Virus record (IMG/VR): IMGVR_UViG_2703718769_000011
DNA from: a virus
Lineage: Duplodnaviria; Heunggongvirae; Uroviricota; Caudoviricetes
Length of the DNA: 6,791 bases
Direction: 5' to 3' (one strand)
Part shown: positions 1 through 6,791 of the stretch, in pieces
Layout: the number at the start of each line of letters is the position of its first letter
Position numbering within the stretch: position 1 is the first letter of the stretch
Translations under genes and position numbers: made by a program
The notes under the pieces: model-generated
Databases searched by the model: none
The model's input: the letters and a program-made list of their open reading frames with translations, nothing else
Told to the model about the DNA's origin: nothing

Positions 1-218
1 TGGTATGGATGACGGATGGCTGGCCGCTGTATGAATCACGCCTGAAGGGAAAGCTGCACGTTATCAGCAAGCGTTACACTCAGCGCATTGAGCGACATAA
101 TCTGAATCTGAGACAACATCTGGCAAGGCTGGGACGGAAGTCACTGTCGTTCTCAAAATCGGTGGAGCTGCATGACAAGGTCATCGGGCATTATCTGAAC
201 ATAAAGCACTATCAGTAA
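1..218 (+). CDS. insB: IS1 transposase InsB, C-terminal portion (5' end outside the window)
   Basis: The translation ...[70 protein letters not shown] followed by TAA at 216..218 matches the InsB C-terminus as I recall it. The frame is open from the window edge (codons at 3..5, 6..8), so the ATG at 9 in the ORF track is internal, not the true start. Confidence 0.85.
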
Positions 219-233
219 GTTGGAGTCACTACC
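1..233 (+). mobile_element. IS1 insertion sequence, right-hand portion (element continues upstream of the window); terminal inverted repeat about 211..233
   Basis: Positions 211..233 (atcagtaagttggagtcactacc) match the IS1 terminal inverted repeat as I recall it (ATCAATAAGTTGGAGTCATTACC) with two mismatches and the characteristic ...ACC end. The upstream sequence encodes the C-terminal part of InsB. The exact boundary at 233 is from recall of the IS1 terminus. Confidence 0.85.
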
Positions 234-1392
234 CACGCTCTACAGATGGTTCAGCTTCCACCAGGATTTCATTTTTTTGAGTATCGGATTCTGCCGTCTC
301 CACTGGAGCAGTTTGTGCTGCTGACTGCTGGAGAGCATTAGCAGAGCTCTGGTCTGTTTCTTCATGTTCAAACACGCCCTTTGTCGTCAGGTATTCGCTG
401 ATATATTTGTTCAGTGCAACGGGATCTTTGTGAATATCGATCGGACGTTCGCGAACAAGGCCAAAAATAGTCTGACGGTCATAGGCAAGTGCTTCGGGCT
501 GTTTGCGCATTGATGCTGAGATACGCTTCCAGTCTTCGCGATCCTTGTCGATAACCTCATTTGTCGCCCAGCGATGGATGGTACCGTCAATGTTTCCTGC
601 ATCCACATCACCGGGCCAGAGGGCGCAGGCCAGTTCATTGTCGAGTGTTTTCCATGTCTGTTTGTATTCGCGGCGAATGGCAACAGTGACAGCCCCGGTT
701 TTTTCAGCAGCGTTTTCAGTGTTCTGTTGGTTGACTCTGGCGCGGGCGAGATCAACAACAGACGTGTATTTTCCGGTTTCCTTGCGTTCACCTTCGCGAC
801 GTTTTTTCCAGATGCGCATCTCTGCCTGAATTTCAGGCCATTTAGCGCCAGGCTCACATTTATTCTTAACCCACCCGATGGCATGCAGTTTAAGTTCAGG
901 ATACATGGCGTTAACTTCTGGCATTTTCATCAACGCTTCAACGATATGTCCGCCGAATGTTGCCATGTCTTCCTGTAGTAATTCCTGTGCGCTAATCACC
1001 ATATCAACGGTGATGTTTTCGCATGTGTCGAATTTAACCAGGACTGCGTTCTGTACTTCAGGGGACAGCTTGTCAAAATTGACGTTCATCGGATCGGATT
1101 CGGGTTCGACCGGGACAAAGGACGCAGACTCCTCATCCCAGCGGTTTTCCTGCATATATTCGGTATCCCAGGAATCGAGGGCAGGGCGGGGTATGCCGGG
1201 TTTATCCTCGCAGACAATAAATTTATAAGCGCAGTCCTGAGCTGCCGGGAATTGCTCCAGAAATTGCCAGTGAAATTTTGCGCGTGCGCGACGCTCATCA
1301 CCGGCTTCAATGGCAGTGGCCACCGCAACAGCGCTATCTTCTTCTATGGCCTGCTCGTCAGGAATAGCAGCGCAAATAAAGATTTTATTCAT
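229..1392 (-). CDS. Hypothetical acidic protein, 387 aa as read; the 3' end is fused to IS1, so it is probably C-terminally truncated
   Basis: Long ORF with ATG at 1392..1390 preceded by GAGGT 9 nt upstream. No motif I can assign. The stop TAG (229..231) and two bases of the last codon lie inside the IS1 terminal repeat. Last gene of the minus-strand block after the DicB-like and YdfD-like genes. Confidence 0.6.
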   Translation of the reverse strand: MNKIFICAAIPDEQAIEEDSAVAVATAIEAGDERRARAKFHWQFLEQFPAAQDCAYKFIVCEDKPGIPRPALDSWDTEYMQENRWDEESASFVPVEPESDPMNVNFDKLSPEVQNAVLVKFDTCENITVDMVISAQELLQEDMATFGGHIVEALMKMPEVNAMYPELKLHAIGWVKNKCEPGAKWPEIQAEMRIWKKRREGERKETGKYTSVVDLARARVNQQNTENAAEKTGAVTVAIRREYKQTWKTLDNELACALWPGDVDAGNIDGTIHRWATNEVIDKDREDWKRISASMRKQPEALAYDRQTIFGLVRERPIDIHKDPVALNKYISEYLTTKGVFEHEETDQSSANALQQSAAQTAPVETAESDTQKNEILVEAEPSVERG

Positions 1393-1487
1393 TGTGTTTT
1401 AACCTCATTACAGATTTCAGGGTGAACGAATCCCTGCCATTGCTGGCATTTTTAATCCGTTGGTATGGCGTTAATATGGCTGGCGGG

Positions 1488-1676
1488 TTATCCAGCCGGT
1501 GTTTCGTTATTCAGGTACAGCGATACTTTTTTTACCGGGAGGCATTCACCGGGGATTTTTTGTTCGTCCCTTACCTGAATGCAGGATGACTTACTGTCAT
1601 AAATTCCGGTAATCACATTCTGCGGCTCACCCGTTATAAGAAAAACGGTCATCACCAGTGCAAATGCTGAAGTCAT
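1488..1676 (-). CDS. Small membrane protein, 62 aa, YdfD-like (Qin-prophage small lysis protein family) candidate
   Basis: Its ATG overlaps the stop of the upstream DicB-like gene in an ATGA (1673..1676), implying translational coupling. The N-terminus MTSAFALVMTVFLITG is a hydrophobic transmembrane or signal-like segment. Size and position immediately after the dicB-like gene match the dicB-ydfD arrangement; I cannot recall the YdfD sequence, so the assignment is by context and architecture. Confidence 0.5.
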   Translation of the reverse strand: MTSAFALVMTVFLITGEPQNVITGIYDSKSSCIQVRDEQKIPGECLPVKKVSLYLNNETPAG

Positions 1677-1861
1677 TGACGTTCTCCGAAAATACCAAGT
1701 TTAATAAGGGCAATTCGGGAAAGAATGGAATTATCATTGAGCAGATAAGGCTCATATTTCCGCATATTAATGGCATCCTCAGTAAACGCTTTATTACTGA
1801 GCAGAACACCAATATCAAAACAACCTTCAGACGTATTAACGTTTGGTAATAACGTTTCCAT
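1673..1861 (-). CDS. dicB: DicB-like cell division inhibitor (62 aa)
   Basis: The translation METLLPNVNTSEGCFDIGVLLSNKAFTEDAINMRKYEPYLLNDN... closely resembles my recollection of E. coli DicB (starting MKTLLPNVNTSEGCF..., 62 aa). SD GAGGA lies 7 nt upstream of the ATG. It sits downstream of a DicF-like RNA, as in the Qin dicB operon. Confidence 0.75.
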   Translation of the reverse strand: METLLPNVNTSEGCFDIGVLLSNKAFTEDAINMRKYEPYLLNDNSILSRIALIKLGIFGERQ

Positions 1862-2038
1862 TATCGCGTCCTCAACAATGAATTTTGTGATGCAGTGCCT
1901 GGTGCCTCCAGGTGACGTTAACCAGTTAACAATTAACGCCGGATTGTTAGTTGATGTCTGTTACGCAAGTAAAAGACCGCTTGTTTTAACTGTTCCGCGT
2001 GCGCATAGCCGCATTCACCGCATCACAAAATTCACTTT

Positions 2039-2077
2039 AAAAAGGGCGGATATCCATTTCCGCCGAATCACCAGAAA
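2039..2077 (-). ncRNA. dicF: DicF-like small RNA (shortened variant) ending in an intrinsic terminator
   Basis: The minus strand reads UUUCUGGUGAUUCGGCGGAAAUGGAUAUCCGCCCUUUUU. The 5' UUUCUGGUGA matches the DicF seed as I recall it, and the 3' end is a GGCGGA/UCCGCC hairpin followed by a U-run. The following ...TTTTTAAAGTGAATTTTGTGATG also resembles sequence downstream of K-12 dicF. The dicB-like ATG lies about 175 nt downstream. Boundaries are approximate. Confidence 0.5.
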
Positions 2078-2440
2078 AGTGATAACAGAGGTTGTTGTGG
2101 CTGGGGTGTCACTTAAGCGTATGGTCAACCTGACAACCCGGTGTCCTCAACGGGGGAAGGAATAACCCCGCCATACTTACCGCCGCGCCATTTCGCGGAT
2201 TACCACAACCGGAAGCGCACGATCGAATTAAATTTAACGACGACCTATACAGAGAGACGAACTTCGCCGTGCGCTTTCGTGTTGTGTGCCTGCTTTAACC
2301 ACGTCAGGCGAGGTGGACTCGTTATTCCCCAACAACAAGGATCTTGTTAATCTGGATATCCACAACAAGAATAAGAGTATTCAGAGTGATCGCTGAATTA
2401 ACGGCAGCAATGGCGGCTATTCCTTAATTACCAGGCATCA

Positions 2441-2593
2441 TTAGTCAGAGTTTCTTGCTAACCAGCGATGCGCGCCAGCTTCGGTTTTAAACGTTTTACT
2501 TTTGGTATACGTCATCGCGGTAAACGTGCCGTCCTGGTTGGGGAAGACGCCGCACACCAGAGATTCATTGTTGCCAAGATTGAGCATATCCAT
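2441..2593 (-). CDS. Small prophage protein, 50 aa (below the ORF-track size cutoff); possibly YdfA/YdaF-like, first gene of the leftward operon
   Basis: ATG at 2593..2591 is preceded by TGAGGT with a 4-nt spacer. Translation: MDMLNLGNNESLVCGVFPNQDGTFTAMTYTKSKTFKTEAGAHRWLARNSD, stop TAA at 2441..2443. The family assignment is from context only (position relative to the dicF/dicB-like genes); I cannot recall a reference sequence. Confidence 0.5.
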   Translation of the reverse strand: MDMLNLGNNESLVCGVFPNQDGTFTAMTYTKSKTFKTEAGAHRWLARNSD

Positions 2594-2782
2594 GTTGACC
2601 TCATTTACCCTTAACGCCGGGTCGCGGAACTAAAAACCTGCTGCGCTGTTATACAAAGTGTTCCCGCCGTCATGTTCATACGCCTCGGGCTGGCTACTTA
2701 ACCCCTGACCACTGCCTGGTAACTCGAAGTATTGCCCTGCGTTCTGTGGGGCGGGGTGGGTTGATGAATATAATCTACAAGT

Positions 2783-2815
2783 AAAAACTGTTTGATGTCA
2801 ACAATAAATAACTGT
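2783..2815. promoter_or_regulatory. Candidate leftward operator/promoter (OL/PL-like)
   Basis: AAAAACTGTT-TGATGTC-AACAAT (2783..2805) resembles the 3818..3846 palindrome with the same 7-bp spacing, and a further AACTGTC lies at 2809..2815. On the minus strand a perfect TTGACA (-35, 2801..2796) is followed after 18 bp by TAGATT (-10, 2777..2772), pointing at the 50-aa gene. Confidence 0.35.
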
Positions 2816-2826
2816 CATTTTGGACG

Positions 2827-2851
2827 AAGAAAACTCCCTCATCAGTGGGAG
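2827..2851 (-). terminator. Possible weak intrinsic terminator after the toxin gene
   Basis: Minus strand CTCCC-ACTGATGA-GGGAG followed by TTTTCTTC, 15 nt after the toxin stop. The stem is only 5 bp. Confidence 0.3.
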
Positions 2852-2865
2852 CAAAAGCGGTGGGC

Positions 2866-3153
2866 TTAAAGATTAGCGGGGAATTGTCGACGGGCGTGAA
2901 CCACGTTTACAATTTCAATACCTGAAGTTGTCACCCGGTACAAAATTATGTAATTGGGGTGAGCCACAATCTCGCGCAAACCTGGCACTCTGTCGCTTGG
3001 CGGATATAAATACGGATGTTCGGATAACGGCAGGACGCAAGCTCTTAAGCGTTGCCATAAGCGTTCTGCCGCATCTATGTCGAAACGGGCAATATAACTA
3101 GTTATATCATCCAGATCGGTATCTGCGCTTTCAAGCCATAACACGGGTAACAT
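2866..3153 (-). CDS. parE: ParE/RelE-family type II toxin (ParE2-like), 95 aa
   Basis: The translation MLPVLWLESADTDLDDITSYIARFDIDAAERLWQRL...EIVAHPNYIILYRVTTSGIEIVNVVHARRQ has the size and pattern of RelE/ParE plasmid-stabilisation toxins. Its ATG directly follows the antitoxin stop (TAA-ATG at 3156..3151). Confidence 0.8.
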   Translation of the reverse strand: MLPVLWLESADTDLDDITSYIARFDIDAAERLWQRLRACVLPLSEHPYLYPPSDRVPGLREIVAHPNYIILYRVTTSGIEIVNVVHARRQFPANL

Positions 3154-3345
3154 TTACTGCTCTCTCCGTTCCTTGCGAATTTTGGCAAAGCGTTCTGCCA
3201 TTCTGCGCTCAACTTCATCATGTGGAATAGCAGGACGTGGATCAGCAAGGCTTGCGGCTACTTTTGCGCGTAACCATTCGTTATAACTGTTTTCTTGCTC
3301 AACGGTTTCAAATTCAGAAACCATTGGTGAAAGGGCTGTATTCAT
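3154..3345 (-). CDS. Small antitoxin, 63 aa, PaaA2-like (ParE-associated antitoxin)
   Basis: ATG at 3345..3343 is preceded by a strong SD AAGAGGAGG with a 6-nt spacer. The ORF-track start at 3408 has no SD and would overlap the repressor stop. Translation: MNTALSPMVSEFETVEQENSYNEWLRAKVAASLADPRPAIPHDEVERRMAERFAKIRKERREQ, charged and probably disordered. It sits immediately upstream of the ParE-like toxin; the size matches the 63-aa PaaA2 of the described paaR2-paaA2-parE2 system as I recall it. Confidence 0.65.
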   Translation of the reverse strand: MNTALSPMVSEFETVEQENSYNEWLRAKVAASLADPRPAIPHDEVERRMAERFAKIRKERREQ

Positions 3346-3374
3346 GACATACCTCCTCTTACAGGTGGTAGAGA

Positions 3375-3776
3375 TTACGCTCGGTGCCCCTTTTGGGCTG
3401 CGATCCACCGAGCAACAGTTTCTTCCATTGACTTTTTCTTATTTTTTATTTCCTGAAGCATTTTTTCTTGGTCTTCATCGGGAAATGCACTAAAAGCTTG
3501 GAGCAATTCACGTTGGCGAGGGCCAATTTTCATCGTGTCAGGAGTAAAAATTTGCTCTCCCTCTTCTGGAGGTAATAAAAACCAATGTAGTGGATGCCCT
3601 GTAACCTCGACCAACTTATCTAAGCTGGAGGCTTTAGGTGTGGCTTTTCCACTGACCCATTGCTGAACAGTTTGCTGTGTCACACCGACTCTACGAGCAA
3701 GTTCAGCTTGGCTCCATCCTGTTTCTTTGAGGAGCCTGCTAATTCTGTACATAGATACTTCTAGGGCCTTCATCAT
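3375..3776 (-). CDS. HTH (XRE/cI-type) transcriptional repressor, DicA/PaaR2-like; candidate prophage immunity repressor
   Basis: N-terminal helix-turn-helix SQAELARRVGVTQQTVQQWVSG. The C-terminal part (IGPRQRELLQAFSAFPDEDQEKMLQEI) resembles the DicA C-terminal region as I recall it. Divergent from the Cro-like gene across an operator-bearing intergenic region. The start could be ATG 3776 (no SD, possibly leaderless) or the internal ATG at 3752. Confidence 0.8.
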   Translation of the reverse strand: MMKALEVSMYRISRLLKETGWSQAELARRVGVTQQTVQQWVSGKATPKASSLDKLVEVTGHPLHWFLLPPEEGEQIFTPDTMKIGPRQRELLQAFSAFPDEDQEKMLQEIKNKKKSMEETVARWIAAQKGHRA

Positions 3777-3884
3777 TATTCGATTTTACAGGTAAATACT
3801 GTTAAAAGCACCACAATAAAAAACTGTTGATCATGAACAGTTTTTTATTGTAGCCTTTATCTATGAACTTCAGAGGAGGGCAAC
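3777..3884. promoter_or_regulatory. Divergent operator/promoter region (OR-like) between the repressor and Cro-like genes
   Basis: Perfect 11-bp inverted repeat AAAAAACTGTT-GATCATG-AACAGTTTTTT at 3818..3846, plus another ACTGTT at 3798..3803. SD GAGGAGGG at 3874..3880 serves the Cro-like ATG at 3885. A minus-strand TAAAAT at 3788..3783 sits just upstream of the repressor ATG, suggesting a leaderless transcript. Confidence 0.6.
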
Positions 3885-4145
3885 ATGCTCAATAGCACCC
3901 GTGAAAAAATTAAGCAGAAATACACACAGGCTGAAATAGGACGCTATATGGGAGTAACCCAACAAACTGTTTGGCAATGGTTTAGCTTGGGTATTCCTCC
4001 CAAACAGGTAATCCCTTTATGCCAACTAATGCAGTGGGGGGTTACTCCTCACGAACTCCGACCTGATATTTATCCTAACCCAACAGACGGCTTGCCTGCT
4101 GAGTTTCAGACTAGCACACAGCCAGCGACGGGAGTTGATTCATGA
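3885..4145 (+). CDS. Cro-like HTH protein (YdaS-like), 86 aa
   Basis: HTH QAEIGRYMGVTQQTVWQWFSLG, strong SD, first gene of the rightward operon. Its stop overlaps the next start in an ATGA (4142..4145). Confidence 0.7.
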   Translation: MLNSTREKIKQKYTQAEIGRYMGVTQQTVWQWFSLGIPPKQVIPLCQLMQWGVTPHELRPDIYPNPTDGLPAEFQTSTQPATGVDS

Positions 4146-4567
4146 AAATCAAGCATGAGCACATCCGCATGGCGATGAATGCCTGGGCATATCCTGACGG
4201 TGAGAAAGTTCCCGCAGCTGAAATAGCCCGGACTTATTTCGAACTGGGGATGACGTTCCCGGAACTGTACGACGACACTCATCCTGAGGCCCTGGCTCGT
4301 AATACCCAGAAAATTTTCCGTTGGCTGGATAAAGACACCCATGATGCTGTTGAAAAAATTCAGGCTCTGTTACCGGCGATCGAAAAGGCGATGCCGCCTT
4401 TGCTGGTGGCCCGTATGCGCAGTCACAGTTCTGAGTACTACCGGGAGATTGTCGAACGGCGGGATCGGCTGGTGAAGGATGTCGACGATTTTGTTGCGTC
4501 AGCGGTCGTTTTGTATGACCAGATAAATCGCGGCGGCCCGGCAGGGAATGCTGTGGTGATGCACTAA
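4142..4567 (+). CDS. ydaT: YdaT-like protein (CII-like regulator family; historically annotated toxin YdaT), 141 aa
   Basis: The translation begins MKIKHEHI..., which matches my recollection of Rac-prophage YdaT. It is translationally coupled to the Cro-like gene and has SD GGGAG 7 nt upstream. Confidence 0.6.
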   Translation: MKIKHEHIRMAMNAWAYPDGEKVPAAEIARTYFELGMTFPELYDDTHPEALARNTQKIFRWLDKDTHDAVEKIQALLPAIEKAMPPLLVARMRSHSSEYYREIVERRDRLVKDVDDFVASAVVLYDQINRGGPAGNAVVMH

Positions 4568-4589
4568 AAGCACGGTGTTCGGGGGTTTT

Positions 4590-5558
4590 ATGAGCAGCAA
4601 GCTTCATGGTCTTGTCTGGGAAGGATGCGCCTTCACTGGCATGATCTTATCAAGGGTGGCAGTAATGGCCCGTCTTGCAGATTACAGCAATGACGAGGGG
4701 GTGTCATGGCCTGCTATGGAAACGATCCGGCGTCAGATCGGTGCCAGAAGTGAATCCACCGTGAAATCTGCGATTGCAGAACTGGCGAAAGAGGGCTGGC
4801 TGACGAAGGAAGAGCGTAAGATCGGTGGGCGTAACGTAAGCAATATCTATCGGCTTAATGTGGAAAAACTCGAAGCAGCGGCAGCGGCGGCGCGTGAGGC
4901 ATATAAACCGAAAAGAAAAATTAGCCCGGCAAAAAATGACCCGTTAACAGTTGACCCGTCAAATATTGACCCCTCAACGGTTGACCCGTCAAATTCTGAG
5001 GGGTCAACCATTGATAAAAAACAGCCGATTAGGGGGGCGATGATTGACCCCGATCCGTCAGTATTAAAACCTGATCCGTCAGATAAAAGATCTTCTTGTC
5101 CGGACGTTTCACTTCCGGACGAAAAAAAATCATCTCCGGTTGAACGCTTTCTGGATAAACACCCTGATGCGCATACGTGGAATGTGCCGAAGCGACAGTG
5201 GGGAACCCGTGATGATATTACCTGTGCGCAGTGGATCTGGGGGCGTGTTGTTGCGCTGTATGAACACGCAGCCAGTGATGATGGTGAGGTTTCTCGCCCC
5301 AGAGAGCCAAACTGGACGACATGGGCTAACGATGTCCGGATGATGCGCATGCTGGATGGCCGCAGTCACCGGCAGATTTGTGAAATGTTCAGTCGGGTGC
5401 AGCGGGATCCGTTCTGGGTAAAAAATATCATGAGTCCGGCAAAACTGCGCGAAAAATGGGATGAACTGGTCATTCGTCTTGGGCGTGGGCCTGCGCAGAG
5501 TTGCGTGAATCATATTTCTGAACCGGACACTGAAATTCCACCGGGTTTCAGGGGGTAA
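4590..5558 (+). CDS. Phage replication initiation protein (O-like): N-terminal winged-HTH domain, iteron-encoded linker, DnaT-like C-terminal tail
   Basis: The N-terminus (from the ATG at 4590, GGGGG just upstream; the ORF-track start at 4575 is a GTG) has an HTH-like region ...VSWPAMETIRRQIGARSESTVKSAIAELAKEGWL. The C-terminus ...SEPDTEIPPGFRG matches the E. coli DnaT C-terminus (...SEPDSQIPPGFRG) as I recall it. Direct repeats lie inside the coding sequence. Immediately upstream of the DnaC-like gene. Confidence 0.75.
   Translation: MSSKLHGLVWEGCAFTGMILSRVAVMARLADYSNDEGVSWPAMETIRRQIGARSESTVKSAIAELAKEGWLTKEERKIGGRNVSNIYRLNVEKLEAAAAAAREAYKPKRKISPAKNDPLTVDPSNIDPSTVDPSNSEGSTIDKKQPIRGAMIDPDPSVLKPDPSDKRSSCPDVSLPDEKKSSPVERFLDKHPDAHTWNVPKRQWGTRDDITCAQWIWGRVVALYEHAASDDGEVSRPREPNWTTWANDVRMMRMLDGRSHRQICEMFSRVQRDPFWVKNIMSPAKLREKWDELVIRLGRGPAQSCVNHISEPDTEIPPGFRG
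4936..5007. repeat. Candidate replication-origin iterons inside the O-like gene
   Basis: Four copies of TTGACCC(G/C)TCAA or its inverted form start at 4951, 4966, 4981 and 4996 (15-bp period), with an imperfect fifth at about 4937..4948. An A-rich stretch follows (5013..5022) and a more distant related copy lies at about 5044..5060. Confidence 0.6.
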
Positions 5559-5564
5559 CTGACC

Positions 5565-6317
5565 ATGAAAGATATCGCGACAGTTGCAGTTGGTGTTCTG
5601 GAACGCATCCGCAGACTGGCTCCTGAGCACGTTCCCGTGCCGTACAGTACGACGGAGGAGTGGCGCGAGTGGCAACTTGCCGAAGGCCGGAAATACTGCG
5701 AGGAGATTAACCGCCGGAATCGTCAGTTGCGGGTGGAAAAAATCCTGAACCGTTCGGGCATCCAGCCGCTGCACCGCAAATGTTCGTTCGCGAATTACCA
5801 GGTGCGGAACGACGGGCAGAAACATGCGCTGAGCCAGGCTAAATCCATCGCTGAGGAAATGATGACCGGTTATACAAACTTCGTGTTCAGCGGGAATCCG
5901 GGAACCGGAAAAAATCATCTGGCGGCGGCTGTGGGTAATCGTCTGCTGAAGGCTGGTAAATCCGTGATAGTGGTCACCGTGGCGGATGTGATGAGCGCGT
6001 TACATGCCAGCTATGACGACGGGCTGTCAGGGGAAAAATTTTTGCGTGAACTGTGCGAAGTGGACCTCCTGGTTCTTGACGAAATTGGCATCCAGCGTGA
6101 GACGAAAAACGAGCAGGTGGTACTGCACCAGATTGTTGACCGCCGGACGGCATCACTGTGCAGTGTCGGGATGCTGACAAACCTGAATCATGCCGCAATG
6201 AGCACGCTTCTTGGTGAGAGGATTATGGACAGGATGACCATGAACGGTGGTCGCTGGGTGAGTTTTAACTGGGAAAGCTGGCGTCCCAATGTCAGCCATC
6301 TGAGAGTATTGAAGTAA
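5565..6317 (+). CDS. DnaC-family helicase loader (phage-encoded DnaC paralog), 250 aa
   Basis: Walker [14 protein letters not shown] and Walker [10 protein letters not shown]. There is extended similarity to E. coli DnaC as I recall it (NRSGI.PLH..CSF.NY, ...GMLTN.N...LLGER.MDRM, ...FNW.S). SD GGGGG lies 8 nt upstream. Confidence 0.85.
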
Positions 6318-6339
6318 TTTTTATCCGGAGGAAATTTTA

Positions 6340-6791
6340 ATGGAAACCGTTTTTGACGCACTGAAAGCACTGAAAAGAGCCTCTTCACAGGTAGTGGCGG
6401 CCCGCCTTGGAATCAGCCGTGAAGATGCGGTCAACGAACTGTGGAAACTGAAGCGCCGTGGTGAAGCGGATAACAAGGGGTCGATGTGGTGGCTGATTCA
6501 GGCTGGTGAAAGTGAACCTGTGTCACAGGTACCGAAAGTGACAGCGCAAATGCTGACTGAGGCGATTGAACAACATGGCCCACAAACGGCGGATGAACTG
6601 GCACTGATGTTCGGAATTACCTCCCGCCGGGCGAATTCATCGCTGGCGATGGCAATCAGCAAAGGGCGTCTGATTCGCGTGAATCAGGGCGGTAAATTTC
6701 GTTACTGCATACCGGGCGCTGATTTACCGGCAGAGCCGGAAGCTGCATCCGTAGCGGAAACGGATGGTAAAGCCTTTCCTCAGCCAGCAGG
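6340..6791 (+). CDS. Hypothetical protein, 3'-truncated by the window end (150 codons visible, not in the ORF track)
   Basis: ATG at 6340 is preceded by SD GGAGGA (6327..6332). The frame stays open to the window end. Translation starts [43 protein letters not shown]... and has a second similar segment ([32 protein letters not shown]). Confidence 0.55.

Follow-up and report, generated by a model that had tools for sequence, protein, structure and literature searches.

Joining of an IS1 right end to a lambdoid prophage 3'-5' exonuclease gene at codon 387

The 6791-nt stretch of DNA analysed here (the window) begins inside an IS1 element, and an open reading frame of 387 codons on its minus strand ends at the edge of that element. 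This raises the question of whether the frame is a complete gene that happens to stop there or a gene that has been cut by the insertion element, and, if it has been cut, what became of the remainder. We conclude that the right end of an IS1 of the IS1X2 type is almost certainly joined to an exonuclease gene of a lambdoid prophage and truncates it, the join falling after the first base of codon 387. How the two came to be joined is a matter of lower confidence and is considered separately.

The IS1 right end and the hybrid codon

The first 233 bases of the window (1..233, plus strand) are the 3'-terminal 233 bp of an IS1 element of the IS1X2 type. An IS1X2 copy from E. coli QDFD216 has a 3' end identical to window 1-233 (0 mismatches in 233 bases), and the final 233 bases of the annotated IS1A of K-12 align with the same stretch without gaps and with 18 mismatches. 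Both references terminate in ...ACC at window position 233 and continue beyond it into unrelated flanks. The gap-free alignment to IS1A and the complete identity to IS1X2 bear out the original prediction, which had placed the IS1 terminus at position 233. A complete IS1 is ∼768 bp long and carries insA and insB, which are expressed with a programmed -1 frameshift; 233 of the 768 bp are present in the window, and the left end and insA lie outside it. The right terminal inverted repeat, 23 bp in length, occupies 211..233 (reverse complement GGTAGTGACTCCAACTTACTGAT). It equals the right repeat of IS1X2 base for base and matches the left repeat of the QDFD216 copy at 18 of 23 bases. The terminal sequence and ∼23-bp imperfect inverted repeat typical of the IS1 family (GGT.../...ACC) are therefore represented in the window by the right end only. 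The last 69 codons of the IS1 transposase gene (insB part) are found at 9..218 on the plus strand. Their product matches PF03400 (DDE_Tnp_IS1) with E=1e-36 over profile positions 63-131 of 131, that is, as the C-terminal residues of an IS1-type DDE transposase (InsAB') the rest of whose gene is outside the window. The apparent ATG start of this frame is a window-edge effect. In its right-end sequence, its inverted repeat and its InsB C-terminus, the element in the window is as in IS1A and IS1X2.

Within window 181-260 the sequence reads ...cact atcagtaagt tggagtcact acc|cacgctctacagatgg..., where the bar marks the IS1 terminus, and the first base with homology to an IS-free allele of the gene is exactly 234. 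The truncated gene (229..1392, minus strand) was recognized by its match to an 823-aa prophage 3'-5' exonuclease of E. coli OkiPb01678 and consists of 386 native codons of YdfE-type N-terminal region, a hybrid glycine codon and a TAG stop. On the minus strand its 3' end reads GAA CCA TCT GTA GAG CGT G|GG TAG, while the intact allele at the same point reads GTA GAG CGT GAA GGA CCA TTT (E G P F...). The insertion point is after the first base of codon 387, changing the native GAA to GGG. In the hybrid codon (232..234, minus strand) base 234 is native, being the first base of Glu387, and bases 233-232 belong to IS1. The TAG (229..231, minus strand), directly followed by TGA, lies within the inverted repeat at 211-233. 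On direct reading, both details of the original prediction at this point, a last glycine codon straddling the IS1 boundary and a stop codon wholly inside the repeat, were found as described.

The immediate stop is a consequence of the phase of insertion. Of the three frames that enter IS1 from its right end, one meets TAG TGA straight away and the other two stop after 6 and 26 codons, so that an immediate stop is a roughly one-in-three outcome and unremarkable. The stop in the terminal repeat is TAG in IS1X2 and in the window, whereas IS1A of K-12 has TAA at this position.

The intact allele and its prophage

The complete genomes of E. coli OkiPb01678 and OkiPb01712 both contain a 100% match to window 234-1500 without IS1. 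For OkiPb01678 the correspondence covers the entire window beyond IS1: window 234-6791 equals positions 6001-12558 of the locus (L001) with 1 mismatch (position 4033) in 6558 bases and no gaps. The intact gene in this genome (L001 4688..7159) has 823 codons and is annotated as a '3'-5' exonuclease' (WP_464289453.1). Alignment to an uninterrupted homologue had been proposed as a check along with the original prediction. Residues 1-386 of the 823-aa protein are identical to the product of the window ORF (386/386), after which the IS-free allele runs on for 437 further codons. The cut in the window gene falls at 47% of the full length, and the native C-terminus has been replaced, as had been claimed.

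Precomputed Pfam matches on the exact 387-aa product are to PF27430 (YdfE_N) and PF27432 (YdfE_C), which together with the 386/386 identity identify the window ORF as a YdfE-type N-terminal region. A scan of the same ORF against the local Pfam library gave no match, and hence none to the Rv2179c-like 3'-5' exoribonuclease domain (PF16473). In the intact protein this domain (E=9e-62) spans residues 641-813 and is the only one found with the local library. As judged from sequence, the window gene is a fragment of a member of the YdfE-type exonuclease family and not a functional member. In the intact allele, the linker between the YdfE part and the nuclease is acidic and rich in Gln and contains a CxxC...CxxC motif (CTACG...CPDCG). 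This motif resembles a zinc ribbon.

If IS1 had landed at or next to the natural stop, the 387-aa protein would be essentially full length, and IS-free homologues ending at the same residue would be expected; such homologues were named in the original prediction as the finding that would overturn it. The allele that is identical over residues 1-386 goes on to 823 aa instead. In the protein database, relatives with the PF27430+PF27432+PF16473 architecture are 811-818 aa long, full length being the rule, so that forms carrying the C-terminal nuclease domain span 811-823 aa. Among 5426 complete E. coli genomes, 4007 have the N-terminal part (6929 places) and 3983 have the C-terminal nuclease domain (7663 places). 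Because these two numbers are so similar, a naturally short form is not a common variant. We regard a natural stop at this position as refuted and give it practically no probability. The same counts were examined for selective retention of copies with the N-terminal part only, a candidate that was rejected since there was no excess of them (4007 versus 3983 genomes).

In OkiPb01678 the exonuclease gene is followed by genes for an excisionase (xis) and an integrase (int) and then by ompW. It is preceded by a DUF1482 gene, dicB, a DUF1391 gene, a RelE/RelB-type pair and a gene for a cI/DicA-like repressor. The locus is the early-left operon of a lambdoid (Qin/PPompW-like) prophage integrated beside ompW. 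In the window, a RelE/ParE-family toxin (95 aa) and a RelB/PaaA2-type antitoxin are encoded at 2866-3408 (minus strand), and this pair sits in the operon between the repressor gene (3375..3776) and the DUF1391 gene.

We also compared the window gene with known genes at this operon position. K-12 ydfE (b1577), in the cryptic prophage Qin, belongs to the same gene family, sharing 89% identity with the intact 823-aa protein over residues 1-255, and it likewise comes after dicB and ydfD in the early-left operon. According to its annotation it is a pseudogene continuing into IS2E, its N-terminal fragment ending inside an insertion sequence as does that of the window. Its homology ends at residue 255, the exact start of IS2E, whereas the window gene is cut at codon 387; the element is an IS2 fragment in K-12 and IS1 in the window. 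The K-12 product (L005, NC_000913.3, 5079-6549) has 255 native and 51 IS2-encoded residues, in contrast to the single glycine that forms the tail in the window. The K-12 locus has clearly suffered a deletion, with a partial IS2E and a truncated intQ. A homologous 'putative exonuclease' of phage PPompW_132418 (L008, LC567822.1, 1676-4143) is recorded as a pseudogene in which a deletion has shifted the frame, which is another independent inactivation. Since ydfE was cut by IS2E and the PPompW_132418 gene was frameshifted, inactivation of this exonuclease gene in resident prophages is commonplace, and the case in the window is an ordinary one, already known in kind. A literature search on ydfE showed nothing relevant among the titles and abstracts listed.

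RecE (exonuclease VIII) of the Rac prophage is encoded at the same place in the early-left operon, and many records name members of the YdfE-type family 'exonuclease VIII' or RecE. The intact 823-aa allele gives PF16473 as its only match in Pfam and no RecE-type C-terminal nuclease domain. The RecE label is positional, with no homology of the catalytic domains indicated.

Occurrence of the junction and the far side of IS1

The exact 387-aa product, including the hybrid glycine, was read on 4 contigs; the two places shown in the product look-up stand for 4 NCBI and 3 Logan samples. A 6577-bp contig, JAHVPL010000074.1 (GCA_021079725.1), is identical to window 109-6685. All public contigs that carry the junction are short draft contigs ending inside IS1, and the window too starts inside IS1, a situation in which a chimera made by assembly at a repeated element has to be considered. 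Against this, the fusion product was assembled independently in several samples and the breakpoint is the true IS1 terminus to the base, which is not expected of chimeric joins. For these reasons it is very unlikely that the junction is an assembly artefact. A search for the exact junction found it neither in the 5426 complete E. coli genomes nor in the GTDB species representatives or IMG/VR. Because the complete genomes lack it, it can serve to mark a small E. coli lineage.

IS1 usually duplicates 9 bp of its target (sometimes 8-14 bp). On this habit, bases 234..242 (CACGCTCTA) are predicted to be one copy of a target-site duplication, the other copy of which would be beyond the window. A simple insertion would place the left end of IS1 after ...AAAATGGTCCTTCACGCTCTA. 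Expressed for the element itself, the left end GGTGATGCTGCCAACTTACTG... would come after ...GACGAAATAAAATGGTCCTTCACGCTCTA, and it would directly adjoin ...GGTCCTTCACGCTCTA and the remaining 1.3 kb of the gene. When the far side was modelled as a simple insertion with a 9-bp duplication, an open frame of 469 codons was obtained, in which 29 IS1-derived residues precede LEREGPFYF... and the first in-frame starts are GTG88 and ATG111.

Given that the truncation by IS1 is real, simple transposition with a 9-bp duplication, leaving the rest of the gene just beyond IS1 as the original prediction supposed, is in our judgement the most likely course and a fairly probable one. We are more doubtful of the alternative that the junction arose by an IS1-mediated adjacent deletion, by inversion or by recombination between IS1 copies. 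Such an event would leave no target-site duplication, and the distal 437 codons, possibly with xis, int, the attachment site and neighbouring chromosome, would have been lost or moved. Our weighting rests on prior knowledge of the behaviour of IS1, for which simple insertion is the commoner outcome, and on the identical IS1X2 copy (locus L007), which has a clean 9-bp direct repeat, CATGACTTA, on both flanks. That a rearrangement is possible at all follows from the established ability of IS1 to promote adjacent deletions, and the related prophages provide parallels: in K-12, a partial IS2E (706 bp) and the truncated intQ come after ydfE. In E. coli NT1F10 (L004, 4696-6517), a Qin-like prophage has an IS1 beside its dicB, and this IS1 directly adjoins a ydfJ that has no N-terminus. 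This arrangement is found in ∼10 related E. coli genomes from pigs and cows, in which the exonuclease is intact, and it suggests that IS1 deleted the rest of the prophage there.

The searches for the far side bear on the same choice. No fusion of the IS1 leader to the remainder of the exonuclease was found in protein searches with a 120-aa query centred on the junction or with the full 469 aa; the matches returned were IS1-leader fusions to unrelated genes and ordinary exonuclease homologues. The predicted far-side products of 382 aa and 359 aa had no exact match in the protein collection, which itself does not hold the intact 823-aa protein. A DNA pattern for the far junction, allowing a gap of 0-16 bases, was run against the viral, metagenome and species-representative genome collections and matched nothing. 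These results are in the direction of a deletion or rearrangement. However, they carry little weight, because the protein collection does not contain even the intact protein and draft assemblies often break inside the gene. Every contig with the junction, moreover, ends in IS1. We continue to favour simple insertion.

Recurrent IS1 insertion into the exonuclease gene, suggested by a set of hits (H1-H27), was also considered and rejected, since H1 has an undamaged exonuclease gene, with its IS1 on the other side of dicB. Draft E. coli assemblies contain hundreds of 'partial' exonuclease fragments, some N-terminal (∼420-480 aa) and others C-terminal (∼500-620 aa). Breaks in the middle of this gene are evidently frequent in such contigs, probably since several prophages in a genome share it, and these fragments should not be mistaken for truncations.

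Consequences for the prophage and other features of the window

The truncated gene keeps its start and first 386 codons, including the two YdfE-type N-terminal domains, and its translation ends with the hybrid glycine at the TAG in the IS1 repeat. The 437 codons missing from it comprise the acidic, Gln-rich linker and the only catalytic domain (residues 641-813). On domain content, the truncation removes all recognisable catalytic capacity, and we infer that the remnant is a nuclease-dead pseudogene. A stable N-terminal fragment is possibly made from it.

IS1 is classically strongly polar. Because of this polarity, early-leftward transcription through dicB and the DUF1482 gene should end in IS1 and should not reach xis and int, if these are still present. 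Loss of their transcription would help to fix the prophage in the chromosome. Should xis and int have been put out of action as well, be it by IS1 polarity or by a deletion, the prophage is probably unable to leave its site.

The N-terminal YdfE module is kept both in K-12, where IS2 cuts at codon 255, and in the window, where IS1 cuts at codon 387. One could propose that this module has a function of its own and that loss of the nuclease, along with polarity of the insertion sequence on xis and int, was selected as a step in domestication of the prophage, beyond neutral decay. We consider this improbable. The locus is better described as one more case of prophage decay driven by insertion sequences, parallel to ydfE of K-12. 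Its significance lies almost wholly in proper annotation: the fitting label for the 387-aa ORF is not a complete gene but an IS1-truncated pseudogene fragment, derived from a prophage 3'-5' exonuclease gene.

A few other features of the window were observed. A scan of the window against Rfam at gathering thresholds matched no family, DicF included. Below threshold, the sRNA STnc100 was matched at 1829-2046 (minus strand) with 33.4 bits versus a gathering score of 47 (E=3e-5), and this match overlaps the 5' end of dicB and the region upstream of it. The sole difference between the window and OkiPb01678, A/T at 4033, falls in a YdaS-like gene (3885-4145, plus strand) and by hand translation changes Gln50 to Leu. 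PGAP marks this gene as 'frameshifted' in OkiPb01678, yet it has the same length there as in the window. Inside the gene for a replication initiator (O-like; 4575..5558), ∼5 tandem repeats of 15 bp (or of a 30-bp period) are found at 4916-4994. They encode a repeated DPS.(I/V)DPS motif and resemble the iterons of lambdoid origins.

Follow-up and report, generated by a model that had tools for sequence, protein, structure and literature searches.

A short dicF allele ahead of dicB in lambdoid prophages of Escherichia coli: a predicted terminator lacking the ftsZ-pairing module

DicF, the classic prophage small RNA blocking cell division, has been tied to the virulence of EHEC via pchA. The window analysed here (the whole stretch of DNA, 6,791 nt in length, from IMG/VR virus record IMGVR_UViG_2703718769_000011) carries on its minus strand an element that begins as DicF begins and closes with a terminator-like hairpin, the two joined by fewer nucleotides than in K-12. 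Is this still dicF and, if so, which of the activities of DicF could it exert? We propose that the element, here termed S, is a deletion-derived dicF allele that acts as a terminator or attenuator before dicB, probably giving rise to an RNA of about 39 nt that is devoid of ftsZ control and has lost most of its pairing to xylR and pykA. We assign this reading a probability of roughly 0.58.

Pfam matches identify the surroundings of S as the immunity region of a Qin/Sp4-type lambdoid prophage. Downstream of S on the minus strand lies dicB (1673..1861), which encodes a cell-division inhibitor of 62 aa (Pfam DicB, 121.4 bits; 65% identity to K-12 DicB; dicB in RefSeq), followed by a ydfD-like DUF1482 gene that overlaps its end (1488..1676, minus strand; Pfam, 57.3 bits). 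The first gene of the operon, a ydfA-like DUF1391 gene, is found on the other side of S (2441..2593, minus strand; Pfam, 102 bits), and comparison with K-12 indicates that ydfB and ydfC are missing from the operon. Upstream of ydfA, a promoter-like TTGACA-18-TAGATT sequence (2772..2801, minus strand; 10/12 matches in a consensus scan) is a candidate for the dicB-operon promoter; this site, a consensus match only, aligns with a similar one in the locus of O157 strain 86-24. The remaining minus-strand genes encode an HTH repressor (3776 to 3375), a PaaA2/RelB-type antitoxin paired with a ParE-family toxin (3408 to 2866), all assigned by Pfam, and an exonuclease past the ydfD-like gene; ydaS- and ydaT-like genes and replication genes occupy the plus strand. 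From 234 to 5650, the window is 99.98% identical to E. coli OkiPb01678, which came from bovine faeces. Judged by gene order and alignment, S sits where dicF belongs in the dicB operon (ydfA - leader - dicF - dicB - ydfD) in a lambdoid prophage of the Qin/Sp4/Sp14 type.

The K-12 Qin prophage, with dicF annotated at positions 2383-2435 of locus L003, served as the reference for alignment. About 250 nt upstream of the element and about 170 nt downstream are conserved between the two, the latter including the dicF-dicB spacer, and the ends of the slot are those of K-12 dicF: DicF nt 1-10, the basal stem GGCGG/CCGCC, a C, U5 and then AAAGUGAAUUUUGUGAUG are identical. Between these shared ends K-12 reads CG-UUU...UAUCAGUUUUACUCCGUGACUGCUCUG and the window UUC...AAAUGGAUAU. 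Thus, the 27-nt K-12 interior UAUCAGUUUUACUCCGUGACUGCUCUG has been swapped for AAAUGGAUAU and the CG after nt 10 is missing, which on balance shortens the element by 19 nt. Read from 2078 to 2039, the minus strand is uUUUCUGGUGAUUCGGCGGAAAUGGAUAUCCGCCCUUUUU, in which the S-specific segment is GGCGGAAAUGGAUAUCCGCC, and the predicted RNA, UUUCUGGUGAUUCGGCGGAAAUGGAUAUCCGCCCUUUUU (2039..2077, minus strand), measures 39 nt on the presumption that its 5' end corresponds to the RNase E end of K-12 DicF. Its 5' tail (2068..2077, minus strand) equals DicF nt 1-10, and the match extends to nt 11 (U) once the CG deletion is allowed for; set against the K-12 5' end UUUCUGGUGACGUUU, and with the position of the S 5' end assumed, nt 1-11 are the same and nt 12-15 differ because of that deletion. 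A preliminary description, drawn from the letters of the sequence, had proposed a shortened relative of DicF at the locus of dicF, with the first ten nucleotides of K-12 DicF and with a dicB-like gene some 175 nt downstream as in Qin. The alignment bears out each of these points, the distance from the U-tract to the dicB start being 177 nt in the window versus 174 nt in K-12.

In addition to these features, S shares with K-12 Qin DicF (RF00039) its place in the operon, flanked by ydf genes and dicB, and a predicted precursor hairpin of comparable form at the RNase E site. The differences, beyond length, are that the upper stem and loop, with the ftsZ-complementary ACUCCGUGACUGCUCUG, have given way to a 10-nt loop and that the absence of CG after nt 10 leaves a shorter xylR seed. 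The element lies within the dicB operon, 3' of ydfA and 5' of dicB, between conserved flanks, and this synteny makes it allelic to dicF despite the lack of any match to the Rfam model. On the strength of its position and alignment, the element is an allele of the dicF locus and no chance look-alike.

The predicted folds explain what was lost. K-12 DicF folds as a single bipartite hairpin, its basal stem separated by an internal loop from an upper stem that ends in an apical loop; of these elements S retains the basal stem alone. The earlier suggestion that one internal stem-loop had disappeared was therefore right as to the shortening of the RNA and wrong as to its structure, since the upper half and loop of one hairpin were replaced. 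The minimal terminator hairpin of S (2045..2064, minus strand) consists of a GGCGG(A) stem, the loop AAUGGAUA and (U)CCGCC; the terminator consensus scan places the stem at 2064 to 2045, with six pairs, five of them G-C, around an 8-nt loop, followed by CTTTTTAAAG. The U5 tract (2039..2043, minus strand) begins one base past the stem, so that CTTTTT follows the hairpin, and is itself followed by AAAG as in K-12. By sequence, S thus has the G+C-rich stem-loop and adjoining U-tract of an intrinsic terminator, in keeping with the clean terminator first noticed at its 3' end; termination activity is predicted. Sites resembling terminators are no more frequent in the region than expected (2 observed versus 2.7). 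Folded alone, S forms a hairpin of -10.7 kcal/mol and leaves its first 13 nt unpaired. Fold prediction also yields a precursor hairpin, AUCACU-UUUCU-GGUGAU (2067..2083, minus strand), in which the point equivalent to RNase E cleavage in K-12 falls at the boundary between the 5' arm and the loop. In K-12 and in allele D (see below) the equivalent predicted hairpin has 8 bp, with the cut site in the loop, and in all three the hairpin carries a UUUUC RNase E-type site.

A match to the Rfam DicF covariance model had been put forward as a check on the proposal, with the lack of one counting against it and, at face value, that is what the search returned. The model (RF00039; gathering threshold, 48 bits) gave no match at E<=10 on the whole window or on the 161-nt stretch 1980-2140, and none at gathering for S in O157:H7 86-24, strain 05-3629 or E. 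albertii; the positive controls, K-12 dicF and an allele designated A', scored 76.7 and 61.1 bits, respectively. The model fails on S because half of the model positions have been lost, and the null result is one of divergence beyond the model and no sign of non-homology. Annotation is equally silent: in RefSeq genomes annotated with PGAP no feature underlies even the canonical dicF copies ('none' at every match), and the curated K-12 MG1655 record alone annotates dicF. With canonical copies omitted, a missing annotation is uninformative for any RNA of the DicF type. S escapes both the Rfam model and RefSeq annotation. Weak matches to miRNA and snoRNA families elsewhere in the window were rejected as spurious.

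Which targets could such an RNA still reach? The conserved ten 5' nucleotides had been taken for the ftsZ seed, an assignment contradicted by work on K-12 DicF with mutations and compensatory changes (Balasubramanian et al. 2016, PMC5069750). There, ftsZ control was abolished in DicF9 and survived in DicF3, a 5' mutant, which assigns pairing with ftsZ to the 3' region; xylR is bound by the 5' end, and control of pykA needs both regions (DicF3 and DicF23). It follows that the part absent from S is the ftsZ module and, in the alignment, the central and 3' region complementary to the ftsZ ribosome-binding site is indeed gone. In co-folds of each RNA with the K-12 targets (from -60/-70 to +40/+50), scored as ddG, the energies are crude, and mononucleotide-shuffled sRNA controls proved uninformative, since shuffling destroys the hairpin and inflates control binding; the values are to be compared from allele to allele only. 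On this basis, predicted pairing with ftsZ falls from about -14 kcal/mol for K-12 DicF to about -5 kcal/mol for S, with xylR from -15.3 (10 bp, nt 6-15) to -7.9 (6 bp) and with pykA from -15 to -4.5. The direction of the change follows directly from the sequence. An altered target range, also raised at the outset, is accordingly plausible as worded, with the qualification that the alteration is chiefly loss. Two sites in pchA of strain Sakai behave differently: at +98, ACCAGAAA is a perfect 8-nt complement of DicF nt 1-8 and, at +157, UCACCGG beside an ACUCCG anti-SD forms 7 bp with DicF nt 4-10, the predicted duplex energy at both being equal for S and K-12 DicF. A search within the window for cis targets of the S seed or loop returned nothing over shuffled background save the antisense strand of the element itself.

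A comparison of the slot across prophages places S among a set of alternatives. An IMG/VR scan anchored on the conserved flanks GGTTGACCATACGC and TGAATTTTGTGATG revealed at least six allele classes (A, A', B, C, D and S; loci L003, L032 and L150-L266), which pair two kinds of 5' end with at least five hairpins, in addition to occasional deletion derivatives with gap lengths of 75 and 90. Allele A, that of K-12 DicF, combines the DicF seed with the ftsZ module and is present at 6401 places in 3969 of 5,426 complete E. coli genomes. A' has a different 5' end, the same ftsZ module and a compensatory GGUGG/CCACC basal stem (317 places, 296 genomes). D unites the DicF seed with a third hairpin (294 places, 290 genomes), and B (144 places, 108 genomes) and C (130 places, 127 genomes) have 5' ends unlike the DicF seed, each with a hairpin of its own. 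S, with the DicF seed and a bare basal hairpin, is the second commonest slot allele among the complete E. coli genomes. The Rfam threshold is reached by A and A' only, B, C and D being unannotated sRNA-like terminator hairpins. Several classes may reside in one genome, as in O157:H7 PV15-279, which has two copies of A and one each of D and S.

The other alleles share with S the flanks, the basal stem and the U-tract; they differ in that each has its own upper stem and loop, A' is without the UUUCUGGUGA seed, and S is the sole class with a bare basal hairpin, which is also the weakest (-10.7 versus -15.8 to -21 kcal/mol in the others). The basal stem and U-tract are the only feature common to all six classes, and this universality suggests that the constraint they share is termination before dicB. 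D and S have a 5' module in common, and their 3' arms are similar: in a short alignment, the S 3' part AAAUGGAUAUCCGCC aligns with GAACUGAUGUCCGCC of D. Most likely, to judge from this resemblance, S arose by internal deletion from a D-like allele with the same 5' module and a 3' arm of the GAUGUCCGCC type.

The distribution of S was determined with an S-specific 44-nt query, which located the allele at 466 places in 418 of the 5,426 complete E. coli genomes, most of the 418 carriers being clonal O157:H7. Carriers include O157:H7 86-24 and Xuzhou21, as well as non-O157 strains from cattle, humans, a crow and a mouse; O113:H21, O91 and O104:H21 are among the serotypes. In Sakai, S is found at 2,707,677 in prophage Sp14, between ECs_2767 (ydfA-like) and ECs_2768 (dicB); Sp14 is integrated at serU and also bears espJ, tccP and pchC. 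The E. albertii type strain possesses S with one loop change, and in a scan of genome contigs with a permitted gap of 10-40 nt (3 nt short of the long allele) the E. albertii match was true and the rest were mostly chance matches in unrelated phyla. None of 50,697 deposited phage genomes contains S, which is thus known from resident prophages only. Four Rfam-derived DicF copies of 52-56 nt have been listed for EDL933, at 1.26, 1.88, 2.16 and 2.33 Mb (PMC5331693), and a review ascribes four dicF copies to Sakai and 86-24 (PMC7873438). As the EDL933 copies are longer than S and at other positions, the Sp14-type locus represents an additional, uncounted DicF relative, one overlooked in EHEC (Sakai, 86-24 and Xuzhou21). 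A literature text search for the S sequence and for descriptions of the 'DicF-like', 'variant' or 'truncated' kind yielded nothing relevant.

Of 28 loci of the S class, 26 have an intact dicB at a constant distance, the DicB proteins being 68-100% identical, and the allele was found with two different upstream sequences. Variation is confined to the loop (AAAUGG, AAACGG, AAAUGA), the base after the stem and the stem, where the changes (GGUGG, CCGCU and one disruptive GGCAG) are mostly wobble-compatible; almost every copy retains an intact stem and U-tract. Together with the predicted precursor hairpin, these observations speak for function as an RNA, and the clonality of most carriers speaks against it. 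S is not conserved above its surroundings, the leader and spacer being equally conserved, so no RNA-specific selection is demonstrable.

In the mechanism that we favour, transcripts from the operon promoter would terminate in part at S, the hairpin being weaker than those of its counterparts, and S would mainly function as an attenuator limiting read-through into the toxic dicB. Cleavage by RNase E at the conserved UUUUC of the small precursor hairpin would free an RNA of about 39 nt that should be incapable of antisense inhibition of ftsZ and could pair only weakly with xylR and pykA, with any residual regulation confined to the 5' UUUCUGGUGA seed. The proposed arrangement, in which RNase E generates the 5' end, the 5' seed is unpaired and the terminator lies inside the operon, has parallels in SroC and CpxQ, which belong to the 3' UTR and intra-operon sRNAs (reviewed in PMC9438474); S differs in that its putative seed extends only some 11-13 nt before a weak hairpin.

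A more active role for the RNA is conceivable, if rather unlikely. Here, S would be a compact DicF that binds Hfq via its terminator and U-tail and regulates through nt 1-11, with targets such as pchA in EHEC or mRNAs having ACCAGAAA or UCACCAG motifs. Control of metabolism or virulence would thereby be uncoupled from the repression of ftsZ. The 5' 11 nt, the predicted precursor hairpin with its RNase E-type site, the terminator and U5 have all been kept, as this explanation would have it, and the pchA complements at +98 and +157 are bound by S as well as by K-12 DicF in prediction; the company of pchC, tccP and espJ at the Sakai Sp14 locus, the retention of S beside dicB variants as divergent as 68% and its occurrence in E. 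albertii can be read in the same way. Against it, xylR, the validated 5'-end target of K-12 DicF, loses four of its ten base pairs, the S hairpin is the weakest among the alleles and the S sequence did not turn up in the literature text search.

Less likely still is the notion of S as an inert relic: dicF would have decayed to the point where termination serves no purpose and no active RNA is made, and the conserved operon leader would carry the remains along. Flanks at least as conserved as S would permit such hitch-hiking, S is absent from every deposited phage genome searched, and the gaps of 75 and 90 mark other evident deletion derivatives in the slot. A relic is not, however, expected to maintain its stem and U-tract in nearly all copies with mostly wobble-compatible stem changes, and with dicB intact in nearly every S locus, read-through into a toxic gene still needs control. 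Finally, the idea that an ordinary terminator stands behind a 10-mer that happens to match DicF draws on the silent Rfam model and on the small information content of that 10-mer (TTTCTGGTGA, with a single exact copy in the window at 2068-2077 on the minus strand and 0.51 one-mismatch matches expected by chance per window, so that it alone is little proof), and is ruled out by the K-12 Qin alignment, given the exact orthologous position, the conserved flanks, slot ends equal to those of K-12 dicF and dicB downstream.

If S is a terminator only, it constitutes a natural separation-of-function allele, with the seed and terminator and without the ftsZ module, useful for telling which DicF phenotypes depend on ftsZ. 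If it is expressed, deleting 'all four dicF copies' leaves behind a seed-bearing relative. The slot as such illustrates how prophages swap sRNA modules inside a fixed frame for processing and termination. A broader proposal, which we consider speculative and improbable as a whole, is that the dicF position is a modular sRNA cassette, with a constant leader, basal stem and dicB leader and with interchangeable seeds and apical modules, in which S is expressed, bound by Hfq and directed at targets of the pchA type and not at ftsZ. Were this so, O157:H7 would have a fifth, uncounted DicF-type regulator in Sp14 beside pchC and tccP.

Upstream of the slot lies a conserved and apparently structured leader of about 170 nt (2116..2286, minus strand). 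A consensus fold of 25 loci contains 43 pairs, five of them with double changes, and includes a helix of about 21 bp, an invariant CCGCG-AAAUGG-CGCGG hairpin and a long-range GGUAAGUAUGGC/GACCAUACGC helix, which encloses a variable hairpin with GGGG/CCCC to GAGG/CCUC changes. The single-sequence fold has a z-score of -2.07, and the leader belongs to no Rfam family. Akin to the prophage loci, the ban operon of phage P1 possesses the same structured leader in its 'dicF-like region' (76-82% identity), where a U-A pair of the long-range helix has become C-G, a compensatory change; it differs in that the segment past the leader has neither the S hairpin nor a clear DicF, and tRNA genes and ban follow in place of dicB. 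Possible roles for the leader are those of an RNase III substrate, of a platform for processing or of an antitermination element. As regards an antiterminator of the HK022 put type, a distant BLAST search against phages produced no HK022 record among the matches listed.

Just upstream of the leader (2299-2316, minus strand), each locus has one of two alternative small hairpins, CCACCUCGCCUGACGUGG in the window and CCCUGAAAAGUCAGGG in K-12-like loci (the equivalent position in, for example, L005 and L040); the latter presumably resembles the lambdoid boxB (nut) hairpin. On the other side of the slot, some prophages (L156, 4593-4781; L152, 4732-4920) have genes for isrK and the C4 antisense RNA (Rfam, 59.6-78 bits), a juxtaposition that ties the dicF slot to antirepressor control modules of the P1/P7 immI-like type. 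The dicF-dicB spacer and dicB leader of the window (1829..2046, minus strand) are STnc100-like by Rfam, scoring 33.4 bits relative to a gathering threshold of 47 (E = 1.7e-4). The STnc100 'copies' annotated in EHEC genomes are probably dicB-type lambdoid leaders and not independent sRNA genes.

Several minor features of the window remain to be recorded. The ParE/PaaA2 pair is situated between the repressor and the dicB-operon promoter region, as in O157 Sakai Sp4 (ECs_1067/1068), and a terminator-like hairpin (2852 to 2833) follows the ParE-family toxin gene. The intergenic region of the repressor and a cro-like gene harbours a near-perfect long inverted repeat (3798-3872, ACAAUAAAAAACUGUU...AACAGUUUUUUAUUGU), which probably comprises operators and is the source of spurious microRNA-family matches in Rfam. 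At the left end, positions 1-233 correspond to the 3' portion of a gene for IS1 transposase (Pfam DDE_Tnp_IS1, 126.6 bits), and identity to OkiPb01678 ends at base 234. The exonuclease ORF (229-1392) encodes 387 aa here, as against a 2,472-nt gene in OkiPb01678 and, from the IS1 sequence and the stop in identity, appears to have been cut by an IS1 insertion in the source of the window.

Follow-up and report, generated by a model that had tools for sequence, protein, structure and literature searches.

A probable early-left promoter interlocked with two putative operators in the immunity region of a lambdoid Escherichia coli prophage

Gene content of the region

We analysed a stretch of 6,791 nucleotides (hereafter the window) that comprises the immunity region and the early-left region of a lambdoid prophage of Escherichia coli. 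From base 234 onwards, the window is 100% identical to a prophage that, in two bovine isolates, is integrated beside ompW. This otherwise identical prophage has nothing corresponding to bases 1-233. We take these bases to be an IS1-type fragment encoding the end of a transposase, from our own reading of the open reading frame at 9-218.

The immunity region is organised as repressor, paaA2 and parE2 on one side, and ydaS and ydaT, divergently oriented, on the other. The repressor gene (3375..3776, minus strand) is followed by the genes of a PaaA2-family antitoxin (3154..3345, minus strand) and of a ParE toxin (2866..3153, minus strand). On the plus strand, ydaS (3885..4145) precedes ydaT (4142-4567), after which come the replication genes. 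PaaA2, ParE and YdaT were all identified with Pfam and are, respectively, ~90%, ~95% and ~92% identical to PaaA2, ParE2 and YdaT of CP-933P. Matches in the PDB for the set formed by ParE, PaaA and YdaT were at ~90-95% identity (5cw7, 3zbe, 8bt1).

Beyond parE, the minus strand carries the genes that would be served by an early-left promoter (PL). The first gene of this operon is ydfA (DUF1391; 2441..2593; Pfam E = 1.3e-29), which encodes 50 aa. It is followed by a DicF-like small RNA (2039..2077), recognised by alignment to the DicF of K-12 and by direct reading of the sequence, and then by the cell-division inhibitor gene dicB (1673..1861; Pfam E = 1.3e-35), a DUF1482 gene (1488-1676) and an exonuclease gene (229-1392), these three being taken from Pfam and the RefSeq annotation. 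The exonuclease gene is cut: 387 of its ~820 codons are left and it abuts the IS-type fragment. In the intact homologue, xis and int come next.

The DicF-like RNA keeps an intact seed (UUUCUGGUGA) and an intact terminator, and lacks ~17-19 nt internally relative to the DicF of K-12. No part of the window matched an Rfam family at the gathering thresholds, and a relaxed search of positions 1850-2870 (E <= 1) did not return DicF. Between the DicF-like RNA and dicB, the stretch at 1884-2032 (minus strand) gave the only match of this relaxed search, a sub-threshold one to the Rfam family STnc100 (33.2 bits, for a gathering threshold of 47; E = 2.9e-5). This stretch is nearly identical to the Qin prophage of K-12.

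The repressor and YdaS

The repressor is a protein of 133 aa encoded by an intact open reading frame. It combines a 434-like helix-turn-helix domain at the N-terminus with a PaaR2-like domain at the C-terminus. Its closest solved relative is the DNA-binding domain of the 434 repressor (phmmer E = 2.8e-5; 1per, 2or1, 2r63). The recognition helix, TQQTVQQ, aligns with TQQSIEQ of 434 and keeps the equivalents of Gln28, Gln29 and Gln33. Over its C-terminal 97 aa only, the repressor aligns at 39% identity (E = 3e-23) with a PaaR2-type protein of NCTC9112, whose N-terminal DNA-binding domain cannot be aligned with that of our repressor. Pfam returned helix-turn-helix families only, and no RecA-cleavable S24 domain. 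Among the deposited phages, the repressor had no close relative; the best matches showed 41-51% identity over part of the protein.

YdaS, the Cro analogue, was identified with Pfam and has the recognition helix TQQTVWQ. Its helix-turn-helix segment is 44% identical to that of the repressor over 57 aa, including the residues VTQQTV, and is carried on a different scaffold. Judging from the two protein sequences, YdaS is expected to bind the same operators as the repressor. After residue ~71, the tail of YdaS is unlike that of the O26-type protein, and the helix-turn-helix is intact (window 3885-4145; L001 9652-9925). The ydaS gene is also flagged as frameshifted in a RefSeq record that is 100% identical to the prophage of the window. 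Given this annotation and the IS-truncated exonuclease gene, the host element may be cryptic.

Five copies of a 15-bp operator-like unit

A repeat finder returned an 18-nt unit present in four direct copies and one inverted copy, two of them at 2774-2815 and three at 3785-3851. The symmetric core of this unit is the 15-mer ACAR-N7-YTGT, which was found exactly five times in the 6.8-kb window, for an expectation of 0.43; none of 200 shuffled sequences reached five. Three copies, all retrieved by the pattern search, lie between the repressor gene and ydaS and constitute the putative right operators (OR). One adjoins the repressor gene (3788..3802, ACAGGTAAATACTGT), one is in the middle (3813..3827, ACAATAAAAAACTGT; invariant), and one adjoins ydaS (3837..3851, ACAGTTTTTTATTGT). 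The ACA and TGT triplets of OR form an array with a period of ~12 bp (starts at 3788, 3800, 3813, 3825, 3837 and 3849). The two remaining copies constitute the putative left operators (OL), ~1.0 kb from OR and with their centres 24 bp apart: the promoter-proximal OL1 (2777..2791, ACAAGTAAAAACTGT), found by pattern search and read directly, and the distal OL2 (2801..2815, ACAATAAATAACTGT), found by pattern search.

An earlier note on this DNA had described the left site differently, as a single operator of 23 bp lying on a -35 hexamer and repeating the half-site and the 7-bp spacer of a palindrome at OR. Direct reading returned the string on which this was based (2783..2805, AAAAACTGTTTGATGTCAACAAT), and placed the AACTGTC that was said to follow it at 2810..2816 rather than at 2809..2815. 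The likeness between the two sites goes far beyond chance: when up to two mismatches are allowed, AACTGTT-N7-AACAGTT matches only the OL site and the palindrome at 3822..3842 in the window, for an expectation of 0.00. Yet what is conserved is not this half-site with its 7-bp spacer. The motif CTGTT-N7-AACAG arises where two neighbouring 15-mers face each other, each contributing one half, and its apparent spacer of 7 bp belongs to the 9-bp gap between operators, which consists mostly of the -35 hexamer. Instead of one operator covering the -35 hexamer, there are two 15-bp operators flanking it, with 1 bp shared. The third copy at OR (3788-3802) and the outer ACAAT/ATTGT arms of a 39-bp palindrome are accounted for by the 15-mer only.

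We compared OL2 with its counterpart in the O26-type homologues (ACAGTTTTTAATTGT). The two differ at two positions when one is reverse-complemented and at five when they are compared directly. From these sequences, OL2 of the window looks like an operator that has been flipped relative to the O26-type homologues. A dyad-symmetric site tolerates such a flip.

Candidate promoters

The gap of 9 bp separating OL1 and OL2 holds a -35 hexamer, TTGACA (2801..2796, minus strand), which is followed after a spacer of 18 bp by a -10 hexamer, TAGATT (2777..2772, minus strand). Both hexamers and their spacer had been pointed out in the earlier note and were confirmed by direct reading. Together they are the top sigma-70-like match of the window (10/12). 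Around 1.1 matches of this quality are expected in a window of the same composition, and at least one was present in 67% of the simulated sequences. Taken alone, the promoter match is thus within chance and proves nothing.

The promoter and the operators are interlocked. Read along the minus strand, OL2 ends with the T (base 2801) that opens the -35 hexamer. OL1 takes up the spacer between the hexamers, and its final T (base 2777) opens the -10 hexamer. The order on this strand is ACAGTTATTTATTGT, TGACATCAA, ACAGTTTTTACTTGT, and then AGATTATATTC A(2765)TCAAC. The PL transcript is predicted to start on the minus strand near 2765, the A of CATCAAC.

A hairpin followed by a T-tract, with the appearance of an intrinsic terminator, is found on the same strand at 2823..2852, directly after the stop codon of parE and just upstream of OL2. 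The transcript of the repressor, paaA and parE would stop there, just ahead of OL2. Since this hairpin sits between the parE stop codon and OL2, PL would be a separate transcription unit. The homologues keep a hairpin at this position, with different stem sequences.

At OR, a candidate PR has the same design as PL: TTGATC (3827-3832), a spacer of 18 bp, and TAGCCT (3851-3856). Of its hexamers, the -35 would fall between the two ydaS-proximal operators and the -10 beyond them. Over 44 nt, the region of PL and that of PR show 70% complementarity (inverted repeat I1). A candidate -10 hexamer for the repressor promoter, PRM (TAAAAT, 3788..3783, minus strand), abuts the OR operator at 3788..3802 and is only 6 nt from the ATG of the repressor. 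If this assignment of PRM is right, such a short distance suggests that the repressor mRNA is leaderless, as are those of paaR2 of CP-933P and of lambda cI (PMC8630535).

Conservation in related loci

To place these elements in context, we used a set of 52 sequences with the same repressor type, i.e., the window and 51 other loci. The repressors of the closest group are 91-92% identical to that of the window, and those of the more distant ones 81%, 71% and 47%, the latter in Arsenophonus. A scan of species-representative genomes retrieved this one distant relative alone. The helix GVTQQTVQQW is kept in all the homologues of the repressor, down to 47% identity.

The succession operator, TTGAC(A/G), operator, TA(G/A)ATT was present in 52 of the 52 sequences. 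The core of the -35 hexamer, TTGAC, is invariant (52/52). The -10 hexamer is TAGATT in 49 sequences, TAAATT in the two Arsenophonus copies and TAGTTT in one sequence. The strict N7 pattern identified three OR and two OL sites everywhere except in the two Arsenophonus copies, which have two of each; as this pattern fixes positions 1-4 of the operator, the invariance of those positions is partly by construction. The inner bases of the operators drift among homologues, e.g., ACAAGAGTTAACTGT and ACAAGGGATACCTGT. Depending on the locus, 8, 9 or 10 bp separate the operators, and close relatives span 8 to 10 bp at OL. The operators and the hexamers are intact in all 52 sequences despite a divergence of ~18% in the neighbouring genes.

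The Arsenophonus locus (L007 3399-3503) has its OL/PL within ~70 bp after the repressor gene, and there is no toxin-antitoxin pair between them. Because of this arrangement, the paaA-parE pair looks, on the evidence of the sequences compared, as if it had entered a pre-existing association of repressor and PL.

Exchange of the immunity cassette

The alignment of the window with NCTC9112 (locus L054), a PaaR2-type sibling of CP-933P, delimits an immunity-specific cassette at 2770..2879. It includes the -10 hexamer, OL1, the -35 hexamer, OL2, the terminator and the last codons of parE. The flanks of the cassette are ~96-97% identical between the two sequences, with 110 bp of unrelated DNA in between. 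The joints of this mosaic are sharp, one at 2769/2770, between the predicted transcript start and the -10 hexamer, and the other at ~2879, inside parE. The transcribed leader is near-identical up to the -10 hexamer. NCTC9112 replaces the cassette together with the N-terminal domain of the repressor, OR and ydaS, and the YdaS proteins of the two loci do not align. Its operators are TTTAGTAA-type repeats, as published for CP-933P, and these are absent from the window. Hence, on either side of a toxin-antitoxin core that is conserved, two operator sets located 1 kb apart have been swapped along with the cognate DNA-binding domain, which is the classical signature of immunity-specific operators. 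The paaA2-parE2 pair sits inside a larger exchangeable immunity cassette, both operator sets of which are replaced together.

CP-933P, a cryptic prophage of E. coli O157:H7, has been studied experimentally (Jurenas et al., PMC8630535). PaaR2 and YdaS footprint its intergenic region, their footprints differ, and two overlapping classes of repeats have been described there (PMC8630535). Its early-left promoter, PL933P, lies downstream of parE2 with the operators OL1-3 and is repressed ~100-fold by PaaR2 or YdaS; the -35 and -10 elements of PL933P are identical to those of PR933P, and PaaR2 octamerises (PMC8630535). PL933P is the closest experimentally characterised sibling of the PL of the window. 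Both promoters lie immediately downstream of repressor-paaA2-parE2, read away from these genes and resemble the PR of their own locus. The window also has the gene arrangement of the CP-933P immunity region, with PaaA2 and ParE2 co-oriented downstream of the repressor and ydaS-ydaT divergent. The operators, in contrast, are of the GTTTAGTAA type in CP-933P, with three copies at OL, and of the ACAR-N7-YTGT type in the window, with two copies at OL. As the operators of the window are not of the GTTTAGTAA class, it does not share the immunity of CP-933P. A literature search on paaA1/parE1 yielded nothing on operators.

Comparison with Qin, 434 and lambda

In the Qin prophage of K-12, the operator TGTTAG-N6-CTAACA occurs between dicA and dicC and again upstream of ydfA. 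The corresponding promoter, dicBp, is repressed by DicA and is derepressed 22-fold upon deletion of dicA (PMC10448788). The operon downstream is that of the window, with ydfA, DicF, dicB and a DUF1482/ydfD-like gene. In both prophages, the promoter comes after the gene of a short non-cleavable repressor and the operators match those between the repressor and cro genes. Qin differs in having its own operator class and no toxin-antitoxin pair between the repressor gene and the promoter, and the homology of the two sequences begins only ~70 nt before the ATG of ydfA.

The operators of phage 434 have 14 bp (ACAAT-N4-ATTGT), of which the outer 4+4 bp are conserved (PMC1636474). The window resembles 434 in the conservation of the outer tetrads (ACAA/ACAG and TTGT/CTGT) around a non-conserved, A/T-rich centre, in position 5, which is T or G, in the TQQ..Q recognition helix, and in having operators that the repressor and the Cro analogue would share. 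The operators of the window are longer (15 bp, N7), and there are two of them at OL and three at OR, whereas 434 has three at each. Furthermore, the 434 repressor is RecA-cleavable, unlike the 133-aa protein of the window, which has a PaaR2-like C-terminal domain and is paired with a Cro analogue of the YdaS family. We infer the orientation of the half-sites by analogy with 434, a comparison between operators of 15 bp and 14 bp.

The earlier note had also drawn a parallel with lambda and Qin. This holds for the position of the promoter, which is separated from the repressor gene by accessory genes of the same transcript, as in lambda; the position of rexAB is occupied here by the paaA2-parE2 toxin-antitoxin pair. 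Lambda also has tandem operators spaced ~24 bp centre to centre that overlap the -35 and -10 hexamers, and looping between OL and OR is possible in both cases. The proteins and operators are unrelated, however, and lambda has three operators at OL instead of two and a distance between OL and OR of ~2.4 kb instead of ~1.0 kb. Neither N nor nutL was recognisable in the window.

Interpretation and alternatives

The region at 2772-2815 is very probably the PL/OL of a lambdoid prophage, with two 15-bp operators interlocked with a sigma-70 promoter. It shows at the sequence level the features expected of such a site: a promoter beyond the repressor operon, operators of the OR class that overlap this promoter, and co-variation of operators and repressor. 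The reading given in the earlier note, i.e., an OL/PL driving the 50-aa ydfA, the DicF-like RNA and dicB, is supported by every computational test that we ran, namely by the operator class, the conservation in 52/52 sequences, the terminator and the co-exchange with the repressor domain, and also by the experiments on the equivalent promoters PL933P and dicBp.

The anatomy of the site, its conservation, its co-variation with the repressor type and the protein homologies are seen directly in the sequences; from them, we infer for this immunity type the binding, the repression, the start site, the cooperativity and the looping. Repressor dimers would read the outer ACA(A/G) with their 434-type helix (Gln-Gln...Gln). 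They would occupy OL1 and OL2, probably cooperatively, and exclude RNA polymerase from PL. A joint assembly with the three OR operators 1 kb away is possible, and would involve the PaaR2-like C-terminal oligomerisation domain. After the switch, YdaS would bind the same sites. The upstream terminator would insulate PL from the repressor-toxin/antitoxin transcript, and bound repressor may also block read-through. Once derepressed, PL would transcribe ydfA, the DicF-like sRNA, dicB, and the recombination and excision genes.

The same letters can be grouped in other ways. A single operator of ~21-23 bp, AACTGTT-N7-AACA(G/A)T, might be centred on the -35 hexamer and bind one repressor dimer, and would share the architecture of the palindrome at 3822-3842. 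This palindrome is perfect at OR and at the OL of the O26-type homologues, has two mismatches at the OL of the window, and is not expected by chance (0.00). We nevertheless regard this possibility as unlikely. The distance between its half-sites varies with the gap (8, 9 or 10 bp), whereas the strict 15-mer recovers the same positions at every locus, and the conserved bases of its supposed spacer are TTGAC, i.e., the -35 hexamer. It also leaves unexplained the OR copy at 3788-3802 and the outer arms of the 39-bp palindrome. The OL2 of the window, still a 15-mer but apparently flipped, no longer provides an intact right half-site for the palindrome. Finally, a 434-like helix predicts an outer ACA and half-site centres ~11 bp apart, not 13 (PMC1636474). 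Alternatively, the two groupings could be used side by side, with the repressor on the 15-mers and YdaS/Cro on the YTGT-gap-ACAR junctions that hold the -35 hexamer. The ~12-bp periodicity of the ACA/TGT array at OR points in this direction, as do the recognition helix of YdaS, which is the same on a different scaffold, and the two overlapping repeat classes and differing PaaR2 and YdaS footprints of CP-933P (PMC8630535). If this were true, two overlapping operator systems would be written in a single set of triplets, and the junction palindrome would be a second kind of operator. But close relatives differ in the length of the gap at OL (8 to 10 bp), a variation that a rigid dimer would not accommodate, and we consider such a double use very unlikely.

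The site could also be a decayed relic in a cryptic prophage, no longer working as a regulated promoter and resembling OR because PL and PR share an ancestor, or else a LexA (SOS) box. The prophage does look partly degraded (IS-truncated exonuclease gene, ydaS flagged as frameshifted), promoter matches of 10/12 are not uncommon by chance alone, and CTGT...ACAG recalls the SOS box. However, the core of the LexA box, CTGT-N8-ACAG, has no match in the window, where the facing halves are 9 bp apart. The repressor open reading frame is intact, and a relic is unlikely because the operators and hexamers are intact in the window and in all 51 related loci, next to genes that have diverged by ~18%. The probability that we give to a relic or a LexA box is close to negligible.

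In a type of prophage present in ~500 complete E. coli genomes, including O26:H11 strains, the two-operator PL/OL provides a concrete switch by which DicF and DicB would be silenced. It changes no concept, since the same architecture has already been demonstrated in lambda, 434, Qin and CP-933P. The novelty is modest: a 434-like operator code of 15 bp combined with a PaaR2-type scaffold, the clean boundaries of the cassette (2770/2879), and the conserved interlocking of operator, -35, operator and -10. The recognition code, a 434-type Gln-Gln...Gln helix reading ACAR-N7-YTGT, is testable.

The predicted leader of the early-left transcript

The predicted leader of the PL transcript has 172 nt (2594..2765, minus strand) and is highly conserved. 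One block, AAGTAGCCAGCCCGAGGCRTATGAACATGA, has been retained between E. coli and Arsenophonus. In the Arsenophonus locus (L007 3515-3644), with a repressor of just 47% identity, CAATACTTCGAGTTA and AAGTAGCCAGCCCGAGGC(R)TATGAACATGA still persist. At its 5' end, the leader is C-rich and G-poor (ACCCACCCCGCCCCACA), in a rut-like manner. The leader also contains a short open reading frame after a conserved GAGG...ATG, the length and frame of which vary among homologues. We considered whether the leader is a structured RNA and provisionally rejected this possibility: the z-score of the minimum free energy was +1.45, the covariation term of RNAalifold was unfavourable, and compensatory changes were found in only 3 of 24 pairs. 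The conserved block AAGTAGCCAGCCCGAGGCRTATGAACATGA could act in cis on the early-left transcript, as an element not described so far.

Follow-up and report, generated by a model that had tools for sequence, protein, structure and literature searches.

The PaaA2–ParE2-type toxin–antitoxin pair of one prophage joined to the repressor of another in a probable Rac/CP-933-like immunity region of Escherichia coli

The window, i.e. the whole stretch of 6,791 nt of DNA that was analysed, is very probably the immunity region of a Rac/CP-933-like lambdoid E. coli prophage with a leftward repressor–PaaA2–ParE2 operon, as judged from its genes and from the homologous systems. The arrangement of paaR–paaA–parE together with an immunity switch has already been published and is not a new kind of system; a toxin–antitoxin pair within a prophage switch between lysis and lysogeny has been studied by genetic, biochemical, and structural means. 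A preliminary description of this DNA had regarded the three-component architecture as probably not new and the coupling of toxin expression to the lysogenic repressor as notable; this coupling is the subject of an earlier study (PMC8630535). The locus is an ordinary one, save that the toxin pair of one prophage is joined to the repressor of another prophage. What the genes encode, how they are spaced, the operator motifs and how these vary with the repressor type, and the mosaic structure were observed directly.

Positions 234-6791 are ~100% identical to the prophage that adjoins ompW in E. coli OkiPb01678, which contains int, xis, an exonuclease gene, dicB, Q, and more. The reference for the comparisons was the system of CP-933P, a cryptic prophage of E. 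coli O157:H7 (Hallez 2010; Jurenas 2021, PMC8630535; structures 5CW7 and 3ZBE), in which PaaR2 takes the part of CI, YdaS that of Cro, and YdaT that of CII (Jurenas et al. 2021, PMC8630535).

The repressor, antitoxin, and toxin genes

The three co-oriented open reading frames that had been described before were confirmed on the minus strand, i.e. the repressor gene at 3375-3776, the antitoxin gene at 3154-3345, and the toxin gene at 2866-3153. The repressor and antitoxin genes are separated by 29 nt (3346-3374), and the antitoxin and toxin genes by 0 nt, the stop codon TAA being followed directly by ATG. Opposite the repressor lies the gene for the Cro-like YdaS, followed by those for YdaT, an O-like protein, and a DnaC-like protein.

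The assignment of the 95-aa toxin to the ParE family was borne out by Pfam ParE_toxin (PF05016, 61.8 bits at a cut-off of 23, E=9.4e-17) and by ParE2 in the PDB (5cw7_B, E=2e-58, ~95% identity over residues 1-93), so that the gene is of the parE2 type. The toxin is 91.6% identical to that of the CP-933P-type locus of O157:H7 and 66% identical to that of the other O157 locus. For the 63-aa antitoxin, the proposed PaaA type also held in protein searches. The sole Pfam match was PaaA2 (PF21217, 73.7 bits at a cut-off of 27, 1.1e-20), NCBIfam NF050103 yielded 87.7 bits (cut-off 50), and PaaA2 in the PDB (3zbe) matched with E=1.5e-33 and ~89% identity. The antitoxin identities to the CP-933P-type locus and the other O157 locus are 90.5% and 65%, respectively. 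Its start codon is an ATG with AGGAGG upstream; the mechanical list of open reading frames extends the gene to a GTG at 3408, and the NCBI record of the identical sequence annotates a gene of 192 nt. Toxicity, neutralisation by the cognate antitoxin, and post-segregational killing are known for the homologue and would be expected here by homology (toxin ~95%, antitoxin ~89% identical).

The 29-nt spacer (3346-3374, minus strand) holds the Shine-Dalgarno sequence AGGAGG of the antitoxin gene and forms no significant hairpin (fold z=-0.96). From the start of the repressor gene to the stop codon of the toxin gene, a scan of the minus strand picked up nothing that resembles a promoter or a terminator, in agreement with the earlier claim that no terminator lies between the genes. 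A concealed terminator or other structure in the gap between the repressor and antitoxin genes was rejected, as neither the scan nor the fold revealed one. The sole terminator-like site on the minus strand within 2400-4300 is a hairpin with a T-rich tail directly 3′ of the toxin stop codon (2823-2852, hairpin 2852->2833). Its stability is modest (-11.4 kcal/mol, z=-1.33) and statistically not distinctive, and relatives have a different hairpin and T-run at the equivalent position. At the sequence level, the repressor, antitoxin, and toxin genes are consistent with one transcription unit. For the homologous case of CP-933P, experiments have shown a three-gene operon that is controlled by PaaR2, with a leaderless paaR2 mRNA (PMC8630535).

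Alternatively, the toxin–antitoxin (TA) pair might be an autonomous two-gene cassette, expressed from its own promoter and independently of the immunity switch. The evolutionary history of the cassette differs from that of the repressor on one side and from that of the operators on both sides, so that it moves as a separate module, and a TA reporter of CP-933P was appreciably expressed in both switch states. However, a consensus scan of the minus strand from 3776 to 3346 gave no sigma-70-like promoter, and the gap of just 29 nt between the repressor and antitoxin genes is filled by the Shine-Dalgarno sequence. A DNA-binding domain is absent from the antitoxin according to the Pfam search, as it is from PaaA2 (PMC8630535), and the pair could therefore not autoregulate. 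All ParE2-type and ParE1-type cassettes that were inspected lie directly downstream of a PaaR-like gene, and operon organisation and control by PaaR2 were established by experiment for the homologue. We thus consider an autonomous cassette very unlikely and favour co-transcription with the repressor gene.

The repressor, YdaS, and YdaT

The repressor is a CI analogue of 133 aa, for which Pfam and the homologues indicate an N-terminal 434-like helix-turn-helix (HTH) and a C-terminal PaaR-type domain. The Pfam matches are HTH_3 (50 bits, 2.8e-13) and Phage_CI_repr (3.7e-6), and none was found to the S24 peptidase domain, which confers RecA-stimulated autocleavage. The best relative of solved structure is the HTH of the 434 repressor (E ~3e-5); for the repressor as such, the PDB search yielded distant HTH relatives only. 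DicA had been among the candidate relatives, but the DicA model NF007257 of NCBIfam gives 52.1 bits, below its cut-off of 101, and therefore the repressor is not an orthologue of DicA.

The repressor shares 91% identity with its counterpart in the second O157 locus, and its overall identity to PaaR2 is 33%. The similarity to PaaR2 is confined to the C-terminal domain (E=1e-19), which is common to six PaaR-like proteins, and the N-terminal half differs, indicating that the DNA-binding half is not orthologous to that of PaaR2. The proposed match to the paaR2–paaA2–parE2 architecture is thus valid for the gene order and the protein families, but it does not extend to the regulator beyond this C-terminal similarity. 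The near-identical recognition helices that had been noticed in the repressor and the Cro-like protein, VGVTQQTVQQW versus MGVTQQTVWQW, were found again, and the two HTH domains share 44% identity over 57 aa (E=2e-8).

The ydaS-type gene for this Cro analogue of 86 aa (3885-4145, plus strand; Pfam YdaS_toxin, 44 bits, 2e-11) encodes a protein that is 72% identical to YdaS of the second O157 locus and 24% identical to that of CP-933P. The following ydaT-type gene for a CII analogue of 141 aa (4142-4567, plus strand; Pfam YdaT_toxin, 3.5e-11) encodes a protein that is 93% identical to the CP-933P-type YdaT. At the ydaS/ydaT boundary, which corresponds to a cro/cII-type boundary, lies a predicted YdaT operator OM, TTGATTCATGAAAATCAA (4135-4152). 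It is an exact match to TTGATT-N6-AATCAA, of which 0.07 are expected; this YdaT site has been defined by footprinting (PMC9986795).

Operators and promoters

The 15-bp motif ACAR-N7-YTGT occurs five times in the window versus 0.43 expected, and all five sites lie within two predicted control regions. Three are found in the 108-bp intergenic region between the repressor gene and ydaS (OR), at distances of 24-25 bp. OR-a (ACAGGTAAATACTGT, 3788-3802) overlaps PRM and is the positional analogue of lambda OR3, OR-b (ACAATAAAAAACTGT, 3813-3827) is that of OR2, and OR-c (ACAGTTTTTTATTGT, 3837-3851) lies within the PR spacer and is that of OR1. The three sites are invariant in four loci with the same repressor type, and the flanking bases vary. 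Control regions of loci that have another type of repressor do not contain the motif, and clusters of the published PaaR2 half-site occur only in the PaaR2-type locus. We therefore predict that the five sites are operators of the repressor; they resemble the operators of phage 434.

A palindromic operator had been proposed at 3818-3846. The palindrome is real and longer than this, with perfectly complementary arms at 3813-3828 and 3836-3851, but two neighbouring 15-bp operators in mirror-image orientation, OR-b in the left arm and OR-c in the right arm, account for it better than one long operator. The two-site reading was preferred because a lone copy of the 15-mer is present at 3788-3802 and two more at OL, and because one of the OL sites is inverted in relatives with the ACAR/YTGT ends kept. 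Relatives differ in the 7 nt that separate the arms, but not in the arms themselves. A LexA box was considered for the centre of the palindrome, which reads CTGT-N9-ACAG (the LexA consensus is CTGT-N8-ACAG), and was rejected on account of this spacing and because the central bases vary among relatives and the flanks do not.

The predicted -10 hexamer of PRM, TAAAAT (3783-3788, minus strand), lies 6 nt upstream of the repressor ATG and is invariant in four related loci. The ATG is not preceded by a Shine-Dalgarno sequence, suggestive of a leaderless repressor mRNA as in CP-933P. PR was predicted as TTGATC-18 nt-TAGCCT (3827-3856, plus strand), directed towards ydaS, ydaT, and the replication genes, on the basis of a 44-nt stretch that is 70% similar, in inverted orientation, to the region of the PL-like promoter. 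The predicted hexamers of both PR and PRM are weak and fall below the threshold of the consensus scan. The promoter scan did yield a PL-like promoter, TTGACA-18 nt-TAGATT, with 10/12 matches (2772-2801, minus strand), directed towards the genes for DUF1391, dicB, and the exonuclease. It is overlapped by the OL region (2777-2815) with the operators ACAAGTAAAAACTGT at 2777-2791 and ACAATAAATAACTGT at 2801-2815, and these two sites are placed relative to PL as OR-c and OR-b are to PR. They lie ~1 kb away from OR, beyond the toxin gene. The conserved PL leader (2594-2772) was rejected as a structured RNA, as it folds no better than shuffled sequences (z=+0.51). Among known RNA families (DicF and others), none reaches its gathering score, and the sole match below threshold is STnc100.

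In CP-933P, the footprints of PaaR2 and YdaS cover PRM and PR, PaaR2 represses PR and PL and generates bistability, and the promoter PL933P downstream of the TA genes was found by experiment (PMC8630535). These results bear on the possibility that the HTH protein is not a lysogenic repressor, but the DNA-binding half of a split antitoxin that serves the TA operon alone. TA systems of three components, in which the regulator is a protein of its own, have been described (PMC3141249), and the HTH protein has no S24 autocleavage domain; PaaR2 has none either and is unresponsive to mitomycin C (PMC8630535). Yet a dedicated TA regulator is extremely improbable, given the bistable repression of PR and PL by PaaR2, the recurrence of the operator motif over a strong PL-like promoter 1 kb off and beyond the TA genes, the overlap of the OR sites with the promoter of the ydaS–ydaT–O–dnaC operon, and the position of the HTH gene, which is that of cI, dicA, and racR. 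The earlier proposal that the protein doubles as the lysogenic repressor is upheld by this cI position, opposite a Cro analogue in a lambdoid immunity region.

Proposed mechanism and role of the toxin–antitoxin pair

The leftward operon would be transcribed from a weak, probably leaderless PRM-type promoter through the repressor, antitoxin, and toxin genes and would end at the hairpin behind the toxin gene. With its 434-like HTH and its PaaR-type oligomerisation domain, the repressor would bind the three OR sites and the two sites over the PL-like promoter. It would thereby shut off the rightward ydaS–ydaT–replication operon and the leftward DUF1391–dicB–exonuclease operon and keep its own operon, and hence the TA pair, transcribed. 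YdaS, with its near-identical recognition helix, would compete for the repressor sites in a Cro-like manner, and YdaT would bind OM in a CII-like manner; in CP-933P, YdaT activates PRE (PMC8630535, PMC9986795). PaaA2 would neutralise ParE2 by direct binding. As PaaA2 is expected to be protease-labile, loss of the module would free the DNA-damaging toxin and kill the cell, so that the immunity region would be stabilised. Co-transcription, the leaderless start, repression, bistability, and addiction are ascribed to the window by analogy with the experiments on CP-933P. There, the TA pair is addictive and stabilises a plasmid by post-segregational killing, which depends on ClpAP/ClpXP; the TA genes are transcribed in both states of the switch, and ParE2 activity was seen in neither (PMC8630535).

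As had been suggested, the TA pair lies where lambda has rexAB, between the gene of the CI analogue and OL/PL, and the replacement of rexAB by paaA2–parE2 has been stated for the homologue (Prolic-Kalinsek et al. 2023, PMC9986795). The pair could thus mainly serve in anti-phage defence, i.e. in RexAB-like abortive infection or exclusion, instead of addiction. Many prophage genes in the rexAB slot are defence genes, and the pair would be expressed from the lysogenic promoter. However, no PADLOC defence model matched the toxin or the antitoxin (the repressor gave generic HTH matches only), post-segregational killing is the only phenotype demonstrated for the homologue, and no phage challenge data were found in the literature. 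A main role in defence appears unlikely; it overlaps with the favoured addiction, because the operon structure is identical in both cases.

Hybrid structure of the locus

As the repressor matches the regulator of the other paaR–paaA–parE system of O157:H7 at 91% identity, the locus is, by sequence comparison, a natural hybrid of two described O157:H7 systems. The TA pair, ydaT, and the O-like gene are of the CP-933P type, and the repressor, the OR and OL operators, and ydaS are of the type of the second O157 locus. Homology to CP-933P-type DNA stops exactly at 3346; over 3347-4130, the identity to CP-933P is at background (36-54%) and BLAST gives no alignment. The breakpoints are at the antitoxin start codon and beside the YdaT operator. 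Of 5,426 complete E. coli genomes, 2 contained this hybrid in addition to the window. Ten E. coli records are at least 95% identical to the repressor–ydaS segment, and these represent the two OkiPb genomes and short partial matches.

The mosaic shows an apparent reassortment of PaaA–ParE cassettes and immunity specificities (repressor N-terminal domain, OR, OL, and ydaS) among E. coli prophages, with the C-terminal domain of PaaR as the constant part. Full repression in the system of Hallez 2010 reportedly required PaaR2 together with the PaaA2–ParE2 complex. A role of the C-terminal domain beyond oligomerisation, i.e. as an interface through which the PaaA–ParE complex feeds back on repression, seems doubtful to us; if true, any immunity type could be paired with any TA paralogue. 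A related hypothesis (PMC8630535) holds that recombination between immunity regions would favour those that keep the TA pair. The hybrid is a natural test of whether a TA pair constrains the recombination of immunity regions, and a convenient one, as the breakpoints are at the antitoxin start and beside the YdaT operator. With the hybrid, one can likewise ask whether PaaR regulators that recognise different DNA sequences can replace each other in the control of one TA pair.

Comparison with known systems

The locus shares the backbone of DUF1391/ydfA, dicB, DUF1482, and a recE-like exonuclease gene with the K-12 prophages Qin (DicA/DicC) and Rac (RacR/YdaS/YdaT), as well as ydaS, ydaT, ydaU-like, and ydaV-like genes and the position of the repressor; unlike in the window, no TA pair follows the repressor gene in the K-12 prophages. 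In common with lambda cI–rexA–rexB, two accessory genes that the lysogen expresses come after a leftward repressor gene, and OL/PL after these. A divergent Cro-like gene lies across three operators at a spacing of ~24 bp, a CII-like activator gene comes next, and the repressor mRNA is probably leaderless. In contrast, the proteins do not resemble lambda CI, Cro, CII, or Rex in sequence, a RecA-cleavable domain is lacking from the repressor, and the cargo is a type II TA pair instead of RexAB.

With phage 434, the locus shares a recognition helix (TQQTVQQW versus TQQSIEQL in 434), which is nearly the same in repressor and Cro, and ACAA/TTGT-like operator ends, as in ACAATNNNNATTGT (PMC1636474). 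This similarity suggests a 434-like contact chemistry. The operators differ in that they have 15 bp (N7) instead of 14 bp (N6) and degenerate ACAR/YTGT ends, and the C-terminal domain of the repressor is of the PaaR type. As far as we found, this 434-like set of repressor and ACAR-N7-YTGT operators has not been characterised in the literature.

The second paaR–paaA–parE locus is present in O157:H7 and O26:H11, and we take it to be the ‘paaR1-paaA1-parE1’ of Hallez 2010. By elimination, it was tentatively assigned to the CP-933M homologue of PMC8630535. The window matches it in the repressor (91%), YdaS (72%; DNA 85% over the first two thirds), the three identical OR operators, the type and geometry of OL, the -10 hexamer, and the Shine-Dalgarno sequence. 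It differs in the toxin (66%) and the antitoxin (65%), which are therefore paralogous, and in the unrelated O-like protein (23%).

With CP-933P, the window has in common the gene order and orientation, the toxin (92-95% identical), antitoxin (89-90%), YdaT (93%), and O-like protein (84%), the exact YdaT operator, PL/OL beyond the toxin gene, a repressor without S24 peptidase domain, and a TA pair directly behind a CI-analogue regulator with a shared C-terminal domain. In contrast, the N-terminal DNA-binding half of the regulator is unrelated (33% overall), YdaS is 24% identical, the operators are ACAR-N7-YTGT instead of GTTTAGTAA-type repeats, and OR has three sites, whereas CP-933P was described with four inverted repeats and three operators. 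In view of the different DNA-binding half and operators, the locus should be heteroimmune to CP-933P. The added value of the window is thus comparative, as the well-studied PaaA2–ParE2 pair is found with another repressor type and another set of operators.

Gene content and operon anatomy

Three minus-strand genes follow one another exactly where the preliminary description had placed them, i.e. a repressor (3375-3776, 133 aa), an antitoxin (3154-3345, 63 aa, its ATG seven bases after AGGAGG), and a toxin (2866-3153, 95 aa). The spacers of 29 nt and 0 nt (the antitoxin TAA is followed at once by the toxin ATG) were confirmed, and a consensus scan of 2400-4300 agreed with the earlier statement that no obvious terminator separates the genes: on the minus strand, no promoter-like or terminator-like site was found from the repressor start to the toxin stop. 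The sole minus-strand terminator-like hairpin of the scanned region lies just 3′ of the toxin gene (2852→2833). Folding at the repressor-antitoxin junction was no better than that of shuffled sequence.

The anticipated kinship with ParE2 and PaaA2 was borne out. The toxin matches Pfam ParE_toxin (61.8 bits, cut-off 23) and crystallised O157:H7 ParE2 (5CW7 chain B, E=2e-58, about 95% identity), and the antitoxin matches Pfam PaaA2 (73.7 bits, cut-off 27) and the PaaA2 structure 3ZBE (E=1.5e-33). The repressor has a Cro/C1-type HTH, and its closest solved relative is the phage 434 repressor. A comparison with DicA, which had also been proposed, gave a score of 52 bits, under the 101-bit cut-off of the DicA model, so that the repressor is not a DicA orthologue.

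The plus strand carries genes for YdaS (3885-4145) and YdaT (4142-4567) family proteins, an O/YdaU-like replication protein (4575-5558), and a DnaC-like loader (5565-6317). On the minus strand are DUF1391 (2441-2593), dicB (1673-1861), DUF1482 (1488-1676), and a recE-like exonuclease gene (229-1392). A segment just upstream of dicB and overlapping its start (1829-2046, minus strand) resembles the sRNA family STnc100, though below the Rfam threshold (33.4 bits, gathering score 47, E=2.8e-5); DicF had no match anywhere in the window.

Two bovine E. coli genomes have, next to ompW, a prophage that is essentially identical to 234-6791 and includes integrase, excisionase, and Q antiterminator genes. 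Positions 1-233 (ORF 9-218) are an IS1 end, the C-terminal part of the InsB transposase, adjoining the exonuclease gene. In OkiPb01678, whose prophage is otherwise identical and homologous from window base 234 onwards, that gene is intact at 2,472 nt; therefore, the source of the window has an IS1 insertion truncating it.

A hybrid of two O157:H7 loci

The proteins were compared with those of two paaR-paaA-parE loci from O157:H7 genomes: L004, of the CP-933P type, whose regulator begins MQKKE as published for PaaR2, and L005, whose regulator we take to be the paaR1 of Hallez 2010. Identities to L004 versus L005 are 91.6% and 66% for the toxin, 90.5% and 65% for the antitoxin, 93% and 82% for YdaT, and 84% and 23% for the O-like protein; the order is reversed for the repressor (33% and 91%) and YdaS (24% and 72%). 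BLASTN homology to L004 spans 2604 to 3346, the last base before the antitoxin ATG, and reappears from 4131 onwards, four bases ahead of the YdaT operator. By segment, the identity of the TA genes is 85-88% with L004 and 62-69% with L005. For the repressor gene, OR, and the 5′ part of ydaS, it is about 85% with L005, against 36-54% with L004, which yielded no BLAST alignment there.

The L005 type extends to the OL/PL segment (about 2766-2825), though the TA cassette separates this segment from the repressor gene; therefore, the operators on both sides match the repressor. Judged by sequence, the locus is a natural hybrid, in which repressor-matched operators flank a TA cassette from the other lineage. 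Separate ancestry of the cassette, and the expression of the CP-933P TA genes in both switch states (PMC8630535), are the two points in favour of an autonomous cassette with its own promoter, which we nevertheless regard as very unlikely. The 40 bp after the toxin stop (2826-2865), including the terminator-like hairpin, are unlike both O157:H7 locus types, and the toxin C-terminus has three extra residues (PANL instead of P); therefore, the 3′ end of the cassette is of a third origin.

In a near-identical RefSeq record (L001 13286-13559), ydaS is annotated as “frameshifted”. The window ORF is intact (86 aa), overlaps ydaT by ATGA, and differs from that record by one amino acid (Q49 versus L49). 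The mosaic junction (about 4083-4131) lies in the 3′ end of the gene, which makes the C-terminus of YdaS unlike those of 90-aa relatives; the annotation as a pseudogene probably arose artefactually, through comparison with the other lineage.

Only in its C-terminal domain is the repressor similar to PaaR2 (E=1e-19). This PaaR-type domain is conserved in six PaaR-like proteins, whose N-terminal halves are of at least four kinds, and all six genes are followed by a PaaA-ParE cassette. ParE2-type cassettes with 86-89% DNA identity also occur at L007 2236-2925 (NZ_CP148435.1) and L008 2298-2696 (NZ_AP042687.1), behind other PaaR-like proteins that are 51% and 63% identical to the window repressor, respectively. 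The L007 regulator gene and the antitoxin gene share a 32-nt overlap, and upstream of the former is a second Cro/CI-family gene. Regulators and TA pairs seem to have been reshuffled repeatedly.

Among 5,426 complete E. coli genomes, 634 contain the ParE2-type cassette and 518 the repressor-ydaS type of the window; only two, both OkiPb genomes, have the hybrid combination. In the sequenced Escherichia phage Evi, a regulator and an antitoxin of the CP-933P type are encoded. Where parE2 would be expected, Evi (LR597642.1; L006 3282-3560) has a roughly 280-bp gap, with no toxin gene annotated.

Predicted operators and promoters

The control elements described here are predictions at the sequence level. 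Five copies of the motif ACAR-N7-YTGT are present in the 6.8-kb window, versus 0.43 expected, and all are in two control regions, i.e. OR (3788, 3813, 3837) and OL (2777, 2801). None of the three OR sites varies among four loci with the same repressor type, while the seven bases between the palindrome arms do; one OL site is inverted in relatives, with its ends retained. Where the repressor is of another type, the control regions lack the motif, and published PaaR2 half-sites cluster in L004 only. Therefore, the window locus should be heteroimmune to CP-933P. The palindrome reported at 3818..3846 proved to be longer, with perfectly complementary arms (3813-3828 and 3836-3851), and the helix motif common to the repressor and the Cro-like YdaS was confirmed; their HTH domains are homologous (44% identity over 57 aa, E=2e-8).

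A PL-like promoter (2801→2772, minus strand, TTGACA-18-TAGATT, 10/12 matches) has one operator inside its spacer and another abutting the -35 hexamer. The region of the predicted PR (3827-3856, plus strand, TTGATC-18-TAGCCT) is a 70% mirror copy of the PL region with identical operator placement. Operators at OL/PL and over the replication-operon promoter contradict the very unlikely notion that the HTH regulator is part of a “split antitoxin” rather than the prophage repressor. The putative PRM hexamer TAAAAT (3788→3783, minus strand) lies 6 nt ahead of the repressor ATG, which is preceded by no Shine-Dalgarno sequence, an arrangement compatible with a leaderless transcript. The operator 3813-3827 is just upstream of a poor -35 region, a position like that of lambda OR2, where bound CI activates PRM. 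The YdaT operator TTGATT-N6-AATCAA, defined by Prolic-Kalinsek et al. 2023 (PMC9986795), has one exact occurrence (4135-4152), straddling the ydaS stop and the ydaT start.

The untranslated stretch that leads from the PL-like promoter to DUF1391 (2594-2765, minus strand) is about 95% conserved in the window and both O157:H7 types, although the adjacent operators are completely different. Rfam gave no match to this leader, and its predicted fold does not surpass that of shuffled sequence (z=+0.51); a nut-like site and a small ORF are both conceivable.

Comparison with known systems

Very probably, the locus is a repressor-controlled operon that includes an addictive TA pair stabilising the immunity region. 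The repressor would keep PR and PL off while its own operon, TA pair included, stays transcribed, and PaaA2 would wrap and neutralise ParE2. Upon loss of the module, the labile antitoxin would decay and the toxin would kill the cell, so that the immunity region would be stabilised. The window itself displays the anatomy; regulation and addiction are transferred by analogy from CP-933P.

The corresponding region of this cryptic prophage was analysed by Jurenas et al. 2021 (PMC8630535), who showed that paaR2-paaA2-parE2 form an operon and occupy the position of cI. The preliminary description had matched the locus to this three-component architecture, judged it “probably not new”, and pointed to an apparently lysogenic repressor with toxin expression coupled to it. 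Jurenas et al. also showed a leaderless paaR2 mRNA, like that of cI, footprints of PaaR2 and YdaS on PRM and PR, a PL promoter beyond the TA genes, with operators that match, a PRE-like promoter activated by YdaT, a bistable switch, and stabilisation of an unstable plasmid via post-segregational killing. The rexAB analogy is likewise in print, with paaA2-parE2 replacing rexA-rexB and PaaR2 replacing CI (PMC9986795). A mainly defensive role, as for RexAB, would be compatible with stabilisation, but we consider it unlikely, as PADLOC gave no match. These published findings and the exact YdaT operator support the earlier interpretation: the TA pair in the prophage switch is a real feature, correctly read and already known.

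A homologue of the CP-933P system is located in CP-933M (PMC8630535), and by elimination L005 is taken to be this homologue. The residual novelty is a rare natural recombinant of two described O157:H7 systems, together with operators, predicted to be 434-like, for whichever of the two repressor types has been less studied, here that of L005: the operator ends (ACAATNNNNATTGT; PMC1636474) and the TQQ-led recognition helix of phage 434 resemble those of the window, whose operators differ by one extra central base pair.

Follow-up and report, generated by a model that had tools for sequence, protein, structure and literature searches.

The window, by which we mean the whole 6,791-nt stretch of DNA analysed here, is the immunity region of an E. 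coli prophage that resembles Rac and CP-933P and whose integration site adjoins ompW. An intergenic region of 108 bp separates a short repressor gene, read leftward, from a rightward Cro-like gene of the YdaS family, and the genes on the two sides of it were assigned as follows:

2866-3153, minus strand: ParE toxin (Pfam ParE_toxin, E = 9.4e-17)
3154-3408, minus strand: PaaA2-type antitoxin (Pfam PaaA2, E = 2.1e-20)
3375..3776, minus strand: repressor of 133 aa, with an N-terminal 434-like HTH and a PaaR2-like C-terminal domain (Pfam HTH_3, E = 2.8e-13)
3885..4145, plus strand: Cro-like YdaS-family gene, 86 aa (Pfam YdaS_toxin, E = 2e-11)
4142-4567, plus strand: YdaT, a CII analogue (Pfam and neighbourhood analysis)
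4575-5558, plus strand: O-like replication protein (Pfam and neighbourhood analysis)
5565-6317, plus strand: DnaC-like protein (Pfam and neighbourhood analysis)

The repressor, the paaA2-like antitoxin, and the parE toxin form one leftward operon. That a palindrome lies between divergent repressor and Cro-like genes, as the original prediction had it, is borne out by the Pfam matches of the two products (HTH_3 on the minus strand and the YdaS/Cro family on the plus strand). From position 234 to position 6791, the window is identical to two complete bovine E. coli genomes save for one base (4033, within ydaS), and the palindrome is therefore genuine genomic sequence and no assembly artefact. 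None of the sequenced phages in the collection carries this immunity region, and an Rfam search of the whole window found nothing.

The best PDB match of the repressor is the N-terminal domain of the 434 repressor (E = 2.8e-5), and the protein is without a self-cleavage domain. Its recognition helix, T33-QQTVQQW-40, aligns to TQQSIEQL of 434, such that Q34, Q35, and Q39 correspond to Gln28, Gln29, and Gln33, the residues to which the 434 co-crystal structures assign base contacts. The helix of the Cro-like protein (TQQTVWQW) is nearly that of the repressor, the two having GVTQQTV(Q/W)QW in common, and the glutamines of 434 are conserved in both proteins. Since they share the 434-type recognition helix QQTVxQW, shared site specificity is predicted, and both the repressor and the Cro-like YdaS should bind the 15-bp sites described below. 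An N-terminal domain 51 per cent identical to that of the repressor occurs in phage phi467, but with a different helix and different repeats.

The palindrome and the ACAR-N7-YTGT sites

The intergenic region contains AAAAAACTGTT-GATCATG-AACAGTTTTTT (3818-3846), in which 11-bp arms surround the 7-bp GATCATG, and ACTGTT occurs again at 3798-3803. These sequence facts of the original prediction are all present. The 29-bp palindrome that it described is exact and real, but its size was understated: the perfect inverted-repeat arms are 16 nt long (3813-3828 and 3836-3851), giving an overall extent of 3813-3851. With one G:G mismatch, the arms reach 19 nt (3813-3831 and 3833-3851) around a single central base, at 95 per cent complementarity according to a repeat finder. 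The 16-nt arms are the longest perfect inverted repeat in the 6,791-nt window, and the longest arm in 100 dinucleotide-preserving shuffles of the window was 7-11 nt.

Each arm of the palindrome holds a 15-bp site of the form ACAR-N7-YTGT. There are exactly five matches to this motif in the window, against 0.43 expected, and a count of five was reached in 0 of 200 shuffles. The five candidate operators and the promoter elements among which they lie are listed here:

3774..3776, minus strand: repressor start codon ATG, 6 nt after the PRM -10 and the predicted +1 of a leaderless PRM transcript
3783..3788, minus strand: PRM -10, TAAAAT (TAAAAT or TAGAAT in seven aligned loci)
3788..3802, no strand: OR3 candidate operator, ACAGGTAAATACTGT, an exact motif match, centred at -19 of PRM, its position conserved in homologous loci
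3806..3811, minus strand: weak PRM -35, GTGCTT, between OR3 and OR2, placed only from its 17-nt spacing to the -10
3813..3827, no strand: OR2 candidate operator, ACAATAAAAAACTGT, the left palindrome arm, centred at -44 of PRM and -43 of PR
3813..3851, no strand: 39-bp palindrome, consisting of OR2, the 9-bp spacer TGATCATGA, and OR1
3827..3832, plus strand: PR -35, TTGATC (GTTGA invariant in seven aligned loci)
3837..3851, no strand: OR1 candidate operator, ACAGTTTTTTATTGT, the right palindrome arm, in the PR spacer, centred at -19
3851..3856, plus strand: PR -10, TAGCCT, after an 18-nt spacer (TAnnnT invariant in alignment A1), with a predicted start near 3863
3873..3879, plus strand: Shine-Dalgarno sequence GAGGAGG of the cro-like gene, read from the sequence
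2773..2802, minus strand: leftward PL-like promoter with -35 TTGACA (2802..2797), an 18-nt spacer, and -10 TAGATT (2778..2773), conserved in six loci
2777..2791, no strand: OL1 candidate operator, ACAAGTAAAAACTGT, a motif match in the PL spacer
2801..2815, no strand: OL2 candidate operator, ACAATAAATAACTGT, a motif match directly upstream of the PL -35

The starts of the OR sites are 25 and 24 bp apart, the centres of the sites are A/T-rich, and the three sites overlap the -10 and spacer of PRM and the -35, spacer, and -10 of PR. OR1 is the exact reverse complement of OR2, and the two flank the PR -35 TTGATC. Specifically, the 11-bp arms first noticed correspond to those halves of OR2 and OR1 that face each other, the additional ACTGTT belongs to a third full site, OR3, of which it forms the right half, and the 7-bp core, once taken for the centre of an operator, falls in the spacer between OR2 and OR1 and includes the PR -35. 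On the left side of the operon, OL1 and OL2 flank TTGACA-N18-TAGATT on the minus strand, and there are two OL sites, not three. A GATC sequence (a Dam site) lies inside the PR -35; it is not conserved in the homologues, and we claim no role for it.

We compared the window with homologous loci of Salmonella, Raoultella, Klebsiella michiganensis, Serratia, Morganella, Pluralibacter, and Arsenophonus, the repressors of which are 47-81 per cent identical to that of the window; a scan of genome contigs added one of these loci only, that of Arsenophonus. The arrangement of three OR sites plus two OL sites is found in all loci that keep the helix (T/A)QQTVQQW, in seven genera besides that of the window, and Arsenophonus has the same helix and the same layout, yet its repressor is only 47 per cent identical. 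In Morganella and Serratia, one or two half-sites are degenerate. Across the resulting 40 sites, there is hardly any variation in the ACA at positions 1-3 or the TGT at positions 13-15; position 4 is R, position 12 is Y, and the bases in the middle vary but are rich in A/T. All 40 sites have an internal spacing of N7 (15 bp), in contrast to the distance from one site to the next, which ranges from 8 to 11 nt. ACAR-N7-YTGT sites are absent from two E. coli loci (L010 and L011) that have the helix AQQSVQKW and a repressor 64 per cent identical to that of the window, and they are absent from CP-933P, in which the PaaR2 helix is SYLSQLMSGR; other repeats are present instead in both cases. Because the loci with another helix are without the motif sites, the operator motif tracks the recognition helix.

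From the sequence comparisons, the palindrome is best read as two neighbouring 15-bp candidate operators, OR2 and OR1, and not as one. The expectation of operator DNA between the CI-like and Cro-like genes thus stands, but the single 29-bp operator that had been proposed does not, as the conserved units are the 15-bp sites. A single operator, be it CTGT-N9-ACAG or the whole 29-39 bp, bound by a symmetric dimer or tetramer centred at 3832, is an unlikely reading. It would account for the perfect symmetry across the 16-nt arms and for the greater likeness of OR2 to the inverse of OR1 than to OR1 itself, which holds in eight of eight loci. Moreover, the inner half-sites of the Serratia OR (L008) show a symmetric exchange of T and A (CAGT ... 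ACTG), and PaaR2-type proteins are higher oligomers, of which a tetramer could span both sites (PMC8630535). Several observations weigh against this reading. The Serratia exchange is not repeated at the OL of the same locus, and in neither Raoultella nor Klebsiella do the central arms complement each other. Pairing between the arms across the loci amounts to 82 per cent, compared with 78 per cent in shuffles, which is weak covariation. A search with the pattern ACTGTT-N7-AACAGT, which a single operator would imply, matched the palindrome and the OL junction, and the overall number of matches was not above chance (5 versus 2.6 expected). The orientation of the half-sites would be opposite to that in 434, whose recognition helix is kept here. 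The spacing is also unequal, being N9 in the centre and N10 between 3799-3802 and 3813-3816, and CTGT...ACAr becomes N8 at the OL of Raoultella, Klebsiella, and Arsenophonus. What decides against a single central operator is the constancy of N7 within sites while the spacers between sites vary, together with the conserved outer half-sites (ACAG at 3788 and TTGT at 3848), which would otherwise be without partners.

The predicted divergent promoters and the repressor message

A sigma-70 scan of positions 3600-4000 gave no promoter at its threshold, and PR and PRM were therefore assigned by conservation, by homology, and by the parallel between PR and PL. Each of the two matches 7 of 12 consensus positions. 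In alignment A1, which covers seven genera, the invariant columns include A19, T20, T21, T23, and A24 in the PRM -10 and T87, A88, and T92 in the PR -10, and GTTGA and the ATGATGA at the start of the repressor gene are invariant as well. The PRM -35, GTGCTT, is a poor match to TTGACA and is poorly conserved. PL repeats the yTGT-TGAC arrangement of PR with a perfect TTGACA, and its -10 in the window and the homologues is TAGATT, TAGCCT, or TAATCT, matching the PR -10.

The repressor reading frame starts with ATGATG at 3776 on the minus strand. Directly upstream of it is CGAATA, before that TAAAAT, and a purine-rich Shine-Dalgarno sequence is absent; both the hexamer 6 nt upstream of the ATG and the missing Shine-Dalgarno sequence had been pointed out in the original prediction. 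In nine related loci, the distance between -10 and ATG is N6 in eight and N7 in L016, and a -10-N6/N7-ATG geometry holds in 10 loci, CP-933P included. The N6 spacers read CGAATA, CGAGAA, TCTCTC, TTACCA, TTACGC, TTACGG, or TTATTT, none of which resembles a Shine-Dalgarno sequence. Arsenophonus has TATAAT-N7-ATG, and in loci of the L010 type, TAAAAT-N6-ATG is in frame with the annotated start and lies 9 nt before it. Codons 3-8 of the repressor gene vary synonymously among the homologues, which indicates that these codons are translated and that translation starts at the first or second ATG. The repressor start is placed inconsistently by gene callers. With its geometry the same as that of the mapped paaR2 message and conserved among homologues in which the N6 itself varies, the leaderless reading first suggested for the repressor transcript is well supported, and the message is very probably leaderless, with the PRM start on the A of the ATG or no more than one or two bases from it.

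It is very improbable that the palindrome works as an RNA or DNA structure, that is, as a bidirectional intrinsic terminator, as a pause hairpin for read-through transcripts (for example, of the PRE type), or as a cruciform. The predicted RNA folds are stable (plus strand, -18.5 kcal/mol; minus strand, -22.6 kcal/mol; z of about -6), and a YdaT-activated, PRE-type promoter probably sends leftward transcripts across the palindrome. However, a scan of positions 3600-4000 found 0 terminators, the stem is almost entirely A-U (4 of 16 pairs are G-C) with its U-run inside the stem and not after it, no gene ends at the palindrome, and a terminator here would block the PRE transcript, the purpose of which is repressor expression. 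The palindrome is, in addition, upstream of both predicted transcription starts, and the potential to form the hairpin is not conserved in the Raoultella or Klebsiella homologues. The doubt already expressed about a bidirectional terminator was thus justified, and we rejected the terminator reading. We likewise rejected, as extremely improbable, a host LexA (SOS) box of the form CTGT-N8-ACAG that would link the switch to DNA damage: the CTGT and ACAG tetramers are present, and a repressor that does not cleave itself needs some SOS link for induction (PMC3121763), but they are separated by N9 where a LexA box has N8, the region gave no match to CTGT-N8-ACAG even when one mismatch was allowed, and the five ACAR-N7-YTGT sites are the reverse arrangement of a LexA box.

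Relation to CP-933P, 434, lambda, and Gifsy

The switch of CP-933P (Sp12) from E. coli O157:H7 consists of paaR2-paaA2-parE2 and the divergent ydaS-ydaT, with the promoters PRM933P, PR933P, and PL933P (Jurenas et al., mBio 2021, PMC8630535). PaaR2, YdaS, and YdaT of this prophage were shown to be analogues of CI, Cro, and CII, PaaR2 is an octamer, and PaaR2 and YdaS footprint the entire 97-bp intergenic region (PMC8630535). Its paaR2 message is leaderless: the start mapped by 5' RACE is the A of the ATG, with which N-terminal sequencing and mass spectrometry agree (PMC8630535). PL933P, located to the left of the toxin-antitoxin operon, is active, is repressed by PaaR2 and YdaS, and has similar operators (PMC8630535).

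The window has the same gene order as CP-933P (ParE, PaaA2, and a short non-cleavable repressor on one side and YdaS, YdaT, the O-like protein, and the DnaC-like protein on the other), and in both, a PL that carries matching operators lies beyond the left end of the toxin-antitoxin operon. The -10-N6-ATG geometry of the repressor gene is also common to the two, in the form GATAAT-TACCAC-ATG in paaR2 and TAAAAT-CGAATA-ATG in the window. YdaT is nearly identical in the two prophages (PDB 8bt1, E = 2e-86), and the window has a perfect YdaT site, TTGATT-N6-AATCAA. At the DNA level, similarity to CP-933P extends over 2604-3346 and 4131-5866, with none over 3347-4130. Only residues 37-133 of the window repressor align to CP-933P PaaR2 (123 aa, MQKKE..., L013), at 40 per cent identity over about 98 aa; the likeness is strongest in the last 45 aa or so, the HTH is of a different type, and the homology does not extend to the whole protein. 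Judged by these alignments, the window repressor is a domain mosaic, and the window keeps the CP-933P chassis and the C-terminal domain of its repressor. In contrast, the DNA-binding domain of the repressor, the cro gene, and all of the operators are unrelated, and the two prophages would therefore be heteroimmune. In CP-933P, the intergenic 97 bp hold four 18-bp inverted repeats of the GTTTAGTAA type, whereas the window has three 15-bp sites in 108 bp.

In the operators of phage 434, the outermost four base pairs of either half are ACAA or ACAG, and the centre, which is not contacted, varies (PMC1636474). All six operators in the annotated 434 genome have the form ACAr-N6-yTGT. The sites of the window share with them the ACAr/yTGT half-site, the conserved outer 4 bp, and a variable A/T-rich centre, but they are 15 bp long (N7) where those of 434 are 14 bp (N6); they are thus 434-like and not 434 operators, and the docking geometry of the 434 proteins is not exactly transferable to them because of this extra base pair. 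The positions relative to the promoters are similar as well. The centres of OR3, OR2, and OR1 are at -20.5, -43.5, and -65.5 of PRM in 434 and at -19, -44, and -68 relative to 3776 in the window, and those of OL1 and OL2 are at -18.5 and -41.5 of PL in 434, compared with -18 and -42 for PL and -19 and -43 for PR in the window. With OR1 in the spacer, PR of the window has the geometry of 434 PL, unlike 434 PR, where OR1 is over the start site. Further differences are the number of OL sites (two in the window and three in 434) and the repressor gene: 434 cI has an annotated leader and ribosome-binding site and encodes a cleavable LexA-like C-terminal domain, whereas the window repressor is short, has a PaaR2-like C-terminus, and is predicted to be translated from a leaderless message.

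The predicted arrangement resembles that of lambda in its tripartite operator between divergent cI and cro genes, its autoregulated weak PRM, its leaderless repressor message, and its OL partner. The lambda operators are 17 bp long and have no sequence relation to those of the window, the window repressor is not RecA-cleavable, unlike that of lambda, and the genes that share its transcript are a ParE toxin-antitoxin pair and not rexAB. The Gifsy phages have short non-cleavable repressors and are induced through an antirepressor (Lemire et al. 2011, PMC3121763). Like the members of the Gifsy/RacR/DicA group, the window encodes a short repressor (about 130-150 aa) that lacks a peptidase domain, and its repressor is 31.5 per cent identical to the Gifsy-1/2 (LT2) repressor over 81 per cent of the length.

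The window represents an immunity specificity that had not been characterised before, within a known kind of switch, that of the Rac/CP-933P/Gifsy group, and it leaves the understanding of how such switches work unchanged. It supplies a concrete operator consensus, ACAR-N7-YTGT, from 40 sites in 8 genera, and pairs a 434-type recognition helix with a predicted site 1 bp longer than the 434 operator. It would also extend the leaderless-repressor design, demonstrated for lambda cI and paaR2, to more enterobacterial prophages. For annotation, the operator motif offers a means of typing heteroimmune prophages.

The proposed switch and the symmetry of OR2 and OR1

The intergenic region is likely to be the right operator/promoter region (OR) of a lambdoid prophage switch, with three predicted 15-bp operators, a leaderless PRM, and an OL partner. 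The basis of this proposal is in silico (motif, layout, conservation, helix similarity, and promoter geometry), and from it we infer binding, the order of occupancy, activation, looping, and the transcription starts. Repressor bound to OR1 would fill the PR spacer and touch the -10, and repressor bound to OR2 would abut the PR -35, such that, with both sites occupied, ydaS-ydaT and the replication genes would no longer be transcribed rightward. PL would be blocked likewise by repressor on OL1 and OL2. The dimer on OR2, centred at -44 of PRM, would be placed to stimulate the weak PRM, the -35 of which (GTGCTT) fits a promoter that needs activation by repressor from OR2, by analogy with lambda, 434, and CP-933P. 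OR3, in the PRM spacer, may serve both the negative autoregulation of the repressor and the shut-off of PRM by Cro, and the Cro-like protein probably binds it first. The message for repressor, antitoxin, and toxin would start at PRM and be leaderless. Looping between OL and OR over about 1 kb is plausible, since the repressor shares the C-terminal domain of the octameric PaaR2. As the repressor is without a self-cleavage domain, induction of the prophage, if it is still inducible, would need an antirepressor, as in the Gifsy phages; unlike in the Gifsy group, no antirepressor or convincing LexA box was found in the 16.9 kb of related prophage examined.

The symmetry between OR2 and OR1 bears on this proposal separately from the operators themselves. 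OR2 is more similar to the inverse of OR1 than to its direct copy in all eight loci (96 versus 80 identities of 120), and there is no such inverted-copy trend for OR3 and OR2. The consistency of this result points to some constraint on the OR2/OR1 pair as a whole. A recurring pattern is that the PR -35 has, on the top strand, an A-run on its left and a T-run on its right, which could reflect constraints on the promoter (a T-rich spacer, and around -40 to -46 an A-tract of the UP-like kind) in addition to the preference for A/T-rich operator centres. Few extra identities are then needed for a perfect 16-nt arm, and chance or quasi-palindrome correction can explain them. The mirror symmetry about the PR -35 also takes in bases that would not be touched by a 434-like protein. 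A function of the symmetry itself, through a PaaR2-like tetramer or octamer that reads the 39-bp unit or through bending of the DNA by the A-run and T-run at the divergent promoters, is doubtful. If there were such a function, the symmetry would be selected or maintained (for example, by quasi-palindrome template switching) and not be a coincidence. OR2 is located at -43/-44 of both divergent promoters, PR and PRM. The perfect symmetry is specific to this E. coli variant, with the OL of Morganella coming close to it (14 of 15).

Boundaries of the immunity cassette and sites flanking it

The window has mosaic boundaries at 2783 and around 3347–4130, and the immunity cassette that was swapped appears to be delimited by operator and regulator sites. 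In prophages of O157:H7 strains, 97 per cent identity to the window ends at 2783, which lies within OL1, the first of the two predicted operators at the PL-like promoter. In CP-933P, the O157:H7 prophage with the characterized PaaR2/YdaS/YdaT switch, the flanks are 80–86 per cent identical to the window at the DNA level, whereas DNA similarity is absent over 3347–4130, a segment that holds the repressor gene, the OR operators, and the cro-type gene.

At the ydaS/ydaT junction, where the two genes overlap by ATGA (4142–4145), the sequence TTGATTCATGAAAATCAA (4135–4152) extends across both the stop codon of ydaS and the start codon of ydaT. It fits perfectly the motif TTGATT-N6-AATCAA, published as the recognition sequence of YdaT (PMC9986795). 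This site is probably the equivalent of PRE, through which the CII analogue would activate leftward transcription of the repressor gene.

Directly downstream of the PL −10 element is a C-rich stretch, CAACCCACCCCGCCCCACAGAACGCAGGGCAA (approximately 2725–2765, minus strand), which is located in a non-coding leader and yet is conserved, being retained among loci of Escherichia coli, Salmonella, Morganella, and Pluralibacter (OL regions of the homologous loci L002, L009, and L012). Rfam returned no match for the stretch, which may represent a nutL-like element or an RNA element of another kind.

Repressor start codons and operator variants

Two consecutive ATG codons open the repressor gene, both in the window (3776–3771) and in all close homologs, and the heptamer ATGATGA at the repressor start is invariant across seven genera. 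On a leaderless message, such a double ATG would keep an AUG at or beside the 5′ end despite a 3-nt wobble of the transcription start site. In several database records, the window-type repressor is called from the second ATG (132 aa). In L010 and L011, the E. coli loci with a 64 per cent identical repressor, an in-frame ATG precedes the annotated start (2501, MTTLEI...) and is situated exactly 6 nt past TAAAAT. Translation from this ATG gives MKRMTTLEI..., in agreement with the leaderless geometry of the repressor family, and the repressor as annotated in these two loci is probably 9 nt too short.

In the Serratia locus (L008), CAGT replaces CTGT in the −35-proximal half of both OR2 and OL2. 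The half of OR1 that faces OR2 reads ACTG in this locus, so that local dyad symmetry is retained (CAGTTGAT-T-ATCAACTG). One possible reading of the half-site change is that specificity differs slightly; another is that the half-site next to the −35 element is constrained.

At the center of the palindrome in the window is a Dam site (GATC, 3829–3832) located within the PR −35 element TTGATC. Homologs read TTGACC, TTGACT, TTGATT, or TTGATA at this element; because the Dam site is not conserved, we do not claim a regulatory role for it.

Integrity of ydaS and of the exonuclease gene

In L001, the near-identical genome, the ydaS-like gene (8586–8859, corresponding to 3885–4158 of the window) is labeled by RefSeq as a frameshifted pseudogene. 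This label looks like an annotation artifact, because the sole difference from the window over ydaS is a Q/L substitution at 4033, and the window ORF (3885–4145, 86 aa) is intact.

Two adjoining features occupy the start of the window:

1–233, IS1 transposase fragment (ORF 9–218)
229–1392, 387-aa ORF, C-terminal part of a prophage RecE-type exonuclease

The 387-aa ORF had no match in Pfam. Homology with the otherwise identical prophage of E. coli OkiPb01678 starts at position 234; the exonuclease gene is therefore broken by IS1 in the strain from which the window derives.

Follow-up and report, generated by a model that had tools for sequence, protein, structure and literature searches.

We found that the O-like replication initiator gene of a CP-933P/Sp12-type lambdoid prophage carries a tight array of short repeats in its linker-coding part, and the segment at about 4895–5120 is very probably the replication origin of this prophage (positions refer to the window, the whole 6,791-bp stretch of DNA that was analysed). 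We favour this reading because the array exceeds chance expectation, is unique and is positioned as in lambda; because the repeats show selection at the DNA level, co-vary with the N-terminal domain of the initiator and change copy number in 15-bp steps; because the least stable duplex adjoins the repeats in all lineages and a loader gene follows; and because iterons inside O have been proven necessary in lambda and Stx phages (PMC7466680). A first-pass annotation had proposed a lambda-ori-like origin inside the initiator gene, and the linker position of the repeats, the homology of the C-terminal domain and the co-variation with the N-terminal domain all support that proposal. The gene, its domains and the elements of the candidate origin are the following:

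4590–5558, plus strand: O-like replication initiator gene encoding 322 aa (ATG at 4590; frame open from a GTG at 4575), taken from the open reading frame list
4590–4889, plus strand: N-terminal helix-turn-helix domain, presumed to bind the iterons (Pfam HTH_36)
4895–4934, no strand: A-rich left flank of the array, 68% A+T over 40 bp and the gene's second least stable 30-bp duplex
4935–5009, no strand: iteron array made up of five adjoining 15-bp units with the conserved core TGA-N4-TCA, from repeat searches and relatives; cores at 4936–4947 (degenerate), 4951–4962, 4966–4977, 4981–4992 and 4996–5007 (centre inverted)
5010–5024, no strand: terminal half-unit ATTGAT, in phase with the array, then an A6 run
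5043–5051, no strand: isolated half-copy ATTGACCCC, identical to 4965–4973 and preceded by a G6 run at 5032–5037
5052–5081, no strand: two GATCCGTCA repeats 21 bp apart (5052–5060 and 5073–5081), with a third GATC at 5089–5092
5062–5091, no strand: predicted DNA unwinding region, the gene's least stable 30-bp duplex (z 2.5)
5098–5120, no strand: inverted repeat GTCCGGA-N9-TCCGGAC, then A8 at 5122–5129, read from the sequence
5196–5495, plus strand: C-terminal domain homologous to that of lambda O, presumed to recruit the helicase loader (BLASTP)
5505–5555, plus strand: tail of the initiator, similar to the very C-terminus of E. coli DnaT (..SEPDTEIPPGFRG), from a search of solved structures
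5565–6317, plus strand: DnaC/IstB-like helicase loader gene (Pfam IstB_IS21, NCBIfam NF009043, PHROG phrog_50)

The full-length initiator, whose RefSeq protein in an identical locus starts with MSSKL, matched the PHROG family phrog_391 'replication initiation O-like' (E 3e-105). Its N-terminal domain was recognised by Pfam HTH_36 (E 2.8e-6; 27.5 bits, cut-off 25), and at E <= 0.01 the only other Pfam hit in the protein was a sub-threshold DnaD_N; Phage_rep_O (PF04492) was absent. PHROGs 678 and 345 were shared between this domain and the N-terminal half of lambda O, which suggests a remote relationship between the two, and the domain is 64–66% identical to those of SfIV-type phage initiators, which have the same repeat core. 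The C-terminal domain (aa 203–302) aligned with lambda O at 41% identity over 100 aa (BLASTP, E 2e-24) and had PHROGs 2357 and 277 in common with it. Among solved structures the tail matched the DnaT chains 2ru8, 6aep and 9zbt, and PHROGs 18526 and 3729 matched the tail only; the literature yielded nothing specific on a DnaT-like tail motif, and the preprimosome paper is silent on the DnaT tail. An AlphaFold2 model from the single initiator sequence had a mean pLDDT of 37.8 and was unusable.

Searching the window for TTGACCCSTCAA with up to two mismatches returned seven matches, all within 4936–5007, compared to 1.09 expected, and none of 200 dinucleotide shuffles reached seven. Three exact copies start at 4951, 4966 and 4981 and are followed by an inverted copy at 4996 with one mismatch, as the first-pass annotation had it when it listed four copies of TTGACCC(G/C)TCAA or its inverse at these positions; the imperfect copy that it placed ahead of them is present at 4936, with two mismatches. 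Tandem Repeats Finder reported a period of 15 bp with 5.1 copies and a period of 30 bp with 2.3 copies and 85% matches. Each unit is internally symmetrical (TTGAC-N2-GTCAA, or TGA-N4-TCA), and the near-palindromic character noted for the four copies was seen across five contiguous units. Outside the array, the two-unit pattern TGAN4TCAN5TGAN4TCA was absent from 25 kb of prophage, and it occurred in no shuffle, and the same 25 kb held no second repeat array. The array encodes aa 116–140 of the initiator, in the linker between the HTH_36 domain and the lambda-O-like C-terminal domain, and is translated as NDPLT, VDPSN, IDPST, VDPSN and SEGST, the last pentapeptide differing because that unit is inverted. 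We also noted a high single-strand hairpin potential over 4930–5130 (z -3.75), which is not independent evidence since palindromic units themselves produce hairpins.

The periodicity of the array could in principle be a property of the protein, with a flexible D/E-x-S pentapeptide linker selected at the amino-acid level and a DNA period left by recent duplication or slippage. The linker is indeed rich in Asp, Pro, Ser and Lys, it tolerates insertions and deletions of 5 aa, and its pentapeptides conserve D/E and S. Codon usage within the repeats points the other way. Among 33 distinct units from nine lineages, G4, A5 and T10 were invariant, and the wobble base before GA was T in 30 of the 33, whichever of nine amino acids (S, F, I, R, N, T, P, V and Y) that codon specified. 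The serine codon was TCA in 28 of 32 units, compared to 12.7% elsewhere in the same genes; serine in the units was encoded by TCA or TCG only and never by AGC or AGT, which dominate elsewhere. The units behind these counts cannot be treated as independent, either within a lineage or from one lineage to another, and binomial P values therefore overstate their significance. Wobble positions in the units carried about 1.5 bits, exceeding several first and second codon positions. Asp-Pro was written GAC-CC in the array and always GAT-CC in the GATC repeats downstream. In addition, inverted units encode SEGST or FDGST, and one phiP27 copy of the DNA motif is translated in a different frame.

Consistent with selection on the DNA, third-codon-position diversity among 10 E. 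coli alleles fell to 0.027 and 0.025 over 4905–4994 and to 0.0 over 5040–5084, compared to 0.12–0.42 elsewhere in the initiator gene; with 10 alleles and 90–135 bp, part of this low synonymous diversity could come from recent recombination. The collapse coincides exactly with the array. Together with the conserved wobbles, the inverted copy and the out-of-frame copy, it strongly supports the view, already put forward in the first-pass annotation, that the pentapeptide repeats are a by-product of the DNA repeats, and we consider a linker selected as peptide very unlikely.

Comparison of relatives indicated what the repeats are likely to be read by. TGA-N4-TCA units at 15-bp spacing were found at the same place in all 10 lineages that have this N-terminal domain. 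In phiNP, LLS, YeP1, phiP27 and EKP1 the initiators combine this N-terminal domain and the 15-bp repeats with other C-terminal domains. Conversely, mEp460-type genes have the same C-terminal domain with another N-terminal domain and carry CATCGGGTCAAAATG repeats at 23 bp, while Min27 carries GGGGCAGGAGCTGCCC repeats at 21/24 bp and a Citrobacter relative TTCCGCAGAATCGCGGAAC at 22 bp. Repeat sequence and spacing thus track the N-terminal DNA-binding domain and not the C-terminal domain, co-variation that argues for iteron specificity residing in the former. Among E. coli alleles the array varied in copy number by exact 15-bp steps, which answers the suggestion that repeat number be compared in related prophages. 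Such steps, and the exchange points of modules near the array (around 5095–5105), are also what a slippage-prone, microsatellite-like tract or a functionless recombination junction would display. The core and the 15-bp period nevertheless persist with N-terminal domains only 53–66% identical, from different host genera, and neither invariant positions nor suppressed synonymous change is expected of a neutral tract, which makes a functionless array extremely improbable.

Of 5426 complete E. coli genomes, 1587 (29%) had this type of initiator and origin, of which there are roughly 1900 E. coli copies; numerous strains that produce Shiga toxin are among the carriers. Phages of Shigella, Klebsiella, Yersinia and Citrobacter have related types. 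A search of viral contigs gave 80 near-identical loci with N-terminal domains 98–100% identical, informative for copy-number variants only, and a search of genome contigs gave five loci only, mostly of the mEp460 N-domain type. Megablast against the phage collection returned nothing, and a protein-mode search was needed to find the relatives.

On either side of the array we found further elements, several of them conserved. At the position of the terminal half-unit, relatives likewise have TCTGGCAAAAAA or TCTGATAAAAA, and an isolated TTTGACCCGTCAGAATCTGG with a G-run stands at the position of the half-copy. A more distant copy of the repeat had been reported at about 5044; it is there, at 5043–5051, as a half-copy only. 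Repeats of the form GATCC(G/A)(T/C)(C/A)A followed in all 10 lineages, in two or three copies at 12, 21 or 24 bp; they form a second class of conserved repeat, absent from the first-pass annotation. Taken in the window alone the GATC cluster is not significant (P about 0.18), and as judged from these alignments its weight comes only from conservation across lineages.

The least stable duplex at the place of 5062–5091 ranked first in six of the 10 lineages and within the top three in the other four, and, applied to ori-lambda, the method picks out the AT-rich region known there (z 3.3). The A+T-rich element of the candidate origin is much weaker than that of lambda, with 65–68% A+T over 40 bp and a z of about 2.5. 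An AT-rich unwinding region had been proposed together with an A-rich stretch at 5013–5022. Both parts find a counterpart, in that GATAAAAAAC does occupy 5013–5022 and a duplex of low stability does adjoin the repeats; the A-run is short, however, and the likelier site of unwinding is 5062–5091, flanked by the GATCCGTCA repeats. We leave aside any homology between the unwinding elements of this prophage and of lambda, since local alignment of the lambda AT-rich region to the window was equalled in 107 of 500 shuffles; alignment of the same region to the SfIV GATC-repeat region was suggestive (1 of 500 shuffles). Further downstream, the paired CCGGACG motifs annotated at 5100–5126 are real, with copies at 5100–5106 and 5115–5121, a little short of that span, that prove to be the arms of the inverted repeat, and the A8 run said to follow them is present. 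The inverted repeat is only a possible part of the origin; it sits at the junction where relatives exchange C-terminal domains.

The gene immediately downstream of the initiator encodes a protein that matched Pfam IstB_IS21 (E 1.4e-19), NCBIfam NF009043 (480 bits, cut-off 389; the DnaC model scored 302 bits) and phrog_50 'DnaC-like helicase loader'. No lambda P-type partner was found at this place, and in some relatives a loader gene is missing altogether downstream of the initiator. The prophage may be defective: ydaS carries an annotated frameshift in the RefSeq locus identical to this one, and the window contains an IS1 fragment upstream. Rfam had no match in the window. DnaA boxes (TTWTNCACA, <=1 mismatch) were not enriched, with 17 found compared to 13.3 expected; the one perfect box lies at 4859–4867, and the equivalent SfIV position looks unconserved by eye.

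A third alternative is that the repeats are regulatory protein-binding sites, serving autoregulation of the early-right operon, copy control or handcuffing, while replication starts elsewhere in the prophage. DNA-level conservation and co-variation with the N-terminal domain do indicate a target for DNA binding, which does not by itself make it a site of initiation, and the A+T-rich element is weak. Against this, the array occupies a position homologous to ori-lambda in a lambda-O-related gene, the least stable duplex adjoins the repeats in every lineage, the absence of a second array extends over 25 kb of prophage, and 4500–5600 held no sigma-70-like promoter and a single terminator-like site at chance level. 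We therefore regard a purely regulatory role as improbable and retain the origin reading.

Among known systems close to this arrangement is ori-lambda, which lies in gene O and has an AT-rich region and a palindrome besides its four iterons, with the N-terminal domain of O binding the iterons and its C-terminal domain recruiting P-DnaB. The candidate origin and ori-lambda both occupy the stretch of the initiator gene that encodes the linker (aa about 116–145). In each, repeats of inverted symmetry come first, the least stable duplex of the gene next and an inverted repeat after it; the initiators have homologous C-terminal domains, and a helicase-loader gene lies immediately downstream. Unlike lambda, where annotated 18-bp iterons start at 39034, 39054, 39078 and 39101 (aa 117–145 of O) at a spacing of 20/24/23 bp, the present array has 10–12-bp cores at 15 bp, a period that the first-pass annotation rightly gave as the shorter. 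The iteron sequences are unrelated, the N-terminal domain is HTH_36 here and Phage_rep_O in lambda, the A+T-rich element and GATC repeats are interleaved here, a DnaC/IstB-type ATPase takes the place of a lambda P homologue as partner, and lambda O is without a DnaT-like tail.

The Stx phages 933W and P27 have six lambda-type iterons inside O, which have been examined by EMSA, footprinting and plasmid transformation, and in lambda and Stx phages such iterons are experimentally required for replication, synonymous mutations included, indicating that the DNA and not the peptide is functional (PMC7466680). As in the present family, iteron number varies between related Stx phages and lengthens the initiator accordingly; both the sequence and the spacing of the Stx-phage iterons, however, are of the lambda type. 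Gene 18 of P22 contains four repeats of about 20 bp and gene 18 of phage L six 11-bp copies of TGTCCAACGGA (PMC8022706). These too are lambdoid initiators with lineage-specific repeats in the coding region, short units included, and an inferred origin; the repeat sequences differ, and a DnaB-type helicase (gp12) serves as partner in place of a DnaC-like loader. The mEp460- and Min27-type genes and that of Citrobacter sp. Cu233 share the gene layout, mEp460 the C-terminal domain as well, and have their arrays directly after the DNA-binding domain and before an A-rich tract of low stability. Their spacing is 21–24 bp, about two helical turns, and only the TGA-N4-TCA lineage has 15 bp.

Iteron-type plasmid origins have Rep-binding iterons of 17–22 bp in helical phase, with DnaA boxes. 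The 15-bp spacing differs from their period of about 21–23 bp (two helical turns), and no enrichment of DnaA boxes accompanies the iterons here. GATC-rich unwinding elements are known from oriC (13-mers) and P1 oriR, and the candidate origin likewise has conserved GATC sites in its low-stability part, adjoining the presumed initiator-binding repeats; it differs in its lack of DnaA-box enrichment, and any action of Dam or SeqA is a hypothesis only.

From these comparisons we propose that the N-terminal helix-turn-helix would bind the palindromic TGA-N4-TCA cores of the five units and of degenerate copies at about 5043–5082. The resulting complex would destabilise the adjoining least stable duplex, interleaved with the GATC-containing repeats, and the lambda-O-like C-terminal domain and DnaT-like tail would bring host DnaB to the opened DNA via the DnaC-like loader. 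Lambda and the other O-like lineages space their repeats by roughly two turns; at 15 bp the present units fall out of helical phase, and the complex therefore cannot simply copy the lambda O-some. Fifteen base pairs correspond to about 1.43 helical turns, so that successive initiator dimers would sit on nearly opposite faces of the DNA, and this arrangement, equivalent to half-sites alternating every 7–8 bp, would favour a close-packed filament. We raise, as a tentative proposal that is possible rather than probable, that initiation complexes of this lineage are organised unlike that of lambda: a close-packed filament on roughly straight DNA might replace O-some wrapping, the methylation state of the GATC element (through host or phage Dam and SeqA) might gate firing, and the DnaT-like tail might recruit DnaB-DnaC as DnaT is thought to act in replication restart.

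In the literature we found nothing specific on the iteron sequence or on an origin of the TGA-N4-TCA family, nor a binding or replication experiment for any of its members. RefSeq labels the initiator only as 'helix-turn-helix domain-containing protein', and no record or paper was found that annotates the origin. Taken together, our analysis adds a further example of a textbook arrangement, the origin inside the initiator gene known since lambda, with unusually tight repeat spacing. Given the candidate origin and its recognition core, rep_origin features can be annotated, cryptic prophages still able to replicate upon induction can be better predicted, and incompatibility or origin-titration experiments have a basis for their design.

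The window comes from a lambdoid prophage of E. coli and covers its early region; positions 234-6791 share 99.985% identity with a prophage integrated beside ompW in E. coli OkiPb01678. Its layout is that of the CP-933P/Sp12 immunity-replication region, where the gene after ydaT is termed an 'o homolog', and its toxin-antitoxin-repressor block (2866-3776) is arranged in the same way as paaR2-paaA2-parE2, the CP-933P immunity region (PMC8630535).

Features of the window
2866-3153, minus strand: ParE-family toxin
3154-3408, minus strand: PaaA2-type antitoxin
3375-3776, minus strand: CI-like HTH repressor
3885-4145, plus strand: YdaS/Cro-like gene
Between the YdaS and 322-aa genes, plus strand: CII-like YdaT gene
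4590-5558, plus strand: initiator gene, 322 aa
5013-5022: A-run
5052 and 5073: GATC repeats, GATCCGTCA; third GATC at 5089
5100-5106 and 5115-5121: CCGGACG motifs
5122-5129: A8 run
5565-6317: DnaC/IstB-like ATPase gene

An IS1 fragment fills positions 1-233 (C-terminus of InsB at 9-218) and is missing from an otherwise identical RefSeq locus. Since the adjoining minus-strand gene (229-1392), an 823-aa 3'-5' exonuclease in that locus, is shortened to a 387-aa ORF in the window, IS1 appears to have disrupted it. The RefSeq locus has the YdaS/Cro-like gene (L006, 11311-11584) marked as a pseudogene with a frameshift, which, together with the IS1 fragment, suggests that the prophage may be defective. 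The initiator gene is carried by 1587 of 5426 complete E. coli genomes, under the RefSeq label 'helix-turn-helix domain-containing protein' and nothing further. One of its three non-chromosomal occurrences is on a 216.7-kb record labelled plasmid (NZ_JBVDMR010000004.1), where it lies beside racR and has three repeat units only.

Over its full length, the initiator hits PHROG 391, 'replication initiation O-like' (E 3e-105). The first 100 residues score above threshold for Pfam HTH_36, residues 203-302 share 41% identity with the lambda O C-terminal domain (E 2e-24), and the N-terminal halves of both proteins match PHROGs 678 and 345. Between the two domains, residues 116-140 are encoded by the repeats, compared to residues 117-145 for the iterons of lambda O.

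The first-pass annotation had described iterons at 15-bp spacing within this gene. Seven matches to TTGACCCSTCAA (at most two mismatches) occur in the window, all inside 4936-5007, compared to 1.09 expected and with none of 200 shuffles reaching seven; Tandem Repeats Finder likewise reported a period of 15 bp and 5.1 copies, confirming the array. The unit at 4996-5007 has an inverted centre (TGAGGGGTCAA), and the two-unit pattern has no further occurrence in 25 kb of prophage. The distant copy placed at about 5044 was found at 5043-5051, but as a half-copy only (ATTGACCCC); the paired CCGGACG motifs and A8 run are both present as described, although the pair in fact forms the two arms of the inverted repeat GTCCGGA-N9-TCCGGAC. 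Because the annotated iterons of lambda are 20, 24 and 23 bp apart, the 15-bp period is indeed the shorter. The annotation had suggested comparing repeat number across related prophages; alleles have five, four or three units, differing in exact multiples of 15 bp.

Relatives were gathered from E. coli genomes and from phages of Shigella, Klebsiella, Yersinia, Citrobacter and others. All ten lineages with N-domains 53-98% identical to that of the window carry contiguous 15-bp TGA-N4-TCA units at the same place in the gene, while the encoded pentapeptides are highly diverse (VDPSN, IDPST, SEGST, FDGST, SDPSK, SDASK, SDTSK, IEASK, FEGSK, YDASN, REQSK, PDGSK, SEPSK, SECSG and SEQSD). No variation occurs at G4, A5 or T10 across 33 distinct units. 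In 30 of the 33 the first codon has T as its wobble base, despite nine amino acids being encoded by that codon, and serine is specified by TCA in 28 of 32, compared to 12.7% of the other serine codons of those genes. Each of these wobble positions holds approximately 1.5 bits, a higher content than at several first and second positions of codons; the binomial P values for the two biases (1e-15 and 1e-21) are only indicative because repeat units are not independent. In addition, phiP27 has one motif copy, TTTGACCCTTCAGAA, in a different reading frame, and a comparison of ten E. coli alleles gives third-codon-position diversities of 0.027, 0.025 and 0.0 in windows covering 4905-4994 and 5040-5084, compared to 0.12-0.42 in the rest of the gene. 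The conserved wobbles, out-of-frame copy, drop in third-position diversity and 15-bp copy steps strongly support the proposal that the protein repeat is a by-product of the DNA repeat, and led us to reject the converse, a DNA repeat arising from a protein repeat.

The repeats also vary together with the N-domain. In phiNP, LLS, Kp4866-6, YeP1, phiP27 and EKP1, the N-domain and 15-bp repeats are common with the window and the C-terminal domains are unrelated, whereas mEp460-type genes combine the window's C-terminal domain with a different N-domain and five or six CATCGGGTCAAAATG repeats spaced 23 bp apart. Min27, with an N-domain 38% identical, has three GGGGTGGGGCAGGAGCTGCCC repeats 21 and 24 bp apart, and a Citrobacter relative has TTCCGCAGAATCGCGGAAC repeats 22 bp apart. 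Repeat sequence and period therefore follow the N-terminal domain, as expected of initiator-iteron pairs. Five lineages were examined, one of them lambda, and of these the TGA-N4-TCA lineage alone has a 15-bp period, the rest being spaced at about two helical turns.

Downstream of the array, the order of elements is identical in all ten lineages: the A-run, an isolated copy or half-copy beside a G-run, and then two or three GATCC(G/A)(T/C)(C/A)A repeats, 12, 21 or 24 bp apart with A-rich spacers. These take the form GATCCGTCA or GATCCRCAA (window 5052-5092; equivalents in comparison loci L014, L016, L018, L022, L023 and L105-L108). For Asp-Pro, the array invariably has GAC-CC and the downstream repeats invariably GAT-CC, indicating that synonymous codon usage preserves the GATC sites, including at places where Gln replaces Ser as the following residue. 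Within the window taken alone, the GATC cluster does not reach significance. In several phage relatives, an adenine methyltransferase is encoded one or two genes downstream from the initiator. A connection to Dam/SeqA is possible.

The A-run had been proposed as part of an AT-rich unwinding region. It is present, but a nearest-neighbour stability scan of the whole gene finds the 30-bp duplex of lowest stability at 5062-5091; of the ten lineages, six have the equivalent position ranked first and the other four have it among the top three. Since the same scan applied to lambda O recovers its known AT-rich region, we place the probable unwinding site at 5062-5091 rather than at 5013-5022, with the candidate element being weak at 65-68% A+T. 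Neither enrichment of DnaA boxes nor promoter-like sites inside the initiator gene were found. The right end of the lambda AT-rich region (AGAAAAAAGAAAAGATTATTCGTCAGAGAA, L024 641-670) aligns with the second GATC repeat region of SfIV (AGTAAAATCAAAACATGATCCGTCAGATAA, L016 ~1919-1949), equalled by 1 of 500 shuffles, and the window's own sequence shows no significant alignment to the lambda region (107 of 500 shuffles score as well); the lambda-SfIV match may be a remnant of common ancestry of unwinding elements, or chance. In mEp460-type genes, three 12-bp repeats, TACAGAGAATA(C/A)AA, directly follow the 23-bp iterons (L020 1833-1870, L021 1902-1940, L001 3333-3370), coincide with the least stable duplex of their gene and are probably the unwinding element of that lineage.

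The last 17 residues of the initiator (..VNHISEPDTEIPPGFRG; 5505-5555) are a close match to the very C-terminal end of E. coli DnaT/primosomal protein I (PDB 2ru8, 6aep and 9zbt), which accounts for the 'primosomal protein I' annotations of relatives. A similar GFR(G/S/T) ending occurs in relatives with unrelated C-terminal domains, in contrast to lambda O, which has no such tail, and the literature searched makes no mention of it. E. coli dnaT lies directly upstream of dnaC (preprimosome paper), just as the initiator gene lies 5' of the DnaC-like gene. Some relatives carry no loader gene themselves. These observations suggest that the tail may act as a common handle for the DnaB-DnaC complex. 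In some close relatives a DUF977 or YfdN-like gene follows the initiator instead of a DnaC-like gene (L011 2019-2444, L015 2005-2427, L016 2439-2933, L017 2454-2942). The phage-encoded loader thus seems dispensable or replaceable, with host DnaC presumably standing in.

Taken together, the inter-domain repeats, lambda-O-like C-terminal domain, N-domain co-variation and neighbouring low-stability duplex support the lambda-style origin proposed by the first-pass annotation. A lambda-type origin is the best-supported reading of the observed anatomy, conservation, co-variation and homologies, from which we infer binding, opening and loading. Initiator dimers would bind the palindromic cores, the nucleoprotein complex would destabilize the neighbouring low-stability segment with its GATC sites, and the C-terminal domain would recruit DnaB via the DnaC-like loader. 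Because the units are palindromic and closely packed, their sequence fits either TTGAC-N2-GTCAA or the equally palindromic GTCAA-N3-TTGAC between neighbours as the putative bound unit; conservation is in fact slightly higher at the bases between units than at the centres within them. With a helical repeat of 10.5 bp assumed, 15 bp per unit rotates successive sites by ~154 degrees, which is at odds with a lambda-like wrapped O-some; a differently organised initiation complex is a possible reading, of low probability.

It is textbook knowledge that lambdoid phages have their iterons, which are lineage-specific, and an AT-rich tract midway through the initiator gene. For lambda and Stx phages this principle has been put to experimental test, with synonymous changes to the iterons among the approaches (PMC7466680), and in the case of P22 and phage L an origin within the initiator gene was inferred (PMC8022706). 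We found no published description of the TGA-N4-TCA iteron family in the literature searched. Compared to lambda, the main anatomical differences are the 15-bp spacing and the weak A+T-rich element. The principle itself being already known, it is the 15-bp spacing and the conserved GATC repeats that make this origin unusual.

Follow-up and report, generated by a model that had tools for sequence, protein, structure and literature searches.

The question raised by a short stretch of caudoviral DNA (6,791 nucleotides from IMG/VR record IMGVR_UViG_2703718769_000011, hereafter called the window) is why a phage replication initiator should end like the host protein DnaT, and whether this ending couples the initiator to the DnaC-type helicase loader encoded downstream. 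A first-pass annotation, made from the sequence alone, had taken the two genes for a counterpart of the host dnaT-dnaC pair, in which a DnaT-like part is fused to an iteron-binding domain and its tail serves as contact surface for DnaC-mediated loading of DnaB. For the host itself, the recruitment of DnaB/DnaC by DnaT is stated to be unknown in the 2026 cryo-EM study of the preprimosome (PMC13377028), and likewise in PMC4132743.

Results

Genomic context of the module

The locus belongs to a Rac-like lambdoid prophage of E. coli and constitutes its replication module, which is ordinary and very common: among 5426 complete genomes of this species, 2379 contain a match. The gene order of the window corresponds to dicA-dicC-ydaT-ydaU-ydaV of Rac (features in Table 1), and no RNA family was found in the window with Rfam. 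Lambdoid prophage modules with DnaC-type loaders were described in PMC2669165 and are of a kind already known; what the survey presented below adds is one pattern of tails and loaders.

Table 1. Features of the replication module and its surroundings in the window.
Feature	Position	Strand	Basis
Immunity and early-right region driving the module (early context)	3375..4567		Pfam/NCBIfam matches
DicA/CI-like repressor	3375-3776	-	Pfam/NCBIfam
YdaS Cro-like gene	3885-4145		Pfam/NCBIfam
YdaT gene	4142-4567		Pfam/NCBIfam
Lambda-O-family replication initiator gene, 322 aa	4590..5558	+	ORF and RefSeq CDS, phrog_391, HTH_36, lambda O match
N-terminal winged-helix DNA-binding domain, aa 1-104	4590..4901	+	HTH_36, AF2 fold
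Candidate origin iterons, TTGACCC(G/C)TCAA x5, last copy inverted	4936..5007		Repeat search, sequence, pattern scan
Lambda-O-type helical C-terminal domain, aa 183-297	5136..5480	+	Lambda O homology; not DnaT-like
DnaT-type C-terminal tail, aa 302-322, AQSCVNHISEPDTEIPPGFRG, predicted disordered	5493..5555	+	BLASTP, hhalign, AF2, PHROG, co-variation
Shine-Dalgarno AGGGGG for the DnaC paralog, in the last two tail codons (Arg-Gly)	5550..5555	+	Sequence ...TTCAGGGGGTAACTGACCATG
DnaC-type AAA+ helicase loader gene, YdaV-like paralog, 250 aa	5565..6317	+	DnaC/YdaV identity, NF009043, IstB_IS21, phrog_50
Walker A GNPGTGKN, aa 110-117	5892-5915	+	Invariant columns in DnaC alignment
Walker B DLLVLDEIG, aa 167-175	6063-6089	+	Invariant columns in DnaC alignment

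The initiator and its candidate origin

The initiator gene starts with an ATG codon that has GGGGG ahead of it, and the same gene call is made by RefSeq in a genome that is 99.985% identical. Its product matches phrog_391 ('replication initiation O-like'; PHROG profiles) over the full length with an E value of 3e-105. The N-terminus matches Pfam HTH_36 (E 2.7e-6; 27.5 bits versus a cutoff of 25) and takes a winged-helix fold in the AF2 model, and residues 1-104 are presumably the reader of the iterons. Moreover, residues 192-295 share 42% identity with the O protein of Lambdavirus lambda (tblastn, E 4e-17), and a block ...SPAKLR(E/D)KW... is common to the C-terminal domains of both proteins. 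Judged by homology, the gene encodes a lambda-O-family initiator that is of DnaT type only at its extreme tail. Some pipelines already name such initiators 'primosomal protein I'.

The AF2 architecture of the initiator includes a linker and a tail, both predicted to be disordered. The linker (residues 109-179) is repetitive and DPS-rich, and it is encoded by the iterons, whose location inside the initiator gene was confirmed by repeat search and pattern scan: all seven matches of the iteron pattern in the window (7/7) fall inside the array. The iterons follow a period of exactly 15 bp (direct-repeat family D1, inverted repeats I1-I3), with a sixth, partial copy at approximately 5043, and A/T-rich runs are encountered 3' of them at 5008-5030 and 5119-5133. 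In the lambda ori, likewise, the iterons lie in the initiator gene and encode a disordered linker. The array and its A/T-rich DNA probably function as an origin, and the initiator would bind to its own iterons.

The DnaC-type helicase loader

The next gene indeed encodes a close DnaC paralog with intact Walker motifs, as had been proposed. Its product is 48% identical to K-12 DnaC across 235 aa (E 2e-85) and 85% identical to Rac YdaV, its N-terminal region can be aligned with that of DnaC, the AAA+ core motifs, including both Walker motifs, are invariant in comparison with DnaC, and the arginine region GER(I/V)MDRM is present. The protein belongs to phrog_50 ('DnaC-like helicase loader'; PHROG) and has Pfam matches to IstB_IS21 (E 1.4e-19) and the Bac_DnaA ATPase (E 9e-9). 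In NCBIfam it scores 480 bits with the prophage subfamily NF009043 (cutoff 389) and 302 bits with the DnaC equivalog NF005931, which is under the cutoff of 357, and it is therefore a DnaC paralog and not DnaC itself. The loader is proposed to load host DnaB. The assignments to phrog_391 and phrog_50 agree with the earlier reading of the two genes as a replication module.

A DnaT-type tail on a lambda-O-type body

The C-terminus of the initiator, VNHISEPDTEIPPGFRG, has 13/17 identities to K-12 DnaT (BLASTP, pairwise E 4e-7), which confirms the claim that the O-like protein ends close to the DnaT tail. The longer ending reads ...CVNHISEPDTEIPPGFRG in the initiator and ...VNTVSEPDSQIPPGFRG in K-12 DnaT; the latter was translated from NC_000913.3, and the DnaT tail given in the first-pass annotation was correct. 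Profile-profile comparison (hhalign) of only the tails of initiator and DnaT yielded 98% probability (E 6e-14, 21 columns), the tail on its own matched phrog_18526 and phrog_3729 in PHROG, and a phmmer search of the PDB matched the DnaT chains 2ru8, 6aep, and 9zbt only via residues 299-322 (E 0.02-0.08).

With the tails removed, the hhalign comparison of initiator and DnaT gave an E value of 0.89, and neither profile nor fold similarity to DnaT was found for residues 183-300. Pfam DnaT (PF17948, the three-helix ssDNA-binding domain, DnaT 88-153) had no match in the initiator, BLASTP revealed no N-terminal similarity, and the Phd/YefM-like N-terminal oligomerisation domain and the acidic PriB-binding linker of DnaT are absent. 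The similarity to DnaT is confined to approximately 21 residues because residues ~183-300 constitute the lambda O C-terminal domain. The proposed fusion of a DnaT-like part to the initiator thus holds for the last ~21 residues and fails as a domain, and the alignment of residues ~200..322 with DnaT, suggested as a check, displayed similarity in the tail only, which is half of what the annotation itself had listed as speaking against it.

Acidic in net charge and rich in proline, the tail has pLDDT values below 50 over residues 300-315 in the full-length AF2 model (10-residue block means of 39-51 across the tail) and over residues 301-313 in the model of the C-terminal domain. Its core reads P-D-x-x-I-P-x-G-F-R-G-COOH, within the wider pattern ..[DN]-x-[IV]-S-x-P-D-x-x-I-P-x-G-F-R-G-COOH. 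Among 61 unique host DnaT tails the positions D-18, D-10, P-6, G-4, F-3, R-2, and G-1 are invariant. The initiator has six of these seven, from D-10 to G-1 (D, P, G, F, R, G), with Cys at D-18, and was counted as a match to the DnaT tail pattern D-x7-D-x3-P-x-G-F-R-G.

The last two tail codons are doubly constrained, being also the ribosome-binding site of the loader gene; the same AGGGGG occurs in Rac ydaU-ydaV, and host dnaT has GAGG in these codons. Moreover, DNA homology between the window and Rac begins within the tail codons and continues into the loader gene, so that the mosaic junction falls inside the tail. Both observations favour retention of the tail for nucleotide reasons, i.e., as a ribosome-binding site for translational coupling or as a recombination joint hitch-hiking with a captured dnaC, and without protein function in the phage. 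This explanation appears extremely improbable in view of the seven invariant amino-acid positions, the use of all four synonymous codons for P-6 and for G-4 in the 61 unique host dnaT tails, and the retention of the motif in 80 unique initiators without downstream dnaC, including those of viable phages. Retention solely as dnaC ribosome-binding site was rejected as a full explanation on basis of dnaT codon usage and the loader-less initiators. The codon comparison shows selection on the tail acting at the protein level.

Tail type co-varies with loader type

The GFRG-type tail was found on at least four scaffolds, i.e., DnaT, the lambda-O type, the YdaU type, and the DnaD-like family 3 (phrog_3729). 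Its recurrence is not a matter of chance, as it terminates host DnaT in 68 genome loci and precedes a DnaC-like gene in 80 of the 81 assessable viral loci, Gifsy-2 and POCJ13 being among the phages in which a tail-bearing initiator is combined with a DnaC-like gene. Within the lambda-O family the unique pairs, which lack phylogenetic independence (those linked to DnaC represent three body families, mostly from Escherichia and relatives), comprised 58 GFRG tails with a DnaC paralog, 80 without any phage loader, including that of the viable phage mEp460, and none beside a lambda-P-type loader, which was accompanied by a non-GFRG tail in 8 pairs. Tails of classes C and D (lambda-O-like, tryptophan-rich; NTxWIxG or WNxxEGW) adjoin Phage_lambda_P in Salmonella, Morganella, and Edwardsiella; the number of loci behind these P-linked classes is small, since scans of viral contigs that started from class C initiators (P0090, P0115) for the most part brought up the E. 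coli class A loci once more. A homolog search with the C-terminal 138 aa was of little use, as it returned almost only E. coli gene fragments. Of 120 tail-bearing ORFs from metagenomes, 79 were followed by a DnaC-like gene, 32 by some other gene, and none by lambda-P.

Twelve unique prophage variants without a loader, from 27 loci, have the same tail, and phage mEp460 encodes a tail-bearing initiator, but neither a DnaC nor a P homolog was found anywhere in its complete genome. For initiators of this type the DnaC paralog is dispensable in nature.

At the level of sequence, these comparisons show that tail type follows loader type inside one homologous body family. The co-variation supports, but does not prove, a role of the tail as docking peptide for DnaC-family loaders; the part of the first-pass annotation that assigns to the tail the contact surface of DnaC-mediated loading thereby gains strong comparative support, and a physical contact between tail and DnaC itself is suggested.

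Alternatively, the binding partner of the tail could be DnaB, either by itself or through a surface formed jointly with DnaC. DnaB and a DnaC-type loader are both common to all GFRG contexts, i.e., to host DnaT and to phages with and without a loader gene of DnaC type, the comparative data fit either partner, and the pattern is equally compatible with a surface present on DnaB-DnaC only or on P-free DnaB. Binding to DnaB alone, however, offers little reason for a swap of tails whenever the loader is of lambda-P type in the same initiator family, nor does it agree with the inheritance of the tail-coding DNA as a single block with the DnaC-like gene, and a target other than the DnaC-family loader is considered unlikely.

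Truncation data for DnaT point in another direction. Removal of residues 154-179 lowered ssDNA affinity approximately two-fold and reduced cooperativity (PMC4132743); compared with the full-length protein, binding of dT30 by DnaT 84-153 was weaker by a factor of about two, and the Hill coefficient rose from 2.1 for DnaT 84-153 to 2.7 for DnaT 84-179 and 3.6 for the full-length protein (PMC4132743). In the light of these data the tail may act instead in DNA binding or oligomerisation, as an ssDNA-binding or self-association element for cooperative nucleoprotein filaments. For a peptide that is net acidic, proline-rich, predicted to be disordered, and attached to three unrelated C-terminal domains such a role is quite unlikely, and it leaves the exclusion of the tail from P-coupled initiators unexplained.

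Relation to known replication systems

The module resembles lambda O/P in having an initiator that is homologous in both domains and has the same architecture, with iterons in its gene and the loader gene directly downstream. It differs from lambda in its loader, which is a DnaC-type AAA+ protein and not lambda P, and in the last ~21 residues of the initiator, which are of DnaT type (..PDTEIPPGFRG), whereas the lambda O tail reads ..LDLTNTDWIYGVDL. A literature search for the motif string or for 'DnaT-like' phage proteins yielded nothing besides the paper on DopC (Brezellec et al. 2017, PMC5509034). The DopC-DopE pair of Cellvibrionales and Oceanospirillales is domesticated and has no iterons (PMC5509034). 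Compared by description, DopC combines, as here, an O-like HTH_36 N-terminus with a DnaT C-terminal element and is encoded beside a helicase-loader gene, but this element is a DnaT_C domain (HHpred to 2ru8), the loader is lambda-P-like, and the bacteria lack DnaC (PMC5509034).

Rac (ydaU-ydaV), Gifsy-2, Stx phage POCJ13, and the Sakai prophages Sp4, Sp10, and Sp12 have the same kind of module, in which a YdaV/DnaC-like loader comes after the initiator. The two genes of the window could not be upheld as counterpart of dnaT-dnaC; by homology the true counterpart is Rac ydaU-ydaV, as the C-terminal domain and the tail of YdaU are both DnaT-like. DnaT 1-156 matched the YdaU family phrog_2509 with an E value of 6e-22 (PHROG), in agreement with BLASTP. 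An hhalign comparison without tails, according to which the YdaU C-terminal domain is unlike DnaT (E 0.64), was overruled by PHROG and BLASTP and treated as a false negative because the alignments were shallow. YdaU has an unrelated N-terminal body, whereas the window initiator has a lambda-O-type body and only the tail is common to both.

In host dnaT-dnaC the same tail is directly followed by a DnaC-family gene, the Shine-Dalgarno of which is located in the last tail codons, and host DnaC shares its ATPase motifs with the window loader. However, the N-terminal domain, the acidic PriB-binding linker, and the PF17948 three-helix domain of DnaT are all missing from the initiator, and the two proteins differ in targeting, which is via PriA/PriB at abandoned forks for DnaT and via origin sequence for the initiator.

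The tail is loosely similar to acidic-I-P-x-x-F C-terminal peptides, such as the SSB C-terminus, which is a point in favour of docking on PriA, PriB or SSB, by which phage initiators would be plugged into the restart machinery. Contacts of DnaT with PriA via the C-terminal domain and with PriB via the linker point the same way, but as reported they involve the three-helix domain and the acidic linker and not the extreme tail (PMC13377028). Nor does such docking account for the absence of the tail from P-type modules, and it is regarded as very unlikely.

Discussion

The locus is a Rac-like lambdoid replication module in which the tail of the initiator probably docks on a DnaC-family loader. 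The initiator would assemble on the iterons via its N-terminal winged helix and open the neighbouring A/T-rich DNA, after which docking of the tail on the loader would recruit the DnaB-loader complex. Where the phage has a paralog, as here, this would be the docking partner, and in relatives without a loader of their own host DnaC would take its place, in parallel to lambda O, the different tail of which couples to lambda P. C-terminal docking peptides such as the SSB tip are likewise short, conserved, disordered, and partner-recruiting, and sit on a variety of folded bodies; this analogy concerns the mode of action only, their sequence being unrelated to that of the tail.

A wider proposal, made tentatively and at somewhat less than even chances, is that the tail works as a docking peptide for loaders of the DnaC family and can be carried from one protein to another, being common to host DnaT and to scaffolds of phage initiators that are unrelated and at least four in number, that it is the missing link of the preprimosome, and that the host operon and the phage modules share an origin. 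Phages with their own DnaC paralog would couple origin to loader via the tail, and loader-less phages (mEp460, the class B lambda-O relatives, and SPN1S) would imitate DnaT by means of it and so take over DnaB-DnaC of the host. There, the tail would link the PriA-PriB-DnaT preprimosome to DnaB/DnaC. As a corollary, the dnaT-dnaC operon and phage modules of the ydaU-ydaV type would be of common origin, because the DnaT C-terminal domain is homologous to YdaU-type phage initiators. It counts against the tail that Ducos et al. (2026; PMC13377028) favour, as a speculation, the N-terminal domain of DnaT as recruiter of DnaB/DnaC.

As a conserved C-terminal peptide of short length, hitherto uncharacterised, the tail is a candidate for the link between DnaT and DnaB/DnaC. 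If the proposal is true, it would make the recruitment of helicase during replication restart accessible through a simple peptide and would explain how loader-less lambdoid phages initiate replication. Finally, the specificity between lambdoid initiators and their loaders would be encoded in exchangeable C-terminal tails.

Prophage of origin and replication module

Nucleotides 234-6791 of the window are 99.985% identical to a prophage of E. coli OkiPb01678 (NZ_AP042495.1), which is Rac-like lambdoid, adjoins ompW with its integration site, and carries genes for integrase, excisionase, a RecE-like exonuclease, dicB, a DicA/CI-like repressor, YdaS, and YdaT, as well as the window initiator and loader genes, DUF1627, RusA, a Q-like antiterminator, and lysis genes. 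Positions 1-233 have no match in this reference, and the ORF located there appears to break the exonuclease VIII gene. The toxin-antitoxin pair directly adjoins the prophage repressor gene, within the immunity region, and the YdaS-family gene (window 3885-4158), a frameshifted pseudogene according to RefSeq in a near-identical genome, is nevertheless intact in the window.

Features of the window
Feature	Position	Strand	Remarks
ORF	9-218		presumably resembles the C-terminal end of IS1 InsB transposase
RecE-like exonuclease VIII	229-1392	minus	N-terminal 387 codons; apparently interrupted by ORF 9-218
ParE-family toxin	2866-3153	minus	Pfam E 9e-17
PaaA2-type antitoxin	3154-3408	minus	E 2e-20
YdaS-family gene	3885-4145		intact 86-codon ORF; YdaS Pfam match; overlaps ydaT start
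Initiator gene	4590-5558	+	322 aa; ATG start preceded by GGGGG
Iteron array	4936-5007		TTGACCC(G/C)TCAA, five copies, exact 15-bp period; fifth copy inverted
Loader gene	5565-6317	+	250 aa; DnaC-type

Of 5426 complete E. coli genomes, 2379 contain a match to a 1728-bp initiator-loader query, and in 1208 of these the match spans 80% of the query or more. RefSeq product names for the pair are no more specific than 'helix-turn-helix domain-containing protein' (initiator) and 'ATP-binding protein' (loader). Lambdoid prophages that encode a DnaC-type loader are a well-documented group (PMC2669165), Rac ydaU-ydaV being the K-12 example, and the window locus is a common representative of this already known kind of module.

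The initiator as a whole matches phrog_391 ('replication initiation O-like', E 3e-105), and its residues 192-302 are 42% identical to the C-terminal domain of lambda O (E 4e-17), including a common ...SPAKLR(E/D)KW... block directly after which the two proteins diverge. AF2 modelling predicted, both with confidence, a winged helix (aa 1-104) and a helical C-terminal domain (aa 183-297; pLDDT 83.9 as a separate model), with a disordered linker between them (aa 109-179) and a tail that is likewise disordered. As in lambda, it is the coding sequence of the disordered linker, in the window a DPS-rich repeat peptide, that contains the iteron array. The array, which contains all matches to this pattern in the whole window and is followed by one further partial copy and A/T-rich runs, presumably constitutes the origin bound by the initiator. 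The loader is indeed the close DnaC paralog proposed by the first-pass annotation, aligning with DnaC at 48% identity (235 residues, E 2e-85) and with Rac YdaV at 85% identity, and its Walker A and B motifs and GER(I/V)MDRM region are intact; its score exceeds the cutoff for NF009043, a prophage subfamily, but does not reach the one set for the DnaC equivalog model.

Similarity to DnaT is confined to the tail

The initiator ends in ...CVNHISEPDTEIPPGFRG, and translation of MG1655 dnaT and dnaC placed ...VNTVSEPDSQIPPGFRG at the K-12 DnaT C-terminus, as stated in the first-pass annotation, with 13/17 identities by BLASTP. This observation is thereby confirmed, and the interpretation attached to it is partly supported. 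A fused DnaT-like domain had been proposed, but the similarity is limited to the last ~21 residues (299/306-322 in BLASTP and phmmer searches against PDB), the remainder of the C-terminal domain being that of lambda O. The Pfam DnaT domain (PF17948, DnaT 88-153; 75 bits for DnaT itself) had no match in the initiator even at E<=10. Profile-profile comparison of the initiator-family C-terminal domain with 66 DnaT orthologs gave E 0.89 with both tails removed, whereas the tails alone aligned over 21 columns at 98% probability (E 6e-14).

Tail-less DnaT (1-156) matched phrog_1408, phrog_2509, phrog_1032, and other 'replication initiation protein' phage families (E 1e-21 to 1e-27) over DnaT ~72-154, the ssDNA-binding C-terminal domain. 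Because phrog_2509 is the family of YdaU, and YdaU aligns by BLASTP with DnaT 92-178, the real phage counterpart of dnaT-dnaC is ydaU-ydaV rather than the window pair, whose initiator has the tail alone in common with DnaT. This suggests shared ancestry of dnaT-dnaC (K-12 locus L002, dnaT at 2479-3018) and ydaU-ydaV-type phage modules (Rac locus L003, ydaU at 1228-2016).

The tail is a portable unit

The motif ..PD..IPPGFRG ends the ORF upstream of the YdaV-like loader in 80 of 81 assessable viral loci, on three body families unconnected by BLAST: the lambda-O type, the YdaU type, and a 356-aa type with a C-terminal domain in phrog_3729/1701 ('DnaD-like'). DNA homology between the window and Rac ydaU-ydaV starts inside the tail codons and extends through the loader gene; tail and loader therefore move as a unit across the mosaic junction. 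Host DnaT carries the same tail, immediately before dnaC, in 68 Enterobacterales genome loci.

The last two tail codons (Arg-Gly) also supply the Shine-Dalgarno sequence for the loader gene that follows, AGGGGG in the prophage (window 5550-5567) and GAGG (GAGGG) in host dnaT-dnaC (L002 ~2476-2500, minus), so that constraint on the tail is partly, not wholly, nucleotide-level; in host dnaT the Arg codon is almost exclusively CGA or AGA, and GGC is never used for the final Gly. Purely nucleotide-level constraints are a highly improbable cause of tail conservation, since seven tail positions never vary among 61 unique host DnaT sequences, and all four synonymous codons occur at P-6 and at G-4.

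Some homologs (P0104, P0125) combine the N-terminal part of the window initiator with a C-terminal end typical of the DnaD-like scaffold (..FGPDRNFENPWLLPVSGTNN..) and the same tail, an architecture that points to further domain shuffling among tail-bearing initiators. A 347-aa ORF on metagenome contig Ga0308159_1001491 (L496; match 1978-2013, minus) ends in ..PGEPDSEIPPGFRG; its lysine-/glutamate-rich body has no match among the four known scaffolds and may represent a fifth, and the ORF is followed by a gene that is not of the DnaC-like kind.

Tail and loader types co-vary

Among 118 retrieved homologs of the initiator body, four alternative tails begin after the common KLREKWDEL block.

Tail classes among initiator homologs
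Class	Tail	Next gene
A	DnaT-like	DnaC paralog; loader lacking in 27 loci (12 unique variants)
B	..VDYSQIPAGFRG or ..PENSGFR[ST]	no adjacent loader (E. coli, Klebsiella, Pantoea)
C	..WN[ST]xEGWxxVL	Phage_lambda_P
D	..LDFSNTNWIDGIE..	Phage_lambda_P

The class C and D pairs occur in Salmonella, Morganella, and Edwardsiella, and the class D tail resembles that of lambda O (..LDLTNTDWIYGVDL). When unique pairs were counted over all fetched loci, which are phylogenetically non-independent, DnaC-type loaders followed 58 GFRG-type and 0 other tails, lambda-P-type loaders followed 0 GFRG-type and 8 other, tryptophan-rich tails, and 80 GFRG-type tails were followed by neither loader; despite this non-independence, the pattern holds over three body families and several genera. 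An independent metagenome scan with the tail pattern yielded 120 ORFs, with bodies of DnaT (48), family 3 (the DnaD-like scaffold; 30), lambda-O type (21), YdaU type (13), or unknown/truncated (8), followed by a DnaC-like gene (79), another gene (32), or the contig end (9), and in no case by lambda P.

Isolated phages carry the tail with DnaC (Gifsy-2, POCJ13) or without a loader (mEp460, SPN1S, a Klebsiella phage), and no DnaC or P homolog was found in the whole mEp460 genome. Initiators ~85% identical to that of the window, with the same tail and without a DnaC paralog, are present in prophages (L311, 1786-3226, where a 140-aa protein of unassigned function follows) and in the complete viable phage mEp460 (L424, mEp460_ev081; 31980-33387), where LygF follows. 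Because such natural relatives exist, the DnaC paralog is an accessory, non-obligatory partner of window-type initiators. Serratia and Yersinia YdaU-family initiators (L415 2201-3535; L416 2201-3550) end in ..Y(K/R)ETGEQPY(V/T)GG instead of the GFRG tail and precede a 132-aa DUF3268 protein, with no DnaC paralog there, which may be another tail/partner pair.

The tail as a putative loader adaptor

These sequence patterns are best explained if lambdoid initiators carry a loader-specific adaptor at their extreme C-terminus, the GFRG tail serving DnaC-family loaders, either the phage paralog or host DnaC. The adaptor reading fits the classical view that lambda O owes the specificity of its interaction with P to its C-terminal part. 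The earlier proposal of the tail as contact surface agrees with it, the contact being one that we infer from the tail/loader pattern. It is unlikely that the tail instead targets DnaB or a composite of DnaB and DnaC, and binding of another primosome partner is distinctly less probable. DnaT truncations (PMC4132743) suggest that the tail acts in ssDNA binding or cooperativity, an explanation that ranks between these two and is rather doubtful.

Several tail-bearing phage initiators are already labelled 'primosomal protein I' by annotation pipelines, and some PHROGs families are named 'primosomal protein'. Moreover, the O-like HTH_36 protein DopC, whose partner is a P-like loader, has been reported to contain a DnaT C-terminal element (Brezellec et al. 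2017; PMC5509034). How DnaT recruits DnaB/DnaC is unknown according to a 2026 paper on the structure of the preprimosome, which puts forward the N-terminal domain (PMC13377028). Our literature search found no mention of the tail motif or of its link to loader type. The portable DnaT-type tail is the sole feature of wider interest at the window locus, and it offers a concrete and cheap experimental route to how DnaT and loaderless phages engage DnaB-DnaC.
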